A stretch of 64,000 nucleotides of DNA from an uncultured bacterium. Lineage in GTDB: Bacteria; Cyanobacteriota; Vampirovibrionia; Gastranaerophilales; Gastranaerophilaceae. A program made the translations under genes and the position numbers. Of the stretch, positions 1-64,000 are shown piece after piece (position 1 is the first letter of the stretch; each line of letters opens with the position of its first letter). The stretch lies in the NCBI GenBank assembly GCA_947073645.1, contig CAMTMK010000009.1, forward strand, positions 812-64,811, in the 5' to 3' direction. The notes under the pieces are model-generated. The model was not told the DNA's origin, made no database searches, and saw nothing but the letters and a program-made list of their open reading frames with translations.

Positions 1-1
1 A

Positions 2-145
2 AACATTGATGAATACTTAAAAGCTATTCCAATGAAGAGACTTGGAACTCCGGAAGATATCGCAAAAGTTGTTAAATTCTTAGCACTTGAAACTGATTAT
101 GTAACAGGTCAAGCTATTGAAGTAGCTGGCGGTTTGATGATATAG
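2..145 (+). CDS. fabG: 3-oxoacyl-ACP reductase, 3' end only (truncated by window start)
   Basis: Manual translation NIDEYLKAIPMKRLGTPEDIAKVVKFLALETDYVTGQAIEVAGGLMI* is an SDR C-terminus; lies upstream of acpP-fabF. Confidence 0.85.
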   Translation, partial: NIDEYLKAIPMKRLGTPEDIAKVVKFLALETDYVTGQAIEVAGGLMI

Positions 146-162
146 TCAAAAAGATTGGTAAT

Positions 163-198
163 AAAAAAAGATGTGTCTTTTGGGGCACATCTTTTTTT
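163..198 (+). terminator. Intrinsic terminator after fabG
   Basis: AAAAAAAGATGTGTC-TTTTG-GGGCACATCTTTTTTT hairpin with T-tract. Confidence 0.7.
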
Positions 199-296
199 GC
201 GAAATGTAACAACTTCGTAAATTAATTGCCAAATTATCTTGAAGTAGTATAATTTAGTAGAATAGTGTATTACACAATAAATAAGAGGAAAAAAAC

Positions 297-527
297 ATGA
301 GTACATTAGAAAAAGTTAAAAAAGTTGTTGTAGACCAATTAAGCTGCGATGAAGCTTTAGTTACTCCAGAAGCTAGCTTTACAGCTGATTTGGGTGCTGA
401 CTCTTTAGATACAGTTGAATTAGTTATGGCTTTCGAAGAAGAATTCGGTTGCGAAATTCCTGATGAAGAAGCTGAAAAAATTCAAACTGTTCAAGACGCA
501 GTTAACTACATCGATTCACATAAGTAA
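297..527 (+). CDS. acpP: Acyl carrier protein
   Basis: [20 protein letters not shown] phosphopantetheine motif; RBS GAGG. Confidence 0.97.
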
Positions 528-656
528 GTGCTACGCACGTAGCCACTTAGATATCCGCTGGATTTCACGATATCTGTGAGAAGATATAAATTATTGCGAG
601 GGTGAAAATTGAATATTCAGTTTTACCCTCGTATTTATTAAAAAGGATAGTAAGAG

Positions 657-1910
657 ATGACTAAAAGAAGAGTTGTAATAACAGGGCTTGGGGCAGTTTC
701 ACCGTTTGGTATAGGTGTTGATAAATTTTGGAACAGCCTTGTTGAAGGAAAAAGCGGTTTAAGCACTTCCGAACTTATTGATATTGAAAAACACGTGGCT
801 AAAATCTCAGGTGAAGTTAAAAACTTTAATCCTGAAGAATATTTAGACCCGAAAGAAGCTAAAAAAATGGACAGATACATCCAATTTGCTATGATTGCTG
901 CGGATGAAGCTGTTAAAGATGCTAAATTAGAAGAAGTTAAAGACGTTGATCCTTATAAAATTGGTGTTATTGTTAGTGCTGCAGCCGGCGGTTTCAGAAC
1001 TTTCGAAGATAACCACATCAGAATTTTGGAAAAAGGACCTAACAAATGTTCTCCGTTTACAATTCCTATGATGATTGTAAATATGGCATCTGGTCGTATT
1101 TCTATGAGATATGGTTTTAAAGGTATTAACAAAGTAGTTGTATCGGCTTGTGCTACAGGTACACACTCTGTAGGTGATGCATTCCGTTCAATCCAGTACG
1201 GTGATGCTGATATTATGGTTGCAGGCGGATGCGAGGCTACTATTTGTGATGTTGGTATTGGAGCATTCTCTAGTGCTAGAACATTGTCAAGACGTAATGA
1301 CGAACCTACAAAAGCTTCTCGTCCTTGGGATGTTGACAGAGATGGTTTCATCATGTCTGAAGGTGCAGGCGTTCTTGTATTGGAAGAATATGAGCATGCT
1401 AAAAAACGCGGTGCAAAAATTTATGCAGAAGTTGTGGGTTACGCTCAAACAGGCGACGCTTATGATGTTGTTGCTCCTGATCCGGAAGGGCAAGGTGCAA
1501 TCCACTCTATGAGATTTGCATTGGAAGATGCAGGTTTGAAACCGACAGATGTTCAATATATCAATGCACACGGTACAAGTACAGGTTTGGGCGATGTTGC
1601 TGAATCAAAAGCTATTGCAAGTGTATTCGGTGACAGAAAACAAAACCCTGAATTGATGGTTTCATCAACAAAATCTATGCACGGACATTTGCTTGGTGCT
1701 ACAGGTGCTGTTGAAGCTATCGCTTGTGTAAAAACAATTACAGATGGTATTGTTCCTCCGACAATTAACCTTGATAATCAGGATGAACATGTTGCGGACT
1801 TGGATTACGTTCCGCACAAGGCAAGAAAAGCCGAAGTTCATGCGGCATTGTCAAACTCATTTGGGTTTGGCGGTCAAAACGCTTCACTGATATTCAAAGA
1901 AGTTAAATAA
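657..1910 (+). CDS. fabF: Beta-ketoacyl-ACP synthase II
   Basis: SACATG catalytic Cys, NAHGTST, TKSMHGHLLGA, SNSFGFGG. Confidence 0.97.
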   Translation: MTKRRVVITGLGAVSPFGIGVDKFWNSLVEGKSGLSTSELIDIEKHVAKISGEVKNFNPEEYLDPKEAKKMDRYIQFAMIAADEAVKDAKLEEVKDVDPYKIGVIVSAAAGGFRTFEDNHIRILEKGPNKCSPFTIPMMIVNMASGRISMRYGFKGINKVVVSACATGTHSVGDAFRSIQYGDADIMVAGGCEATICDVGIGAFSSARTLSRRNDEPTKASRPWDVDRDGFIMSEGAGVLVLEEYEHAKKRGAKIYAEVVGYAQTGDAYDVVAPDPEGQGAIHSMRFALEDAGLKPTDVQYINAHGTSTGLGDVAESKAIASVFGDRKQNPELMVSSTKSMHGHLLGATGAVEAIACVKTITDGIVPPTINLDNQDEHVADLDYVPHKARKAEVHAALSNSFGFGGQNASLIFKEVK

Positions 1911-1913
1911 TTT

Positions 1914-1940
1914 AAAAGCTCCCGAAAGGGAGCTTTTTTT
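1914..1940. terminator. Bidirectional intrinsic terminator
   Basis: AAAAGCTCCC-GAAA-GGGAGCTTTTTTT between convergent genes. Confidence 0.85.
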
Positions 1941-4900
1941 ATTGTTCTATTAAAACCCTATCGAGGCAGGCTTTTGGTGAATAGTGCCATTCGCGGTAAG
2001 TTATACGCTTAACTTTATAGCCTGAACGCTCGATTATAGCTTGTTTCTTCATGTTGGAAATGCGGTCGGAATTTTTGTCTTCAACACCGTCGATTTCAAC
2101 TACGAACTTGTCATCAACAAGAAGGTCGGCACTTAAGCCTGCAATGTCTGCACCTGCAGTGACTTTGTGGTCAAGCTCGCGAATTTTTTCTGCAACTTCG
2201 CGCTCAAGTGAATTTTTGTAGATATTTTCGTCGATTTCGCCAGAAAGCAGTGCTTCTTTGCGGTTTTGGTATTCCTGCATGAAGGAAACGTAGTTTCTGA
2301 AATGACCTTCGGGAAGTTCGCGCGGGTTGCGTGATACAAAGTTGATAACTCTGTTTCGTCCGCGGGTGATTGCTACGTTAAAGAGGTTTGATTTTTGCAT
2401 AAACATCAAACTTTGAACATAACTATTGTCTGCGATTGCCCAGGAAATCATCATAATATCGCGCTCGTCTCCTTGGAAGGTGTGCGCTGTACCGATTTCT
2501 ATCTGGTGTTTTTTAATCATGTAATCAGACAGAACTTTTGAAACAGATACTTTCAACTGTTCAACCTGCGCTCTGAACGGTGAAATTATACCGACAGATA
2601 CAGGATTGTCAGGGTTTTTGCGCTCGTCCTCTATAATTATTTCGTGTAATCTTTTTACAAGAGCCTCAATTTCAGGAAGGTTTCTTGTAGCATCAAAGTC
2701 TACTTTGCCGTCCAAAACTTCTACAAGCTCAAGAACTTTGTCTTCATTGTTGTCTTTTCTCATGACACGAATTCTGTTATTGTAAAACTCATGGTTTGAG
2801 AAGTTGATAATTGGCGGTAAGCTTCTAAAATGTTCGTCGAGCATGACAGAATTCATTGAATAGTAATCTGCTAAATCAAACATTGAATTTGTTCTGAAAC
2901 TCCACATCAGACGGTATTTGTCAGGAATTCCGTATTGGCTCAAGAATGATTGTTCTTTTGCTTTTTCCAAAAATGACAGGTGCGGAAGTTGTTTGTCGTC
3001 GCCTACAATTACGGCTTTTTTCGCTCTGAACAAAATAGGGAAACAGCTTGCAATATCGCATTGAGAAGCTTCGTCAATGATTGCAACGTCGAACATACCG
3101 GGTTTTAGTGGTAATGAGTCTGATACAGCATAAGTTGTTACGCACCAGCATGGGAAGGCTTCTAAAAGCGGTTTGAAATCTTCTTCTTCCAATATATTTG
3201 TTTGTAAACGTTTTCTAGTTGTGACAAGAGATTTTGCGTGAACTTTTAATCTTCTGCGTTTGTTTTCATCGCGCAATAATTCTTTCAAAGCTTCACGGCG
3301 TTTGTTTTTTAGGATATTTACGGCAAGGGTTTTTTGCTTGCGTTTCATTGTGCGGATTTGTTCCGAGAGAACATGAAGGTTGCCTGTTTTTTGGATTTCA
3401 GCTTCAATTTTTCTTAAAGTGTATTCTAAATTGGCAAGTTCTAGTTCTTGTTTAAGTCTGCCCAGAGTTTCAAAATTTACGTCAAAATCTTTGAGATTAA
3501 GGATTTTTTTCAATTGTCCCAAACTTGTGAAGTTTGCGATTTTTGCAACAAATCCCGCTTTTTCCATATTGTGTTCAAGAACTTTTATTATGCCTGCGAT
3601 TATATCAATTTCACCTTTTTTGAGTGATGTTTTTATAAATTCGCGTTTGCCTGTAAGTTTTTCTTGTTCTTCAACTTCTTCAAGTTTGTTGTGCCAGTCT
3701 TTTTCAAGCTTAATTATGGTTTCTGATTTGTTTTCCATGTTCTTAAGCATATCTAAATGGTCTTTCATATCTTTAGTATCTAGAAGAAGCATGTCTTCAA
3801 CATCATCATCAAGTGTCGGCTGTGAAAGCAGGTTGTTTAATTCTTCGCTTAATTGGCGTTGGTAATTCAAACGTCCTGCGCGAAGTGCCATGTGTGATGC
3901 GCCAAGGTCGTTTAAGCGTTCTGCAACAACATCAACCGCTTTGTCCATACGGGAAGCTACAAGGACGGTTTTGCCGTTTGCAACAAGGTGGGCTACCAAA
4001 TTTACGATTGTCTGCGATTTGCCTGTTCCGGGAGGTCCTTGAACTGCAACAAACTTACTGTTATCAATGTTTTTTACTACCTGTAATTGGCTGTCGCTTA
4101 GGGAGAGTGGAGTTATCGGATAGAAGTCCGTAATTTTATTCAAATCCTTTATGGGTACTGATTTTTCTTTGCTTTGAGCGTATTCTTCGTTGATTATGCT
4201 CAATGCGGTTTCTCTGTAAATCCCCGAGGGTTTTTCTGCAATTTGTGTAAGTTCGTGCAAAACACCTGCTGTAACTGACGGGCGTTTTGTCAGGATAATT
4301 GCGCTTTGATAAGTTACGGCAACTTTTTCGAGCTTAACTTTTTGTTTTTCGCGCTCTGTTTCTTCTTCCTCAATAATTTCTTCAAAGTTTTCGCCGTCGA
4401 CTTTTTCTTTATAAAAAGTTTTGGAAACGTTATCGTCTTCTTTGAAATCTCCGATATTTTCGGCGATTTCGAGGTCTGGAACGAGAGATTTAAGTGTGGT
4501 TAGGAATACGTCTAGTTTTTCTTGCGTAATCGGAAGGTCAGGTACAACGTCTAAAATCCCTTCCAAAAGCAAATCAACTTCATCTTCGTCGTCGTTTTTG
4601 CGCATTAGAGCCGCAAGTGCACCCGTATTAAGCGACAAAACTTCATCTTGAGGGAAACAGTTGATATTTACCCCGTTTCTTTCCAATTTACAAGGCATGT
4701 ATAATAGCGGGGTTAAGAATTCGTTTGCTTTTTTGGACTTTGAGCTTTTTCCGACCAAAAATAAGTAACCGTAAATTAAGTATTTATCTTTTTGACCCAA
4801 ATCGCTTTGTATCATAAGCTCTGTTAATTTAGGGTCGCTTCCGTCGAGTGGTAAGTATTCTTCTCCTGATGAGAAAAGTTTTTCTTCGCCAGATAAGAAA

Positions 4901-5049
4901 ATCCATTTGTTATCTTTGTCACCTTTCAGGTTTCTGAAAGTTGAGCTTTTAACCTCTTCTCTCACACAGTCGTGGAGATATTGGCTTAATTTTTTTATAA
5001 AACTTTGATTGAATGCTGAATTTATAGCGCGTGACGCTTCCTGTAACAT
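1939..5049 (-). CDS. Superfamily 1 (DNA2/NAM7/Upf1-like) helicase with C-terminal DUF559/Vsr-like nuclease-fold domain
   Basis: QGPPGTGKSQT Walker A, IIDEASQ, VGDDKQL, LDEHFRS, TAHTFQGDERD, NVAITRGR; C-terminal ADLLVDDKFVVEIDG. Confidence 0.85.
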   Translation of the reverse strand: MLQEASRAINSAFNQSFIKKLSQYLHDCVREEVKSSTFRNLKGDKDNKWIFLSGEEKLFSSGEEYLPLDGSDPKLTELMIQSDLGQKDKYLIYGYLFLVGKSSKSKKANEFLTPLLYMPCKLERNGVNINCFPQDEVLSLNTGALAALMRKNDDEDEVDLLLEGILDVVPDLPITQEKLDVFLTTLKSLVPDLEIAENIGDFKEDDNVSKTFYKEKVDGENFEEIIEEEETEREKQKVKLEKVAVTYQSAIILTKRPSVTAGVLHELTQIAEKPSGIYRETALSIINEEYAQSKEKSVPIKDLNKITDFYPITPLSLSDSQLQVVKNIDNSKFVAVQGPPGTGKSQTIVNLVAHLVANGKTVLVASRMDKAVDVVAERLNDLGASHMALRAGRLNYQRQLSEELNNLLSQPTLDDDVEDMLLLDTKDMKDHLDMLKNMENKSETIIKLEKDWHNKLEEVEEQEKLTGKREFIKTSLKKGEIDIIAGIIKVLEHNMEKAGFVAKIANFTSLGQLKKILNLKDFDVNFETLGRLKQELELANLEYTLRKIEAEIQKTGNLHVLSEQIRTMKRKQKTLAVNILKNKRREALKELLRDENKRRRLKVHAKSLVTTRKRLQTNILEEEDFKPLLEAFPCWCVTTYAVSDSLPLKPGMFDVAIIDEASQCDIASCFPILFRAKKAVIVGDDKQLPHLSFLEKAKEQSFLSQYGIPDKYRLMWSFRTNSMFDLADYYSMNSVMLDEHFRSLPPIINFSNHEFYNNRIRVMRKDNNEDKVLELVEVLDGKVDFDATRNLPEIEALVKRLHEIIIEDERKNPDNPVSVGIISPFRAQVEQLKVSVSKVLSDYMIKKHQIEIGTAHTFQGDERDIMMISWAIADNSYVQSLMFMQKSNLFNVAITRGRNRVINFVSRNPRELPEGHFRNYVSFMQEYQNRKEALLSGEIDENIYKNSLEREVAEKIRELDHKVTAGADIAGLSADLLVDDKFVVEIDGVEDKNSDRISNMKKQAIIERSGYKVKRITYREWHYSPKACLDRVLIEQ

Positions 5050-5098
5050 GTGATTACTCCTATTCCATTTTATACTATTTTACGCTAAAATCCTTGTT

Positions 5099-6172
5099 AT
5101 GAACATCATCAATATAAAGGATAAAAATCTGTTTTATATCGGCGGAGTTGTGCGCGACGAGATTTTGGGGCGCAAATCTTTTGATATTGACATTACTTAT
5201 GTTGGAAACGCGATTGAGTTTTGCTCAAAGTTTGGTGATGTTATTCAAGAAAATCCTGATTTCGGCACTGTTCGTGTGAATGTTGATGGGCAGGAAGTGG
5301 ATTTTGCTTCAACACGTTCGGAGAGTTACCCGCACAAAGGGCATTTGCCTGTTGTGGATAAAATCGGATGTTCGTTGAAAGAAGATGTTTTGCGCCGAGA
5401 TTTTACGATAAATGCGCTTGCCAAAAATACTTTAACAGGTGAAATTATTGATTACACCGGCGGATTAGAGGATTTAAAAAATAAAAAACTGAGAGTTTTG
5501 CATGACGAAAGTTTCATTGACGACCCGACAAGGATTATCCGCGGGCTGAAGTTTTCCGTTCGTTTCGGGTTTGAGCTTGACGAGTATACAAAGCATTTGC
5601 AAGACGAATATTTGAGTAATGTGAATTACGATATGAGCTACAAACGCGTGAAAAAAGAGCTTATTGAAACATTTAACCTCAATTCTCAACTCGCATTTGA
5701 AAAGTTTATAAATGAGGGAATTTACAAGCTTTTGGGGGATTGTGAGGTTACACTTCCGTCTGTGAATATTCAACAGCTTGTATCCGATTATGGTGCAGAA
5801 ATACCATGGATTATTTATTCAGGTGTGTTTGATTTGTCGCGTTTGCCGTTGACAAAAATTGAACAAAAAATTCTTGATGATATGCCCGAAAAGCTCGAAG
5901 GTGATTTTGAACTTTACAAAGCATTTGAAAATGTGCGTATTGAATCTGTTCTTTTGTATGCATTAAAAGATGAAGCAGGGGCAAGACATTATCTTGATAA
6001 TTTGCGCAAAATAAAAATTTCTGTAACAGGCAAAGACTTGCAAGCTTTGGGAATTAAACCGTCGCCAAAATATCAGGAAATTTTTGATATGTTATTGAAG
6101 GAAAAATTAGCAAATCCTTTAATGACAAAAGACGATGAAATTAGATTAGTTACCAAGGATATTTGTCATTAA
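5099..6172 (+). CDS. cca: Class II tRNA nucleotidyltransferase (CCA- or A-adding enzyme)
   Basis: GGVVRD, DIDI, RRDFTINAL, DDPTRIIRG motifs. Confidence 0.88.
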   Translation: MNIINIKDKNLFYIGGVVRDEILGRKSFDIDITYVGNAIEFCSKFGDVIQENPDFGTVRVNVDGQEVDFASTRSESYPHKGHLPVVDKIGCSLKEDVLRRDFTINALAKNTLTGEIIDYTGGLEDLKNKKLRVLHDESFIDDPTRIIRGLKFSVRFGFELDEYTKHLQDEYLSNVNYDMSYKRVKKELIETFNLNSQLAFEKFINEGIYKLLGDCEVTLPSVNIQQLVSDYGAEIPWIIYSGVFDLSRLPLTKIEQKILDDMPEKLEGDFELYKAFENVRIESVLLYALKDEAGARHYLDNLRKIKISVTGKDLQALGIKPSPKYQEIFDMLLKEKLANPLMTKDDEIRLVTKDICH

Positions 6173-6856
6173 TTTCCCAACCGTTGCGTTTTAAAAGTTC
6201 CGTACAATAAAACATAGCATTGCCGGAGGCACATTTTTGCAATACTACATCATCTGACATATTTTCACCTAATGTAAAAAATCCGTTTTGAGAATTAAAC
6301 ATTATCGGGAAAATATCATGTCCAAATCTGTTTTCACCAGAACCGCCATTTATGTCAATCATTATTATGAACATTCGGACAATACCTGTTGTTCCGTCGC
6401 CGTTATTTGCAAATATCAATGTTGTACCGTTTACAAGTTCAGCAAAATAGTAGTAGTAATGAGGTGGTGTATAATTATAAATACCGTTTTTATATCCTTT
6501 TTCTTGCAGTTGCGCACGTTTAGGCGGTGATGTTAGTTGTAAATACGGCAAAATATATTTGTCTGCAAATATTTTAACAAATTGTGTGTCTTGAATGTCT
6601 TCAACCTGTAAGCCCGAGTTTGCTTCCGACCAGCCGGAATAATCTCCATATTCTGTCTGTGCCATTTGAACTGCTTGATATAACTGGCTATATGCAGTTT
6701 TTACTCTTGTTGATACAACTTTCTTTTGATGTTTAGTGATTAATGTTGGAATAGTTATTGCTGCAACTACACCAATAATACCTAAAGTAATAAGGACTTC
6801 CGCTAAAGTGAAACCTTCGGGGGGGGGGTGCTTATGGCTTTTGATACTGTTTTCAT
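6150..6856 (-). CDS. Type IV pilin-like protein (prepilin N-methylation motif); frameshifted at a C10 tract in the leader (putative phase-OFF)
   Basis: ATG at 6856 with GGAGA RBS reads MKTVSKAISTPPP then stops; the frame from 6818 reads EGFTLAEVLITLGIIGVVAAITIPTLI and joins ORF 6150-6665; C8 or C11 would restore the frame. Confidence 0.88.
6819..6828. repeat. G10 homopolymer (C10 on coding strand)
   Basis: Counted directly: ttcGGGGGGGGGGtgc. Confidence 0.95.
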
Positions 6857-6912
6857 ATAAAAATCTCCTAATTATTTATTTATTATTTATGATGGTTTAA
6901 ATTTTGTCAAGT

Positions 6913-7479
6913 TTAAAGACTGTTTATTTTTTTAACCGTCTCTCTGATATATTGTTTTACAGCAGGTGTGATTAACAAATCAGGTTCTGCCATTGTAAAT
7001 TCGTCTAAGATGATTACTCCGCGTTTTAAATCTCCGCTTTCAATATACAATAATCCAAGCATTATTTTGTTTAAAGGGTTTTCATCTGAGCTGTATTCAA
7101 CCATTTTTTCAGAGATAAGTCCTAGAACCTTATAACAATGTGCCAAATCTTTATGATATTTGAAATTCAAACCGAATTGTTTCAAGGCATCTTCATAAGG
7201 TTCTTTTGCCATTTCCGGATGTTCAATTGCCATGTAAGCATCGCCGATATTATTGTAGTAAACGGCTGTGCCTTGAGTGTTTGGGTTCAAACTTATTGCA
7301 ATCTTGAACTCTTGTATCGCCGCATAGTAGCAATGTTCGTTCATATAGCGAAGTCCCATGTTATTATGTAAGAAAGCGTTTTTGGTCGCATCAATTGTGT
7401 ATGTTTCAGGTTTTCTGTAGGCTGATGTGACAAAACTCAAGAGTATTAACGATATAACAGCAAGTTTTTTATAATTCAA
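6913..7479 (-). CDS. Exported TPR-repeat protein
   Basis: Signal-peptide-like N-terminus; TPR patterns YYAAIQEFKIAISLNP, YYNNIGDAY. Confidence 0.75.
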   Translation of the reverse strand: MNYKKLAVISLILLSFVTSAYRKPETYTIDATKNAFLHNNMGLRYMNEHCYYAAIQEFKIAISLNPNTQGTAVYYNNIGDAYMAIEHPEMAKEPYEDALKQFGLNFKYHKDLAHCYKVLGLISEKMVEYSSDENPLNKIMLGLLYIESGDLKRGVIILDEFTMAEPDLLITPAVKQYIRETVKKINSL

Positions 7480-8395
7480 TCTCTAACCCTTCGTATGCAA
7501 GAATTATATTTTCATCAGTTTTGTAATGTTCTTTTATGCCGTTAAGCTTGTTATCATCATAGCTTGGGTCAAAGTGGAAAAATACCAGTTTTTCTGCATT
7601 TGCTTGTTTTTTGCTTTCTACTGCCATTTCAAAAGTTGAGTGGCCGTAACCTTGTTTTGGTGCAAATGTATCCAGATAATCTTCTGTTGTATATTGTGCA
7701 TCATGGATTAGAAGGTTACAGTTGCGCGCAAAGTTTGCCAGTTTTTTATCTCCGCCTTCGTAGCTTTCTTTGTCTGTTGCGTATACAAGAACTTTATCTT
7801 TGTATGATATTTTATAAATTAAAACACCTTCCTGCGGATGAGCATAAGAGCGGTAGCAGGTGATTAAAACATCGTCACCTTCTACTTTTGCATCATTTTC
7901 GTTTTCGATACGTTTGATAATAGGCGGTTCTCCATGGCGAAGGATTATGCCTTCGGTTTCGTTTAAGTCTTTGATATTTAAGTTTCCTGCAATGTCGCCC
8001 AAATCAAGCGGGAATGATTTGCCAAAAAGCAGATTTGCAAGTTCATCCGAAAGACTTTCATTATAATTAACGTTTCCGAAAACATTAATCTGAGATGATG
8101 GAATGTGAAGCGGTCTAAAGAATGTAAAACCTTGGAGGTGGTCTTGATGAATATGAGAAATCAAAACAGTTGCATTCATTGGAGTTCTGTCAGACGGATT
8201 AATGCCTGATGCAATATGTTTGCCTAAAAGTTCGTTTCCGATATTGATTAAGCCTGTTCCTGCATCAAGTATTATCAAATGACCGTTGACATTGATTTCT
8301 ACACAAGATGTGTTCCCGCCGTATTGGAGAAAATCTTTGTCTGCTATAGGATAGCTTCCTCTTACACCTCTGAATTTTACTTTAAATTCGCTCAT
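7469..8395 (-). CDS. Metallo-beta-lactamase-fold hydrolase
   Basis: GVRGSYP, GGNTSCV, DAGTG, SHIHQDH (HxHxDH), HDAQY, GHS, FHFDP. Confidence 0.88.
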   Translation of the reverse strand: MSEFKVKFRGVRGSYPIADKDFLQYGGNTSCVEINVNGHLIILDAGTGLINIGNELLGKHIASGINPSDRTPMNATVLISHIHQDHLQGFTFFRPLHIPSSQINVFGNVNYNESLSDELANLLFGKSFPLDLGDIAGNLNIKDLNETEGIILRHGEPPIIKRIENENDAKVEGDDVLITCYRSYAHPQEGVLIYKISYKDKVLVYATDKESYEGGDKKLANFARNCNLLIHDAQYTTEDYLDTFAPKQGYGHSTFEMAVESKKQANAEKLVFFHFDPSYDDNKLNGIKEHYKTDENIILAYEGLEIEL

Positions 8396-8397
8396 GT

Positions 8398-9375
8398 TTA
8401 ATTCCTCTTAATTGTTATCACTGCGTTTCTGTCTTTTTCTTCACCAAGATAGAAGTTGGATGAGAAGATTAACAGTTTTGCAAGTTTTTGAATATCTTTT
8501 AATCTTGTTTCTTTATCCTGAATTTCAATTACAACTTTGTTTCTGAAATTTGATATTGTAATCATTCTGAAAGCGTTCGGGTAAGTGACCATTGAAGGAC
8601 AGCTTACATAAACAATATTATCCTTTTGAGTGATTTTTGCGACATGATAATGTCCTTGAAATACTGCAATAGGGTTTTTATATTTATTAAGGATTTCTTC
8701 TACTTTGTCAGCATCTTCTAATCTGTGGTTCGGGCTGTTGAACGGTTCTAAAATAGGAACGTGCATAAAGATAAGGACAGTGTCTTTTTCAGAATTTTTT
8801 AATTCATTATCAAGCCAGGCCAATTGTTCTTCGCCTATTCTGCCGTTTGAGGTCAGACGTTCGCGGATTATGCTGTCCAAGACTATTGCTTTATAACCCT
8901 TTTGCGGAACGAATGAATAATATGTTTTTTCAAATTTGTAATTTTTATTGTATTTATTTACAAGTTCCATATATAATTTTGGGTTCAAATATCCGCCTAC
9001 CATTGTGTCATGGTTTCCGAACGAAAAATACCATGGAGCTTTAATTTTTTCTGTATAAGGTAAAAATGCGCTTAATTCTTTTTCAAAAGGTTTGTCGATT
9101 AAGTCACCTGTAAATATAACAAAATCAATGTTCGGAGTTTCATTAATCTGTGCAATTGCATCATCTAGAAGTTCTCCCGAGCGTCCAATCATTTTATAAG
9201 TTGTGTTATCTGTACCTGTATAAAAATGTGTGTCGCTTAATTGTGCAAACTTAAGGCTTGATGTACTGCTGTAACATTGAAGCCCGAAAAACATTACACC
9301 TGCCAATAGTATTGATATTGACCAGTTCTTAATCGAATTCATTATTGTTTCCTTTTTTCTTTTTCTTCGTGTCAT
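8398..9375 (-). CDS. Calcineurin-like metallophosphoesterase (Icc/CpdA-like), probably exported
   Basis: SDTH, TGDL, GNHD, FMH, QGHYH; hydrophobic N-terminal segment. Confidence 0.88.
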   Translation of the reverse strand: MTRRKRKKETIMNSIKNWSISILLAGVMFFGLQCYSSTSSLKFAQLSDTHFYTGTDNTTYKMIGRSGELLDDAIAQINETPNIDFVIFTGDLIDKPFEKELSAFLPYTEKIKAPWYFSFGNHDTMVGGYLNPKLYMELVNKYNKNYKFEKTYYSFVPQKGYKAIVLDSIIRERLTSNGRIGEEQLAWLDNELKNSEKDTVLIFMHVPILEPFNSPNHRLEDADKVEEILNKYKNPIAVFQGHYHVAKITQKDNIVYVSCPSMVTYPNAFRMITISNFRNKVVIEIQDKETRLKDIQKLAKLLIFSSNFYLGEEKDRNAVITIKRN

Positions 9376-10253
9376 CTTTTATCCAGCATTTGTTTTATAT
9401 TATTATATGTTGAATTCAAAGTTTTATCATCATCAGAGAGTATGATTGCTTTATCGAGATTTAAAAGTGCGCTTTTGTAATCTTTTTGTGCATAATCACA
9501 TAATCCTATTAACTTATAAACTTCTGAGGTTTGAACATTTCTTGATAAAAGATTTAATTTCTCTCTTGCATCGTCATAATTCCCTTTGTAATAAAGAATT
9601 TTTGCCTCTATTAACAGGTATGAAATATTCTCCTCTATTTTTAATGCTTTTTTAATATCATCATATGCATCGTTCAAATAATTCATGTTCAAATAAGCAT
9701 CTGCTCTCAGGGCGTATGCAATATCCGAATGTTTGTTATAAGTAAGGTATTTGTTCAATGTATCAACTGCGTTTTGGAACTGTTTGTTATCAATGTATGC
9801 TTTGCCGAGTCCCAAATAACTTTGTGAGTAATTCGGTTTTAGTTCGATTGCTTTTTGATAGTGATAAATTGATTTTTCCAAATTATTCTCTCTATAGTAT
9901 TCTGCAAGAAAATAGTTTGCCCAAAAGTCATTTGGTATTGCAGAAAGTGCTTCAACCTGTTTTTTTCTGTTTCCTGATTTTTTGAATGAAAATGCTTTCT
10001 GTAAATTGGGGTTAGTTGATGTTAAATATGATTGAATTTCAGGGTTCATAATACGCAAAAGTGTGTTTTTTAGTTCTTTTGCCTCAGTATTATTGGGTTC
10101 TGCCTGCAAAATCTTGTCGATATAAACAATTGCATCATTATATCTGCCATATGTACAATAATTTGTTGCTATATCAAGATAATCCTCAATAAGCTCATTT
10201 GCACCTGCAGGAATACATAAAAACATAATTAATAATAAAAGCACTTTCTTCAT
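9372..10253 (-). CDS. Exported TPR-repeat protein
   Basis: Signal peptide MKKVLLLLIMFLCIPAGA; several TPR repeats (AIELKPNYSQSYLGLG). Confidence 0.8.
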   Translation of the reverse strand: MKKVLLLLIMFLCIPAGANELIEDYLDIATNYCTYGRYNDAIVYIDKILQAEPNNTEAKELKNTLLRIMNPEIQSYLTSTNPNLQKAFSFKKSGNRKKQVEALSAIPNDFWANYFLAEYYRENNLEKSIYHYQKAIELKPNYSQSYLGLGKAYIDNKQFQNAVDTLNKYLTYNKHSDIAYALRADAYLNMNYLNDAYDDIKKALKIEENISYLLIEAKILYYKGNYDDAREKLNLLSRNVQTSEVYKLIGLCDYAQKDYKSALLNLDKAIILSDDDKTLNSTYNNIKQMLDKR

Positions 10254-10289
10254 ATTTGAATTATAACATAATTATAATATAATAAGTTT

Positions 10290-19790: not shown

Positions 19791-20366
19791 ATGCACATAA
19801 GAAATTTTACGGATAAAGACATTATACAAGCATCAAAATTAGCTAAATTAACATGGGGTGATTTTTACACCCATGAAAGCGAAAAATTACAAAGTTTAAT
19901 CTACAGTTTTATGGTTGAATACTATGATTTGAACCGTGAATACTCGTTTAGTATTTTAGATGATAAATTAAAAGGCTTTTTGCTTGCTTTCCGTAAAACA
20001 GATTGTTATAAACCAAAAGATTTTGATAAACGAGTAAAGGCTTTAAAAAATAAAGCTGAACAAAAAATTGCATTTGATTTGTTCAATTATTTAGAGGTTT
20101 GCGGGAATGAACTTAAAAATATAATTAATTATGATGATGTTACATTAGGCTTATTTGTAAGTATTCAAAAAGGCTGCGGAAAACAGCTCCTCGCAAAACT
20201 TGTTGAAACTTGCAAAGTAAAAAATATGAAAAATATTTATCTTTGGACAGATACAACATGCGATTATGAATATTACAAGAAAAATGATTTTATCATACTA
20301 AAAGAGATAGAATCGTTTGTAAACGGTAAGCAAATTAAAACTTTAATTTATAAAAGGAGTGTATAA
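19791..20366 (+). CDS. GNAT-family acetyltransferase-like protein
   Basis: LFVSIQKGCGKQLL, IYLWTD, YYKKNDF. Confidence 0.7.
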   Translation: MHIRNFTDKDIIQASKLAKLTWGDFYTHESEKLQSLIYSFMVEYYDLNREYSFSILDDKLKGFLLAFRKTDCYKPKDFDKRVKALKNKAEQKIAFDLFNYLEVCGNELKNIINYDDVTLGLFVSIQKGCGKQLLAKLVETCKVKNMKNIYLWTDTTCDYEYYKKNDFIILKEIESFVNGKQIKTLIYKRSV

Positions 20367-20391
20367 AAAAGACGGGCTAAACCCGTCTTTT
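20367..20391 (+). terminator. Intrinsic terminator after the GNAT gene
   Basis: AAAAGACGGG-CTAAA-CCCGTCTTTT. Confidence 0.7.
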
Positions 20392-20560
20392 AAAAATTTA
20401 CACCTGCCGCGATTGTCTTGCTCGGCGGCATTAAACGGGTCTACCGTTTTCTACTACATAAACTTCGTTTATTTCGTAGAAAAGCTTTCGCCCTCTGCCG
20501 CCTCGCGCTCGAACGCAGACAAAGCTTTGCTTTGTTGCGTTCTCATATCAAATCCAAAAC

Positions 20561-20600
20561 ATATGTAAAAAGACCCAAATATTTGGGTCTTTTTACATAT
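20561..20600. repeat. Perfect 40-bp palindrome
   Basis: ATATGTAAAAAGACCCAAAT|ATTTGGGTCTTTTTACATAT, no loop. Confidence 0.9.
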
Positions 20601-20660
20601 ACCCTCTGGCACTCAAGATTCGAACTTGGGCAATCATGAAAAATGCCGTATGATTTAATG

Positions 20661-20690
20661 TTGACAGAATTTTAAAATATATGTTATAAT
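20661..20690 (+). promoter_or_regulatory. Consensus sigma70 promoter with extended -10
   Basis: TTGACA-18 nt-TATAAT with TG just upstream of the -10. Confidence 0.75.
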
Positions 20691-20713
20691 TGTAGTATAA
20701 AATTGAATAAGAT

Positions 20714-20763
20714 AAAAAAGAGTAAGATAAGGATTATGAAAATCCTGTCTTACTCTTTTTTTT
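20714..20763 (+). terminator. Terminator-like hairpin between the promoter and the MuF-SAA gene
   Basis: AAAAAAGAGTAAGATAAGGATT...AATCCTGTCTTACTCTTTTTTTT. Confidence 0.65.
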
Positions 20764-20788
20764 ACACTAATCATAGAAAGGAAAATAT

Positions 20789-21730
20789 ATGAACTTAAAA
20801 CAAAAAATTACAAATTTAGTAAAAATCAAAAAGTTTGACGACAAATTGTTATCAGAATTAGCAAACATGAAATCAAAACTTATTATTAATACTTCAAATA
20901 TTGATTATGAAATTTATAATAAACTTTCTGATATTGAACATTCATTATACAGATATAACAATTTTGTAAAAAATGACATGCAAAATTATGCAGATAAAGA
21001 AGCTAAAAACCTTATGAATTTATAGGATGAAAATTCAACAGTTTTGGAAGGTGGAATAAGTAATATAAAATACGTCTGGCATACAGAACCGAATGCCTGT
21101 GAAAAATGTCAAGAATTAGATGGAACTGAATATAATATCAAAGAAGATATTCCTGAGAAACCACATCCAAACTGTAAATGCTATATTGAAGAAGTTAAGG
21201 ACGATGATGAAACATGTGATTGTTTAGATAAAGTTCAAAACAGATTTGTTTCAATGTTTGAAAAAGTGAGTACATTACAAGCAGATTTACATGAAATGAT
21301 TAATGAGTTAATTGAAGAAATTAAATCAGATATAGGGCAATCTTATAATAATCTTTGCAAAAATATAATTGATGAAGCCTCAAATTGGGATAATGCTATT
21401 GGTGATTTTGCAAGAAATTATAATGATATGCTTGAAGCTGATTGGAAATATTCAGATAAATATTTTCATGCGAAAGCTAATTGCCAAGCTACACAACGTG
21501 GAGTATTGGGTGAAATTGTTGCAGAAGCAACTAGTGTATTGAGAGAAATTGAAGAAGGTATAAGAAAAGTTATTTTTGAAGGTAATAACTTGACAGAACA
21601 AATTAAAGATGCTAAACAAGATATGAAAGCAAATGAATATGGAAGACAACAAGGAAAGACATATTCTAACGAAGCTTGTGAAATTCTAATAGATGTATTT
21701 CGACCTAATGGACTTCCGGATAAATATTGA
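20789..21730 (+). pseudogene. MuF/head-morphogenesis-like Cys motif fused to a serum-amyloid-A-like C-terminal domain; one in-frame TAG at codon 79
   Basis: ORFs 20789-21025 and 21044-21730 share a frame, separated only by TAG 21023-21025; W...C..C..LDG...HPNCKC; SDKYFHA, ANEYGR, FRPNGLPDKY. Confidence 0.8.
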
Positions 21731-21738
21731 GGATACAT

Positions 21739-21981
21739 ATGAAAATGGTGTGTATATTTCTAATTTTTTTAAGTATTATTGTCTTTTTTACAAAAAGTAT
21801 AGAAGAACCGAAATGGAGTCAAATAGATACTTGTCTTGATCGTGGATATTGCTGGGATTATATTCGTAATCGTTGTGAAGAAACGGATCAAGGGTATTGT
21901 GTAAAAAGTAAATATGATTGTCTGGACAAAAGTGGAAAATGGGATAATGAAAAACAATACTGCAAATTTAATTTTAATTAA
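21739..21981 (+). CDS. Small exported Cys-rich protein, candidate immunity protein
   Basis: GAGGA RBS overlapping the upstream stop; hydrophobic N-terminus; CLDRGYCWD and CLDKSGKWD. Confidence 0.65.
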   Translation: MKMVCIFLIFLSIIVFFTKSIEEPKWSQIDTCLDRGYCWDYIRNRCEETDQGYCVKSKYDCLDKSGKWDNEKQYCKFNFN

Positions 21982-22093
21982 TTTACTTAAAGTTCTGTTT
22001 ATTTTATTGAAATTATTGTTCTGTCTTTTTATAACTTTATTTGTTAGTTATTTTGCTATTCTAATCATTATTAGTAAGTTTGATTTATAAATA

Positions 22094-22300
22094 TTGTTAT
22101 ATGAAATAATTTCTATGTTCACAATAGTTGGTATTTGGATAGTATCTTTTGCAAAAGTAAAAAAAAGAACAGCAATTATTTATGCTTTAATATTTGTTTT
22201 GTGGTTTAGTTGTTTGAATACACTACCGTCAGTAAAAAAACAAATAGATATAGATAATTGTGTAGATATAGGTGATTGTTCAGGAGTTTACGAAAAATAA
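22094..22300 (+). CDS. Small two-TM protein with IDNCVDIGDC motif, candidate orphan immunity
   Basis: Two hydrophobic segments; motif resembles IDTCLDRGYC of the upstream gene; no clear RBS. Confidence 0.5.
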   Translation: MLYEIISMFTIVGIWIVSFAKVKKRTAIIYALIFVLWFSCLNTLPSVKKQIDIDNCVDIGDCSGVYEK

Positions 22301-22331
22301 GAGAGGATAACAAATGTCATCCTCTCTTATT

Positions 22332-22332
<1 letters not shown>
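22295..22332. terminator. Bidirectional terminator at the tRNA 3' end
   Basis: AAATAAGAGAGGAT / ATCCTCTCTTATTT 14-bp arms. Confidence 0.8.
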
Positions 22333-22405
<73 letters not shown>

Positions 22406-22500
22406 AAAACGTATTTAATTTACATCCACTATATTAACATGAAAATTTTTTCTTGCAAGAGGAAATTTTTACTTTATAATTATTACTGAAAGGAGAGGTT

Positions 22501-23252
22501 ATGAAAGATTTTAATCAACTTGTCGGGGGGGGGGCACTCATAGCGTAACTCCTGCATTCACGTTAGCCGAGGTTTTAATTACTATCGGCATTATTGGTGT
22601 CGTTGCTGCAATGACTATGCCTACTCTTATGGCAAGCACTCAGAAAAAAGAATTGCAAACAGCTTTAAAAAAGGCTTATTCGACTTTGAGTCAAGCACTT
22701 ATGATGTATGAAAATGATAATGGCTGGCCTGTTACGTCTAAGTTAGAAGTTGGACAGTTAAAGCCGATTTTGATGAAATATATTAATACTGCAAAAGATT
22801 GTGGAATAGGTACTGAGGGAGATAAAGCCTGTATGCCTAATAAAGCATACGTAAGCAATCCTGATGATTATAAAGATATATATAAAACATTTAATGGTAA
22901 AAATAATATTAATTACGCATTGTTTGATGATGGTCAGTTTGTAATGAATGACAATATGTTCGTAATGATTGAAAATGGTTATCAGTCGAGGTATCCGGAT
23001 GCGACTGTTGCAAGGGTATGGATTTCTGTTGATGTTAATGGTTTTAATAAAAGACCAAATCGCTTTGGACAGGATTTATTTATGTTTCAAATAAATGATA
23101 AGGGTGCACTTTTGCCTATGGGGGCTGAGGGAACTGAATATTACAGTGAAAATGATGCTTATTGCTCTTCTGTATCATCAAGCAGTTTAAATGGTGCAGG
23201 GTGTACTGCAAATGCATTGAATGATGAAGATTTTTGGAAGAGTATGCCGTAA
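22501..23252 (+). CDS. Type IV pilin-like protein; frameshifted at a G10 tract in the leader (putative phase-OFF)
   Basis: AGGAGAGG RBS, ATG 22501 MKDFNQLVGGG then TAA; the frame from 22539 reads HSVTPAFTLAEVLITIGIIGVVAAMTMP and joins ORF 22611-23252; G8 or G11 restores the frame. Confidence 0.88.
22525..22534. repeat. G10 homopolymer
   Basis: Counted directly: gtcGGGGGGGGGGcac. Confidence 0.95.
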
Positions 23253-23306
23253 CAACTATTTTTATTGTATAATTTTCTTATAGAAATTCATAGAAATGAG
23301 GAAATT

Positions 23307-25895
23307 ATGCTAAGCGGAAATGAAATTAGAAAATTATATTTAGATTACTTTAAAGATAAGCATCAACATACTGTTGTTGAAAGTTCAAGCCTTGTGCCTG
23401 ATAACCCTACAGTTTTGTTGACAACTGCAGGTATGTTGCAGTTTTTACCAATATTTTTGGGTATTGTAAAATCTCCTTATGACCCTGCACGTGCAACTTC
23501 TTGCCAAAAATGCGCGAGAGCGGGCGGAAAAGATTCTGATATTGAAAATGTTGGAAGAACTCCGCGCCATCATACTTTCTTTGAGATGTTAGGAAACTTC
23601 TCGTTTGGCGATTATTATAAAAAAGAGATTATTCCTTGGGCGTGGGAATTTGTTACTGAAGTTTTGAAATTGGACAAAGACAGATTATGGATTACAATTT
23701 TTGAAACTGATGATGAAGCCTTTGATATTTGGAGAAGCGTTGGTGTCCCTGCAGAACGTATCAGACGTAAAGGTAAAAAAGATAACTTCTGGGGGCCTCC
23801 TGGAGCTTCAGGTTCTTGCGGTCCTTGTTCTGAAATCCACTATGATTTGGGCGAAGATTTGAAATGTTCTGACGATTGCGGTATTGATACCTGCGAATGT
23901 GACAGATGGGTTGAGATTTGGAACTTGGTATTTACCGAACTTTATCAGGATGAAGAAGGCAACCAATCACCTTTGGAAAGCAAAAACGTTGATACAGGCA
24001 TGGGCTTGGAACGTATTACTATGGTTTGTCAGGGTGTACGTTCAACTTTTGAAACAGACTTGTTAAAACCGATTATGGACAAAGTTTGTGAAATGAGCGG
24101 TGTTCCTTACAAAAAATCTGAAAAAACCGATATCTCTTTGAGAATTATAACAGACCACGCAAGATGTGTTTCTTTCTTGATTTCTGACGGTGTAATCCCT
24201 GGTAATGAGGGCAGAAGCTATGTTTTGAGAATGATTTTGCGTCGCGCTTTGCGCCATGGAAAAATTTTGGGAATGGATTTGCCGTTCTTATATAAACTTG
24301 TAGATGTTGTAGTTGAACATTACGGCGAAGCTTATCCTGATTTGGCTGAGAATAAAGCAAAAATTGTTGATGTTATCAAGAAAGAAGAAGAACGTTTTGC
24401 TAAAACTCTAGATAGAGGTTATAAAATGCTTGACGAATTTATTGATAACAAAAAAGATATTGACGGCGAAAGTGCTTTCAAACTTTATGATACATTTGGC
24501 TTCCCGTATGAATTGACTAAAGAAATTGCGGAAGAAAACGGCTTGAACGTTGACGAAGCAGGTTACAAACAAGCTATGCAGGAACAAAAAGACCGTGCAA
24601 AAGCTGCGACTGCAAAAATTTCTGTTACTGGCGATATTAAATACGCTAAAATTGAAGACGAAGTTGGTTCAACTGAATTTGTCGGATACACTGAAAACGA
24701 ATGTGACGCGAAAATTTTGGCAACCGTTGAAGGCGACGGTTATGTTGATATTATTTTAGATAAGACATCTTTCTACGCAGAATGCGGCGGACAGACAGGT
24801 GACAGCGGTGTAATTGAAAATGATAATTTGAAAGCTGAAGTTTTGACAACTTTCAAAGTTAACAAATTATTCGTTCATCGTTCAAAAGTTATTAATGGTG
24901 AAATTACTATTGGCGAAGTTGTTAAGGCTAAAATTGATGTTGCACGCAGAGAAGAAATCAGACTACATCACTCGTCAGCTCACTTGTTGCAATCAGCTTT
25001 GATTAAGGTTCTTGGTGATGAAGTTCATCAGGCAGGTTCTCAAGTTGAAGAAAACAGAATGCGTTTTGACTTTACATTCTCACGCGCAATGACTCCTGAG
25101 GAAATCTTTAAGGCTGAAGATATTATCAACGGTTGGATTTCGGAAGGTTTAGAAATTACGACTGAAGAAATGGATATTGAACAGGCAAAATTAACAGGTG
25201 CTACTGCATTGTTCGGTGAAAAATACGAAGATGTTGTAAGAGTTGTTTCAATGGGCAATATTTCAAAAGAATTCTGTGCAGGTACTCACGCAAGAAATAC
25301 TCGTGATTTGCGCTTGTTAAAGATTGTTTCAGAAGGTGCAATTGCAGCAGGTACAAGACGTATTGAAGTTGTTGTGTCAAAAGCTGCATTTGAATTGATG
25401 AATGCAAAAGTTAAAGAAATCGATAAATTGTCTTTAATGTTTAAAGTTCAATTTAATGAAGTTAATGAACGTGTTCAAAAGCTTCAAGATGAAAACCGTG
25501 AACTTTCAAAACAGCTTGAAAAATTGCAGGAAGAAAATTCTCGTGCAAAATTTGCGACATTCTTATCAAAAGCTCAAGATATTGAAGGCGGAAAACTCTT
25601 TATCTCAAAAGTTGAAAATATTGACGGAAACGCAATCAAAACAGGTATTGAGTTTATGTCTCAAAAACTGGGTGAGAGCGTTATTGTTCTTGCATCAGAA
25701 AGAACTGTTGCTGTGAAAGTTTCTGACAGTTTTGTGAAAAAAGGTATCAATGCAGGTAAGATTGTAGGTGATATCGCCCGCGCTACGGGTGCAAATGGCG
25801 GCGGTCGTCCAAACTTTGCACAAGGTGGTGTAAAAGATGCCTCAAAACTTGATGAAATTCTTGCAAAAGTTGAAGAAGAAGTTAAAGGAATATAA
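23307..25895 (+). CDS. alaS: Alanine--tRNA ligase
   Basis: LLTTAGMLQF, HHTFFEMLGNFSFGDY, DTGMGLER, HHSSAHLL, EFCAGTH, GGGRP; ATG 23307 after GAGGA. Confidence 0.98.
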   Translation: MLSGNEIRKLYLDYFKDKHQHTVVESSSLVPDNPTVLLTTAGMLQFLPIFLGIVKSPYDPARATSCQKCARAGGKDSDIENVGRTPRHHTFFEMLGNFSFGDYYKKEIIPWAWEFVTEVLKLDKDRLWITIFETDDEAFDIWRSVGVPAERIRRKGKKDNFWGPPGASGSCGPCSEIHYDLGEDLKCSDDCGIDTCECDRWVEIWNLVFTELYQDEEGNQSPLESKNVDTGMGLERITMVCQGVRSTFETDLLKPIMDKVCEMSGVPYKKSEKTDISLRIITDHARCVSFLISDGVIPGNEGRSYVLRMILRRALRHGKILGMDLPFLYKLVDVVVEHYGEAYPDLAENKAKIVDVIKKEEERFAKTLDRGYKMLDEFIDNKKDIDGESAFKLYDTFGFPYELTKEIAEENGLNVDEAGYKQAMQEQKDRAKAATAKISVTGDIKYAKIEDEVGSTEFVGYTENECDAKILATVEGDGYVDIILDKTSFYAECGGQTGDSGVIENDNLKAEVLTTFKVNKLFVHRSKVINGEITIGEVVKAKIDVARREEIRLHHSSAHLLQSALIKVLGDEVHQAGSQVEENRMRFDFTFSRAMTPEEIFKAEDIINGWISEGLEITTEEMDIEQAKLTGATALFGEKYEDVVRVVSMGNISKEFCAGTHARNTRDLRLLKIVSEGAIAAGTRRIEVVVSKAAFELMNAKVKEIDKLSLMFKVQFNEVNERVQKLQDENRELSKQLEKLQEENSRAKFATFLSKAQDIEGGKLFISKVENIDGNAIKTGIEFMSQKLGESVIVLASERTVAVKVSDSFVKKGINAGKIVGDIARATGANGGGRPNFAQGGVKDASKLDEILAKVEEEVKGI

Positions 25896-26333
25896 ATGAC
25901 AATATTAAAAATTGAAAGATTAGAACATAACAAATTCTTGCCTGAATACAAGACTGAAGGTGCTGCGGGTATGGATTTGTGCGCAGCGATTGCTGAACCT
26001 GTTACACTCAAACCGCTTGAAAGAGCATTAATTCCAACAGGTTTGAAGATTGAACTTGAACATGGCTATGAAGCTCAAATCAGACCGCGTTCAGGACTTT
26101 CTATTAAGCATGGTATTACTCTTATTAACTGTGTAGGAACAATTGACGAGGATTATAGGGGTGAGGTTTGCGTACCTGTGGTTAATCTTTCAAATGAAAC
26201 TTATACAATCCAGCCTGATGAAAGAATTGCGCAGATGGTGATTGCACGAGTTGAGCAGGCAGAGATTAAGGTTACGGTTGAACTTACGGAAACTCTGCGC
26301 GGAGCAGGAGGATTTGGTTCAACAGGTAAATAA
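25896..26333 (+). CDS. dut: dUTP diphosphatase
   Basis: [37 protein letters not shown]. Confidence 0.97.
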
Positions 26334-26341
26334 AGAAATAA

Positions 26342-26367
26342 AAAAACCTCTTTAATTAGAGGTTTTT
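26342..26367 (+). terminator. Intrinsic terminator after alaS-dut
   Basis: AAAAACCTCT-TTAATT-AGAGGTTTTT. Confidence 0.75.
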
Positions 26368-26396
26368 AATTTTTTTACACGATAGAAAGAGAGGAA

Positions 26397-26549
26397 TTAT
26401 TTTTGAGGATTAAAGACTGAAATGTCTTTCAAGTCTTTTAACGCAAAATTTGTGTTTATATCCGTTAATGGATTTTGTTTATCATTATTTTGTTTTTGCC
26501 AGTAGTTATCCGGTAATTTCGGATATCCTGATTGAATTTCGTTTCCCAT
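26397..26549 (-). CDS. Possible 50-aa small protein (below the ORF-track cutoff)
   Basis: MGNEIQSGYPKLPDNYWQKQNNDKQNPLTDINTNFALKDLKDISVFNPQK*; no clear RBS. Confidence 0.35.
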   Translation of the reverse strand: MGNEIQSGYPKLPDNYWQKQNNDKQNPLTDINTNFALKDLKDISVFNPQK

Positions 26550-26602
26550 ATTTTATATAACGACCCTTTCTGCCGAAAACTTTAATTTAGTATTAAGTTT
26601 TA

Positions 26603-28819
26603 TTACAAGCGTTTAATTGTTAAGAGCATATCATTAGGTACAAAGTAGTCTTTAACTCCGTAGTTTGCATTTACAAATAAGAATTCTACCGTATCATCGT
26701 GGTCAATATCAATATCGTCAAACGGGATGCTAATGTCTACAAATTTGTCGTATATTGTTTGGATATTTCTTGGAGAAGCAATTGTCCAGAGGTTGTTTGG
26801 AATTGCTTTTACAAGTCTTACCAGATTAATTTCGTTTTCATAGATTGAAACTTGAAGTTCGTTATGGAATTTTTCTTTGCAAATCGGTAATATACTTTCG
26901 GTTTTTTGAATAATTCTAATTGGCGATAGTGATTGTTTTCTGTTCATGTTGCGCATGTAGATGTACATTTGATTAACTTGTTTGGATAAAATATTATCCT
27001 TAATATATTCGTTAATATAGCACCTTATATATAGGTTATCTTTGTCGTAGCCAAAACAGATTTTGTCGTAAAATTTATCCTCTTTGAGAACAGGACCGTC
27101 AGGAATTTTTATACATCCCGCATTAAGCCAGCTTCCGTCATCATGGTCTTTGCCGTCAAGAATAGGTGTAAATTCACCTTTCGGATATCTTGAGGGTTTT
27201 GCAATTGCAGAAAGCAACGGAGTGTCTAAGTATTCAGGAATTTCTATTTCTAAATAGCGGTAAATATTTTTCAAATGTTCTCTAAACAGATAGTCAAAAA
27301 TATTATCACGCCCTGAATCATTCGGTTCGCCATACCACCAGAACCAGTCAGAACCTTCACAGATAAAGAGTTCGCGTCTTGCAATTTCGATATTTGGGTT
27401 TAGCGGGTTCTTTTTAACATATGCTGAAAAATCGTCGCGGACTTGTTTTAAATAAGCCCAGGCAAGATTTTTTAGCGGTTCATCAATCCATAATTTAAAG
27501 TTTCTGTTTACCCAAGAACCTGAACATATTTTATTTAGCGGTTTTTGGTTGTCTTTTTCAAGATAATCACTTATTAAAACTGTTTCTAATGTTTCATCTT
27601 CTTCGATAAGTTTATAGAGTGTATTCAAGAAAATTGCACCGTCTGCAGAATATCTTTCCCAGCAATTTTCGCCATCCATTGCAATCGTTAAAAGATGATT
27701 TTCATCAGGTGAAGATAAAAGTTTACTCTGCGCAACTTTAATTCGGTCATAAAGGTCATTTGCTGCGCCTTCTGGTGTATGATTAGGGTATTCAAAACTA
27801 ATCAGGCTTGGGATTAGAGAATCTCTAAAAATAATTTTTGTATCATTGTAGTCGTAAGTTTTAAACAAATGATACGGTTCTTCCATATGACCTCTGAAAT
27901 CTCTTGCGAATTCAAAGTTTATGGATTTTGATAATATTCCCTCATCAGAAATTGTCCAATTTATGCCCAATTCTTTGAACATATTCATAACTTTCGGGCT
28001 TATGCAGTGTTCTGAAGGCCAGATACCTTTTGGACGTTTGCCAAAAACTTCTTCAATTTTGTTTAATGCATATTCTGTCTGCATTTTTGCATCAAGTTCC
28101 ATTTTTAAGTTTGTTGGAAGTGTGCTTGTTGATGATTTTTTTACGCTGTTAATATCGAGCAGAATAGGCAAAATCGGATGATAATACGGGCTTGTGGTAA
28201 TTTCGATTTTACCTTTTTCAAGACATTTTTTGTAAGCAGGAATAATATGCCTGATGATATCTCTTTGAATATCAATAATTTTAATCCTGTCTTGAATTGT
28301 ATAGTTTTTACCTTTTTTGAATAATTTTTTCAATTCGGGATATTTGTTTTTGTAAATCGGGTCAGACCAAACGAGGTTAAAAAGTGCTGTCAAATCCGCA
28401 TATTCCTGGTCTGTAAAAATGCTGATATCGTTGCCCGAACTTGCTTGATATTTTTGATAAAGTCTGTTGTATTCCGAATTTGGCAAAATCATTGAATGAT
28501 AATTTGCATCAAAAAAGTTATTTATAATAAATTCTTTATCATCGTCAGTTAAATTTTTTGTAATAGTAATCCTTGAATGGATGTCATGCAAACCTTTTTC
28601 GCCATAATCAATTAAAGCATCAAGTAAAACCGGTACAAGATTAAAGTTAAGTTTAAGGTTTTTAAACTTATCAACAATTGTTACCATGTCAAGATAATCT
28701 TTTACAGCATGCAATCTTACCCATGGCATCAAATAGTCACCATGTGGTGTTAATTGATAAACGGGTTGATGCATATGCCAGTAGAATGCAATTGATAATT
28801 TTTTATTCTGACTCATCAT
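26603..28819 (-). CDS. Glycoside hydrolase family 57 (amylopullulanase/alpha-amylase-like)
   Basis: WHMHQP, PWVRLHAVKDY, SPYYHPILP, GIWPSE, MDGENCW, EGSDWFWW. Confidence 0.93.
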   Translation of the reverse strand: MMSQNKKLSIAFYWHMHQPVYQLTPHGDYLMPWVRLHAVKDYLDMVTIVDKFKNLKLNFNLVPVLLDALIDYGEKGLHDIHSRITITKNLTDDDKEFIINNFFDANYHSMILPNSEYNRLYQKYQASSGNDISIFTDQEYADLTALFNLVWSDPIYKNKYPELKKLFKKGKNYTIQDRIKIIDIQRDIIRHIIPAYKKCLEKGKIEITTSPYYHPILPILLDINSVKKSSTSTLPTNLKMELDAKMQTEYALNKIEEVFGKRPKGIWPSEHCISPKVMNMFKELGINWTISDEGILSKSINFEFARDFRGHMEEPYHLFKTYDYNDTKIIFRDSLIPSLISFEYPNHTPEGAANDLYDRIKVAQSKLLSSPDENHLLTIAMDGENCWERYSADGAIFLNTLYKLIEEDETLETVLISDYLEKDNQKPLNKICSGSWVNRNFKLWIDEPLKNLAWAYLKQVRDDFSAYVKKNPLNPNIEIARRELFICEGSDWFWWYGEPNDSGRDNIFDYLFREHLKNIYRYLEIEIPEYLDTPLLSAIAKPSRYPKGEFTPILDGKDHDDGSWLNAGCIKIPDGPVLKEDKFYDKICFGYDKDNLYIRCYINEYIKDNILSKQVNQMYIYMRNMNRKQSLSPIRIIQKTESILPICKEKFHNELQVSIYENEINLVRLVKAIPNNLWTIASPRNIQTIYDKFVDISIPFDDIDIDHDDTVEFLFVNANYGVKDYFVPNDMLLTIKRL

Positions 28820-28887
28820 TATACATTTGATTGTAACAAAAATCTATTGAAATAGCAAAAAATATTTTGACAAGGTTTCATGCGTAT

Positions 28888-29958
28888 ATGAAAATTAATC
28901 CTATAAATCTTTATAATTTTACCACCCCGCAATCCCGAGATAGGGGCAGTTCTTTACCAAATATTCAAAACAGACAATTTGACTATAGCCTTGCAGAAAC
29001 TTTAGGCAGAAGTCAGGTAAATTTTGAAGGCAGAATTAATCAAGAAAAACAATATCAAGAATATGATAAAAGGTTTATTGATACTGTTGCTCAAAATTTG
29101 AGATTGTCGGATGAAGATAAACAAAGACTTACATCTAATGTTCAAACATTTTTGGAAATTAACGGGTTTAAATCTCTTGAAGATATAGCAGGTGATAAAA
29201 ATCATGAATTACAAGCTGATTTTATTTCAGAATTAGGTGATGATATTTGCCGGTCTGATTTTGATTATAATATTTTGTCAGATGCTTTTCATGACAGAAT
29301 GTATTATGACGGACAATATCAGCCCAAAGTAGATTTGTATGAAAAGGATTATGAAATCGTTGACCATATTTTGGATAAATATGGTATGGATGAAATTAAA
29401 AAAGCAGAAATGTTTGATGTAATGAAAATGCATGCAGATGCTTTGGGCGGTGAAACAGTTTTTGATTTATTTAAACCTGAAAATGACCCTGTAGTTTTTA
29501 TGGATTTAATTAAAGACCAATTAGGGTATGATAAAGATTTGACTGTTGATTTGTTAATTGATTTTGGATGTATGGCGAAAAAAGATGCCAAAGCCCGTCA
29601 AGAAGGAATCTATCCTTGGAAAATGACTGCACTGATGAACAAACAAGCAAAAGACGAAGCTATTGCTTGTGAAATTATTGGTGAGTATGATTTGGAAGGC
29701 GATGATTTCTATAAAGGTTCACTAAACGAATTCAATGATGATGACGAATTAGATGACAACGATGATGAAGTTGAAGAAACTAAAAACACCATGGAAGAAA
29801 TTGCCGAACAACTCAACAGACGCCGAGATGGTGTTAGTGTCGAACAAATTTCATATGAGCTTATGGAAAAGTATAATTTACCTTCAGAAGCATATGAATT
29901 CATAAAAAATACCATTTATGGTTATGATACTGATATGCTTGATGATAGTGTAGATTAA
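28888..29958 (+). CDS. Acidic hypothetical protein
   Basis: Long ORF, MKINPINL...VNFEG N-terminus, Asp/Glu-rich. Confidence 0.7.
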   Translation: MKINPINLYNFTTPQSRDRGSSLPNIQNRQFDYSLAETLGRSQVNFEGRINQEKQYQEYDKRFIDTVAQNLRLSDEDKQRLTSNVQTFLEINGFKSLEDIAGDKNHELQADFISELGDDICRSDFDYNILSDAFHDRMYYDGQYQPKVDLYEKDYEIVDHILDKYGMDEIKKAEMFDVMKMHADALGGETVFDLFKPENDPVVFMDLIKDQLGYDKDLTVDLLIDFGCMAKKDAKARQEGIYPWKMTALMNKQAKDEAIACEIIGEYDLEGDDFYKGSLNEFNDDDELDDNDDEVEETKNTMEEIAEQLNRRRDGVSVEQISYELMEKYNLPSEAYEFIKNTIYGYDTDMLDDSVD

Positions 29959-30227
29959 ACATTATGCATATTATCAAAAATTTCTTTGCGTTGAACCCAA
30001 ATTTCCAGTCCTAACTTTTCACCTGTTTGGGTTAAGGCATCTTTAATTTCTTTGAAATTGCTTTTTGATGCAGAGATATTACACAGCATAAACATTACAA
30101 AATGTCCCTGCATCAATGTTTGTTTGATATCTTCAATGTTAACTTCATGTTCAGCAAGTACGTTAACAACTGCTGCTACGATACCGATTTTATCTACACC
30201 TTGAACTGTAATAATAATTTGTGACAT
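29955..30227 (-). CDS. ACT domain protein (UPF0237-like)
   Basis: ITVQGVDKIGIVA, NIEDIKQT, QRKEIFDNMHNV. Confidence 0.88.
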   Translation of the reverse strand: MSQIIITVQGVDKIGIVAAVVNVLAEHEVNIEDIKQTLMQGHFVMFMLCNISASKSNFKEIKDALTQTGEKLGLEIWVQRKEIFDNMHNV

Positions 30228-31741
30228 TATTTCATTCCTACTAATTTACCAATATTATGTCTTTTGCAGTAATCTTTAAAATCTGCATTAATTTCAGGTG
30301 ACAATAAATACAATGCAATAATGTTTGGAACAGACATTGCAATCATCATAGCATCTGTAATATTGATTACTGATGCAACGTTCATTGCAGAACCTACAAC
30401 GATAAATAAACAGTAAATTACGTCGAATGACAAGTTACGTTTGTGACCTTCACCAACTAAGAATGTCCATGCTTTTTGTCCGTAATATGCCCAAGAAATC
30501 AATGTTGATAAAGCAAATAAGATTACAACAACCGATAAAATATATGGGAAGAACGAAATTACTGATTGGAAAGCTGAACTTGCAAGTTCTATACCTGAAA
30601 TCTGCCCAACCTGTGTTTGGTCCAAAATTCCCGAAAATACAATTGCGAATGAAGTTAGCAAACAAAGAATACCTGTCAATAAAGTTTCTAACAATGCAAC
30701 GAAACCTTGAGAAATAGGTTCGTTAGTTTTAACTGTTGCATAAGCAATTGCAGCAGCACCTGTACCGGCTTCGTTAGATTGAACAGAACGTCTTAAACCA
30801 ATAATGATAGTTCCGAAAACACCGCCAGCTACAGCATGTGGTGAGAATGCTTCTCTAACTATTAAAGCAATTGCATGCGGAATATGAACGAAGTTTGCAA
30901 ATATTACAATCAAACCTGCACCGATATATAAGAAGCACATTGCAGGAACAAGGATTGTTGTGATTTTAGAAATACTTTTGATACCGTCAACAACAGCAAG
31001 CCATACAAGAACAGCAATTAATAAACCAAATACCCATGCATATCCAAACATAAAGCTGTTTTCACCGCCTGTGATTAAAATAAGCTGATGTGCAGACTGG
31101 TTGATTTGAATCATGTTACCGCCTGTGATAGCACCGCCGATACATAATACCGCAAATATTGCAGATAAAGGCTGACCTAACCATCTCATTTTTTTGCGTG
31201 TCAAACCGTGCGCGATATAGTGCATCGGACCGCCTGATACAGTACCGTCAAGGTTAAATCTTCTGTATTTAACGGCAAGTGATGCTTCAATAAATTTGAT
31301 AGACATTCCTAAAAATGCACCTGCAAAAATCCAGAATGCAGCACCGGGACCTCCGATAGAAATAGAAATTGCAACACCTGCAATACTTCCGATACCGATA
31401 GTTCCCGACAATGCTGTAGCAAGTGCCTGGAATGATGAAACTTCACCGTTTGAATCATCAGAGTTTTTGTCAGCAGGTTTAGCAACAACGTCAATAGCGT
31501 GTTTCAAACCCCATAATGAAACTCCTTTGAAAAATATTGTAAAAAATATACCTGCGAACAAAATCCAGAAAATAATAATCGGCACATTTGACCCGAAGAA
31601 ATTAACAGGATAAAAAATCACATTTGCCACCGCATCGGACACAGGGGCAATATGTTTATCCATAAACGCATCCACGTTAAAAGCAAAAGCTTGCTGGATG
31701 TTAAATAAAAGTGTCAAAAGTACGATTAAAAATTTGTTCAT
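30227..31741 (-). CDS. Alanine/glycine:cation symporter (AGCS family)
   Basis: SSFQALATALSGTIG, GGPGAAFW, GGPMHY, SNEAGTG. Confidence 0.93.
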   Translation of the reverse strand: MNKFLIVLLTLLFNIQQAFAFNVDAFMDKHIAPVSDAVANVIFYPVNFFGSNVPIIIFWILFAGIFFTIFFKGVSLWGLKHAIDVVAKPADKNSDDSNGEVSSFQALATALSGTIGIGSIAGVAISISIGGPGAAFWIFAGAFLGMSIKFIEASLAVKYRRFNLDGTVSGGPMHYIAHGLTRKKMRWLGQPLSAIFAVLCIGGAITGGNMIQINQSAHQLILITGGENSFMFGYAWVFGLLIAVLVWLAVVDGIKSISKITTILVPAMCFLYIGAGLIVIFANFVHIPHAIALIVREAFSPHAVAGGVFGTIIIGLRRSVQSNEAGTGAAAIAYATVKTNEPISQGFVALLETLLTGILCLLTSFAIVFSGILDQTQVGQISGIELASSAFQSVISFFPYILSVVVILFALSTLISWAYYGQKAWTFLVGEGHKRNLSFDVIYCLFIVVGSAMNVASVINITDAMMIAMSVPNIIALYLLSPEINADFKDYCKRHNIGKLVGMK

Positions 31742-31839
31742 CTATTTGTTTCCTTCTCTAAATATACCCGGCTTTTTTAAAGGGTAAAAAACCAACTCTT
31801 ATAATTGTAGCAGAAACATGGAAATCAGGTGTCAAATGG

Positions 31840-32892
31840 TTACAAAATCTTAAAGATTTGTTGCAAATAGTTATCAGCGCATTGTTGTGGTGTGAGGGTG
31901 TGAATGGTGTTAAAAGCTTTCTCGCGCAAAGCTTTGCGCTCATCAATGGTGAGTGAATTTATTTTATCAAGGGTTTGTTTTACATTTTCAGGTTCTGTTA
32001 AAAATCCGTTTTCTCCATCGATTATAATTCCGTCTATGCCGTCGTTTTTTGTGCAGACTGTAATACATCCTTGTGACATGGCTTCTAAGTATACCATACC
32101 AAAAGTTTCACCGATACTTGGCAGGATAAAAACATCATTCTTTCGCATTTCTTCTAATACTTTATCAGGCTCCAGCCAGCCTGTGAAATTTACCTCAGGG
32201 TCAAGTTTTTCAAGGTTTTTACGAAGTTTTCCGCCACCAATTACAGTTAATTCATAGTTTCCTTTGCAGGCTTTGATTACTTTATCTATGTTTTTGCGTT
32301 TTTTAAAATTTGCGCAGGTTAAAACTTTGATTTTGTCGTGGTTTTCACGCAACATGGGTTGTGGTGCTGAAATTCCTGACGGTGCAATAAAAGTTTTTTC
32401 TTCGAATTCAGGGAACAATTTCAGTAACTTTTTTTGTATTACATACGAACGGCAGGCAATGGCTTTTGCATTGCATAGTGCAGTTTTTAACCGTTTTTGA
32501 AAATGGAATTTGTATAACGGATTTGTTAAAACTTCTAAGTCAGAATTGTGTATTCCTGCGATAAACGGCATATTCAGTTTATCGGCATATAAAATCCCTG
32601 ACGGCATGTGGGCGATTACTATATCGTATTGTATGGCGGTTTTTTTAATTTTCCAAAACGGTGTCCAAAAATTAAGGTTTAAAACATTTCCATATTTGCC
32701 TGATTTGTAAAAAGGTTTTCCTCTTAAAAATGAGTTTAAAATAAAATTCGGTTTTATAACATCAACTTCGTGTCCTGCGTTTTGCCATTCTGTGACAAAA
32801 GAAAAAAGTGTCCGCGGAGTTGTTTTTTCGTTTTCCTTTACGGGATATAAATCTGTTATAAAAAGAATTTTCATAAATGAATTATAGCCCAA
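31840..32892 (-). CDS. Glycosyltransferase family 4
   Basis: KRKNID, DVFILPSIGETFGMVYLEAMSQG. Confidence 0.9.
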   Translation of the reverse strand: MGYNSFMKILFITDLYPVKENEKTTPRTLFSFVTEWQNAGHEVDVIKPNFILNSFLRGKPFYKSGKYGNVLNLNFWTPFWKIKKTAIQYDIVIAHMPSGILYADKLNMPFIAGIHNSDLEVLTNPLYKFHFQKRLKTALCNAKAIACRSYVIQKKLLKLFPEFEEKTFIAPSGISAPQPMLRENHDKIKVLTCANFKKRKNIDKVIKACKGNYELTVIGGGKLRKNLEKLDPEVNFTGWLEPDKVLEEMRKNDVFILPSIGETFGMVYLEAMSQGCITVCTKNDGIDGIIIDGENGFLTEPENVKQTLDKINSLTIDERKALREKAFNTIHTLTPQQCADNYLQQIFKIL

Positions 32893-32914
32893 TCGGCTTG
32901 TCTTGTAAATCTTT

Positions 32915-33412
32915 TTGGGTTATGATGTCATTATGGACTATAAAGACTATCTTAATCAGGGAATTCAGGAAACAAACGAGGGAAAATTTGATGAGGCTTT
33001 GCATTCGTTAAGTCGTGCGGTTGGGTTAAAGCCTGACAGTGCGGTTGCTTATTTTTCGTTAGCGATTGTATATCATAATATGAATGAGGTTGTTTCAGCT
33101 TATGATAATTATTCAAAAGCGATTGAGTTTAATCCTGACATGATTGATGCATATTTTAACCGCGGACAGGTGATTTTGCTGGGTGAAGACCCGAGTGATA
33201 TCAAGTTGAATATGGCTTTAAGAGATTTTCAAAAAGCGGGTGAACTTGATTCAAAATTTATTGATGCATTTTATTATTCAGCAGTAGTTCAAAAGAAACT
33301 TGAGGATTATCAGGGAGCATTGGAAAACCTTGATAAAGCGCTTGCAATAGACCCGAACGCTGTTTATTCAAGAGCTTTGAAGAAATTGATTTTACAGAAG
33401 TATATTAAATAG
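32915..33412 (+). CDS. TPR-repeat protein
   Basis: KAIEFNPDMIDAYFNRG and similar repeats. Confidence 0.85.
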   Translation: MGYDVIMDYKDYLNQGIQETNEGKFDEALHSLSRAVGLKPDSAVAYFSLAIVYHNMNEVVSAYDNYSKAIEFNPDMIDAYFNRGQVILLGEDPSDIKLNMALRDFQKAGELDSKFIDAFYYSAVVQKKLEDYQGALENLDKALAIDPNAVYSRALKKLILQKYIK

Positions 33413-34336
33413 TTTTTTTAGTTTGATTATTTTTTCATAAGATTTTTCGATATTTTCTCGAAGTTCTTTATCGGTTTTAGCTTTTTCTGCAATTTTTTCG
33501 ATTATCTCGATTGTTTCGGGAGTGGAGTTTCTGTAGATAAACATATTCAATCCTGCACGGATACCTCTTTCGCAAGCGTTTTCAATGTCAGCACCTGACA
33601 TGACCATATCGTCTGATATTGCAATGCCTTCAAAACCGAGATTACGCAAATATGAAATAGCGTTTTTGCTTAAACTTGTCGGAATAACATCTTTTTCAAA
33701 ACATGTGCAGTGAAGATGTGCTACCATTACCATTTCGATTGTATTGGCGCAAGCTTTGAAGGGTGCAATATGCTCTTGCATTTCATCAAGTGTCAAATCA
33801 ATTCTCGGCAAGGTTAAGTGGCTGTCAGCGTTTGCATCACCGTGCCCCGGGAAATGTTTTACACAGGGGATAATCCCGTTTTCGCGGTATGTTTGCGAAA
33901 CGATTTTTTCGCATTGGATAACATCGTTTGCATTATCGGAAAATGCGCGCTCGCCGATTATAGGGTTGTTCGGATTTGTGTTTACGTCAATACAGGGGGC
34001 AAAGTTCAGGTTTATACCGTAACTTTTGAGCTCCTGTGCAATTTCTTGGGTTTGCTCTTTTAAAACTCCTTTTGAATGAGCGTATTTTGCGGACAAATAT
34101 TTTTTACCATTATGAATATTTTCGGTGCGTTCAACCCTTCCGCCTTCTTGGTCAATTGACAAAAATGGGGGAATAAGCGATTTTGCCTTAATCTCCTCAA
34201 TTAAAGTGCGAAACTGTTCGGGAGATTTGATATCTTTTGTAAAAAAGATTATCCCACCCAAACCTTCTTTGAGGGCTTGTTCATAGCCGTCGCCGTCACA
34301 GCCTAAAATAAACATTTGGTATAATTTTTGTTTCAT
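33392..34336 (-). CDS. nagZ: GH3 beta-N-acetylhexosaminidase
   Basis: SIDQEGGRVER, NFAPCID, KHFPGHG..ADSH, SDDMVM. Confidence 0.88.
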   Translation of the reverse strand: MKQKLYQMFILGCDGDGYEQALKEGLGGIIFFTKDIKSPEQFRTLIEEIKAKSLIPPFLSIDQEGGRVERTENIHNGKKYLSAKYAHSKGVLKEQTQEIAQELKSYGINLNFAPCIDVNTNPNNPIIGERAFSDNANDVIQCEKIVSQTYRENGIIPCVKHFPGHGDANADSHLTLPRIDLTLDEMQEHIAPFKACANTIEMVMVAHLHCTCFEKDVIPTSLSKNAISYLRNLGFEGIAISDDMVMSGADIENACERGIRAGLNMFIYRNSTPETIEIIEKIAEKAKTDKELRENIEKSYEKIIKLKKLFNILL

Positions 34337-34899
34337 AAAATTTGTCCTGCAAGTGGTAATAATTCGTTCAGTTTGCCGTTTTCACAAACTTTTTCAATCT
34401 CTTTATTAACTTTTTCCAAATCAGCAGAAGTTTTTAAAGTTGACGGGATTTTGATATCATTGGTTGTTTGAGTTTTAACAAACCCCTCATTTGCTTTTAA
34501 AAATTCTCTGTATGCTGTAAGAATTTTTGAATAAGCTTCGTCTAGAACAAACTCTTGTCCTGCGTAATATTTTGCATCCTTTTTAAGCTGTTCGGTATAT
34601 TCTATAATGAAATCGACTTCTGATAAACTTTCATTCTCGTCATATTCTCCGCCAAAACAAAGATTATTTAAAATTTTTGCATTATCAAACTGCTTTATAT
34701 AAATTGCCCAAAGCATACAACCCAAATAAAATCCTATGTATGTTTTCAATAATGATTGAATTTTCGGATAAAACATTTTGAAATGTTGTTTTTTCTGATT
34801 AAAATTTCTAAATTGTTCGAGTGTATTGTAAACGTATTCAATGTTTGGAACAAATGCTGACATGTGCTGAATAAATCCCGGGTCAAATTTTACTTCCAT
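34333..34899 (-). CDS. Hypothetical protein
   Basis: 188-aa ORF overlapping both neighbours in an operon. Confidence 0.75.
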   Translation of the reverse strand: MEVKFDPGFIQHMSAFVPNIEYVYNTLEQFRNFNQKKQHFKMFYPKIQSLLKTYIGFYLGCMLWAIYIKQFDNAKILNNLCFGGEYDENESLSEVDFIIEYTEQLKKDAKYYAGQEFVLDEAYSKILTAYREFLKANEGFVKTQTTNDIKIPSTLKTSADLEKVNKEIEKVCENGKLNELLPLAGQIL

Positions 34900-36022
34900 T
34901 TTCCATTCCTTTCTTACCTTCTATAAAAGCCTTAACAACAGCGTTTGAAAATGCTCTTTTGGAACTCCAATATGATGTGTGAGCAGACATAAACGAACGT
35001 TTTGACCAAACCTTTGAGTTGTCATATACAAATCCTTTAGGTTCATTAAATTTGATATTTAAAAGTTTTTCCATATCGCTAACCGTTAAATTTCTGCTTG
35101 TCGGAAATCCCAGAGGGTCTTCGCGATAGTTAACTGTAATAAAGAATAAACCCTGTTCAATAATATATTTCATCATTAATTTGTTATAATAATTTAGTTC
35201 GTAATCAGGGTCTGCCAAATCCGAATAAAATAATACAAGAGGACTTGCATAGTTTACAACTCCCTCAAGGGTATCAACAGGTGCGCAGGCAGTTTCTGTT
35301 ATTTCTTGTATTTTTAAGTAGTTTTTTTGAATATCATCATCAGAATTTTTAAACAAAAGATGACCGTCTTCGGAAACAATCCCTATTCCTGCTTTTGAAA
35401 GTGCAGAAATGCAGGTGGTTTTTGACGGATGTTCTTTTACAAATTTTCTTACATTGTCGTTTACGTTAATTACATTAAATAAATCTTCGGCATTAATATA
35501 TCTCAATTTGTTGAACATATATTCATAAGTAATGAATGTTCCTGCAGAATATCCGTAGAGAATTACTTTATTGCCTTTTTCAGCCTCTTTGATTACAACA
35601 TCGTTCAAGTCATCAAGGATTGGGAGCATATTGTGTTTTTTTTGAACCCAAATTTCATCGTGCAGACAGGATGCAATAACAGAACGCACTGTATATGCCA
35701 AGGTTGGACAAAGGGCTTTTGTTAAATCAAGTTGTTTTTGTACAAATTCCAAATCTTTTTTGCTCTTGTCTCCCCAGAAAAAAATAACAGGTTCTTCATT
35801 GATTTTATATTCCGGATTGTCTGCGAAAAAAGCGTTGATTTCAGGATTTTTTTCGAACTTTTGTTTAAGTGTCGGATGAAGTTTTTTGATGCCTGTCTCG
35901 AACCAGTTTTGAGATTTTTCGTCATTGTTATTTGAGCCGTTTATGTATAAAAAACTTACACCTGCAAAGCAAATATTTTGCAATAAAATAAGTCCTAAAA
36001 TTAACCCTAAAATCTTTTTCAT
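34883..36022 (-). CDS. Exported alpha/beta-hydrolase-like protein
   Basis: Signal peptide; GYSAG (GxSxG), DPLG, AHTSYW. Confidence 0.6.
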   Translation of the reverse strand: MKKILGLILGLILLQNICFAGVSFLYINGSNNNDEKSQNWFETGIKKLHPTLKQKFEKNPEINAFFADNPEYKINEEPVIFFWGDKSKKDLEFVQKQLDLTKALCPTLAYTVRSVIASCLHDEIWVQKKHNMLPILDDLNDVVIKEAEKGNKVILYGYSAGTFITYEYMFNKLRYINAEDLFNVINVNDNVRKFVKEHPSKTTCISALSKAGIGIVSEDGHLLFKNSDDDIQKNYLKIQEITETACAPVDTLEGVVNYASPLVLFYSDLADPDYELNYYNKLMMKYIIEQGLFFITVNYREDPLGFPTSRNLTVSDMEKLLNIKFNEPKGFVYDNSKVWSKRSFMSAHTSYWSSKRAFSNAVVKAFIEGKKGMENGSKI

Positions 36023-36040
36023 AAATATATTTTAGCATAA

Positions 36041-36062
36041 AAAAAGGGCTTTCGCCCTTTTC
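36041..36062 (-). terminator. Intrinsic terminator after the aquaporin gene
   Basis: AAAAAGGGC-TTTC-GCCCTTTT. Confidence 0.7.
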
Positions 36063-36065
36063 TTA

Positions 36066-36692
36066 TTAATCATTTGAAGTTAACTTATAAACAAAGCCTG
36101 CAAATGCACCGCCAATGAGGTTTGCAAGAGCTGTGATGCACACTGTTTTGCATAACGCAGTTCCCATAGTCATTAAACCTAATGCTACAGCGGGATTGAA
36201 TGCGCCAAAACATGTTCCTGCAGTTGCAAATGCGCCTGCCGTAACTGTTGCGCCTATTGCTAGTCCGTAGAATGAATTGCCTTCATTGTTTCGTGCAGTA
36301 GCTGTATGTAATACAACATAGCAGAGTGCAAAAGTAAATAAGATTTCGCAAATAACTAATGCAGTTGTATTAAATTGAGTTTGCATTTCAGCAGGTTGAA
36401 CAACGACAAGATAAGTAACCAACAAACCTGCTAAAGCACCGCCTAAAAGCTGTGCAATCCAATATGGCAGAATATCACGCCAGGGCAGTGCACCACGGAT
36501 TGCGCAAGCCAAAGATACTGCAGGGTTGTAATGTCCGCCTGATACGTGACCTCCTGCATAAACCATTGCCATTAAGATAAAACCGATTGCGATTGCGGGA
36601 ATTACACCGCTTCCGTTAGAAAATACGGTACAGCCTACTGTTAGAATTAAAAAGAATGTACCAATAAATTCAACCAATAATTTTTTAAACAT
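36066..36692 (-). CDS. Aquaporin (MIP family)
   Basis: SGGHYNPAV and FNPAV double NPA; six TM. Confidence 0.93.
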   Translation of the reverse strand: MFKKLLVEFIGTFFLILTVGCTVFSNGSGVIPAIAIGFILMAMVYAGGHVSGGHYNPAVSLACAIRGALPWRDILPYWIAQLLGGALAGLLVTYLVVVQPAEMQTQFNTTALVICEILFTFALCYVVLHTATARNNEGNSFYGLAIGATVTAGAFATAGTCFGAFNPAVALGLMTMGTALCKTVCITALANLIGGAFAGFVYKLTSND

Positions 36693-36768
36693 TTTTTACC
36701 CTCCTTGTTTGCAAGTTTAACATATTTACGATTTTACGGCAATCAATATTTTGTGGTACAATTGAGCT

Positions 36769-37437
36769 ATGTTTTATTTTGATGAAATTAACGGGAAAAA
36801 AGTCTTAAAAAGTACAGTATTAGATGGTGTAGACCATTTTTTTACAACACGCGGTTACGGTATAAAAGATATGGGGTTGGAGAATTTGGTTCATCCGACA
36901 CAGACTCACACATCCCATATTGAAACTGCACAAGAAGGAAAAGAAGATTATCCTGATACTGACGGGATGATTTTGACCAATAGGGAACAGACGCTTTATT
37001 TGAATTTTGCAGACTGCACTCCGTTAATTTTCTATGATTTTGAAAAGAATATCGGGGCAGTATCTCATGCAGGCTGGCGCGGAACTGCAGGCATGATTGG
37101 GGTTAAGACTGTCGAAAAAATGAGGAATGAATTTGATTGTAAAAATATCAAATGTGCAATCGGGCCTGCAATCGGCTTTTGCTGTTATAATGTCGGGGAA
37201 GATGTTTATAGACAGCTTATGGCTACTGTAAAAAATTCGCAAGGGCTTTCTGAAGTCCGTAATGGTGAAAATTTTGTTGATTTAAAGGCTATAAATAAAC
37301 GACAGCTTAAAGAAGCGGGATTAAAAGAAATTGATGTCTGCCCGTATTGTACTGTCTGCAACAATGATTTGTTCTACTCATATCGTAAGGAAAACGGGAC
37401 AAAAAACCGTCATCATGCAGTTTTAAAGTTATTATAA
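36769..37437 (+). CDS. pgeF: YfiH/PgeF-family purine nucleoside phosphorylase (peptidoglycan editing factor)
   Basis: QTH, ADCTP, HAGWRG, IGPAIG.CCY, CTVC, SYR. Confidence 0.88.
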   Translation: MFYFDEINGKKVLKSTVLDGVDHFFTTRGYGIKDMGLENLVHPTQTHTSHIETAQEGKEDYPDTDGMILTNREQTLYLNFADCTPLIFYDFEKNIGAVSHAGWRGTAGMIGVKTVEKMRNEFDCKNIKCAIGPAIGFCCYNVGEDVYRQLMATVKNSQGLSEVRNGENFVDLKAINKRQLKEAGLKEIDVCPYCTVCNNDLFYSYRKENGTKNRHHAVLKLL

Positions 37438-38013
37438 TTTCCTCGGATAATTGTTTGGGATATGCCAGCCGTTTCGTTGAATAAGTAAACTGCAGTACCA
37501 GCCTGAAGTTTTACATTCCTCATACAAGCTTTCTTCGGTTATATTTGTAAAATATGCATAATTTGCAAAAACACCTTTTTCTATATAATTTTTAGAGATT
37601 TTTCCCTTAGGGTCGAACATAAATACAAAAGAGTTTGTGCCGTCGTTTCTTTCTTTATTATCTGTGACAAATCTCATATATGTTCCAGAATATACCATAT
37701 AAGTTCCGTCGGTAAAATATAAATATAATGATGAATTTCCGTCTTGTTTTATTTCTTTGACATTTTGCACGTATTGTTTCAGATATTTATCGTACATTTC
37801 CTGGGGAGTATTCCATTCCCAATCTTTTGCGGGTCCGTTGTCAACTTCTGCCATTTTAACAACTTGATTTATTGTAGTAAAAAATTTCCTTAATTTTGTT
37901 TCAATAACTTTTTTTCTATGGTTTTGGATAAGTGAAGGCATTGTTAATGCTGCAACTATGCCGATAATACCTAATGTAATAAGCACCTCGGCAAGAGTAA
38001 AAGCGTTTTTCAT
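37432..38013 (-). CDS. Type IV pilin-like protein, intact, no homopolymer
   Basis: MKNAFTLAEVLITLGIIGIVAALTMPSLI. Confidence 0.9.
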   Translation of the reverse strand: MKNAFTLAEVLITLGIIGIVAALTMPSLIQNHRKKVIETKLRKFFTTINQVVKMAEVDNGPAKDWEWNTPQEMYDKYLKQYVQNVKEIKQDGNSSLYLYFTDGTYMVYSGTYMRFVTDNKERNDGTNSFVFMFDPKGKISKNYIEKGVFANYAYFTNITEESLYEECKTSGWYCSLLIQRNGWHIPNNYPRKL

Positions 38014-38143
38014 ATTCTCTCCTTAATGTTTTAGCTTAAATATAAGCTAAAAATCTTATATTTCTATTAAAATCTATCACGTTATCCCATATTTGTCAAT
38101 ATTTGCTCAAAAAACGTATAATTATCTCAAATAAGAGGGAACT

Positions 38144-38356
38144 ATGTCGTCAAAAGAAGAACTTAAAATTCTTATTATGCGGGAAGCGTTAACAGTTAAA
38201 AAATTGGCTGATATGTTGTGTGAAAAAACGGGCAGGCGTTATACGCAAAGAAGTTTGCAAAATAAAATTTCTTTGAGTTCATTGAATTTTGATGAAATGG
38301 AAGATATTGCGGATTTACTGGGTTATACAATTAAAATTGAAAAAAAGATTAAATAA
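38144..38356 (+). CDS. Small HTH-like DNA-binding protein
   Basis: LTVKKLADML...TQRSLQNKI...EMEDIADLLGY; divergent from the pilin. Confidence 0.65.
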   Translation: MSSKEELKILIMREALTVKKLADMLCEKTGRRYTQRSLQNKISLSSLNFDEMEDIADLLGYTIKIEKKIK

Positions 38357-38903
38357 TATTCAAGAAGTTATTTAAAAGTTCATGTCCGCATTGGGTTAAA
38401 ATTGCTTCGGGGTGGAATTGAACTCCGTAAACAGGCAGAGTTTCGTGTTCGATTGCCATAATTATACCGTCAACGGTTTTGGCAGTAATTTTTAATGGTA
38501 CATCTTTGACTTCCAAAGAGTGATAGCGTGTTACTTCAAAACCTTGAGGCAAGCCGTTAAACAGTTTGCTTTGTTTATCAAAAAAGATTTTTGAGGTTTT
38601 GCCGTGGGTCGGGTTTGCGGATTTGATAATTTTTCCGCCGAAAAATTGTGCTATACATTGGTGTCCCAGACAAATTCCCAAAATCTTTTTTGTTTTGTAG
38701 AATTCTTTTATAATATCCATAGAAACCCCTGCCGTGTCGGGATTTCCTGCGCCGGGGGAGATTATTATGCTGTTAAAGTTAAGTTGTTTCAATTCGTTGA
38801 TTGTGATTTTGTCATTTTCAAAAATTTTCGGCTCAACTCCAAGCTCTTGCAGGTATTGGACGATGTTGTATGTGAAAGAATCGTAATTGTCAATTAAAAT
38901 CAT
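38349..38903 (-). CDS. pabA: Aminodeoxychorismate synthase glutamine amidotransferase subunit
   Basis: IDNYDSFTYN, ISPGAG, GICLGHQ, RYHSL, QFHPE; adjacent to pabB. Confidence 0.88.
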   Translation of the reverse strand: MILIDNYDSFTYNIVQYLQELGVEPKIFENDKITINELKQLNFNSIIISPGAGNPDTAGVSMDIIKEFYKTKKILGICLGHQCIAQFFGGKIIKSANPTHGKTSKIFFDKQSKLFNGLPQGFEVTRYHSLEVKDVPLKITAKTVDGIIMAIEHETLPVYGVQFHPEAILTQCGHELLNNFLNII

Positions 38904-40489
38904 AAATGCACCTCAACTATTCCACGGACAGAGTTTACGCAGAATATTTTTTCTGCATTTAACAAGTCTGATTTGTAGAGAATTTTTTCGGTTACGTTTT
39001 CCATTTGGCGTTTATATATTCCGTCCAAAAGCCCGCAAGAAACAGGCGGAGTGTAGAGGTTTCCGTTGATTTGCAAAACAATATTGCTTCTTGCACCTTC
39101 CGTTAGTTCGCCTTTTTCGTTAAAAAATATTTCATCATAGAATTTGTCAAAGTTTTGACAGCTGTCATAAAACCATGGGCGATAAGTGGTTTTGTGGTAC
39201 ATAAATTCATTTTGACTATTTATTTTAATTGGTGAAATCCTTATTTTATTTGTTTTTGCAGGGGTGAGTGGTTTATATTCATATTCAAATTTATCTCTGA
39301 ACAGTATACGTAAAATCCCGTCTTTTTCTGGTTTTATGTCGGGTTTTTCAAATTTGAACCCGAAATGTTCCGCACTTTTTTTCATTCTTTCAAGGTGTTC
39401 TTGTTCAAATAAAAGTTTTCCGTTTTCGACCTTAATTGTTTCGACAAGTTGAAAGTTTTCGTTTAAAAATTTGGTTTTTGTGAGGGTTTCTTCCCATTCG
39501 TCCTGAATATCGGAATCCCAGACGATTGCACCGCCGACGCGGTATTTGAAGTTGTCGGATTGTTTTTGCAAAATTCTTATCGGGACGCTGAAAATTGTTT
39601 CATCAGGTGAAATCATTCCGATTGCTCCGCAGTATATTCCGCGCGAACCTTTTTCAACTTTGTCTATTATCCGCATTGTGCTGATTTTTGGCGCGCCTGT
39701 GATAGAACCGCAGGGGAAAATCGCTTTGAAAATATCATAAAGTTTTACATCATCCCTTAAGTCTGCTTCAATTTGGGAAGTCATCTGGTGAAGTGTTTTG
39801 TGGGTTTCGATTTCAAATAATTTAGAAACTTTTACTGAGCCTGTTTTTGCAATCCTGCCTAAATCATTTCTTAATAAATCTACAATCATAACATTTTCGG
39901 CGCGGTTTTTTTCGTCGTTTTGCAGAAATTTTATATCAGCTTCAATATTTTCGGTGCGTTTGACCGTTCCTTTCATAGGCTTTGTTGTAATATGTCTGTC
40001 TTTTAGAGTAAAAAACAGTTCGGGAGAGAATGAGAGCACGGTATCATAATCGTTTTTCAAATAAAAATTATATGGTGTTTTTTGTTTTTGGAGCAAATAT
40101 TCAAAAAGTTCAAAATCATCCCCGTTATAATCAATTTCAAAGTCGTAGGTATAATTTACTTCGTATGTGTTGCCGTTTGCAATTTCATCTTTAATTTTGC
40201 AGATAGCATCTGAATATTCGGTAAAATTTACTAGCGGTTTTGTAACAATTTTCGGTGAAAATGGCAAAATTTTACATTTGTGTTCTTTATAATCCTTGAA
40301 AACTTCGAAATACAAAAGCGGTAAATCAGAGATATTACAGTTAAAAGCTTCATAGCGAATGTAACCGACAAGAAAAAATTCGTTTTTTAACTGTTCGATT
40401 TGCTCAAAAGCTTTAACAAGTTCACAATCATTAAAAGCCTTAATTACCTTAATAGGATTTGTAAAAAGTTTTTCGCCAAATACTATCAT
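38900..40489 (-). CDS. pabB: Fused aminodeoxychorismate synthase component I and ADC lyase (PabB-PabC)
   Basis: SPELFF, KPMKGT, ENVMIVDLLRNDL, FPCGSITGAPK; C-terminal HKTT, ELTEGARSN, CGLLDG, NSVRG. Confidence 0.9.
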   Translation of the reverse strand: MIVFGEKLFTNPIKVIKAFNDCELVKAFEQIEQLKNEFFLVGYIRYEAFNCNISDLPLLYFEVFKDYKEHKCKILPFSPKIVTKPLVNFTEYSDAICKIKDEIANGNTYEVNYTYDFEIDYNGDDFELFEYLLQKQKTPYNFYLKNDYDTVLSFSPELFFTLKDRHITTKPMKGTVKRTENIEADIKFLQNDEKNRAENVMIVDLLRNDLGRIAKTGSVKVSKLFEIETHKTLHQMTSQIEADLRDDVKLYDIFKAIFPCGSITGAPKISTMRIIDKVEKGSRGIYCGAIGMISPDETIFSVPIRILQKQSDNFKYRVGGAIVWDSDIQDEWEETLTKTKFLNENFQLVETIKVENGKLLFEQEHLERMKKSAEHFGFKFEKPDIKPEKDGILRILFRDKFEYEYKPLTPAKTNKIRISPIKINSQNEFMYHKTTYRPWFYDSCQNFDKFYDEIFFNEKGELTEGARSNIVLQINGNLYTPPVSCGLLDGIYKRQMENVTEKILYKSDLLNAEKIFCVNSVRGIVEVHL

Positions 40490-40517
40490 ACAACTAATAA
40501 TAACATAGGAAAGAAAA

Positions 40518-40781
40518 ATGAAAAAATTTGCGGTTTTATTAATTTTATTATCAATGTGTGTAATGCCTGTATCTGCTAAAACTTGCAGAAACGGCAGAAT
40601 GACAATTTATCATAATGATAAATACGGCTATTATCCGAACAATCACGTTTATACAAATAATTCTTACCCTAACAACCATGTTTATAATAATGGTGATAAA
40701 CCTAAACCTGTTTATACATTTAAACCTGTTACCAACAAACCTGCAGTTTCGCAAAGACCTACAACAGGTGTTTATCGTTAA
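40518..40781 (+). CDS. Small exported hypothetical protein
   Basis: Signal peptide; YPNNHVY repeated twice. Confidence 0.65.
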   Translation: MKKFAVLLILLSMCVMPVSAKTCRNGRMTIYHNDKYGYYPNNHVYTNNSYPNNHVYNNGDKPKPVYTFKPVTNKPAVSQRPTTGVYR

Positions 40782-40850
40782 CGTAATATAGCTTAACAGG
40801 ACAGGCAATTTTTTTATGTGTATGGGTTTTAATATATTATAGGGGAAAAT

Positions 40851-41090
40851 ATGAAAAAACTGTTAATTCTTACAATTGCAATGATTGCAGGTATATTTGC
40901 GCCTGTATTTGCAGATACAATGAACTATACAATCAGACAAATTGATAATGAAATGGTTATTGTACCTTATGGTTCCCAACAGCCGATTATGCAAAAATCA
41001 ATTTATAAAATTGAAGTTCATCCGACAAAAATGCCTTTTTATTCTGGTAAAAAATTACCGCGCGGAAAGAACAAAATCTGTTTTGCTTAG
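40851..41090 (+). CDS. Small exported hypothetical protein
   Basis: MKKLLILTIAMIAGIFAPVFA signal; GGGG RBS. Confidence 0.6.
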   Translation: MKKLLILTIAMIAGIFAPVFADTMNYTIRQIDNEMVIVPYGSQQPIMQKSIYKIEVHPTKMPFYSGKKLPRGKNKICFA

Positions 41091-41410
41091 AGCCCCATAT
41101 ACATATTTTGCATGCCGTTTTGAATGCCTTGTTGAAGCATCATATTTGAGCTGTCGTAGTTTTTAGGGAATTGGCTGTATGTCATGGGAGTTTTGCCGTC
41201 ATTTGCCGGAGTAATATTTTCCATGTCATGAACGGATTTTTTCTTCATAAGCTCAGCTCTCGGGTCATTTTGAGAATTTAAACGCGGATACATCGGGCGT
41301 ACATTTGATTTATTGTAGTAGCCTGAAAATGTGTTTTGCGGTGTCATATTAATATCTTCAGCCATTGCGGGAAGGCTTATTAATGCAAGTAAAAGAACAA
41401 GTTTTCTCAT
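41087..41410 (-). CDS. Small exported hypothetical protein
   Basis: MRKLVLLLALISLPAMA signal; AGGAG RBS. Confidence 0.7.
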   Translation of the reverse strand: MRKLVLLLALISLPAMAEDINMTPQNTFSGYYNKSNVRPMYPRLNSQNDPRAELMKKKSVHDMENITPANDGKTPMTYSQFPKNYDSSNMMLQQGIQNGMQNMYMGL

Positions 41411-41467
41411 AATTTCTCCTTTTTTATTATCATAGCAGAAAACAACTTTTTCTGCTATAATGTTTTT

Positions 41468-43078
41468 ATGGATTTAGGTTTGGAAATTAAAGGTTCAAAA
41501 TTGGTTATTAAATGGCAGGACGTTAAGGCTGACTGCTATAGAGTATTTTTGAAAAATGACGGAAATTTTTGCGAATGTGCAAGGGTTACCGGTGAAAATC
41601 AGATAAAACTTTCGCTTGTTCCGTACGGTGACGGCGAGTGTTTTGTTGTTGCAGTGAAAGACGGGTTGATTATTGACAAATCTTCAATACGTCAGTTTAC
41701 TTTCGATACTATTGATGTTGTAAGCCGTTTTGAGGGTGAAAATGAAGTTAAATTTTTCTACAGTAAATACGACGGCGCACAAGGTTATAGATTGTATAAA
41801 AGCGAAACAGAGCAAGGGTTTTGCGGTTGTAAAAATTCTGATGCCGAGTTTATTTCTATAGAAAAATCTGAAAATACGGAATATAAGATTAAACCGTTTG
41901 TAAAAAGTGATGAAGGAAGAACTTTTCTTGTATCTTCAAATGCCTTCAAACCCGCTGAAAATGCCTTTAAATCGGTTACTGTATACAAATCTTTCAATTA
42001 TAACCTGTTTTTATCTTGGAATTATGTCGGATATGCTGACGGGTTCGAGGTTTACAGCGAGAATTCCAAAACTCCAATTTTTGAAACAAACGACGGTTTA
42101 AGACATTATTTAGAACTTTTTGACTATAAAGGTACAACAAAATTTATCGTAAAAGCGTTTGTTAATACGCCAAACGGCAGATTAACGATTGCACAGTCAA
42201 AACCTGCGGGGTTAAGTATCAGAAAATACGAAAAACCGCTGGTATCGTTGATTATTCCTGCATATAATGCAAAAGATTATATTGCTAGAAGCATTGACAG
42301 TGCACTGGCTTCGGACTTTGCAAACCTTGAAATTGTCATTGTTAACGACGGTAGTACAGATGATACTCAAAAAATTATTGACTGGTATGATAAAAATTTT
42401 GAAAATGTCATATCAATTCAAAAAGAAAACGGTGGTGTTGCAGATACCAGAAACGTTGGAATTGAAGCTTCAAAAGGCGATTATATCGCATTTATGGATA
42501 ATGATGATTTAATCCGTCCGAATATGATAAGTTCATTGTATGAAACAATTACTAAAAATGAATGCGATGTTGCAATTGCACCGCTTTATAGGATTACTGA
42601 TAAGGGCTACAGTGTGCATTGCGATTTGCCGTTTATGGAAGATGTCGCTCATAATATCGACAAGTATCTGGAAATTATGTACACTCCTGGATATTACAAC
42701 TGCGCGATTTGGAACAAACTCTATAAAGCTTCCATGGTTAAGGCGCATCCGTTGGGTAAACTTAAATATGAAGATGTTTCCTGGACACCTTGTATTTTGT
42801 CATATGCGGAAAAATTCTGTTTCTTAAATACTCCGTTTTATGAGTGGGACAGAAAAACACGTCCCGAAACTTTTGGTGATGTATTGGCGCGTCAGCCTGA
42901 ACATGAACTTTTTGAGCACAGAAAACAGGCAATGTTATTCTTTGTTCAAAACGGAAATCCGCAAAAACGCGAATTTATGAAAAGAATTGCAAAACGCAGG
43001 TTAGAACGTTATGCGAAAAATTCAGATAACTCTGCATACAGAGATTTAATGGAGAAGATTGATGTCGGAAAATATTAA
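41468..43078 (+). CDS. Glycosyltransferase family 2 with N-terminal FN3-like beta-repeats
   Basis: VSLIIPAYN, VNDGSTD, NGGVADTRN, FMDNDD, WNKLYK, YEDV. Confidence 0.88.
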   Translation: MDLGLEIKGSKLVIKWQDVKADCYRVFLKNDGNFCECARVTGENQIKLSLVPYGDGECFVVAVKDGLIIDKSSIRQFTFDTIDVVSRFEGENEVKFFYSKYDGAQGYRLYKSETEQGFCGCKNSDAEFISIEKSENTEYKIKPFVKSDEGRTFLVSSNAFKPAENAFKSVTVYKSFNYNLFLSWNYVGYADGFEVYSENSKTPIFETNDGLRHYLELFDYKGTTKFIVKAFVNTPNGRLTIAQSKPAGLSIRKYEKPLVSLIIPAYNAKDYIARSIDSALASDFANLEIVIVNDGSTDDTQKIIDWYDKNFENVISIQKENGGVADTRNVGIEASKGDYIAFMDNDDLIRPNMISSLYETITKNECDVAIAPLYRITDKGYSVHCDLPFMEDVAHNIDKYLEIMYTPGYYNCAIWNKLYKASMVKAHPLGKLKYEDVSWTPCILSYAEKFCFLNTPFYEWDRKTRPETFGDVLARQPEHELFEHRKQAMLFFVQNGNPQKREFMKRIAKRRLERYAKNSDNSAYRDLMEKIDVGKY

Positions 43079-43652
43079 TATCAGTAATTATATGTTTTAT
43101 ATGGCTTATTTGAACAGAAAACTGGAAGGTTTTTTTAATGATCAAACACCATATATTAAATGTAAAAAGGGTTGTGCAAAATGCTGTCAAAACGGCGAAT
43201 ACCCGTTTTCTAAAATAGAATTTGATTATTTAATGGTTGGTTTTTTACAGCTTCCAGTTGAAATTCAACAAAAAATTATGACGAAAGTTAAAAAGATTAA
43301 AGAAGCCAAATCTGAAACTTATGAATGTCCGTTTTTGTTTAACAATACTTGTTCGGTTTATGAGTTCCGCGGAATTGTCTGTAGAAGTTTCGGGCTTATG
43401 TCAATAAATAATGACGGCGGTTTTTCAAAGATTCCATTTTGTGCGTTTGAGGGTTTGAATTATTCAAATGTAATCGACCCTGATACAAAAATTGTTTCTC
43501 AGGAAAAATTTGATAAACTCGGTGTCAAGGAAGAACCGCTTGCATATAATGTAAGCTATTCATTCCTTACAAGTCCTGAAATTGAAAAGAATTTTGAGAT
43601 TGATTTTGGCGAGAAAAAACCGCTTATTAATTGGTTTGAATGTCCGCAATAA
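43059..43652 (+). CDS. YkgJ-family cysteine-cluster protein
   Basis: CKKGCAKCC, CPFL, CSVYEFRGIVCRSFG. Confidence 0.88.
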   Translation: MMSENINISNYMFYMAYLNRKLEGFFNDQTPYIKCKKGCAKCCQNGEYPFSKIEFDYLMVGFLQLPVEIQQKIMTKVKKIKEAKSETYECPFLFNNTCSVYEFRGIVCRSFGLMSINNDGGFSKIPFCAFEGLNYSNVIDPDTKIVSQEKFDKLGVKEEPLAYNVSYSFLTSPEIEKNFEIDFGEKKPLINWFECPQ

Positions 43653-45285
43653 TTTTGTCTCTCAAACCTTCATAATGATTTAAAACTCTTTCCAAATCTT
43701 TATCGAACAAGTTTTCTCCATGGTCGTTAATTTTGGTCAGGCATGGACCTTTTTTGGTTGCATTAATTTCTTTTGGTCTTGCAATATTTTTGTCTATTAC
43801 ATTAATTTTTACATTGTTCATAACAGCCATAAGCCAGAACCAAATATCATCATTGGTTGGAGCAAGCGTTGTGAAAAGTTCTTCATTAGTAATATCTTTA
43901 TAAAGTATGTTCGGCGGGTATAAAACACCTCCGCATCCTACAAGTTTGTTGCCAAATGACGGTTTTTTATACCATTTTACACCTTTAACTTTAAATTCGC
44001 CGTCTTTCTTAAGTGAGAATTTTGTTGCTCTGTGACAGTGGATAAGTTTCGGATTTTTCTCATAAGCTTTCCACAAAAGTTTTATTAAATTTTTGTCATA
44101 GATAAAGTCGTCGTCAACAGTTATAATAATATCGTTCGGATATTGTTTAAGTGTCGGAATTAATTTTTTATATGATTTTATGTTGCCTTTGTTCCAGTTT
44201 ATAATTAAACCTTGTTCTCTTAATTTTAAAAGGTTTTCCGGTAAATCTCCTTCTCTATTCGGGAATTCATCTTCTGACAATTGTAAAATAATTTTATCCG
44301 GTTTCATTGTTTGGTTAAGAAGCGATTCAATTGTGATATGTAATGTTGGAATTCTGAATGGAAAAGATGTCAGTGAAACTATCAATTCAGGTTTTGGAAG
44401 TTCAGGAAGTTTCAACATATCGCCCCAAACTCTGTTGTAGTTTGATGGAATAAACTTATCAACACCGCTTGCTGATGTGAATGTCATTTCGCCGAAATAA
44501 ATTTTTCCGTCAACATTATAAAAATCAACTCTGACTAAACTGAAATCTTTAGCTAAAATTTCTGCAAGTTCAAACATTTTATCAAGATTTTGGGGTGGTG
44601 CAACTTCTTCTTTAGAGTTTGGATAAGTTAACAAGAATGGTTGTAATTCCCATTTTGTATTATAGATATTTTCGGTTCTGTCAGTAAATCTTCCTTGGTC
44701 AATCCAAATATATTCCGGTTTGCCGTTGAAGCACATTATTTTGTAGTCATTTAACTCTTTGTTGCTGTCTTCAATGTAAGCTTCGGCAACAATTTTTGGA
44801 GGAATATCTTTGTAATGAAGTTCTACTCCGCCGTTTTGGGCGTAATTTCTTTTCATCCATTTATTGAATTTTTTGCGTGCATCTTCAATATCCATTTTGG
44901 ATTTGTCTTTGACAATGTAGTTGTATGCACAGCCATGGTTGCCCTTTAGTACAAATCTGTCAGGAAGTTTGTCAAAATCAATATCATCAAATTTATCCCA
45001 AACGCCAAGAAGCGGAATTAGGTATTCTTCACCGATTTTTTCTTTAATCCATTCTCTGACTAAATATTTATCAGCGAGTTTAGTTTTCAGAGGAGTGCTG
45101 TCGTAGAGTTTCAGCCATTGGATTTTTTCATTAAAAGTTTTCGGGTCATCTAAATTAAGAATTTCACCTGTTTTTTTAAAAAACCAAACTTTTAAATAAA
45201 TTTTAAGTTTATCTAACGGCATATCAAGTGGTAATCTGACTTTAATCCCCAGTAAAGTTGCCAACAAACCCAAATAAAATCTCAT
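43627..45285 (-). CDS. TupA-like ATP-grasp domain fused to a C-terminal glycosyltransferase-like domain
   Basis: NPKTF-type KTFNEKIQWLKL, LADKY, KGNHG, DYK, RVDFY, FGEMTF; then IVSLTSFPFRI, KSYKKL, TVDDD, GCGGVLYPP, DDIW; ATG 45285 after GGGAG. Confidence 0.85.
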   Translation of the reverse strand: MRFYLGLLATLLGIKVRLPLDMPLDKLKIYLKVWFFKKTGEILNLDDPKTFNEKIQWLKLYDSTPLKTKLADKYLVREWIKEKIGEEYLIPLLGVWDKFDDIDFDKLPDRFVLKGNHGCAYNYIVKDKSKMDIEDARKKFNKWMKRNYAQNGGVELHYKDIPPKIVAEAYIEDSNKELNDYKIMCFNGKPEYIWIDQGRFTDRTENIYNTKWELQPFLLTYPNSKEEVAPPQNLDKMFELAEILAKDFSLVRVDFYNVDGKIYFGEMTFTSASGVDKFIPSNYNRVWGDMLKLPELPKPELIVSLTSFPFRIPTLHITIESLLNQTMKPDKIILQLSEDEFPNREGDLPENLLKLREQGLIINWNKGNIKSYKKLIPTLKQYPNDIIITVDDDFIYDKNLIKLLWKAYEKNPKLIHCHRATKFSLKKDGEFKVKGVKWYKKPSFGNKLVGCGGVLYPPNILYKDITNEELFTTLAPTNDDIWFWLMAVMNNVKINVIDKNIARPKEINATKKGPCLTKINDHGENLFDKDLERVLNHYEGLRDKIIADIQTN

Positions 45286-45346
45286 ATTTTCTCCCTTTTT
45301 TAACATTTATAGGGTAACATTATTATATTACGTATGCAACCGTTTG

Positions 45347-45817
45347 TTAAGATTGTTGATTGATATCATTAATTATTTTTTCTTTTATACCTGTATAATA
45401 TTCGAGAATTCTTTCTAAATCCTTATAAAACAGATTTTCACCCTGGTCATTGATATAAGTCAGGCAAGGCCCTTTTTTACTTGATAATATTGCTTTTATT
45501 CCAGTTAATAGTCAATCCAAATTCTTTCAATTTTAAGAGATTTTCCGGCAAATCATTTTCTTTATTCGGAAATTCATCTTCAGATAATTGTAAAATTATC
45601 ATATTTGGTTTTTTTGTTTGGCATAATAAAGAACTGATTGTTATATGCAAAGTTGAAATTCTCGCTGGAAAAGATGTTAGAGATATTATTAAAATGGGGG
45701 GGGGGCAGATTCTATGCCTGTTTTTTTAATAATAGGCACTATTCGATATTCAAATCTAAATCCGCAAATATGAATTATTCTTTTATCATCCAATTTTTCT
45801 TTATAAAATAATCTCAT
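45347..45817 (-). pseudogene. Remnant paralog of the C-terminal domain of 43627-45285: C10 frameshift plus large internal deletion
   Basis: ATG 45817 overlaps the upstream stop; MRLFYKEK...ESAPPPF*; the shifted frame reads ILIISLTSFPARISTLH...WNKSNIIK*; a third frame reads KKGPCLTYINDQGENLF...NQQS*. Confidence 0.8.
45696..45705. repeat. G10 homopolymer (C10 on coding strand)
   Basis: Counted directly. Confidence 0.95.
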
Positions 45818-47565
45818 TTATTTTCCTTAATAGGTAATTCTAACATATCACCCAAAATTCTGTTGTAATCTGATGGGATAAATCTTTCGATACCACTTGC
45901 AGATGTGAATGTCATTTCACCAAAGTATATTTTCCCATCAACATTGTAAAAGTCGACTCGTACAAAAGGAAAACCTTCTGAAAGAATTCTTGCTAAGTTA
46001 ATCATTTTATCCAAATTTTCAGGTGGTAAGATTTCTTCTTTAGTATTTTCCCATAGTTGTAAAAACGGTTGTAATTCCCAATTAGTATTATATATATTTC
46101 TTCTGTGGTCGGTAAATCTTCCTTTATCAACCCAAATAAATTTTGGTGTACCTGAAAAGCACATAATTTTGTAATCATTTAATTCTTTATTTTTGTCTTC
46201 AATATATGTTTCTGCAGTGATTTTGGGTGGAATATCTTTATAATGAAGTTCTAAACCATGTTTATATGCAAAATTTTCCTTCATCCATTTATTGAATTTT
46301 TTGCGTGCATCTTTAATATCCATTTTGGATTTGTCTTTGACAATGTAGTTGTAAGCACAGCCGTGATTACCTTTTAGAACAAACTGCTGTGGGAGTTTAT
46401 CAAAATTTATATCATCAAATTTATCCCAAACGCCAAGAAGCGGAATTAGGTATTCTTCGCCAATTTTTTCTTTAATCCATTCTCTGACTAAATATTTATC
46501 AGCGAGTTTAGTTTTCAGAGGAGTGCTGTCGTAAAGTTTCAGCCATTGGATTTTTTCATTAAAAGTTTTCGGATTATCCAAATTTAAAACACAACCTGTT
46601 ATATTGAAAAACCATTTTTTCAAATATATATCATATTTTTCGGGGGGGGGGCAATTTTGTGTTCTTATTTTTATTTTAAAGCCAAATATTTTTATTATTA
46701 CATGTGTAATTTCTTTTTGGATATCAAAAAGGTTACCTATTCTATATTGTATTGGTAAAAATTTATCCATTTGTTCAATATAGTAAGTTTTCATAGTTTT
46801 ATCACATAATTTAAGTTCAAATTTAAAACATCTGCGGGCACATTTGTAAAACTCTTTATGCCATTGATTCATTTTATTATGTTTTTCCAATAATTCTTTT
46901 AAAGCAGAAAATGCTTCTAAAACACAGTATGTATACTTCCCTCTGGAACTTGATAAACTGCCGGAATGTGATACTCTGTAAGTTACAAGAATATCCGGTA
47001 TGCTTATAATTGAAGATGCAAGTATAGCTGAAGCATAATTAAAATAAACATCATTACAAATTCTTGTTTCCTGACATTTTATATTATTTTCTTTAATAAA
47101 ACTTGTTTTATATAATTTTGTAAATAATGGTACTGGATGTATTTTAAATATATTATTGAGTTTTTTTAATTTTTTTGAAGGTTTTTTTATTGTATTTGTA
47201 TTTTCATCATAATATTGGCATTTGCAAAGACAGATGTCTGAATCACCTATAGAATTTGTTAGTTTTTCCATAGCATTTAGTTCTATATAATCATCACTGT
47301 CTAAAAAGTATAAAAATTCACCGTTGGCTGATTCTATTCCTACATTTCGTGCTTTACCGGCACCTGAATTCTTTTGTGTAATTATTTTTATTCTATTATC
47401 TTTTTCTTGGAATTGTTCAAGAATTTTTAAAGAATTATCATTAGAGCCGTCGTTAACACAAATTATTTCAATATCAGTAAGTGTTTGATTGATTACGCTT
47501 TTAATACATTCTTCCAGATGTTTTTCTGCATTATAAACAGGTATAATTACTGAAACTTTAACCAT
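45814..47565 (-). CDS. GT2 glycosyltransferase fused to a TupA-like ATP-grasp domain through an in-frame C10 tract
   Basis: VSVIIPVYN, VNDGS, FLDSDD; CPPP linker; KTFNEKIQWLKL, RVDFY, FGEMTF. Confidence 0.9.
   Translation of the reverse strand: MVKVSVIIPVYNAEKHLEECIKSVINQTLTDIEIICVNDGSNDNSLKILEQFQEKDNRIKIITQKNSGAGKARNVGIESANGEFLYFLDSDDYIELNAMEKLTNSIGDSDICLCKCQYYDENTNTIKKPSKKLKKLNNIFKIHPVPLFTKLYKTSFIKENNIKCQETRICNDVYFNYASAILASSIISIPDILVTYRVSHSGSLSSSRGKYTYCVLEAFSALKELLEKHNKMNQWHKEFYKCARRCFKFELKLCDKTMKTYYIEQMDKFLPIQYRIGNLFDIQKEITHVIIKIFGFKIKIRTQNCPPPEKYDIYLKKWFFNITGCVLNLDNPKTFNEKIQWLKLYDSTPLKTKLADKYLVREWIKEKIGEEYLIPLLGVWDKFDDINFDKLPQQFVLKGNHGCAYNYIVKDKSKMDIKDARKKFNKWMKENFAYKHGLELHYKDIPPKITAETYIEDKNKELNDYKIMCFSGTPKFIWVDKGRFTDHRRNIYNTNWELQPFLQLWENTKEEILPPENLDKMINLARILSEGFPFVRVDFYNVDGKIYFGEMTFTSASGIERFIPSDYNRILGDMLELPIKENK
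46642..46651. repeat. G10 homopolymer (C10 on coding strand), in frame
   Basis: TGC CCC CCC CCC GAA on the minus strand. Confidence 0.95.
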
Positions 47566-47642
47566 TTGTCTCCATAAAAATTCTTAATTCCACTATTATA
47601 CATATAACATAAATATATATAGCAAAATTAATTTATGAAGTT

Positions 47643-48449
47643 TTATAAATAGCACTTTGCTTCTTCACCTGTCACGCCTGCGTATAGTTCTACATATTCT
47701 TTCGCAGGGCTTGATTCTATTTTGGTTAATAGAACTTCTTCTATCTGGAAAAAGCCGACTTCACCTGTCATTTCAATATCAATTCTGATTGGGCGTCTTT
47801 CACCGTGGTGAATTCCGATGCGTGTAATAGCATTTGCAGAATATTTGTGAATATCACCGACGCGCGGGGTTGTATTGATTGCCATTGGAATGCGAGCTCT
47901 GCCTTTTGTCATATCGCAGCCGTCTGCAATAAGGATTATACCTGCTTCTACAGAGTGAATTTTTCTTGATGACATGTGACCGATAATAGCTTCTATTGCA
48001 AGAGATTTGATGATTGTTCGGCGATGCAGATTGTCCGGCAGAATGTGCATTAAAGTTCTTTCAATAATAGGTTTTGCAAGAGTAACGGACATTTCTTCAT
48101 GTCCCTGACGGCCTATCATCATTCCAAGATCGTGCATTAGACCTGCAATTATTACGGCGCACATACTGTCTTCAAAAGTACCTATTTCTTCTTTTTCTAG
48201 TGAAGTTTTGATTCCGCTGTCTTGAAGAAGATTAAGCATTTTTATTGCATTGGCGCATACCTGACGCATATGTACAGGCCCATGATCGTTATAACCAAGT
48301 CGTTTGATTGAAACGTTATTGGCATAATCCTGCATTTCCTGTAATTCTTCATCATTAAAAAGGTAGTTTACCAATTCAAGACAAAGCGGACTGCTTTCAA
48401 GTCTTTTTGTTATTTTTGATTCTAGTGAAAGTTCTTTAACCGATTTCAT
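47643..48449 (-). CDS. HD-superfamily phosphohydrolase
   Basis: YNDHGPVH, LMHDLG, IGH, ADGCDMTKGRAR, DIHKYSA. Confidence 0.85.
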   Translation of the reverse strand: MKSVKELSLESKITKRLESSPLCLELVNYLFNDEELQEMQDYANNVSIKRLGYNDHGPVHMRQVCANAIKMLNLLQDSGIKTSLEKEEIGTFEDSMCAVIIAGLMHDLGMMIGRQGHEEMSVTLAKPIIERTLMHILPDNLHRRTIIKSLAIEAIIGHMSSRKIHSVEAGIILIADGCDMTKGRARIPMAINTTPRVGDIHKYSANAITRIGIHHGERRPIRIDIEMTGEVGFFQIEEVLLTKIESSPAKEYVELYAGVTGEEAKCYL

Positions 48450-48523
48450 AATTTTTTAAACCTCTTAATAATATTATTGCCCGATAAATTGATTTTGTAA
48501 ACTGTTTATGATTAAATTATCGT

Positions 48524-49666
48524 ATGTTTATACTTGAAAACCCCTATGTATCAAAATTATTATTGGAAACTGCAGAGAAAAATCAATTTGAAGTTTTGGA
48601 TAATTCTGTTGCAAGAGAATATGATTATAATTTAAACTTTGTAAATGACTGTTGTGACAAAATTTACTCAAATTCGGAAAATTCAATTAATTGGGTATTG
48701 GAAAATATGCTAAACTCAAACACTGCAAGACTTATAAATATTTGCAAAAACAAGTTTGAGTTTAGAAAAGCTTTAAAATCTGTTTTTCCAAAATTCTTTT
48801 TTACGGAAATAGCTTTTGATAATTTAGACAAAGTTGATATTTCTAGTTTCCCAGAACAGTTTATAATTAAGCCGTCTGTGGGTTTTTTAAGTATGGGTGT
48901 TCATAAGGTTTCATCACATTCGCAGTGGGAAAATGTTGTTGAACAATTGAAATCCGAAGCGGAAAATTTCGCAAGTAATTTTCCTGAAGCAGTTTTGAGT
49001 TCTTCAAGTTTTATTGCGGAAGAAATTATCAAGGGTGATGAATTTGCCGTGGATGCTTATTATGATGAGAATGGAAAACCTGTTATTTTAAACATTTTTC
49101 AACATCCTTTTGTTAGCGAAGATGATGTAAGTGATAGAGCATATATTTCTTCAAAAGAAATTATTGAAGCAAATCTTGAACAGTTTGAAAAAGTTTTGAC
49201 TGATATCGGCAATACTTTAGGGATGAAAAATTTCCCGATACATATTGAAATTATCAAAGGTGATGAGATTGTGCCTGTAGAGATTAATCCTATGAGGTTT
49301 GCAGGCTGGTGTACCACTGACCTTGCATATTATGCATATGGGATTAATATTTATGAGTATTTTCAAAATAATTTAAAACCAGATTGGAGCAAAATTCAGG
49401 GCGGTAAAATATACTATTTTGCTATGGCGGAAACTCCTCAAGGTATTCAAAAAGATAAAATTATTTTTGATTATGATGCTTTAGAAAAAAGTTTTTCAAA
49501 AATTTTGGATTTCAGAAAAATCAATTACCTTGAAAAACCGCTTTTTGCTGTGATTTTTGGTGAAGCTCAAGATATGGATGAAATTAATCGCATTTTACAA
49601 TTGGAAATGAACGATTTTATCAGCACTCGTTTGTGTGAACAAGAGCCATCTCAAGCACTGTCTTAA
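48524..49666 (+). CDS. ATP-grasp domain protein
   Basis: CKNK, IIKPSVGFLSMGV, EEIIKGDEFAVD, PVEINPMRF. Confidence 0.82.
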   Translation: MFILENPYVSKLLLETAEKNQFEVLDNSVAREYDYNLNFVNDCCDKIYSNSENSINWVLENMLNSNTARLINICKNKFEFRKALKSVFPKFFFTEIAFDNLDKVDISSFPEQFIIKPSVGFLSMGVHKVSSHSQWENVVEQLKSEAENFASNFPEAVLSSSSFIAEEIIKGDEFAVDAYYDENGKPVILNIFQHPFVSEDDVSDRAYISSKEIIEANLEQFEKVLTDIGNTLGMKNFPIHIEIIKGDEIVPVEINPMRFAGWCTTDLAYYAYGINIYEYFQNNLKPDWSKIQGGKIYYFAMAETPQGIQKDKIIFDYDALEKSFSKILDFRKINYLEKPLFAVIFGEAQDMDEINRILQLEMNDFISTRLCEQEPSQALS

Positions 49667-49973
49667 TATGGTCATCATCTAATGAGTAATAAACATTTTT
49701 TCCAGCTTTGCGTGATTTTACAAGTTTTGCATCTTTTAAAGTTTTGAGTTGATGAGAAACGGCAGATTTTGTCATATTCAAAACGACTGCAAGGTCGCAT
49801 ACACACATTTCACTGCCGTCTAATGCCCACAAAAGACGTAATCTTGTGCAATCTCCCATAACTTTAAAAAAGTCGGCAGTAATGTTAAAAACTCTTTTAT
49901 CGTGCATTTTTGCTTTGGTTTTTTCAACCAAATCTATATTTAAAGCTTCGCAGTCAGTATGTTTTGCAGTCAT
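49620..49973 (-). CDS. ArsR/SmtB (CadC-like) metalloregulator
   Basis: FFKVMGDCTRLRLL, EMCVCDLA, SAVSHQL, YYSLDDDH. Confidence 0.93.
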   Translation of the reverse strand: MTAKHTDCEALNIDLVEKTKAKMHDKRVFNITADFFKVMGDCTRLRLLWALDGSEMCVCDLAVVLNMTKSAVSHQLKTLKDAKLVKSRKAGKNVYYSLDDDHIKTVLEMALVHTNEC

Positions 49974-50099
49974 AATTTTATTATAACATAATTGAATATT
50001 TATTCAACTATTGTTAATTTTTGTGACTTTAGGGTTGAAGTTGAATGGGGAATCAACTATAATATAATTGAATGCTTATTCAACTATAAGGAGTTTATT

Positions 50100-51776
50100 A
50101 TGTGCGAACATCAACATCATCACAGAAGTATATTTGACGAGAAATTCTTGATGGGTATTGCGATATTCGGGGCAATATGTTTGGGAGAGTATTTTGAAGC
50201 TCTTGCAGTATTTATTCTGTATAATCTCGGGGAATATTTGCAGGATAAAGCGGTCGAAAAATCGAAAAAATCTATCACAGAACTTATGGATTTAAGACCT
50301 GACAGTGCAAATGTTCTTGTTGGAAATGATATTATCAGCAAATCTCTTGAAGATGTAAAAATTGATGATATTATTATTGTTAAAACGGGTGAAAAGATTG
50401 CGCTTGACGGCGTAGTTATTGACGGGTTAGCTTTTATTGATACATCTGCCTTGACAGGTGAAGCAATGCCGAGAGAGGTTAAGGAAGATGAGGAGGTTTT
50501 GAGCGGATGTCTTGTGGCAAATGGAGTTTTAAAAATCAGAGTAACAAAAACTTTCGAACAGTCTACTGTGTCACAAATTCTTGAACTTGTTGAACATTCT
50601 GGGGTTAAAAAATCAAAAACCGAAAATTTTATAACAAAGTTTGCGCGAATTTACACACCAATAGTTGTTTTATTGGCACTACTTATTGCATTTATCCCGC
50701 CTTTAATTTTGCATACCGGTTTTGCAGAATGGATTAACAGGGCATTGACTCTGCTTGTAATTTCTTGCCCCTGTGCGCTTGTAATATCTGTTCCTCTAGG
50801 GTTTTTTGCCGGATTGGGAGGGGCGTCTAAAAACGGTATTTTAATTAAGGGAAGCAAATATATTGAGGCGTTGGCAAAAGCTGAAACTGTTGTTTTTGAT
50901 AAAACGGGAACGCTTACAAATGGGTATTTTACGGTTGAGGAAGTCGTTTCTTTAAGCGGTGAGAACGTATTAAAGCTTGCTGCAAGTGTGGAAAAATATT
51001 CAAATCATCCGATTGCAAAATCTATTACGAAATCTTATAATGGTGAATTGTTTGAAGTTTCTGATGTTTGTGAAATTGCAGGACAAGGAATAAAAGCAAA
51101 AATCGGTGAAGATGAAATTTTTATCGGAAAAAGTGGTCAAAATGCTGTCAGTGTCCTGAAAAATAATGTTTTAACCGGTTATATTACCTTAAGTGATGAA
51201 CTTAAAATTAATGCAATCAAAACTATTTCCGAGTTAAAGAATACTGTTATGCTGTCGGGAGATATCGATGAAAATGTTCAAAAATTTGCCCAAAAACTTG
51301 GAATAACACATGCGTTTTCAAAACTTCTTCCGCAGGATAAAGTCAAAAAGCTTGAAGAAATTATAGAAAATTCATCAGGTACTGTTTTGTTTGTCGGTGA
51401 CGGAATAAATGATGCACCTGTATTAAGGCTTGCCGATGTTGGTATTGCAATGGGCGGGCTTGGGTCAGACAGTGCGATTGAGGCTTCTGATGCTGTAATT
51501 ATGAATGATGACCCTTACAATGTTGTTGTCGCAATAAGAATTGCACAAAAAACCTTAAAAATCGTAAAACAAAATATTGTTTTTGCATTATCAATAAAAA
51601 TTCTGTTTTTAATCCTTGGTACATTAGGTTTTATGACAATGTGGGGAGCAATTTTTGCAGATGTCGGCGTAACATTGATTGCCGTTTTAAATTCACTTGG
51701 AGCTATGACTCAAAAATATCGAAGAAATGATAGAATTGGTAAGGAAAATTCAATGTACAATCTTCAAGGTATTTAG
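50100..51776 (+). CDS. P1B-type heavy-metal (Cd/Zn/Co) ATPase, N-terminally compact
   Basis: LTGE, SCPCALVIS, DKTGT, HP, GDGINDAP, FADVG; ATG 50100 after AAGGAG. Confidence 0.92.
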   Translation: MCEHQHHHRSIFDEKFLMGIAIFGAICLGEYFEALAVFILYNLGEYLQDKAVEKSKKSITELMDLRPDSANVLVGNDIISKSLEDVKIDDIIIVKTGEKIALDGVVIDGLAFIDTSALTGEAMPREVKEDEEVLSGCLVANGVLKIRVTKTFEQSTVSQILELVEHSGVKKSKTENFITKFARIYTPIVVLLALLIAFIPPLILHTGFAEWINRALTLLVISCPCALVISVPLGFFAGLGGASKNGILIKGSKYIEALAKAETVVFDKTGTLTNGYFTVEEVVSLSGENVLKLAASVEKYSNHPIAKSITKSYNGELFEVSDVCEIAGQGIKAKIGEDEIFIGKSGQNAVSVLKNNVLTGYITLSDELKINAIKTISELKNTVMLSGDIDENVQKFAQKLGITHAFSKLLPQDKVKKLEEIIENSSGTVLFVGDGINDAPVLRLADVGIAMGGLGSDSAIEASDAVIMNDDPYNVVVAIRIAQKTLKIVKQNIVFALSIKILFLILGTLGFMTMWGAIFADVGVTLIAVLNSLGAMTQKYRRNDRIGKENSMYNLQGI

Positions 51777-52629
51777 AGTATACCTGCTGTAAGGTTGAAA
51801 GTTTTTCTTTTTTACTGCCTTCAAGTTTGATTTCTTTCATACACATTCTGTAAATTCTGTCTTTTTTAGGACAAACGGTTGTAAATACAGGACATTCCAG
51901 TAAAATTGCAAACTTTAAAACGCCTATAGGCAGTAAAATTTTATGGTTCAGCAAAGATGCGGGGTATACAGCATTTTGTTGATGAATAGAAATTCTGTCG
52001 CCTGCCATGAATACAAATTCGCCGGCATCAAGTTTTTCTTTAATTTTTATTGCAGTGTCTACGTCAATTTCTTCTATTGGTAAAAGTTCAACATATTTGT
52101 CCTGAAGTGAGATGCTGTTTATAAATTTGTTAAAAATTTCACAGTGTTTTTGCTGTAAGAATACGTTTATTTTAATCTTGGGAACTTTTTTTGATGCAAT
52201 AAAAGCTCTGAGCATTTCTATACATCCGATATGGTTTGTAATGAAAAATGCACCATAACGGTTATTAATCATTTCAATAATTTTATTTTCAACATCTTTA
52301 TTATCAAAGTTTATGTTTGAATAATTTCCGCTGTAAGCAAGCATTTTATCTACAAGTGAGTTTGCAAAGGTGAAAATATGTTTATATGAGTTTAAAATTG
52401 TTGGTTTATATTGTTTGTTGTTTGTATATTCGTACAAATATTTGAAAAATTTTTGTGAATAATTTCTGACATCTTTTGCAGTCAAAAAGGTTCCGAGTGA
52501 TATAAAAAAAGCAATAACTCTTATTGGAAATTCTCCAAAATGTTTGTAAATCCACCAGGTTATTTGAAGACGTTTTACGCCTGCAGATTTTTCTTTTACA
52601 TTAAACCATTTTTTCATCGAACCTGACAT
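51703..52629 (-). CDS. LpxL-like acyltransferase (resembles the acyltransferase half of ApeJ)
   Basis: ITNHIGCIEMLR, MAGDR, FPYQFYHFFDIF. Confidence 0.72.
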   Translation of the reverse strand: MSGSMKKWFNVKEKSAGVKRLQITWWIYKHFGEFPIRVIAFFISLGTFLTAKDVRNYSQKFFKYLYEYTNNKQYKPTILNSYKHIFTFANSLVDKMLAYSGNYSNINFDNKDVENKIIEMINNRYGAFFITNHIGCIEMLRAFIASKKVPKIKINVFLQQKHCEIFNKFINSISLQDKYVELLPIEEIDVDTAIKIKEKLDAGEFVFMAGDRISIHQQNAVYPASLLNHKILLPIGVLKFAILLECPVFTTVCPKKDRIYRMCMKEIKLEGSKKEKLSTLQQVYSKYLEDCTLNFPYQFYHFFDIFES

Positions 52630-53666
52630 TCCAGTAATGTGTAATCGTGTATTCCGACAGCAGGAAATATGTTTGAAATTTTTAAGCCTGCTTTATAAAC
52701 CATTTCAAGCATTTCTTTTTGTGTATACATTTTGCTGTTTCCGTTAGCCATACAGGTAAAATATAATGATGTATGAACAAGTGATAATCGTGCTCCATCA
52801 AAAATTTGGTTATCTGTAAACGGTTCCAAAATGTATATTAAAGTACCTGTTTCCGCTGATGCTTTTATGCGTTTTAAGATTGATATTATTTGAGGTTTTG
52901 AAAAACAATCTAAAAACTGACTCATTAAGACTGCGCCGGAAAATTTCGGCATTTGAGCATTCTCATCCAAAATGTTTATCGGGTAAAATTTGCATCCCTC
53001 AAGTTGTTTGCTTACAACATCTATATTTTCTTTTAAATCAAGCATTGTAATATCGATGTTTGGATTATTTGACAGGCAAACTCTTTCAAATTTTCCTGTA
53101 TTTCCGCCAATATCGAAGATTTTGGCAGGGTTATCGGCTGAGATAATTTTGTAGATTATATCAAAGCAGTTGTCAGAATAATAGTTGTCAAATTCATACC
53201 AGCTTTTTTGGAATTTTTCTGACATATTTGGAAGCTGAGGATAGATTGTGTCACTGTCTTTAAAGAATTTTTTTAATCCCATAGGTTTTTCCTGCAAAAA
53301 TGAAGCAGTCATTTCGCTTGCACCAAGATAACAGCAGTCTTTTATAAAATTAAAGTTAGCTATGGTCATTTTGTCATAAAGAAAGCTTTTGCCTGTTTGG
53401 GTTACGGAAAATATATCGTCGTTGCGGGTTACGATATTTGTGCTTTCTGCTGTTTCAAGAAGTGTTTTTACGGTATATTCGTTCAGGTTTAATTCTTTCA
53501 TAAGGTTTTCGACAGTATTAGGGTTTTTGTCCAAACTCTGTAAAATACCTATATCAAGCATCGTTCCGATTGCTTGAAAAGTAAGCGGTGCAAAAATTAT
53601 TTTTTGCGCTTCGGTCAAAGCTTCTATTGTAGAATGTTTACGTGTTTTTCTTCTGTATGTTTCCAT
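52614..53666 (-). CDS. SAM-dependent O-methyltransferase
   Basis: AQKIIFAP, FDIGGNTGK, MSQFLDCFS, LYFTCMANGNSKMY. Confidence 0.85.
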   Translation of the reverse strand: METYRRKTRKHSTIEALTEAQKIIFAPLTFQAIGTMLDIGILQSLDKNPNTVENLMKELNLNEYTVKTLLETAESTNIVTRNDDIFSVTQTGKSFLYDKMTIANFNFIKDCCYLGASEMTASFLQEKPMGLKKFFKDSDTIYPQLPNMSEKFQKSWYEFDNYYSDNCFDIIYKIISADNPAKIFDIGGNTGKFERVCLSNNPNIDITMLDLKENIDVVSKQLEGCKFYPINILDENAQMPKFSGAVLMSQFLDCFSKPQIISILKRIKASAETGTLIYILEPFTDNQIFDGARLSLVHTSLYFTCMANGNSKMYTQKEMLEMVYKAGLKISNIFPAVGIHDYTLLECQVR

Positions 53667-53669
53667 AAA

Positions 53670-55598
53670 TCAAATTTTATCACGAAATAAAGTTAAACTC
53701 AAAATATATGAACTCATTAGTCCTATTGAGAGCATTAGACCCATTGAACTTATCAATTTAAAGCTTGTGAATGACAAGAGAAGAAATGACAAAAAACTTG
53801 ATGCAAATGATATGAATACCGCATCCTTAGAGGATTGGTCCGACATAAATATTGAATAATCAAGGCTGAACCCGAGTATTAAAAATATTGAGAGTATGTG
53901 AAACATATTTATCGGTATGCCTAAAACTGATATTGCAGATATCGCAAATATTGATGCAATTAGAGGGCTTGCAATGATTTTTAAAGCTTTTTTCGGTCTG
54001 AAAAATGCAGACAAAAGAATAAAATACATGATGAAAATTATCGGAATAATTTTTACACATCTGAGGCGGAGATTTTTCATGATTTCTGAAATATCACGAG
54101 TAAGATTTATATCTCCCGCATCTTTATCAAATACAATTATAAATGAGGTTTTGTCATCAAGCATAAATTTATTTTGCAAGTCAAAAGATACCGGTGCCGG
54201 AGATTTTTTTTGAATTGGAAAATCAGCATATGATGATAAATTGTTTGTGTATAATTCATTAACAAGTTTTATGTTTTCTTCCTGTCTTTTTTGTGACGGG
54301 ATAAGTCTGCTCATTGAAAAAAAGTCTGAATTTAGGTTGTCGGTTATGGTTTCTTCTTTTTGCAAAATTTCTTCAATATTATTGCCTTTTACCGTAATAA
54401 AAGAAACTTGCGGAGCTGGAAATACTTTTCTGCTCAATATTTCGGCATTTAAAAGAGTTTTTGGCGGTGAATAAAGAGTTTTGATATCATCGCTGATTTG
54501 AATTTTGAAAAGTCCGATAACAGACAGAATTATTATTGATGCAAATACTATTTTCGTTGGAATATTCGGGTATGTAAGGGTTTTGTGTTTTGGCGAAAGT
54601 TTGAATAACGGTAGAAAAAAGACGACAAAAAGGTAAACTCCAATGAGTCCGAAGCTTGTAAATACTCCGATTTGTTTTAAAAGTTCTATTCCGCTAAGTG
54701 TTAATAAAAGGAATGCGGTTACTGTTGTAATCATTGATACTGTAAGATTTTTTATGATATCTTTGTTTATTACATAATGCAGTGAATAGTCAAGACTGAT
54801 TCCTATTAAGGAAGTTGCAAATACAATTGTCAGGATGTGAAGCTTGCCAAAAATTGCTAATGCGGTAAAAAATCCTGTACCAAATCCAAAAATTATACTC
54901 AGCGCAATAGGAATTAGGATTTTTACGGAATTGAAGTATTTTTTACATAAGAGGATAAGAGCAAACATTGAAATAATACAGATTATGTTTATTTCAAAAG
55001 CTGATTTTTGGCTTGTAACAAAAGCATGAACCGGAGTGCCCGTAAGATAGATTGGATTTTTCTTTTGCAGGTTTGTTAATGTTTTTATTTCTGATGCCGG
55101 CAGGGATATTTTAGTATAATATTTTCCGTCAAATTCTCTTATTTCATTGTCAAAATAAGGGTTTCTAAGGTTCATTATATAGTCTGTGACGAACAAATAC
55201 GGGTCTTTATCAGGTGTTTGAATAAAAATTCCCAATGGGTTATACAGCTGTTCTAGACTTTCTTGGGCAAGTTCATTATATTTTTTGTTTTTAAGTAAAC
55301 TTCTTCTGTGGGGTGTGATAAAGTTTTCGGGGTGGCTTTTATAAAGTTCAATCAGTTCATCAAAATTTTCAGAATTTGGCAGATTATTTTTTATTTCTTC
55401 GATTTTGTCAATGTCATCTGATTCAATAAGCACTCCGATTGTTGATGAAGATTTATCTGAAAGTTGTATGAGTTCCTCATGTTCAGAATTTAGAAATCCT
55501 TGTAAGAGCCCTGTTTCAAGAGGCTTTAGCCTGCAAATCCCCAAAATTGAGAGCAGTGCAAAAACAATTATTAAAATTATTCTGATTTTTTTCATCAT
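53670..55598 (-). CDS. MMPL/RND-like exporter (ApeM-like)
   Basis: GISLDYSLHY and LGFSLDYSIF in two TM bundles. Confidence 0.82.
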   Translation of the reverse strand: MMKKIRIILIIVFALLSILGICRLKPLETGLLQGFLNSEHEELIQLSDKSSSTIGVLIESDDIDKIEEIKNNLPNSENFDELIELYKSHPENFITPHRRSLLKNKKYNELAQESLEQLYNPLGIFIQTPDKDPYLFVTDYIMNLRNPYFDNEIREFDGKYYTKISLPASEIKTLTNLQKKNPIYLTGTPVHAFVTSQKSAFEINIICIISMFALILLCKKYFNSVKILIPIALSIIFGFGTGFFTALAIFGKLHILTIVFATSLIGISLDYSLHYVINKDIIKNLTVSMITTVTAFLLLTLSGIELLKQIGVFTSFGLIGVYLFVVFFLPLFKLSPKHKTLTYPNIPTKIVFASIIILSVIGLFKIQISDDIKTLYSPPKTLLNAEILSRKVFPAPQVSFITVKGNNIEEILQKEETITDNLNSDFFSMSRLIPSQKRQEENIKLVNELYTNNLSSYADFPIQKKSPAPVSFDLQNKFMLDDKTSFIIVFDKDAGDINLTRDISEIMKNLRLRCVKIIPIIFIMYFILLSAFFRPKKALKIIASPLIASIFAISAISVLGIPINMFHILSIFLILGFSLDYSIFMSDQSSKDAVFISFASSFLSFLLLSFTSFKLISSMGLMLSIGLMSSYILSLTLFRDKI

Positions 55599-56101
55599 TT
55601 TTCAAACCAAATAGTTGTTTTTGTAGAATTTACTGTTGTAATAATCATTTGATTTATATAACTTTTACCATAAATCTCTATTGATTTAAGATATTTTGCA
55701 GACGGATGATTTGATTTAGGTTTTAATCCTAACTGCCAGTTGTCCTGTGTTTTGTCAAAATAAAAATTAAATGCTTTTTCTATTTTTGAATATGATTTGT
55801 TGGAAATTGCATTGATTATATCATTAATTTGTTTGTATTCGGATGAATTGTATGTTGTTGTAAAAGTTGTAGGATATGTTGTATAAAAAGTTACTCCTTC
55901 ATTTTTCACAAACTTAAATGTGCCTGAGGATTTGAGTTTTGCGGTTGAGACAGTTTTTTCTTGACGGAATTTACAGGTTATACTGTTTAGCTCAGGAAGT
56001 TGTCCTGTAATATTTGATAATGTTTGAGGATGTTCAAATACATTTGCAAATACAGAACAGTTTAAAAACAGTAAGAATATCAGCAGTATGAATTTTTTCA
56101 T
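55595..56101 (-). CDS. LolA-like carrier protein (ApeL-like)
   Basis: Signal peptide; FRQEK, SSGTF, WQLGLKPK. Confidence 0.75.
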   Translation of the reverse strand: MKKFILLIFLLFLNCSVFANVFEHPQTLSNITGQLPELNSITCKFRQEKTVSTAKLKSSGTFKFVKNEGVTFYTTYPTTFTTTYNSSEYKQINDIINAISNKSYSKIEKAFNFYFDKTQDNWQLGLKPKSNHPSAKYLKSIEIYGKSYINQMIITTVNSTKTTIWFEK

Positions 56102-57627
56102 TTGCTTACCTCATCAAACGATTTAATCGGCAATAGTCCTGAAGAGTATCCTGAATTTTCATCTTTGTATTTGTAATTTATACCGTTTGTCTGTTGTTCA
56201 AGCTCAAGTGTAATGAGTTTGTCGGGCTGAATAATATTAGTAAATTTTATTTTTCTGTATTGTCCGGAAACGCAGTCGATTTTGAATATTTTTTTTGTAA
56301 AATATTGTGCATAAAACAGCTGAACAACTCCTGGTACGAGAGGGAAACCGTCAAAATGACCTTTGAAAAAATTGCAGTTGCGATAAAAATAGAGTTTTAT
56401 TTCTGCTTTGTTTTCAGATAATGATTTTTCGCATATTACCGGTAATGACAGGTTAAGATTGAAAATTTCTTCTATTGATTTGACATCAGTTTTACCGGTT
56501 TGGGTTTTGGGAATTTCATCGGTAAATTTCCATTTTTGTGGAATTATATCTGATTTTAAATATGCTTTTAATTCTTTTGTAAGTTCTGTCATTCCATTGT
56601 TATATAAGTATTCCAAGCCGTTTGCGGTTAATATACATAAAGATGCAAGTTTATCGGAATGTTTGATTATATATGCATCATCTATAATAGAATGGGTTTT
56701 AAGTTTATTTTCAATATCTGTTGCGCAAATTCGTTTTTCCTGAATTTTATAAATTCTGTCAGTACGCCCCAGTATTTGAATTTGTTTCTCGTTAAGTATA
56801 TTGATTTTATCACCGATTGTGACAGGTGAATTTAGAGAATAAATTGTTTCAACTTCTGTTTGATCGTTTGTATGAATTTTGGTATTAGGGAAAAGGTTAA
56901 ACGGAACTTTGTAATCTTGTCTGTAAGCAATAACACCTGTTTCAGTGCTTCCGTAAATTTCAACAACTTCATCTGATATATTTTTTGCGTATTCAAAGAC
57001 GTTATTTTTCAGTTTTGCGCCTGCGGTAATAATCATTTTCGGCATAATTACAGGTGAATTTTGATATTTCAGCATTGTTTCAATAAATGACGGAGTTGAG
57101 ATAAGACAGGCGTTTTTAATATTGATGTTTTCAGGGATTGAAACAATATCCGAATTAATTATGCTTTTACTGTTCAGTGCTGTCATAAGGTGAAAAGTAA
57201 ATCCGAAAAGGTGATTCATTGTTGTAGTGGAAATGAATTCCAATCCTTGAATCTGCGGGAATTGTGATTGAATGTCTTTTGCTTCTGAAATGAGGTTTTC
57301 AAGACTTTTTACGATTTCTTTTTGAGTGCCTGAACTGCCTGAAGTTTTGAAATGTATGAGAATTTCTTTCGGATTAATGGGACAAAATTCTTTGACCTTT
57401 GCTGTTTGCTGTTCATCAAAATAAATATCTTTTAGGGAAAATATTCTTGCCAAAATTTCCACAACAAAGTCAAAGCAGTTCAATTCTGCCAAAACTTCGG
57501 GTTTGACAGGTTTGTTTAAAATTAAAGTTTTGATATCTTTTACGGTATATGTTTTTCCGCCTGATTTTAAAATCACCTTATCGTCATATTCTGTTGTATA
57601 AAAATATTCTAAAAAATCAGCAGTCAT
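56098..57627 (-). CDS. Adenylate-forming acyl-ACP synthetase fused to a FabA-like dehydratase (ApeH-ApeI-like fusion)
   Basis: TSGSSG, HLFG, IYGSTETG, GRTDRIYK, KTQTGK; C-terminal FKGHFDGFPLVPGVVQL. Confidence 0.85.
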   Translation of the reverse strand: MTADFLEYFYTTEYDDKVILKSGGKTYTVKDIKTLILNKPVKPEVLAELNCFDFVVEILARIFSLKDIYFDEQQTAKVKEFCPINPKEILIHFKTSGSSGTQKEIVKSLENLISEAKDIQSQFPQIQGLEFISTTTMNHLFGFTFHLMTALNSKSIINSDIVSIPENINIKNACLISTPSFIETMLKYQNSPVIMPKMIITAGAKLKNNVFEYAKNISDEVVEIYGSTETGVIAYRQDYKVPFNLFPNTKIHTNDQTEVETIYSLNSPVTIGDKINILNEKQIQILGRTDRIYKIQEKRICATDIENKLKTHSIIDDAYIIKHSDKLASLCILTANGLEYLYNNGMTELTKELKAYLKSDIIPQKWKFTDEIPKTQTGKTDVKSIEEIFNLNLSLPVICEKSLSENKAEIKLYFYRNCNFFKGHFDGFPLVPGVVQLFYAQYFTKKIFKIDCVSGQYRKIKFTNIIQPDKLITLELEQQTNGINYKYKDENSGYSSGLLPIKSFDEVSK

Positions 57628-58030
57628 ACTTCCTCTTAAACTTTATTCTTACAATATATTCTATCGCAAAAAAGCTTCCAACGAGCAAGTATGAAATACA
57701 TCCGTTATAAACAGCCCAGATTTTTTCGGGTAAAAATACAGTTACAAGTGAAATCAAAAAATTGCAAAATGTAAATAAAGCCCAGATATATGTAAGTTTG
57801 CGTGTATAGTCAAGAGCTTTTGGTTTTATATCCGGTTCTGTAAGTTTTGCAAACTTTTGAATAATTGTTTCTTTCATAAACGAGGTTATAAAAAATAACA
57901 GAAAAAAACAAAAATTTATCACGACAGGATAATATTTTATAAAATGCCATTTTGTGTAATGGAATACCAAAATTACGCAAAACATTATAATTATTGACAA
58001 TAAAATTCTTAAGAGTTTAGTAAAGTCCAT
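57617..58030 (-). CDS. COG4648-like membrane protein (ApeG-like)
   Basis: YPVVIN, YTRKLTYIW, WAVYNGCISYLLVG. Confidence 0.8.
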   Translation of the reverse strand: MDFTKLLRILLSIIIMFCVILVFHYTKWHFIKYYPVVINFCFFLLFFITSFMKETIIQKFAKLTEPDIKPKALDYTRKLTYIWALFTFCNFLISLVTVFLPEKIWAVYNGCISYLLVGSFFAIEYIVRIKFKRKYDC

Positions 58031-58266
58031 ACTGCATTAACAACGTCTTCTACCGTACGGATTTGTTTAAATTCTTCCGGAGATAATTTTTTATCGGTAT
58101 ATTGCTGCATTCTTACTGCAATATCAACCGCATCAATACTGTCCAAATCCAAATCAGTAAACAAATTTGCATCACCGGTTATTTTATCTTCCGCGATTTC
58201 TAAATCTTCTGTTAATATTTTTTTTAGTTCGTTATAAATATCTTCTTTTGTAAAATCAGTTGTCAT
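58009..58266 (-). CDS. Acyl carrier protein (ApeF-like)
   Basis: DLDLDSIDAVDI, FKQIRTVEDVV. Confidence 0.92.
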   Translation of the reverse strand: MTTDFTKEDIYNELKKILTEDLEIAEDKITGDANLFTDLDLDSIDAVDIAVRMQQYTDKKLSPEEFKQIRTVEDVVNAVWTLLNS

Positions 58267-58516
58267 TACGATTTGCCCTCACAAATTCAGCAAGAGTATT
58301 TACAGAAGTAAAATGTTGTTTATTTTCTTCTTTATTGGTACTCATAACAATATTGTATTTTTTCTTTAGTGCCATACCCAATTCTAATGCGTCAATAGAA
58401 TCGAGTCCAAGACCTTCTATAAATAAAGGTTCGTCATCTGCAATATCTTCCGGCAGAATTTCATCAAGCTCAAGTGTGCTGATAATCAAATTTTTAAGTT
58501 CTTCTTTTAATTCCAT
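58256..58516 (-). CDS. Acyl carrier protein (ApeE-like)
   Basis: PLFIEGLGLDSIDALELG, FTSVNTLAEFV. Confidence 0.92.
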   Translation of the reverse strand: MELKEELKNLIISTLELDEILPEDIADDEPLFIEGLGLDSIDALELGMALKKKYNIVMSTNKEENKQHFTSVNTLAEFVRANRNDN

Positions 58517-58535
58517 AACAAGATTATAACATAAA

Positions 58536-64000: not shown

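Follow-up and report, generated by a model that had tools for sequence, protein, structure and literature searches.

A probable decaying toxin-immunity cassette of the polymorphic-toxin type, with a serum amyloid A-like tip, in a mouse-gut Gastranaerophilales chromosome

The window, by which we mean the whole stretch of 64,000 nucleotides that was analysed, derives from a strain whose habitat, according to the run labels, is the mouse gut. Positions 20789-21730 form one reading frame that is interrupted by an in-frame TAG at 21023-21025 (+); as encoded, it consists of a 78-aa ORF (20789-21025) and a 228-aa ORF that starts at TTG 21044, the first start codon past the TAG. A preliminary description of this region had presented a protein of 313 aa, and all the sequence strings quoted there were recovered at the positions given for them. 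The frame of this protein is real, but it is obtained only by reading through the TAG. The gene, hereafter the toxin gene, starts with codons 1-78 (20789..21022, +), which correspond to the helical N-terminus of a MuF-like module and align end to end with the N-termini of uninterrupted relatives 305-335 aa in length. These are followed by the MuF-like core (21026..21223, +), by a variable helical linker (21224..21391, +) that is poorly conserved and differs in length within the family alignment A1, and by a prok-SAA (Lipocone) toxin domain (21392..21730, +) comprising residues 202-313 and the TGA stop codon. Downstream are two genes of the Imm-SAA type, of which the first (immunity gene 1, 21727..21981, +) is intact and the second (immunity gene 2, 21914..22300, +) is broken.

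Together these genes occupy a 1.7-kb island whose right-hand boundary is a tRNA-Arg(TCT) gene (22331..22406, -), called by ARAGORN and matching the Rfam tRNA family with 68.6 bits. The genes past both ends of the island are housekeeping genes, and the flanks in the window encode GGDEF, PpiC, cupin and PH-domain proteins, a pilin-like protein, AlaRS and dUTPase. A candidate sigma-70 promoter is located at 20661..20690 (+), about 100 nt upstream of ATG 20789. It has TTGACA and TATAAT separated by 18 nt, matches the consensus at 12 of 12 positions and has a TG in front of the -10 hexamer. It was identified by its sequence pattern only, and the region as a whole has no more promoter-like sites than shuffled controls. 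Integration of the island into the tRNA-Arg gene with duplication of the tRNA end is unsupported: a tRNA-like 3' fragment at 20598-20626 (-) has only the universal T-loop in common with the 3' end of tRNA-Arg, and neither ARAGORN nor Rfam called a tRNA there.

The similarity of the C-terminal domain to serum amyloid A (SAA), previously proposed from an alignment by hand, is borne out by profile searches. Residues 202-313 of the read-through protein match the Pfam family SAA (PF00277) with E-values of 4e-23 to 5.6e-23 and scores of 81.7-82.4 bits, the curated cut-off being 30.8 bits, and the alignment spans positions 9-102 of the 102 profile positions. The same profile matches all 24 aligned family members. 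When PDB chains were searched with phmmer, SAA chains were the sole matches at E < 1e-6; they were matched over an E-value range of 5e-13 to 2e-7, the best being 7zh7 (5e-13), mouse SAA3 4q5g (5e-11) and human SAA1 4ip8 (6.5e-10). The identities reported earlier were reproduced exactly on the 4ip8 alignment, with 25 of 48 positions identical in the gapless core (counted on the printed alignment) and 8 of 10 at the C-terminus (FRPNGLPDKY versus FRPAGLPEKY).

The fold was modelled on P0001, an intact ortholog that is 81% identical to the window protein and stands in for the interrupted copy. The mean pLDDT of this model is 81, with values of 83-97 for the SAA part. It superposes on human SAA1 (4ip8_A) with a TM score of 0.90 and an rmsd of 2.1 Å, and on mouse SAA3 (6pxz_B) with a TM score of 0.87, and it shows the four-helix cone and short fifth helix of SAA. 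We conclude that the SAA domain encoded in the window is genuinely related to serum amyloid A of vertebrates. Residues H227 (codon at 21467-21469, +), E253, D278 and A281-N282-E-Y-G285-R286 are all present in it; H227, E253, D278 and G285 are invariant in alignment A1, and the Arg of the sNxxGR motif is lost in a subclade formed by P0007, P0028, P0032 and P0039. The active site of the SAA-Wnt clade has been described as a His in H2, a Glu in H3 and sNxxGR in H4 (PMC12419801), and at the level of sequence the residues of the window protein fit this published pattern. Cleavage of lipid head groups by prok-SAA is a prediction made in the literature (PMC12419801).

The HPNCKC sequence N-terminal to the SAA domain had been assigned to the Cys motif of phage MuF-type head-morphogenesis proteins. 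The motif (W97, C104-x-x-C107 and H126-P-N-C129-K-C131) is present in the window protein and invariant across the family, and so is C143-D-C145 after the MuF knuckle, but the score of the window copy with the Phage_Mu_F profile is below the cut-off (23.3-23.6 bits, E 1.2e-4; cut-off 29.6 bits). In this alignment residues 65-132 lie on profile positions 37-110 of 112, with just the last 44-74 positions of the profile aligned. Phage_Mu_F is matched at E <= 0.01 by 19 of 24 family members, and two relatives pass the cut-off, P0169 with 38.0 bits and P0162 with 34.1 bits over profile positions 2-111 of 112. The core of the module also matches VG15 (PF25310). Among the PHROGs, the window protein matches phrog_115, "minor head protein", at E 1e-7, and the minor head and head morphogenesis families range from E 1e-7 to 2e-3; five of the seven PHROG matches are to "head and packaging" families, and all are confined to residues about 59-144. 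Judged by these matches, the N-terminus is a short, divergent MuF-like module of about 135 aa. When the complete toxin model was compared with viral models by fold search, none of the matches was significant (best E 0.08), MuF and minor capsid proteins being frequent names among the weak ones.

In the P0001 model the N-terminal region forms four helices with block-mean pLDDT values of 80-94, and the low-confidence linker lies at residues 81-90 only. The stretch that joins the MuF-like module to the SAA domain falls within two long helices, 143-177 and 182-215 (P0001 numbering), and has block-mean pLDDT values of about 60-77. No signal peptide was read from the sequence of the toxin protein, whose N-terminus is hydrophilic, and the Pfam results for the toxin family contain no markers of T6SS, T7SS or another secretion system. 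The MuF-like module is the sole lead to an export or delivery route.

Relatives of the toxin were found in 213 genome stretches, mostly titled Gastranaerophilales/Melainabacteria. One of them is in MAG GWF2_37_15, which is apparently not from a gut, and others come from rumen and further animal guts. The nearest relatives are 81% and 73% identical to the window protein, and both are uninterrupted. In every case the SAA domain forms the C-terminal end of a protein of 220-390 aa whose N-terminus is hydrophilic, and it is either fused to the MuF-like module or split from it. An exhaustive search with a profile of the N-terminal module yielded 1041 cluster representatives at E <= 0.001, and the proteins on hand included 67 non-SAA tails of at least 100 aa in 13 groups. 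These alternative tips comprise Peptidase_M23 (E 3e-33), Peptidase_M15_3, Phage_lysozyme (E 1e-26), an Mbeg1/phospholipase-like domain and unknown domains, and those that are identifiable all attack the cell envelope. Variable C-termini on homologs of the N-terminal region, for which the preliminary description had proposed a test, were thus found, and the family shows the combination of a conserved N-terminus with alternative C-terminal domains that is typical of polymorphic toxins.

Linkage to a small downstream gene was also analysed. Of the 80 SAA-type loci, 51 have a gene encoding a transmembrane (TM) helix and four cysteines on the same strand and no more than 600 nt downstream, and the Imm-SAA profile matches 52 of these 80 loci, with up to seven matches per locus. 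The profile did not match any of seven loci with non-SAA tips, whose contigs are short (1.5-7.3 kb) and show their neighbours only in part. This is what is expected of an immunity gene that changes with the tip, as seen, for the other tips, on short contigs. The predicted linkage holds for most SAA loci but not for all, as about 27 of the 80 lack the four-cysteine gene and have other small multi-TM ORFs instead, some of them on the opposite strand.

Both of the small membrane ORFs that had been noted downstream of the toxin gene do follow it; the first, 21727-21981, is intact, but the second, 22094-22300, is the tail of a broken gene. Immunity gene 1 matches the family profile with an E-value of 4.9e-25, is the only match to that profile within the 64-kb window, and matches no Pfam or PHROG family. 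It encodes 84 aa from TTG 21727 or 80 aa from ATG 21739; the latter start, which lies behind GAGGA at 21729-21733, is more likely. The product has one N-terminal membrane helix followed by a cysteine-stabilised domain. Residues C36, C42, C65 and C79, together with W72, are invariant in 15 homologs taken from toxin loci, and each of the four cysteines is either invariant or conserved to 90% or more in 50 homologs from databases; the window protein has two further cysteines. Both one-helix and three-helix forms occur in the Imm-SAA family. The published fold of Imm-SAA consists of one alpha-helix and four beta-strands (PMC12419801), and our model of the immunity protein (pLDDT 73, pTM 0.39), with short helices and two strands, is too uncertain for a fold comparison.

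Immunity gene 2, which is not detected by the Imm profile in the 64-kb window, consists of ORFs 21914-22090 and 22094-22300. They share one frame and together match a single 147-aa three-helix Imm-SAA protein of L006. The two halves are separated by TAA 22088-22090, where the L006 protein reads Q, and the product is moreover cut short behind the second conserved cysteine. Among contigs of other runs, position 22088 is T in X1, X2 and X8, but C (CAA) in X6, X9, X10, X13 and X16. X6, X13 and X16 instead lack one base of an A-run that starts at about 22155, a loss placed at 22159 for X6 and at 22167 for X13 and X16. Immunity gene 2 is broken in two independent ways across strains.

The TAG within the toxin gene occupies an alignment column at which the relatives read S, A, L or Y. 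TAG terminates 2 of the 39 ORFs of at least 200 aa in the window, and since it ends ordinary long ORFs the genetic code is standard; reassignment of the stop codon is ruled out, as TAG and TAA both end such ORFs. The TAG recurs in contigs of seven further runs (X1, X2, X6, X8, X10, X13 and X16), of which X1, X2, X6 and X8 belong to four different studies. An assembly error is ruled out at the contig level, because the same base was obtained in several independent studies. In a related allele, 232 nt and 363 nt of the toxin gene are missing, among them the H227 codon, but the immunity region is retained with 0.5% divergence. According to the run contigs, every mouse-gut strain of the lineage that was sampled carries an inactivated toxin gene. 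Because a real TAG interrupts the toxin gene and the second small gene is broken as well, the locus is decaying. The toxin gene in the window is likely a pseudogene that lost its function through the TAG; this falls short of proof because 17 species split the gene naturally near this position.

Our preferred interpretation, to which we assign a probability of roughly three in four, is that the locus is a decaying toxin-immunity cassette of the polymorphic-toxin type in the chromosome of a mouse-gut Gastranaerophilales (Melainabacteria) strain. The ancestral protein of about 313 aa would have consisted of the MuF-like module (four helices and a Cys/His knuckle), the variable helical linker and the prok-SAA tip. 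As to export, the MuF-like module would be the conserved trafficking part, with the SAA domain as the toxic tip. As to toxicity and substrate, Lipocone homology predicts an enzymatic role for the SAA domain, TelC of Streptococcus intermedius being a member that cleaves lipid II; the proposed mechanism is modelled on TelC. The domain would release the head group of a lipid-linked envelope precursor or a membrane lipid, and its compartment of action would lie outside the cytoplasm of the competitor. Neutralisation would be achieved by Imm-SAA, a membrane-anchored protein whose disulfide-stabilised domain, exposed on the membrane's outer face, may shield the producer by binding the toxin tip there. 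The genome of the window has a fixed nonsense codon in the toxin gene, a broken immunity gene 2 and an intact immunity gene 1. An intact immunity gene next to a broken toxin gene is the pattern expected when a lineage drops the weapon and keeps the shield, and 21727-21981 is probably an orphan immunity gene. Points that weigh against the cassette interpretation are delivery without nearby phage genes, signal peptide or secretion-system marker, the short module with its sub-threshold MuF match, the SAA loci that lack the four-cysteine gene, and the two short strands, in place of the published four, in the moderate-confidence model of the immunity protein.

An alternative that we consider unlikely is that the locus is still functional and that the TAG gives rise to two polypeptides, a helical one of 78 aa and a knuckle-SAA protein of 228 aa translated from TTG 21044. 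Such an arrangement would resemble the natural two-gene versions found in 17 loci of other Gastranaerophilales, in which a separate upstream gene ends where a downstream gene starts with M-x-x-x-VLKGGISN, at about residue 84 of the query, the stop and start codons usually overlapping. The N-terminus encoded by the upstream gene of these split loci is remotely related to query residues 1-85 (hhalign probability 86%, E 5e-6). No Pfam domain was found in the upstream gene, and it contains a DGxYGxKT motif reminiscent of peptidoglycan-binding domains. Moreover, the TAG falls in or beside the low-confidence linker at residues 81-90 of the P0001 model and is stably kept in strains of several studies, every conserved residue is retained in the 228-aa ORF, and contigs from two metatranscriptomes cover the related allele. 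However, the relatives at 81% and 73% identity have a sense codon at the site of the TAG, and of the 17 natural splits, 16 have an ATG at or overlapping the upstream stop as the start of the second gene, with a longer upstream partner of 128-247 aa, whereas the only start available here is a TTG 18 nt past the TAG with no visible Shine-Dalgarno sequence. The breakage of immunity gene 2 and the large toxin deletions in the sister allele fit relaxed selection and argue further against two functional polypeptides.

Less probable still is that the protein is a phage part, that is, a MuF-type head protein with an envelope-degrading domain that aids phage entry or exit, and that the locus is a prophage remnant. 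The module does match phage MuF and minor head families, the lysozyme, M23 and M15 domains at the C-terminus are of a kind typical for virion-associated lysins, the PHROG matches of P0169 include endolysin, tape-measure and minor head families, and 96% of bacterial muf genes have been reported to lie in prophages or their remnants (Jamet et al. 2017, PMC5576092). Small tyrosine recombinases, a Mu-type transposase and resolvases are present near some loci of the family, and a tRNA gene abuts the island. On the other hand, no portal, terminase or capsid genes are present in the window flanks, and packaging genes are also absent from three Pfam-labelled loci (10 kb on each side) and from the neighbour clusters that recur around the 80 loci within 6 kb on either side, a scan that covers recurring clusters rather than every neighbour in every locus and so allows rare exceptions. 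The homologous segment is just about 55-70 residues of phage proteins of 340-670 aa, the fold search against viral models mentioned above was not significant, and the dedicated membrane-anchored small gene downstream, which sometimes forms multi-copy arrays, is a signature of immunity genes. Within this coverage the family is located outside any recognisable prophage.

The suggestion in the preliminary description of a host mimic, here taken to mean a bacterial SAA secreted into the gut to bind retinol, lipids or mouse SAA receptors, could appeal to the mouse-gut origin of the strain, to the 36-39% identity with mouse SAA3 and human SAA1 over the whole fold and to the crystallisation of mouse SAA3 with retinol (title of 6py0), but it is hardly tenable given that the protein has no signal peptide, that the family contains no stand-alone secreted protein of about 100 aa but only MuF-fused or split forms, that it is linked to a bacterial membrane gene of the immunity type, that the MuF-like module also bears peptidoglycan hydrolases, that relatives occur in the apparently non-gut MAG GWF2_37_15 and in rumen and other animal guts, that the published phylogeny derives animal SAA from bacterial toxin domains and not the reverse (PMC12419801), and that the lineage's sampled mouse-gut strains all carry the gene in inactivated form.

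The other suggestion made there, that an SAA-fold domain serves as the payload of a polymorphic toxin with immunity-like genes downstream, is the one supported by homology, variable tips and linkage, and it is the basis of the decaying-cassette interpretation. If that interpretation is correct, lineages like the mouse-gut strain have lost the toxin and kept the immunity gene alone. More tentatively, the MuF-like module may have been freed from phages and turned into a chromosomal, phage-independent trafficking domain that exists in fused and split forms and carries envelope-attacking tips (SAA, M23, M15, lysozyme and lipase-like); we consider this conceivable but doubtful. If true, the module would point to an undescribed export or delivery route in an uncultured phylum. 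The locus provides independent confirmation that close bacterial relatives of vertebrate SAA sit in toxin positions, and it supports the published idea that SAA originated as an enzyme against bacterial envelope lipids (PMC12419801). The family is abundant in Gastranaerophilales, a common uncultured gut lineage, and offers intact orthologs with matched immunity genes. These would enable the first experimental test of a prok-SAA toxin and could clarify how vertebrate SAA acts on bacteria. For annotation, the toxin gene is to be treated as a likely pseudogene and its neighbour 21727-21981 as an immunity gene that is probably orphaned.

The MuF polymorphic toxins (Jamet et al., BMC Biol 2017, PMC5576092; Zhang et al., Biol Direct 2012, PMC3482391) have the same organisation of an N-terminal MuF domain, a variable C-terminal toxin domain and a downstream ORF of less than 150 aa, which at the window locus is 21727-21981, just downstream of the gene for the toxin. 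The toxins described by Jamet et al. are exclusively in prophages, within the DNA-packaging module (PMC5576092), whereas the present family occupies chromosomal islands, and a packaging-module location was seen neither in the window nor at the scanned loci. In addition, the MuF-like part is only about 135 aa long here, and sub-threshold in the window copy, and several tips target the cell envelope; the toxin examples of Jamet et al. include nucleases and an ADP-ribosyltransferase (PMC5576092).

TelC-TipC of S. intermedius (Whitney et al. 2017, via PMC12419801) is the mechanistic model. TelC, the only experimentally characterised toxin of the Lipocone superfamily, is a T7SS-exported lipid II phosphatase that acts outside the cytoplasm on a lipid-linked wall precursor; its neutralisation is brought about by an immunity protein of the membrane or periplasm (PMC12419801). 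It differs from the window protein in belonging to the prok-TelC family and not to SAA-Wnt, in its LXG/T7SS export signal, in the other fold of its immunity protein and in its Gram-positive host. Vertebrate SAA (SAA1/2/3; 4ip8, 4q5g, 6pxz) has the same fold as the window domain, with 36-39% identity over about 105-120 aligned columns, and KYFHA, the RE pair, ANxxGR and the C-terminal FRPxGLPxKY are common to both. In the bacterial domain about 10-20 residues are inserted, and there are cysteines, C232 and one near the C-terminus. Vertebrate SAA is a stand-alone secreted apolipoprotein of about 104 aa with a signal peptide, in contrast to the bacterial domain, which ends a multi-domain protein without one.

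The closest known systems are the prok-SAA toxin tips with MuF and TM + Imm-SAA described by Burroughs, Nicastro and Aravind (eLife 2025, PMC12419801), and the novelty that had been suggested for the architecture at the window locus is thereby lost. The domain, the sNxxGR motif and the positions of the His and Glu are the same. In the source data of that paper, the fusion of MuF to a C-terminal Prok-SAA is listed 19 times and an Imm-SAA downstream of MuF 14 times, and the contexts of Prok-SAA are given as "T6SS, MuF, TM+[TM+TM+]Imm-SAA". A peptide-string search of the supplements showed that HIT54729.1, which has a closely similar domain sequence, belongs to the published prok-SAA set. As at the window locus, the published Imm-SAA is membrane-anchored with four absolutely conserved cysteines (PMC12419801), the immunity protein of the window being a six-cysteine variant. 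The window copy differs from the published systems in being a likely pseudogene with a retained immunity gene. Melainabacteria and Gastranaerophilales are not named in the supplementary files of PMC12419801, and nearly all the relatives found here are from that lineage; the two-gene split and the other tips on the short MuF-like module come from the present searches and are not mentioned in the portions of PMC12419801 available to us. As the combination of MuF, prok-SAA and Imm-SAA was catalogued in 2025, the window locus is a decayed member of a known architecture.

The C-terminal domain of the putative toxin (residues 202-313 of the read-through protein) is a solid homologue of serum amyloid A (SAA). 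The preliminary description had predicted a match to the SAA profile, and Pfam SAA (PF00277) matches these 112 residues with 82 bits (cut-off 30.8 bits; E 3.5e-23 to 5.6e-23) over profile positions 9-102 of 102. When all PDB chains were searched, only SAA proteins were found below E 1e-6, the best matches being 7zh7 (5e-13), mouse SAA3 4q5g (5e-11) and human SAA1 4ip8 (6.5e-10). The identities previously counted by hand, 25/48 in the ungapped core and 8/10 at the C-terminus, were reproduced on the 4ip8 alignment, and all the peptide strings quoted with them are present in the window sequence. A structure was modelled for the intact ortholog P0001 (311 aa, 81% identical to the window protein; 71-sequence alignment, mean pLDDT 81.4). 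The C-terminal domain of this model matches human SAA1 4ip8_A with a TM-score of 0.90 (target-normalised; rmsd 2.1 A, 36% identity) and mouse SAA3 6pxz_B with 0.87. SAA belongs to the Lipocone superfamily according to Burroughs, Nicastro and Aravind (eLife 2025, PMC12419801), who infer for it an ancestral pocket of His (H2), Glu (H3) and Asp (H4), with sNxxGR in the SAA-Wnt clade; the window protein keeps H227, E253, D278 and A281-N282-E-Y-G285-R286.

The proposed MuF-type N-terminus stood in part. Phage_Mu_F (PF04233) matches residues 65-132 of the read-through protein (profile positions 37-110 of 112) with 23.3 bits, below its cut-off of 29.6, but two relatives with the same module, P0169 (38.0 bits) and P0162 (34.1 bits, profile positions 2-111), exceed this value, and 19 of the 24 aligned family members match at E <=0.01. 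In PHROGs, the “minor head protein” family phrog_115 (E 1e-7) and several head-morphogenesis families were matched, over residues ~59-144 only, the phage families themselves being 340-670 aa long. When the whole toxin model was compared with predicted viral structures, no significant match was obtained (best E 0.08). W97, C104, C107, P122, H126, N128, C129, C131, C143 and C145 are invariant in the family, and the Cys/His set looks like a metal-binding knuckle. The MuF-like part therefore appears to be real, yet short and divergent.

A protein search returned 141 relatives, mostly of 305-335 aa, with full query coverage and PF00277; P0001 (81%) and P0003 (73%) are the nearest. In a scan of one genome per species, 213 stretches encode relatives. 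By their record titles, nearly all are gut or rumen MAGs of Gastranaerophilales, Melainabacteria or “Cyanobacteria bacterium”; evidently wrong bin labels occur in a few, and the title of the GWF2_37_15 MAG is not suggestive of gut. When residues 1-146 were made into a profile and searched exhaustively with HMMER, 1041 cluster representatives were obtained at E <=0.001. An SAA domain is present in 171 of the 289 proteins examined, and 67 have non-SAA tails of at least 100 aa, which fall into 13 groups, so that the C-termini vary as had been anticipated. Pfam identified Peptidase_M23 (P0169, E 3e-33), Peptidase_M15_3 (P0162), Phage_lysozyme (P0242, E 1e-26) and Mbeg1-like (P0254; Phospholipase-like in precomputed hits) tips on the same module, and no known domain in the biggest non-SAA group (45 representatives). 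The N-terminal module is coupled to other payloads too, and every recognisable tip is of a type predicted to attack the cell envelope. Natural splitting into two genes occurs in 17 species: an upstream gene encoding 128-247 aa stops where the knuckle-SAA gene (M-x-x-x-VLKGGISN) starts, and hhalign finds a remote relationship between the N-terminus of the upstream product and residues 1-85 (probability 86%). P0283 (263 aa) lacks the usual N-terminal helices ahead of the knuckle module and has the end of an RHS-type repeat (...YDPETGLF...DPxGL) in their place, so the module can also be part of an RHS-type toxin.

Two small membrane or exported ORFs had been noted downstream of the toxin gene. 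The first of these is an Imm-SAA-type gene (gene 1; 21727-21981, plus strand), whose likely start is ATG 21739 with GAGGA ahead of it, and whose product begins with a membrane helix and continues as a cysteine-rich domain. Homologues of this gene form the second-largest gene cluster over 80 related loci (63 genes, in 53 of the 80 plus the window). With a stricter profile, a copy is found on the same strand at most 600 nt downstream of the toxin gene in 51/80 loci, and up to 7 matches occur per locus. C36, C42, C65, C79 and W72 are invariant among 15 locus-derived homologues; the window copy has two extra cysteines. Neither Pfam nor PHROG gave a match for this family, which is annotated as hypothetical in the sources, and its profile found no match in loci with other tips, all on short contigs.

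The second Imm-SAA-type gene is broken. Its ORFs, 21914-22090 and 22094-22300 (plus strand), share one frame with TAA 22088-22090 between them, and together correspond to a single 147-aa three-helix version in related locus L006, which has Q where the window has TAA. The gene 2 product also ends after the second conserved cysteine, just ahead of tRNA-Arg(TCT) (22331-22406). Contigs of sequencing runs X6, X9, X10, X13 and X16 have CAA at 22088, and in X6, X13 and X16 one base is missing in the A-run starting at ~22155; gene 2 was therefore disrupted by at least two independent events.

Toxins of a subclade of 370-380 aa are without the four-cysteine gene, and right after their toxin gene the opposite strand encodes a conserved, very hydrophobic protein of 82-91 aa, probably with three membrane helices. 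Small hydrophobic genes on the minus strand just downstream of the toxin gene are found in L006 (4774-5422), L052, L068, L069, L077, L079 and L080. Other loci have a second small family of ~110 aa with multiple membrane helices. Both membrane families may represent a different immunity type.

The 313-aa toxin assumed in the preliminary description does correspond to one continuous frame of 314 codons (20789-21730, plus strand), but this is interrupted once, by TAG 21023-21025. As encoded, it comprises an upstream ORF of 78 aa (20789-21025) and a downstream ORF of 228 aa from TTG 21044, both on the plus strand. The 39 window ORFs of at least 200 aa end in TAA (28), TGA (9) or TAG (2), and thus the genetic code is standard and this TAG is a real stop. 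Because relatives have S, A, L or Y in the aligned column, the window copy carries a nonsense mutation, at a poorly conserved spot; the position adjoins the sole low-confidence segment of the P0001 model (residues 81-90). The window strain was found again in mouse-gut metagenomes. Contigs of X1, X2, X6 and X8 (four studies), X10, X13 and X16 have no reported difference at 21023-21025, a comparison of assembled contigs, in which minor variants would be invisible. The TAG is a genuine mutation and an old one in this lineage.

A related allele, on a contig from two metatranscriptome runs, is missing 20763-20996 and 21184-21548 within the toxin gene, H227 included; over 21548-22349 it differs from the window at 4 positions plus 1 gap. 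Taken together, the toxin gene with its TAG, the broken second immunity gene and this deleted allele give a picture of relaxed selection on the toxin beside a retained immunity gene. This related allele (runs X13 and X16) is mosaic, with 23 differences in the 189 nt of the MuF-knuckle region (20996-21184), 12 of the 17 individually listed being at third codon positions, and only 4 in the 801 nt of the SAA tail and immunity region (21548-22349), which suggests recombination between diverged toxin genes.

The products encoded in the window flanks include a GGDEF protein, PpiC rotamase, a cupin, a PH/GRAM-domain protein, a pilin-like protein, alanyl-tRNA synthetase and dUTPase; two, one of them the 191-aa ORF 19791-20366, are without a Pfam match. 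A Phage_holin_4_2 family membrane protein (18341-18709, E 1e-28) is encoded amid housekeeping genes, and phage genes are absent from its surroundings. Flanks vary among loci, and the upstream genes of the window recur in the closest species only. Portal, terminase or capsid genes were found neither among the recurring neighbours nor within 10 kb on each side of three Pfam-labelled loci, which contain ParE, a Mu-type transposase, resolvases, restriction-modification genes and further MuF-like or M23 fragments. In several species, a secreted LprI-type lysozyme inhibitor (PF07007, E 3e-10) is encoded directly upstream of the toxin gene (L009-L012, ~5422-5946; L081-L083); it may confer immunity against lysozyme-tipped relatives or be an accessory protein. 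In L082 (15512-18298), 6-8 kb downstream of the toxin gene, a 167-aa Peptidase_M23 ORF is followed by a 110-aa weak Phage_Mu_F ORF and a 248-aa VRR_NUC nuclease, and an HNH protein is encoded close by; these look like further or spare toxin cassettes, nucleic-acid-targeting tips included.

Just left of the toxin island, a tRNA-like 3' fragment (GCCCAAGTTCGAATCTTGAGTGCCA, ~20598-20626, minus strand) precedes a strong hairpin terminator (20558-20603, minus strand). ARAGORN and Rfam called no tRNA at 20558-20626, and comparison ruled out a copy of the tRNA-Arg 3' end; the fragment may be what remains of a tRNA at a former insertion site. Between two hairpins, ~170 nt (20396-20566) are richer in G+C than the region otherwise (29%). 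This segment contains only short ORFs (69-73 aa), gave only weak chance-level Rfam matches at E <=1, and could be a small RNA. Between a candidate promoter of perfect consensus (20661-20690) and the toxin start at 20789, a long A+T-rich inverted repeat (20717-20767; AGAGTAAGATAAGGATT ... AATCCTGTCTTACTCT) is followed by a T-run, so that a terminator-like hairpin would fall in the 5' leader; the X13/X16 allele lacks 4 bases at 20735. Upstream of the pilin-like gene as called (22611-23252), a strong Shine-Dalgarno (AAGGAGAGG) precedes ATG 22501, and a run of 10 G occupies 22525-22534. The 22611 ORF shares its frame with the prepilin-type motif AFTLAEVLITIGIIGV (22554-22601), and ATG 22501 lies in another frame; one G more or two fewer would join them. 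The G-run is identical in contigs of X1, X2 and X6, which cannot reveal length heterogeneity, and the gene may be phase-variable.

The preliminary observation itself is borne out. As for function, a role in host mimicry was not supported. The observed homology, conserved pocket residues, Imm-SAA linkage and tip variability argue for the toxin-immunity interpretation. Head-group cleavage of lipid-linked substrates is predicted for Lipocone proteins, of which only TelC has been tested; acting outside the cytoplasm, it cleaves lipid II, and TipC counteracts it. Prok-SAA toxins have so far gone untested (PMC12419801). From this chemistry, the TelC precedent and the kept pocket residues, we propose a toxin that cuts envelope precursors. 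The ancestral protein, which has no signal peptide and no phage genes nearby, would be delivered to neighbouring cells. Its predicted toxicity would result from cutting a lipid-linked envelope precursor, the predicted substrate, in the predicted compartment, the outer face of the inner membrane; there, the membrane-anchored, disulfide-stabilised Imm-SAA domain would block the SAA tip, the predicted neutralisation.

The novelty claimed for the architecture was not upheld. PMC12419801 describes prok-SAA as a toxin tip in polymorphic toxins, and its source data contain the entry “Prok-SAA: T6SS, MuF, TM+[TM+TM+]Imm-SAA”, with 19 cases of MuF followed by a C-terminal Prok-SAA and 14 of Imm-SAA downstream of MuF; the prok-SAA set of that paper includes HIT54729.1, whose domain sequence is closely similar. 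The architecture has therefore already been catalogued there, computationally only, and the window locus is a decayed new member of it: the homology is striking, but idea and architecture are published and the window copy is a pseudogene. Jamet et al. (2017) describe their MuF toxins as located exclusively in prophage packaging modules, whereas no packaging genes were seen among the recurring neighbours or the Pfam-labelled loci of this family. Relative to the entries of PMC12419801 bearing on this family, the locus and its relatives appear to add that the family is concentrated in Gastranaerophilales, that packaging genes are absent, that fused as well as split forms exist, that the short module bears other tips, and that the system decays at strain level while an immunity gene is retained.

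Follow-up and report, generated by a model that had tools for sequence, protein, structure and literature searches.

A C10 run at the domain junction of a GT2/TupA-like ATP-grasp fusion in a gut Gastranaerophilales genome, a candidate module-level slippage switch

Described enzymes and tracts closest to the locus

The TupA-like ATP-grasp domain of Cj1438, an enzyme of the C. jejuni HS:2 capsule, links ethanolamine-P or serinol-P as an amide to the C6 carboxylate of glucuronic acid; residues 1-325, which form the GT2 domain (Cj1438N), are soluble and active alone, and transfer GalfNAc only to glucuronic acid that the enzyme's own C-terminal domain has amidated (PMC11800379). Gene A, the subject of this work, lies in a 64,000-nucleotide stretch of DNA (the window) from a mouse-gut Gastranaerophilales MAG (1.71 Mb, 37 contigs, 34.4% GC) and, like Cj1438, joins an N-terminal GT2 domain to a C-terminal TupA-like ATP-grasp domain in one polypeptide. 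Whereas the two domains of Cj1438 are separated by a middle domain of ~125 residues, in whose linker region PMC11800379 reports no homopolymer, those of gene A are separated by a linker of about 35 residues that has a single hairpin and holds a run of ten cytosines (C10). Unlike C. jejuni, the host belongs to the Vampirovibrionia and lives in the gut as a commensal. In the C. jejuni HS:2 capsule locus, phase-variable tracts are present in genes other than Cj1438.

For a few small-genome pathogens, homopolymer slippage as a means of phase variation is textbook knowledge. As in the lgt and pgl genes of Neisseria, the fut genes of Helicobacter and the LOS and capsule genes of Campylobacter, where slippage in a homopolymer inside the ORF shifts the frame and varies the surface glycan (PMC10425976, PMC3401435), the present genome has many such loci with a sharp modal length, although this mode is 10 here compared with 9 in those phase-variable glycosyltransferases. 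The tracts of these three genera are usually 5'-proximal or lie inside a single catalytic domain and turn the whole protein ON or OFF (e.g. PMC10425976, PMC3401435), whereas that of gene A, at codon 305 of 583, falls in a coil between two domains and would leave a complete first module. A tract deep inside a long multidomain gene is known from C. jejuni cj0031, a Type IIG restriction-modification gene with a poly-G tract; unlike gene A, cj0031 encodes a non-glycan enzyme, and its switch is described as whole-enzyme methylation ON/OFF (PMC4889913). Finally, TarP and TarS of S. aureus and CgT (GalT1) of S. parasanguinis share the GT-A fold with gene A, and TarP (~315 aa) has the length of its truncated product, but these enzymes carry neither an ATP-grasp domain nor a tract and are only 22-27% identical to it in sequence. 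Overall, the kind of mechanism considered below is well known, and its interdomain placement, its lineage and its scale are new; a literature search found no report linking the Gastranaerophilales group with phase variation.

The junction of gene A

The features of gene A are as follows (window coordinates, all on the minus strand).

45814-47565, minus: gene A, bifunctional GT2/TupA-like ATP-grasp protein of 583 aa (Pfam; AF2 pLDDT 87.8; 81%-identical fused ortholog in the sister-species genome G015)
46759-47565, minus: GT2 (GT-A) module, residues 1-269 (Pfam core 47155-47553; DSDD at residues 89-92; Foldseek matches CgT, TarS, TarP and RmlT)
46663-46704, minus: beta-hairpin 'tag' HVIIKIFGFKIKIR, residues 288-301, directly upstream of run 1 (AF2 strands 288-293 and 296-301)
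46642-46651, minus: run 1, C10 on the coding strand (G10 on the plus strand), shared at this junction by G015, L033/L034, L035 and L036
46620-46633, minus: two TGA stops, 46631-46633 for C11 and C8 and 46620-46622 for C9 and C12 (frames read in silico)
45841-46557, minus: TupA-like ATP-grasp (amidoligase) domain, residues 337-575, in a module that begins at helix 308-323 (Pfam PF14305, AF2)

Pfam assigned residues 5-137 to GT2 (E 1.2e-36) and residues 337-575 to ATPgrasp_TupA (E 1.2e-65, profile positions 1-240 of 241), and in the DxD motif of the GT2 domain D89, D91 and D92 were invariant. The AF2 model (pTM 0.59) placed a GT-A module with a helical bundle at residues 1-269, followed by a low-confidence stretch, the hairpin at 288-301, a coil at 302-307 and a helix at 308-323, and the interdomain residues 270-307 thus comprise a disordered stretch and one hairpin. 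Run 1, which supplies the last base of C305 and the codons of P306-P308, falls in the coil between the hairpin and the helix (pLDDT about 60-66). Both the Pfam domains and the reading frame confirmed what the preliminary description had claimed, an in-frame C10 (CPPP) between the GT2 and the TupA-like ATP-grasp domain.

Changing the length of run 1 in silico showed that C7, C10 and C13 give the full 583-aa product. By contrast, C9 gives 314 aa, ending at TGA 46620-46622, 6 codons on, and C12 gives 315 aa with the same stop; C11 gives 311 aa, ending at TGA 46631-46633, 3 codons on, and C8 gives 310 aa, likewise ending at 46631-46633. A change of a single base therefore alters the product from 583 aa to 310-315 aa, and the earlier claim that C9 or C11 would bring a TGA within a few codons and leave a GT2-only protein of ~310 aa held, at 314 and 311 aa. 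Separate translation of the ATP-grasp part in the OFF states was considered and rejected, as a Shine-Dalgarno motif is absent and the TTGA stop/start overlap of the C9 form is not kept in G015.

With the N-terminal ~310 residues as query, the best structural matches in Foldseek were CgT, TarS, TarP and RmlT, and TarP (about 315 aa) was covered at full length, aligned over about 315 columns. Aligned to the 314-aa truncated form, stand-alone GT2 relatives of 330-358 aa span 94-99% of its length and have the same terminal hairpin (e.g. ...ILGIKLKLKCK), a motif that terminates stand-alone GT2 enzymes and also opens stand-alone modules. Because these relatives share its extent and terminal hairpin, and TarP its length, the truncated product of run 1, as judged from alignment and the predicted fold, is a natural architecture with the extent of stand-alone GT2 enzymes. 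A sequence search of the PDB matched GT2 structures only and yielded no solved TupA-like relative.

We propose that run 1, together with a second run in the next gene (below), is a slipped-strand contingency tract belonging to a genus-wide set. At C10, and also at C7 and C13, gene A would encode the 583-aa bifunctional enzyme, and at any other length translation would stop 3-6 codons on and yield a 310-315-aa protein made up of the GT2 module and hairpin. Such a switch would drop the ATP-grasp module, and with it, presumably, the amide on a uronic acid, but could spare the module that transfers the sugar. The run would be well placed for this, in a 6-residue coil with the hairpin that closes the TarP-like GT2 module on one side and the first ATP-grasp helix on the other. 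As the best overall explanation we regard contingency tracts of which run 1 is a module-level switch and run 2 a relic in this genome as probable; the particular claim that slippage in run 1 costs the enzyme its amidation module alone, with the GT2 still working, is made tentatively, at somewhat short of even confidence. The chemistry suggested earlier for the ATP-grasp domain is supported by the analogy with Cj1438, a proven amidoligase whose GT2 is active alone (PMC11800379), and by this analogy gene A would amidate a uronic acid. We infer that slippage is reversible at the population level and that the truncated GT2 is active.

The strongest alternative is an ordinary whole-enzyme ON/OFF switch, in which the truncated GT2 would be useless, being unstable or lacking an amidated acceptor, and slippage would remove both steps and truncate the glycan. 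We consider this a serious possibility, but a clearly subordinate one. Because the GT2 of Cj1438 acts only on glucuronic acid amidated by its own C-terminal domain (PMC11800379), loss of the ATP-grasp domain could block both steps here as well, unless a paralog encoded nearby substitutes for it.

43627-45285, minus: gene B, 552 aa with its start at ATG 45285, a TupA-like ATP-grasp domain joined to an SLTSFP-type GT (Pfam, alignment)

The ATP-grasp domain of gene B is a paralog of that of gene A (77% protein and 82% nucleotide identity over about 800 bp) and might compensate for the loss of the gene A module, which argues against a whole-enzyme switch. In favour of such a switch, a run coding for PPP is tolerable only in a linker, so that the location of run 1 need not be adaptive and its position by itself is no proof of a module-specific role. 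Against a plain switch, 54 of the 60 runs of at least 9 bases occur no deeper than codon 50 of their best ORF, where such a switch would be expected, whereas run 1 is among just six beyond that point. The natural architecture of the truncated form likewise argues against this alternative, as does the 71%-identical lineage L036, in which two assemblies, with runs of C10 and C6, carry a TGG-to-TAG mutation of the invariant ATP-grasp residue W318 and the GT2 is still open in both. In a per-domain identity comparison of L036, made in search of relaxed selection on the ATP-grasp part, the modules had mosaic histories.

Run 2 and the middle gene

Between gene A and gene B lies a decayed gene, here called the middle gene, with the second run.

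45689-45817, minus: 42-aa leader ORF of the middle gene, whose ATG overlaps the gene A TGA (ATGA); homologous to the N-terminus of stand-alone ~297-aa GTs
45696-45705, minus: run 2, C10 (G10 on the plus strand), out of frame; in silico, a length of C11 or C8 puts leader and GT fragment into one frame
45347-45725, minus: SLTSFP-type GT remnant, with its N-terminal fragment at 45477-45725 and its C-terminal fragment at 45347-45511 in different frames (alignment with the G015 ortholog)

Run 2 is out of frame with the ILIISLTSFPARI ORF (45477-45725). Compared with the G015 ortholog, the middle gene has a 418-bp internal deletion near 45492-45495; the leader and SLTSFP are kept, DDD and NDDIWFW are lost, and the gene thereby falls outside the stand-alone SLTSFP-type GTs (~297 aa; weak GT2). 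Because the deletion removes the DDD motif, the middle gene is, by its sequence, a pseudogene in the present genome at any length of run 2. Thus, of what had been said of this gene, a C10 between a short leader and the ISLTSFPARI domain and out of frame was found as described, whereas the gene itself is dead here. The GT domain that is broken in the middle gene is kept intact at the C-terminus of gene B.

In the sister-species genome G015 the gene is intact (L013 7659-8375 plus the leader) and is out of frame at C11, C10 being required; the predicted ON protein of G015 (294 aa) was found letter-for-letter in one NCBI assembly. Among public contigs of this species, tract-bearing alleles were ON in 5 and OFF in 13, and a tract-less allele (SSCPV) was present in 34. 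The run-less members of the ~297-aa family share the leader MKLFxKEKxGKxRII..G[LI]KFxYR. In our proposal, run 2 would be the same device as run 1 in the next glycosyltransferase, where it separates a leader hairpin from the catalytic domain, and would act as a working ON/OFF switch in the sister species and persist here as a still-mutable relic in a dead gene. That run 2 is still present in a pseudogene means that runs can outlast function.

A deletion from run 1 to run 2 was computed to give an in-frame GT2-CPPP-SLTSFP fusion; an exact look-up of the corresponding fusion protein predicted for the sister species, a weak test, found none.

Runs across the genome, lineages and assemblies

The genome holds 68 G/C runs of at least 8 bases, compared with about 2 expected by chance under an iid model. 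By length, the counts were as follows.

6 bases: 18 observed, 61 expected (iid)
7 bases: 0 observed, 10.6 expected (iid)
8 bases: 4 observed, 1.8 expected (iid)
9 bases: 9 observed, 0.3 expected (iid)
10 bases: 43 observed, 0.06 expected (iid)
11 bases: 10 observed
12 bases: 2 observed

The depletion of medium-length runs together with the sharp mode at 10 is the signature of selected mutable tracts. The 5'-proximal runs lie mostly in leaders of prepilin-type proteins, where the majority are out of frame. In a survey of the genus, 24 of 25 genomes had tens to hundreds of such runs, and the other families of the order had almost none. Loss of mismatch repair as the origin of the runs was ruled out: of 41 relatives, 40 have MutS_I and 39 have MutL_C, and the present genome has both MutS and MutL, unlike Campylobacter and Helicobacter, which are not known to encode the two proteins.

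Run 1 itself is present at the same junction in five lineages, namely the present genome and four others at 59-81% protein identity. It is C10 and in frame in the fused G015 ortholog (81%) and C10 also in L036 and in the orthologs P0003 (61%) and P0005 (59%), represented by contigs L033/L034 and L035. CCC is the rarest proline codon of the genome (7.6%), and the retention of three of these rare codons in five lineages argues for selection on run 1. Homologs farther out are fused without a run and have P(E/A)EKY at the corresponding point, which indicates that the fusion is old and widespread and that the run was added later, within a Gastranaerophilaceae clade. The possibility that the fusion was born through the run was rejected, as GT2-ATP-grasp fusions without a run are widespread (e.g. 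P0004, P0006, P0015 and P0018).

The runs could instead be by-products of replication-strand-biased mutation in the genus, tolerated where harmless and unselected as switches. Consistent with this, in 59 of 64 runs of at least 9 bases the G's lie on the positive-GC-skew strand, independent of gene orientation, the flanks G-Cn-GA recur even across unrelated genes, and a run survives in the dead middle gene. However, the runs cluster in pilin-like and glycan genes, in their 5' leaders and linkers, runs of 6-7 bases are depleted, the same site has been kept over five lineages despite AT-biased codon usage, and ON and OFF alleles are both common; we consider an origin as mutational by-products improbable.

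The strand of positive skew, the common flank (5'-TC-Gn-C on the G strand), the intact MutS and MutL and the position after the hairpin tag in modular glycan enzymes might also point to an organised system of G-runs in the genus in which each module has its own switch. We hold this to be unlikely. Were it so, a dedicated process would create or maintain the runs, the junction would be a standard site for toggling, and perhaps exchanging, modules, and two runs would give four glycan states in the sister species.

Assemblies of the sister species contained both the GT2-only and the fused forms of gene A that the preliminary description had suggested looking for among orthologs. In a 90% cluster of a public protein collection, the protein was fused (581 or 587 aa) in 27 contigs and truncated in 8 contigs from different samples, with C9 in 5 (KCPPPTSMK...), C11 in 2 (KCPPPRQV) and C8 in 1 (KCPPRQV). 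Reading the DNA of three variant contigs showed C11 in two of them, from two different SRA samples, and C9 in one from a third sample; their flanks were identical, and each run lay more than 100 nt from the contig ends. In the species of the present genome, both known assemblies have C10 at run 1, and exact look-ups of the C8, C9, C11 and C12 forms of this species, which is rare in collections, found none; run 2 is C10 here compared with C12 in sample ERR5031959 (L037, whose contig ends 6 nt from the run). Overall, the proposal that slippage toggles the ATP-grasp module was borne out in part, by tracts that are mutable (C8-C11 in the sister species), by a junction conserved in five lineages and by the natural extent of the truncated form.

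That the true run is invariant, and that assemblies differ in its length through sequencing or assembly errors at homopolymers, is highly improbable: every variant contig comes from a short-read assembly, where some of the length differences could be homopolymer error, and the run in L037 is close to the contig end and the coverage of L032 is only 2.7x, but two samples had C11 and at least three contigs had C9, with flanks identical and the run well inside, and both states of the middle gene are also present in NCBI genome assemblies. We regard it as very probable that the runs are real slippage switches.

The setting of the gene family agrees with a function at the cell surface. On the contig of one gene A ortholog, the gene adjoins a PEP mutase/cytidylyltransferase fusion, a TPP enzyme (phosphonate synthesis) and a TagF-like transferase, neighbours that place the family in surface-glycan decoration. 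Runs of this kind occur at large scale here in a non-pathogenic gut relative of the cyanobacteria, and the interdomain run suggests that a multidomain enzyme can be edited by slippage one module at a time, beyond plain silencing. If this is true, a few runs could produce combinatorial variants of the surface glycan, which would be relevant to gut phage and to immune escape. In MAGs, run-bearing genes are split or labelled 'frameshifted' by annotation.

Module boundaries and the two halves of gene A

The module boundaries are marked by a recurrent β-hairpin motif, h-h-G-[IFL]-[KR]-[IFV]-x-[IFY]-[KR], which occurs at the following sites.

Sites of the β-hairpin motif and glycan-related run carriers on contig C13
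window 46663-46704: motif, gene A (45814..47565, minus strand; GT2 plus TupA-like ATP-grasp)
window 45740-45770: motif, leader of the middle gene (leader ORF 45689..45817, minus strand; SLTSFP-type glycosyltransferase, a pseudogene here)
C13, region of 1640: motif, GT-D fold glycosyltransferase gene
C13, 1640-1649: in-frame run at codon 69 of the GT-D gene, ahead of the domain
C13, 21848-21857: in-frame run at codon 116 of a hexapeptide-repeat acyltransferase gene

In three genes (gene A, the middle gene and the GT-D gene), the run comes after the motif. Stand-alone GT2 enzymes terminate in this motif, and stand-alone ATP-grasp, SLTSFP-type glycosyltransferase, GT-D and hexapeptide-transferase proteins open with it.

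We compared the GT2 and ATP-grasp halves of gene A orthologs (proteins P0001, P0129, P0002, P0003 and P0005 and public contig L036) and found that their histories differ. The sister species G015 and P0002 are 97% identical in the GT2 half and 83% in the ATP-grasp half; for P0005 and L036, the corresponding values are 67% and 80%. These unequal identities, given as examples, suggest that ATP-grasp paralogs have recombined with one another or undergone gene conversion. Further, the TGA stop of gene A shares bases with the ATG of the middle-gene leader (ATGA, window 45814-45817), an overlap that suggests translational coupling; if the two are coupled, the OFF state of the run in gene A could also reduce expression of the downstream genes.

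Gene A homologs in other lineages

A public contig (L032; ENA ERZ13641601, NODE_1958, 2.7x coverage) encodes an 836-aa protein with the order GT2, C10, ATP-grasp and SLTSFP-type glycosyltransferase, its ATP-grasp being a hybrid of those of genes A and B (gene B, 43627..45285, minus strand, is an ATP-grasp-SLTSFP fusion). This protein reflects either a real deletion through recombination between the paralogous ATP-grasp copies or assembly collapse. A 61%-identical gene A ortholog (Logan SRR33036525) likewise carries C10 and is adjoined by a fusion of PEP mutase and cytidylyltransferase, a TPP enzyme of the phosphonate pathway, a TagF-like transferase and an integrase. One amine that the ATP-grasp may use is 2-aminoethylphosphonate.

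In a 71%-identical lineage (L036, Logan SRR22923219; P0308), two assemblies, with runs of C10 and C6, have the invariant W318 of the ATP-grasp part changed from TGG to TAG, and the GT2 frame is still open despite this stop. Genes A and B of this lineage have no middle gene in between.

Runs across the genome and its relatives

The GT-D and hexapeptide-repeat acyltransferase genes are two further glycan-related run carriers. Two runs lie deep in their genes, namely a C10 at C7:53641 (in frame, at codon 929 in the gene for a protein of 1139 aa) and a G12 at C5:61665 (codon 279 of a 433-aa protein that gave no match in a Pfam search), and are possible additional cases of C-terminal module switching.

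Genome-wide, 59 of 64 G/C runs of at least 9 bases have their G-run on whichever strand shows positive local GC skew (examples of runs in the window: 6819-6828, 22525-22534, 45696-45705 and 46642-46651). Independently of gene orientation, the plus strand of each contig carries G-runs only or C-runs only, C4 excepted; in coding sense, 37 runs read GGG and 27 PPP. By-eye counts placed 5'-G-Cn-GA-3' flanks around 55-60 of 68 runs, among them those of 9-10 of 12 non-pilin genes. Together, strand bias and common flanks suggest a replication-strand-specific origin or maintenance of the runs.

Among the relatives G001-G040, the run system is genus-wide: in 24 of 25 genomes of the genus, overlapping 9-mer matches number from tens to over 300 per genome. 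The nine remaining families of the order almost lack it. MutS and MutL were found across these relatives (MutS_I, 40/41; MutL_C, 39/41).
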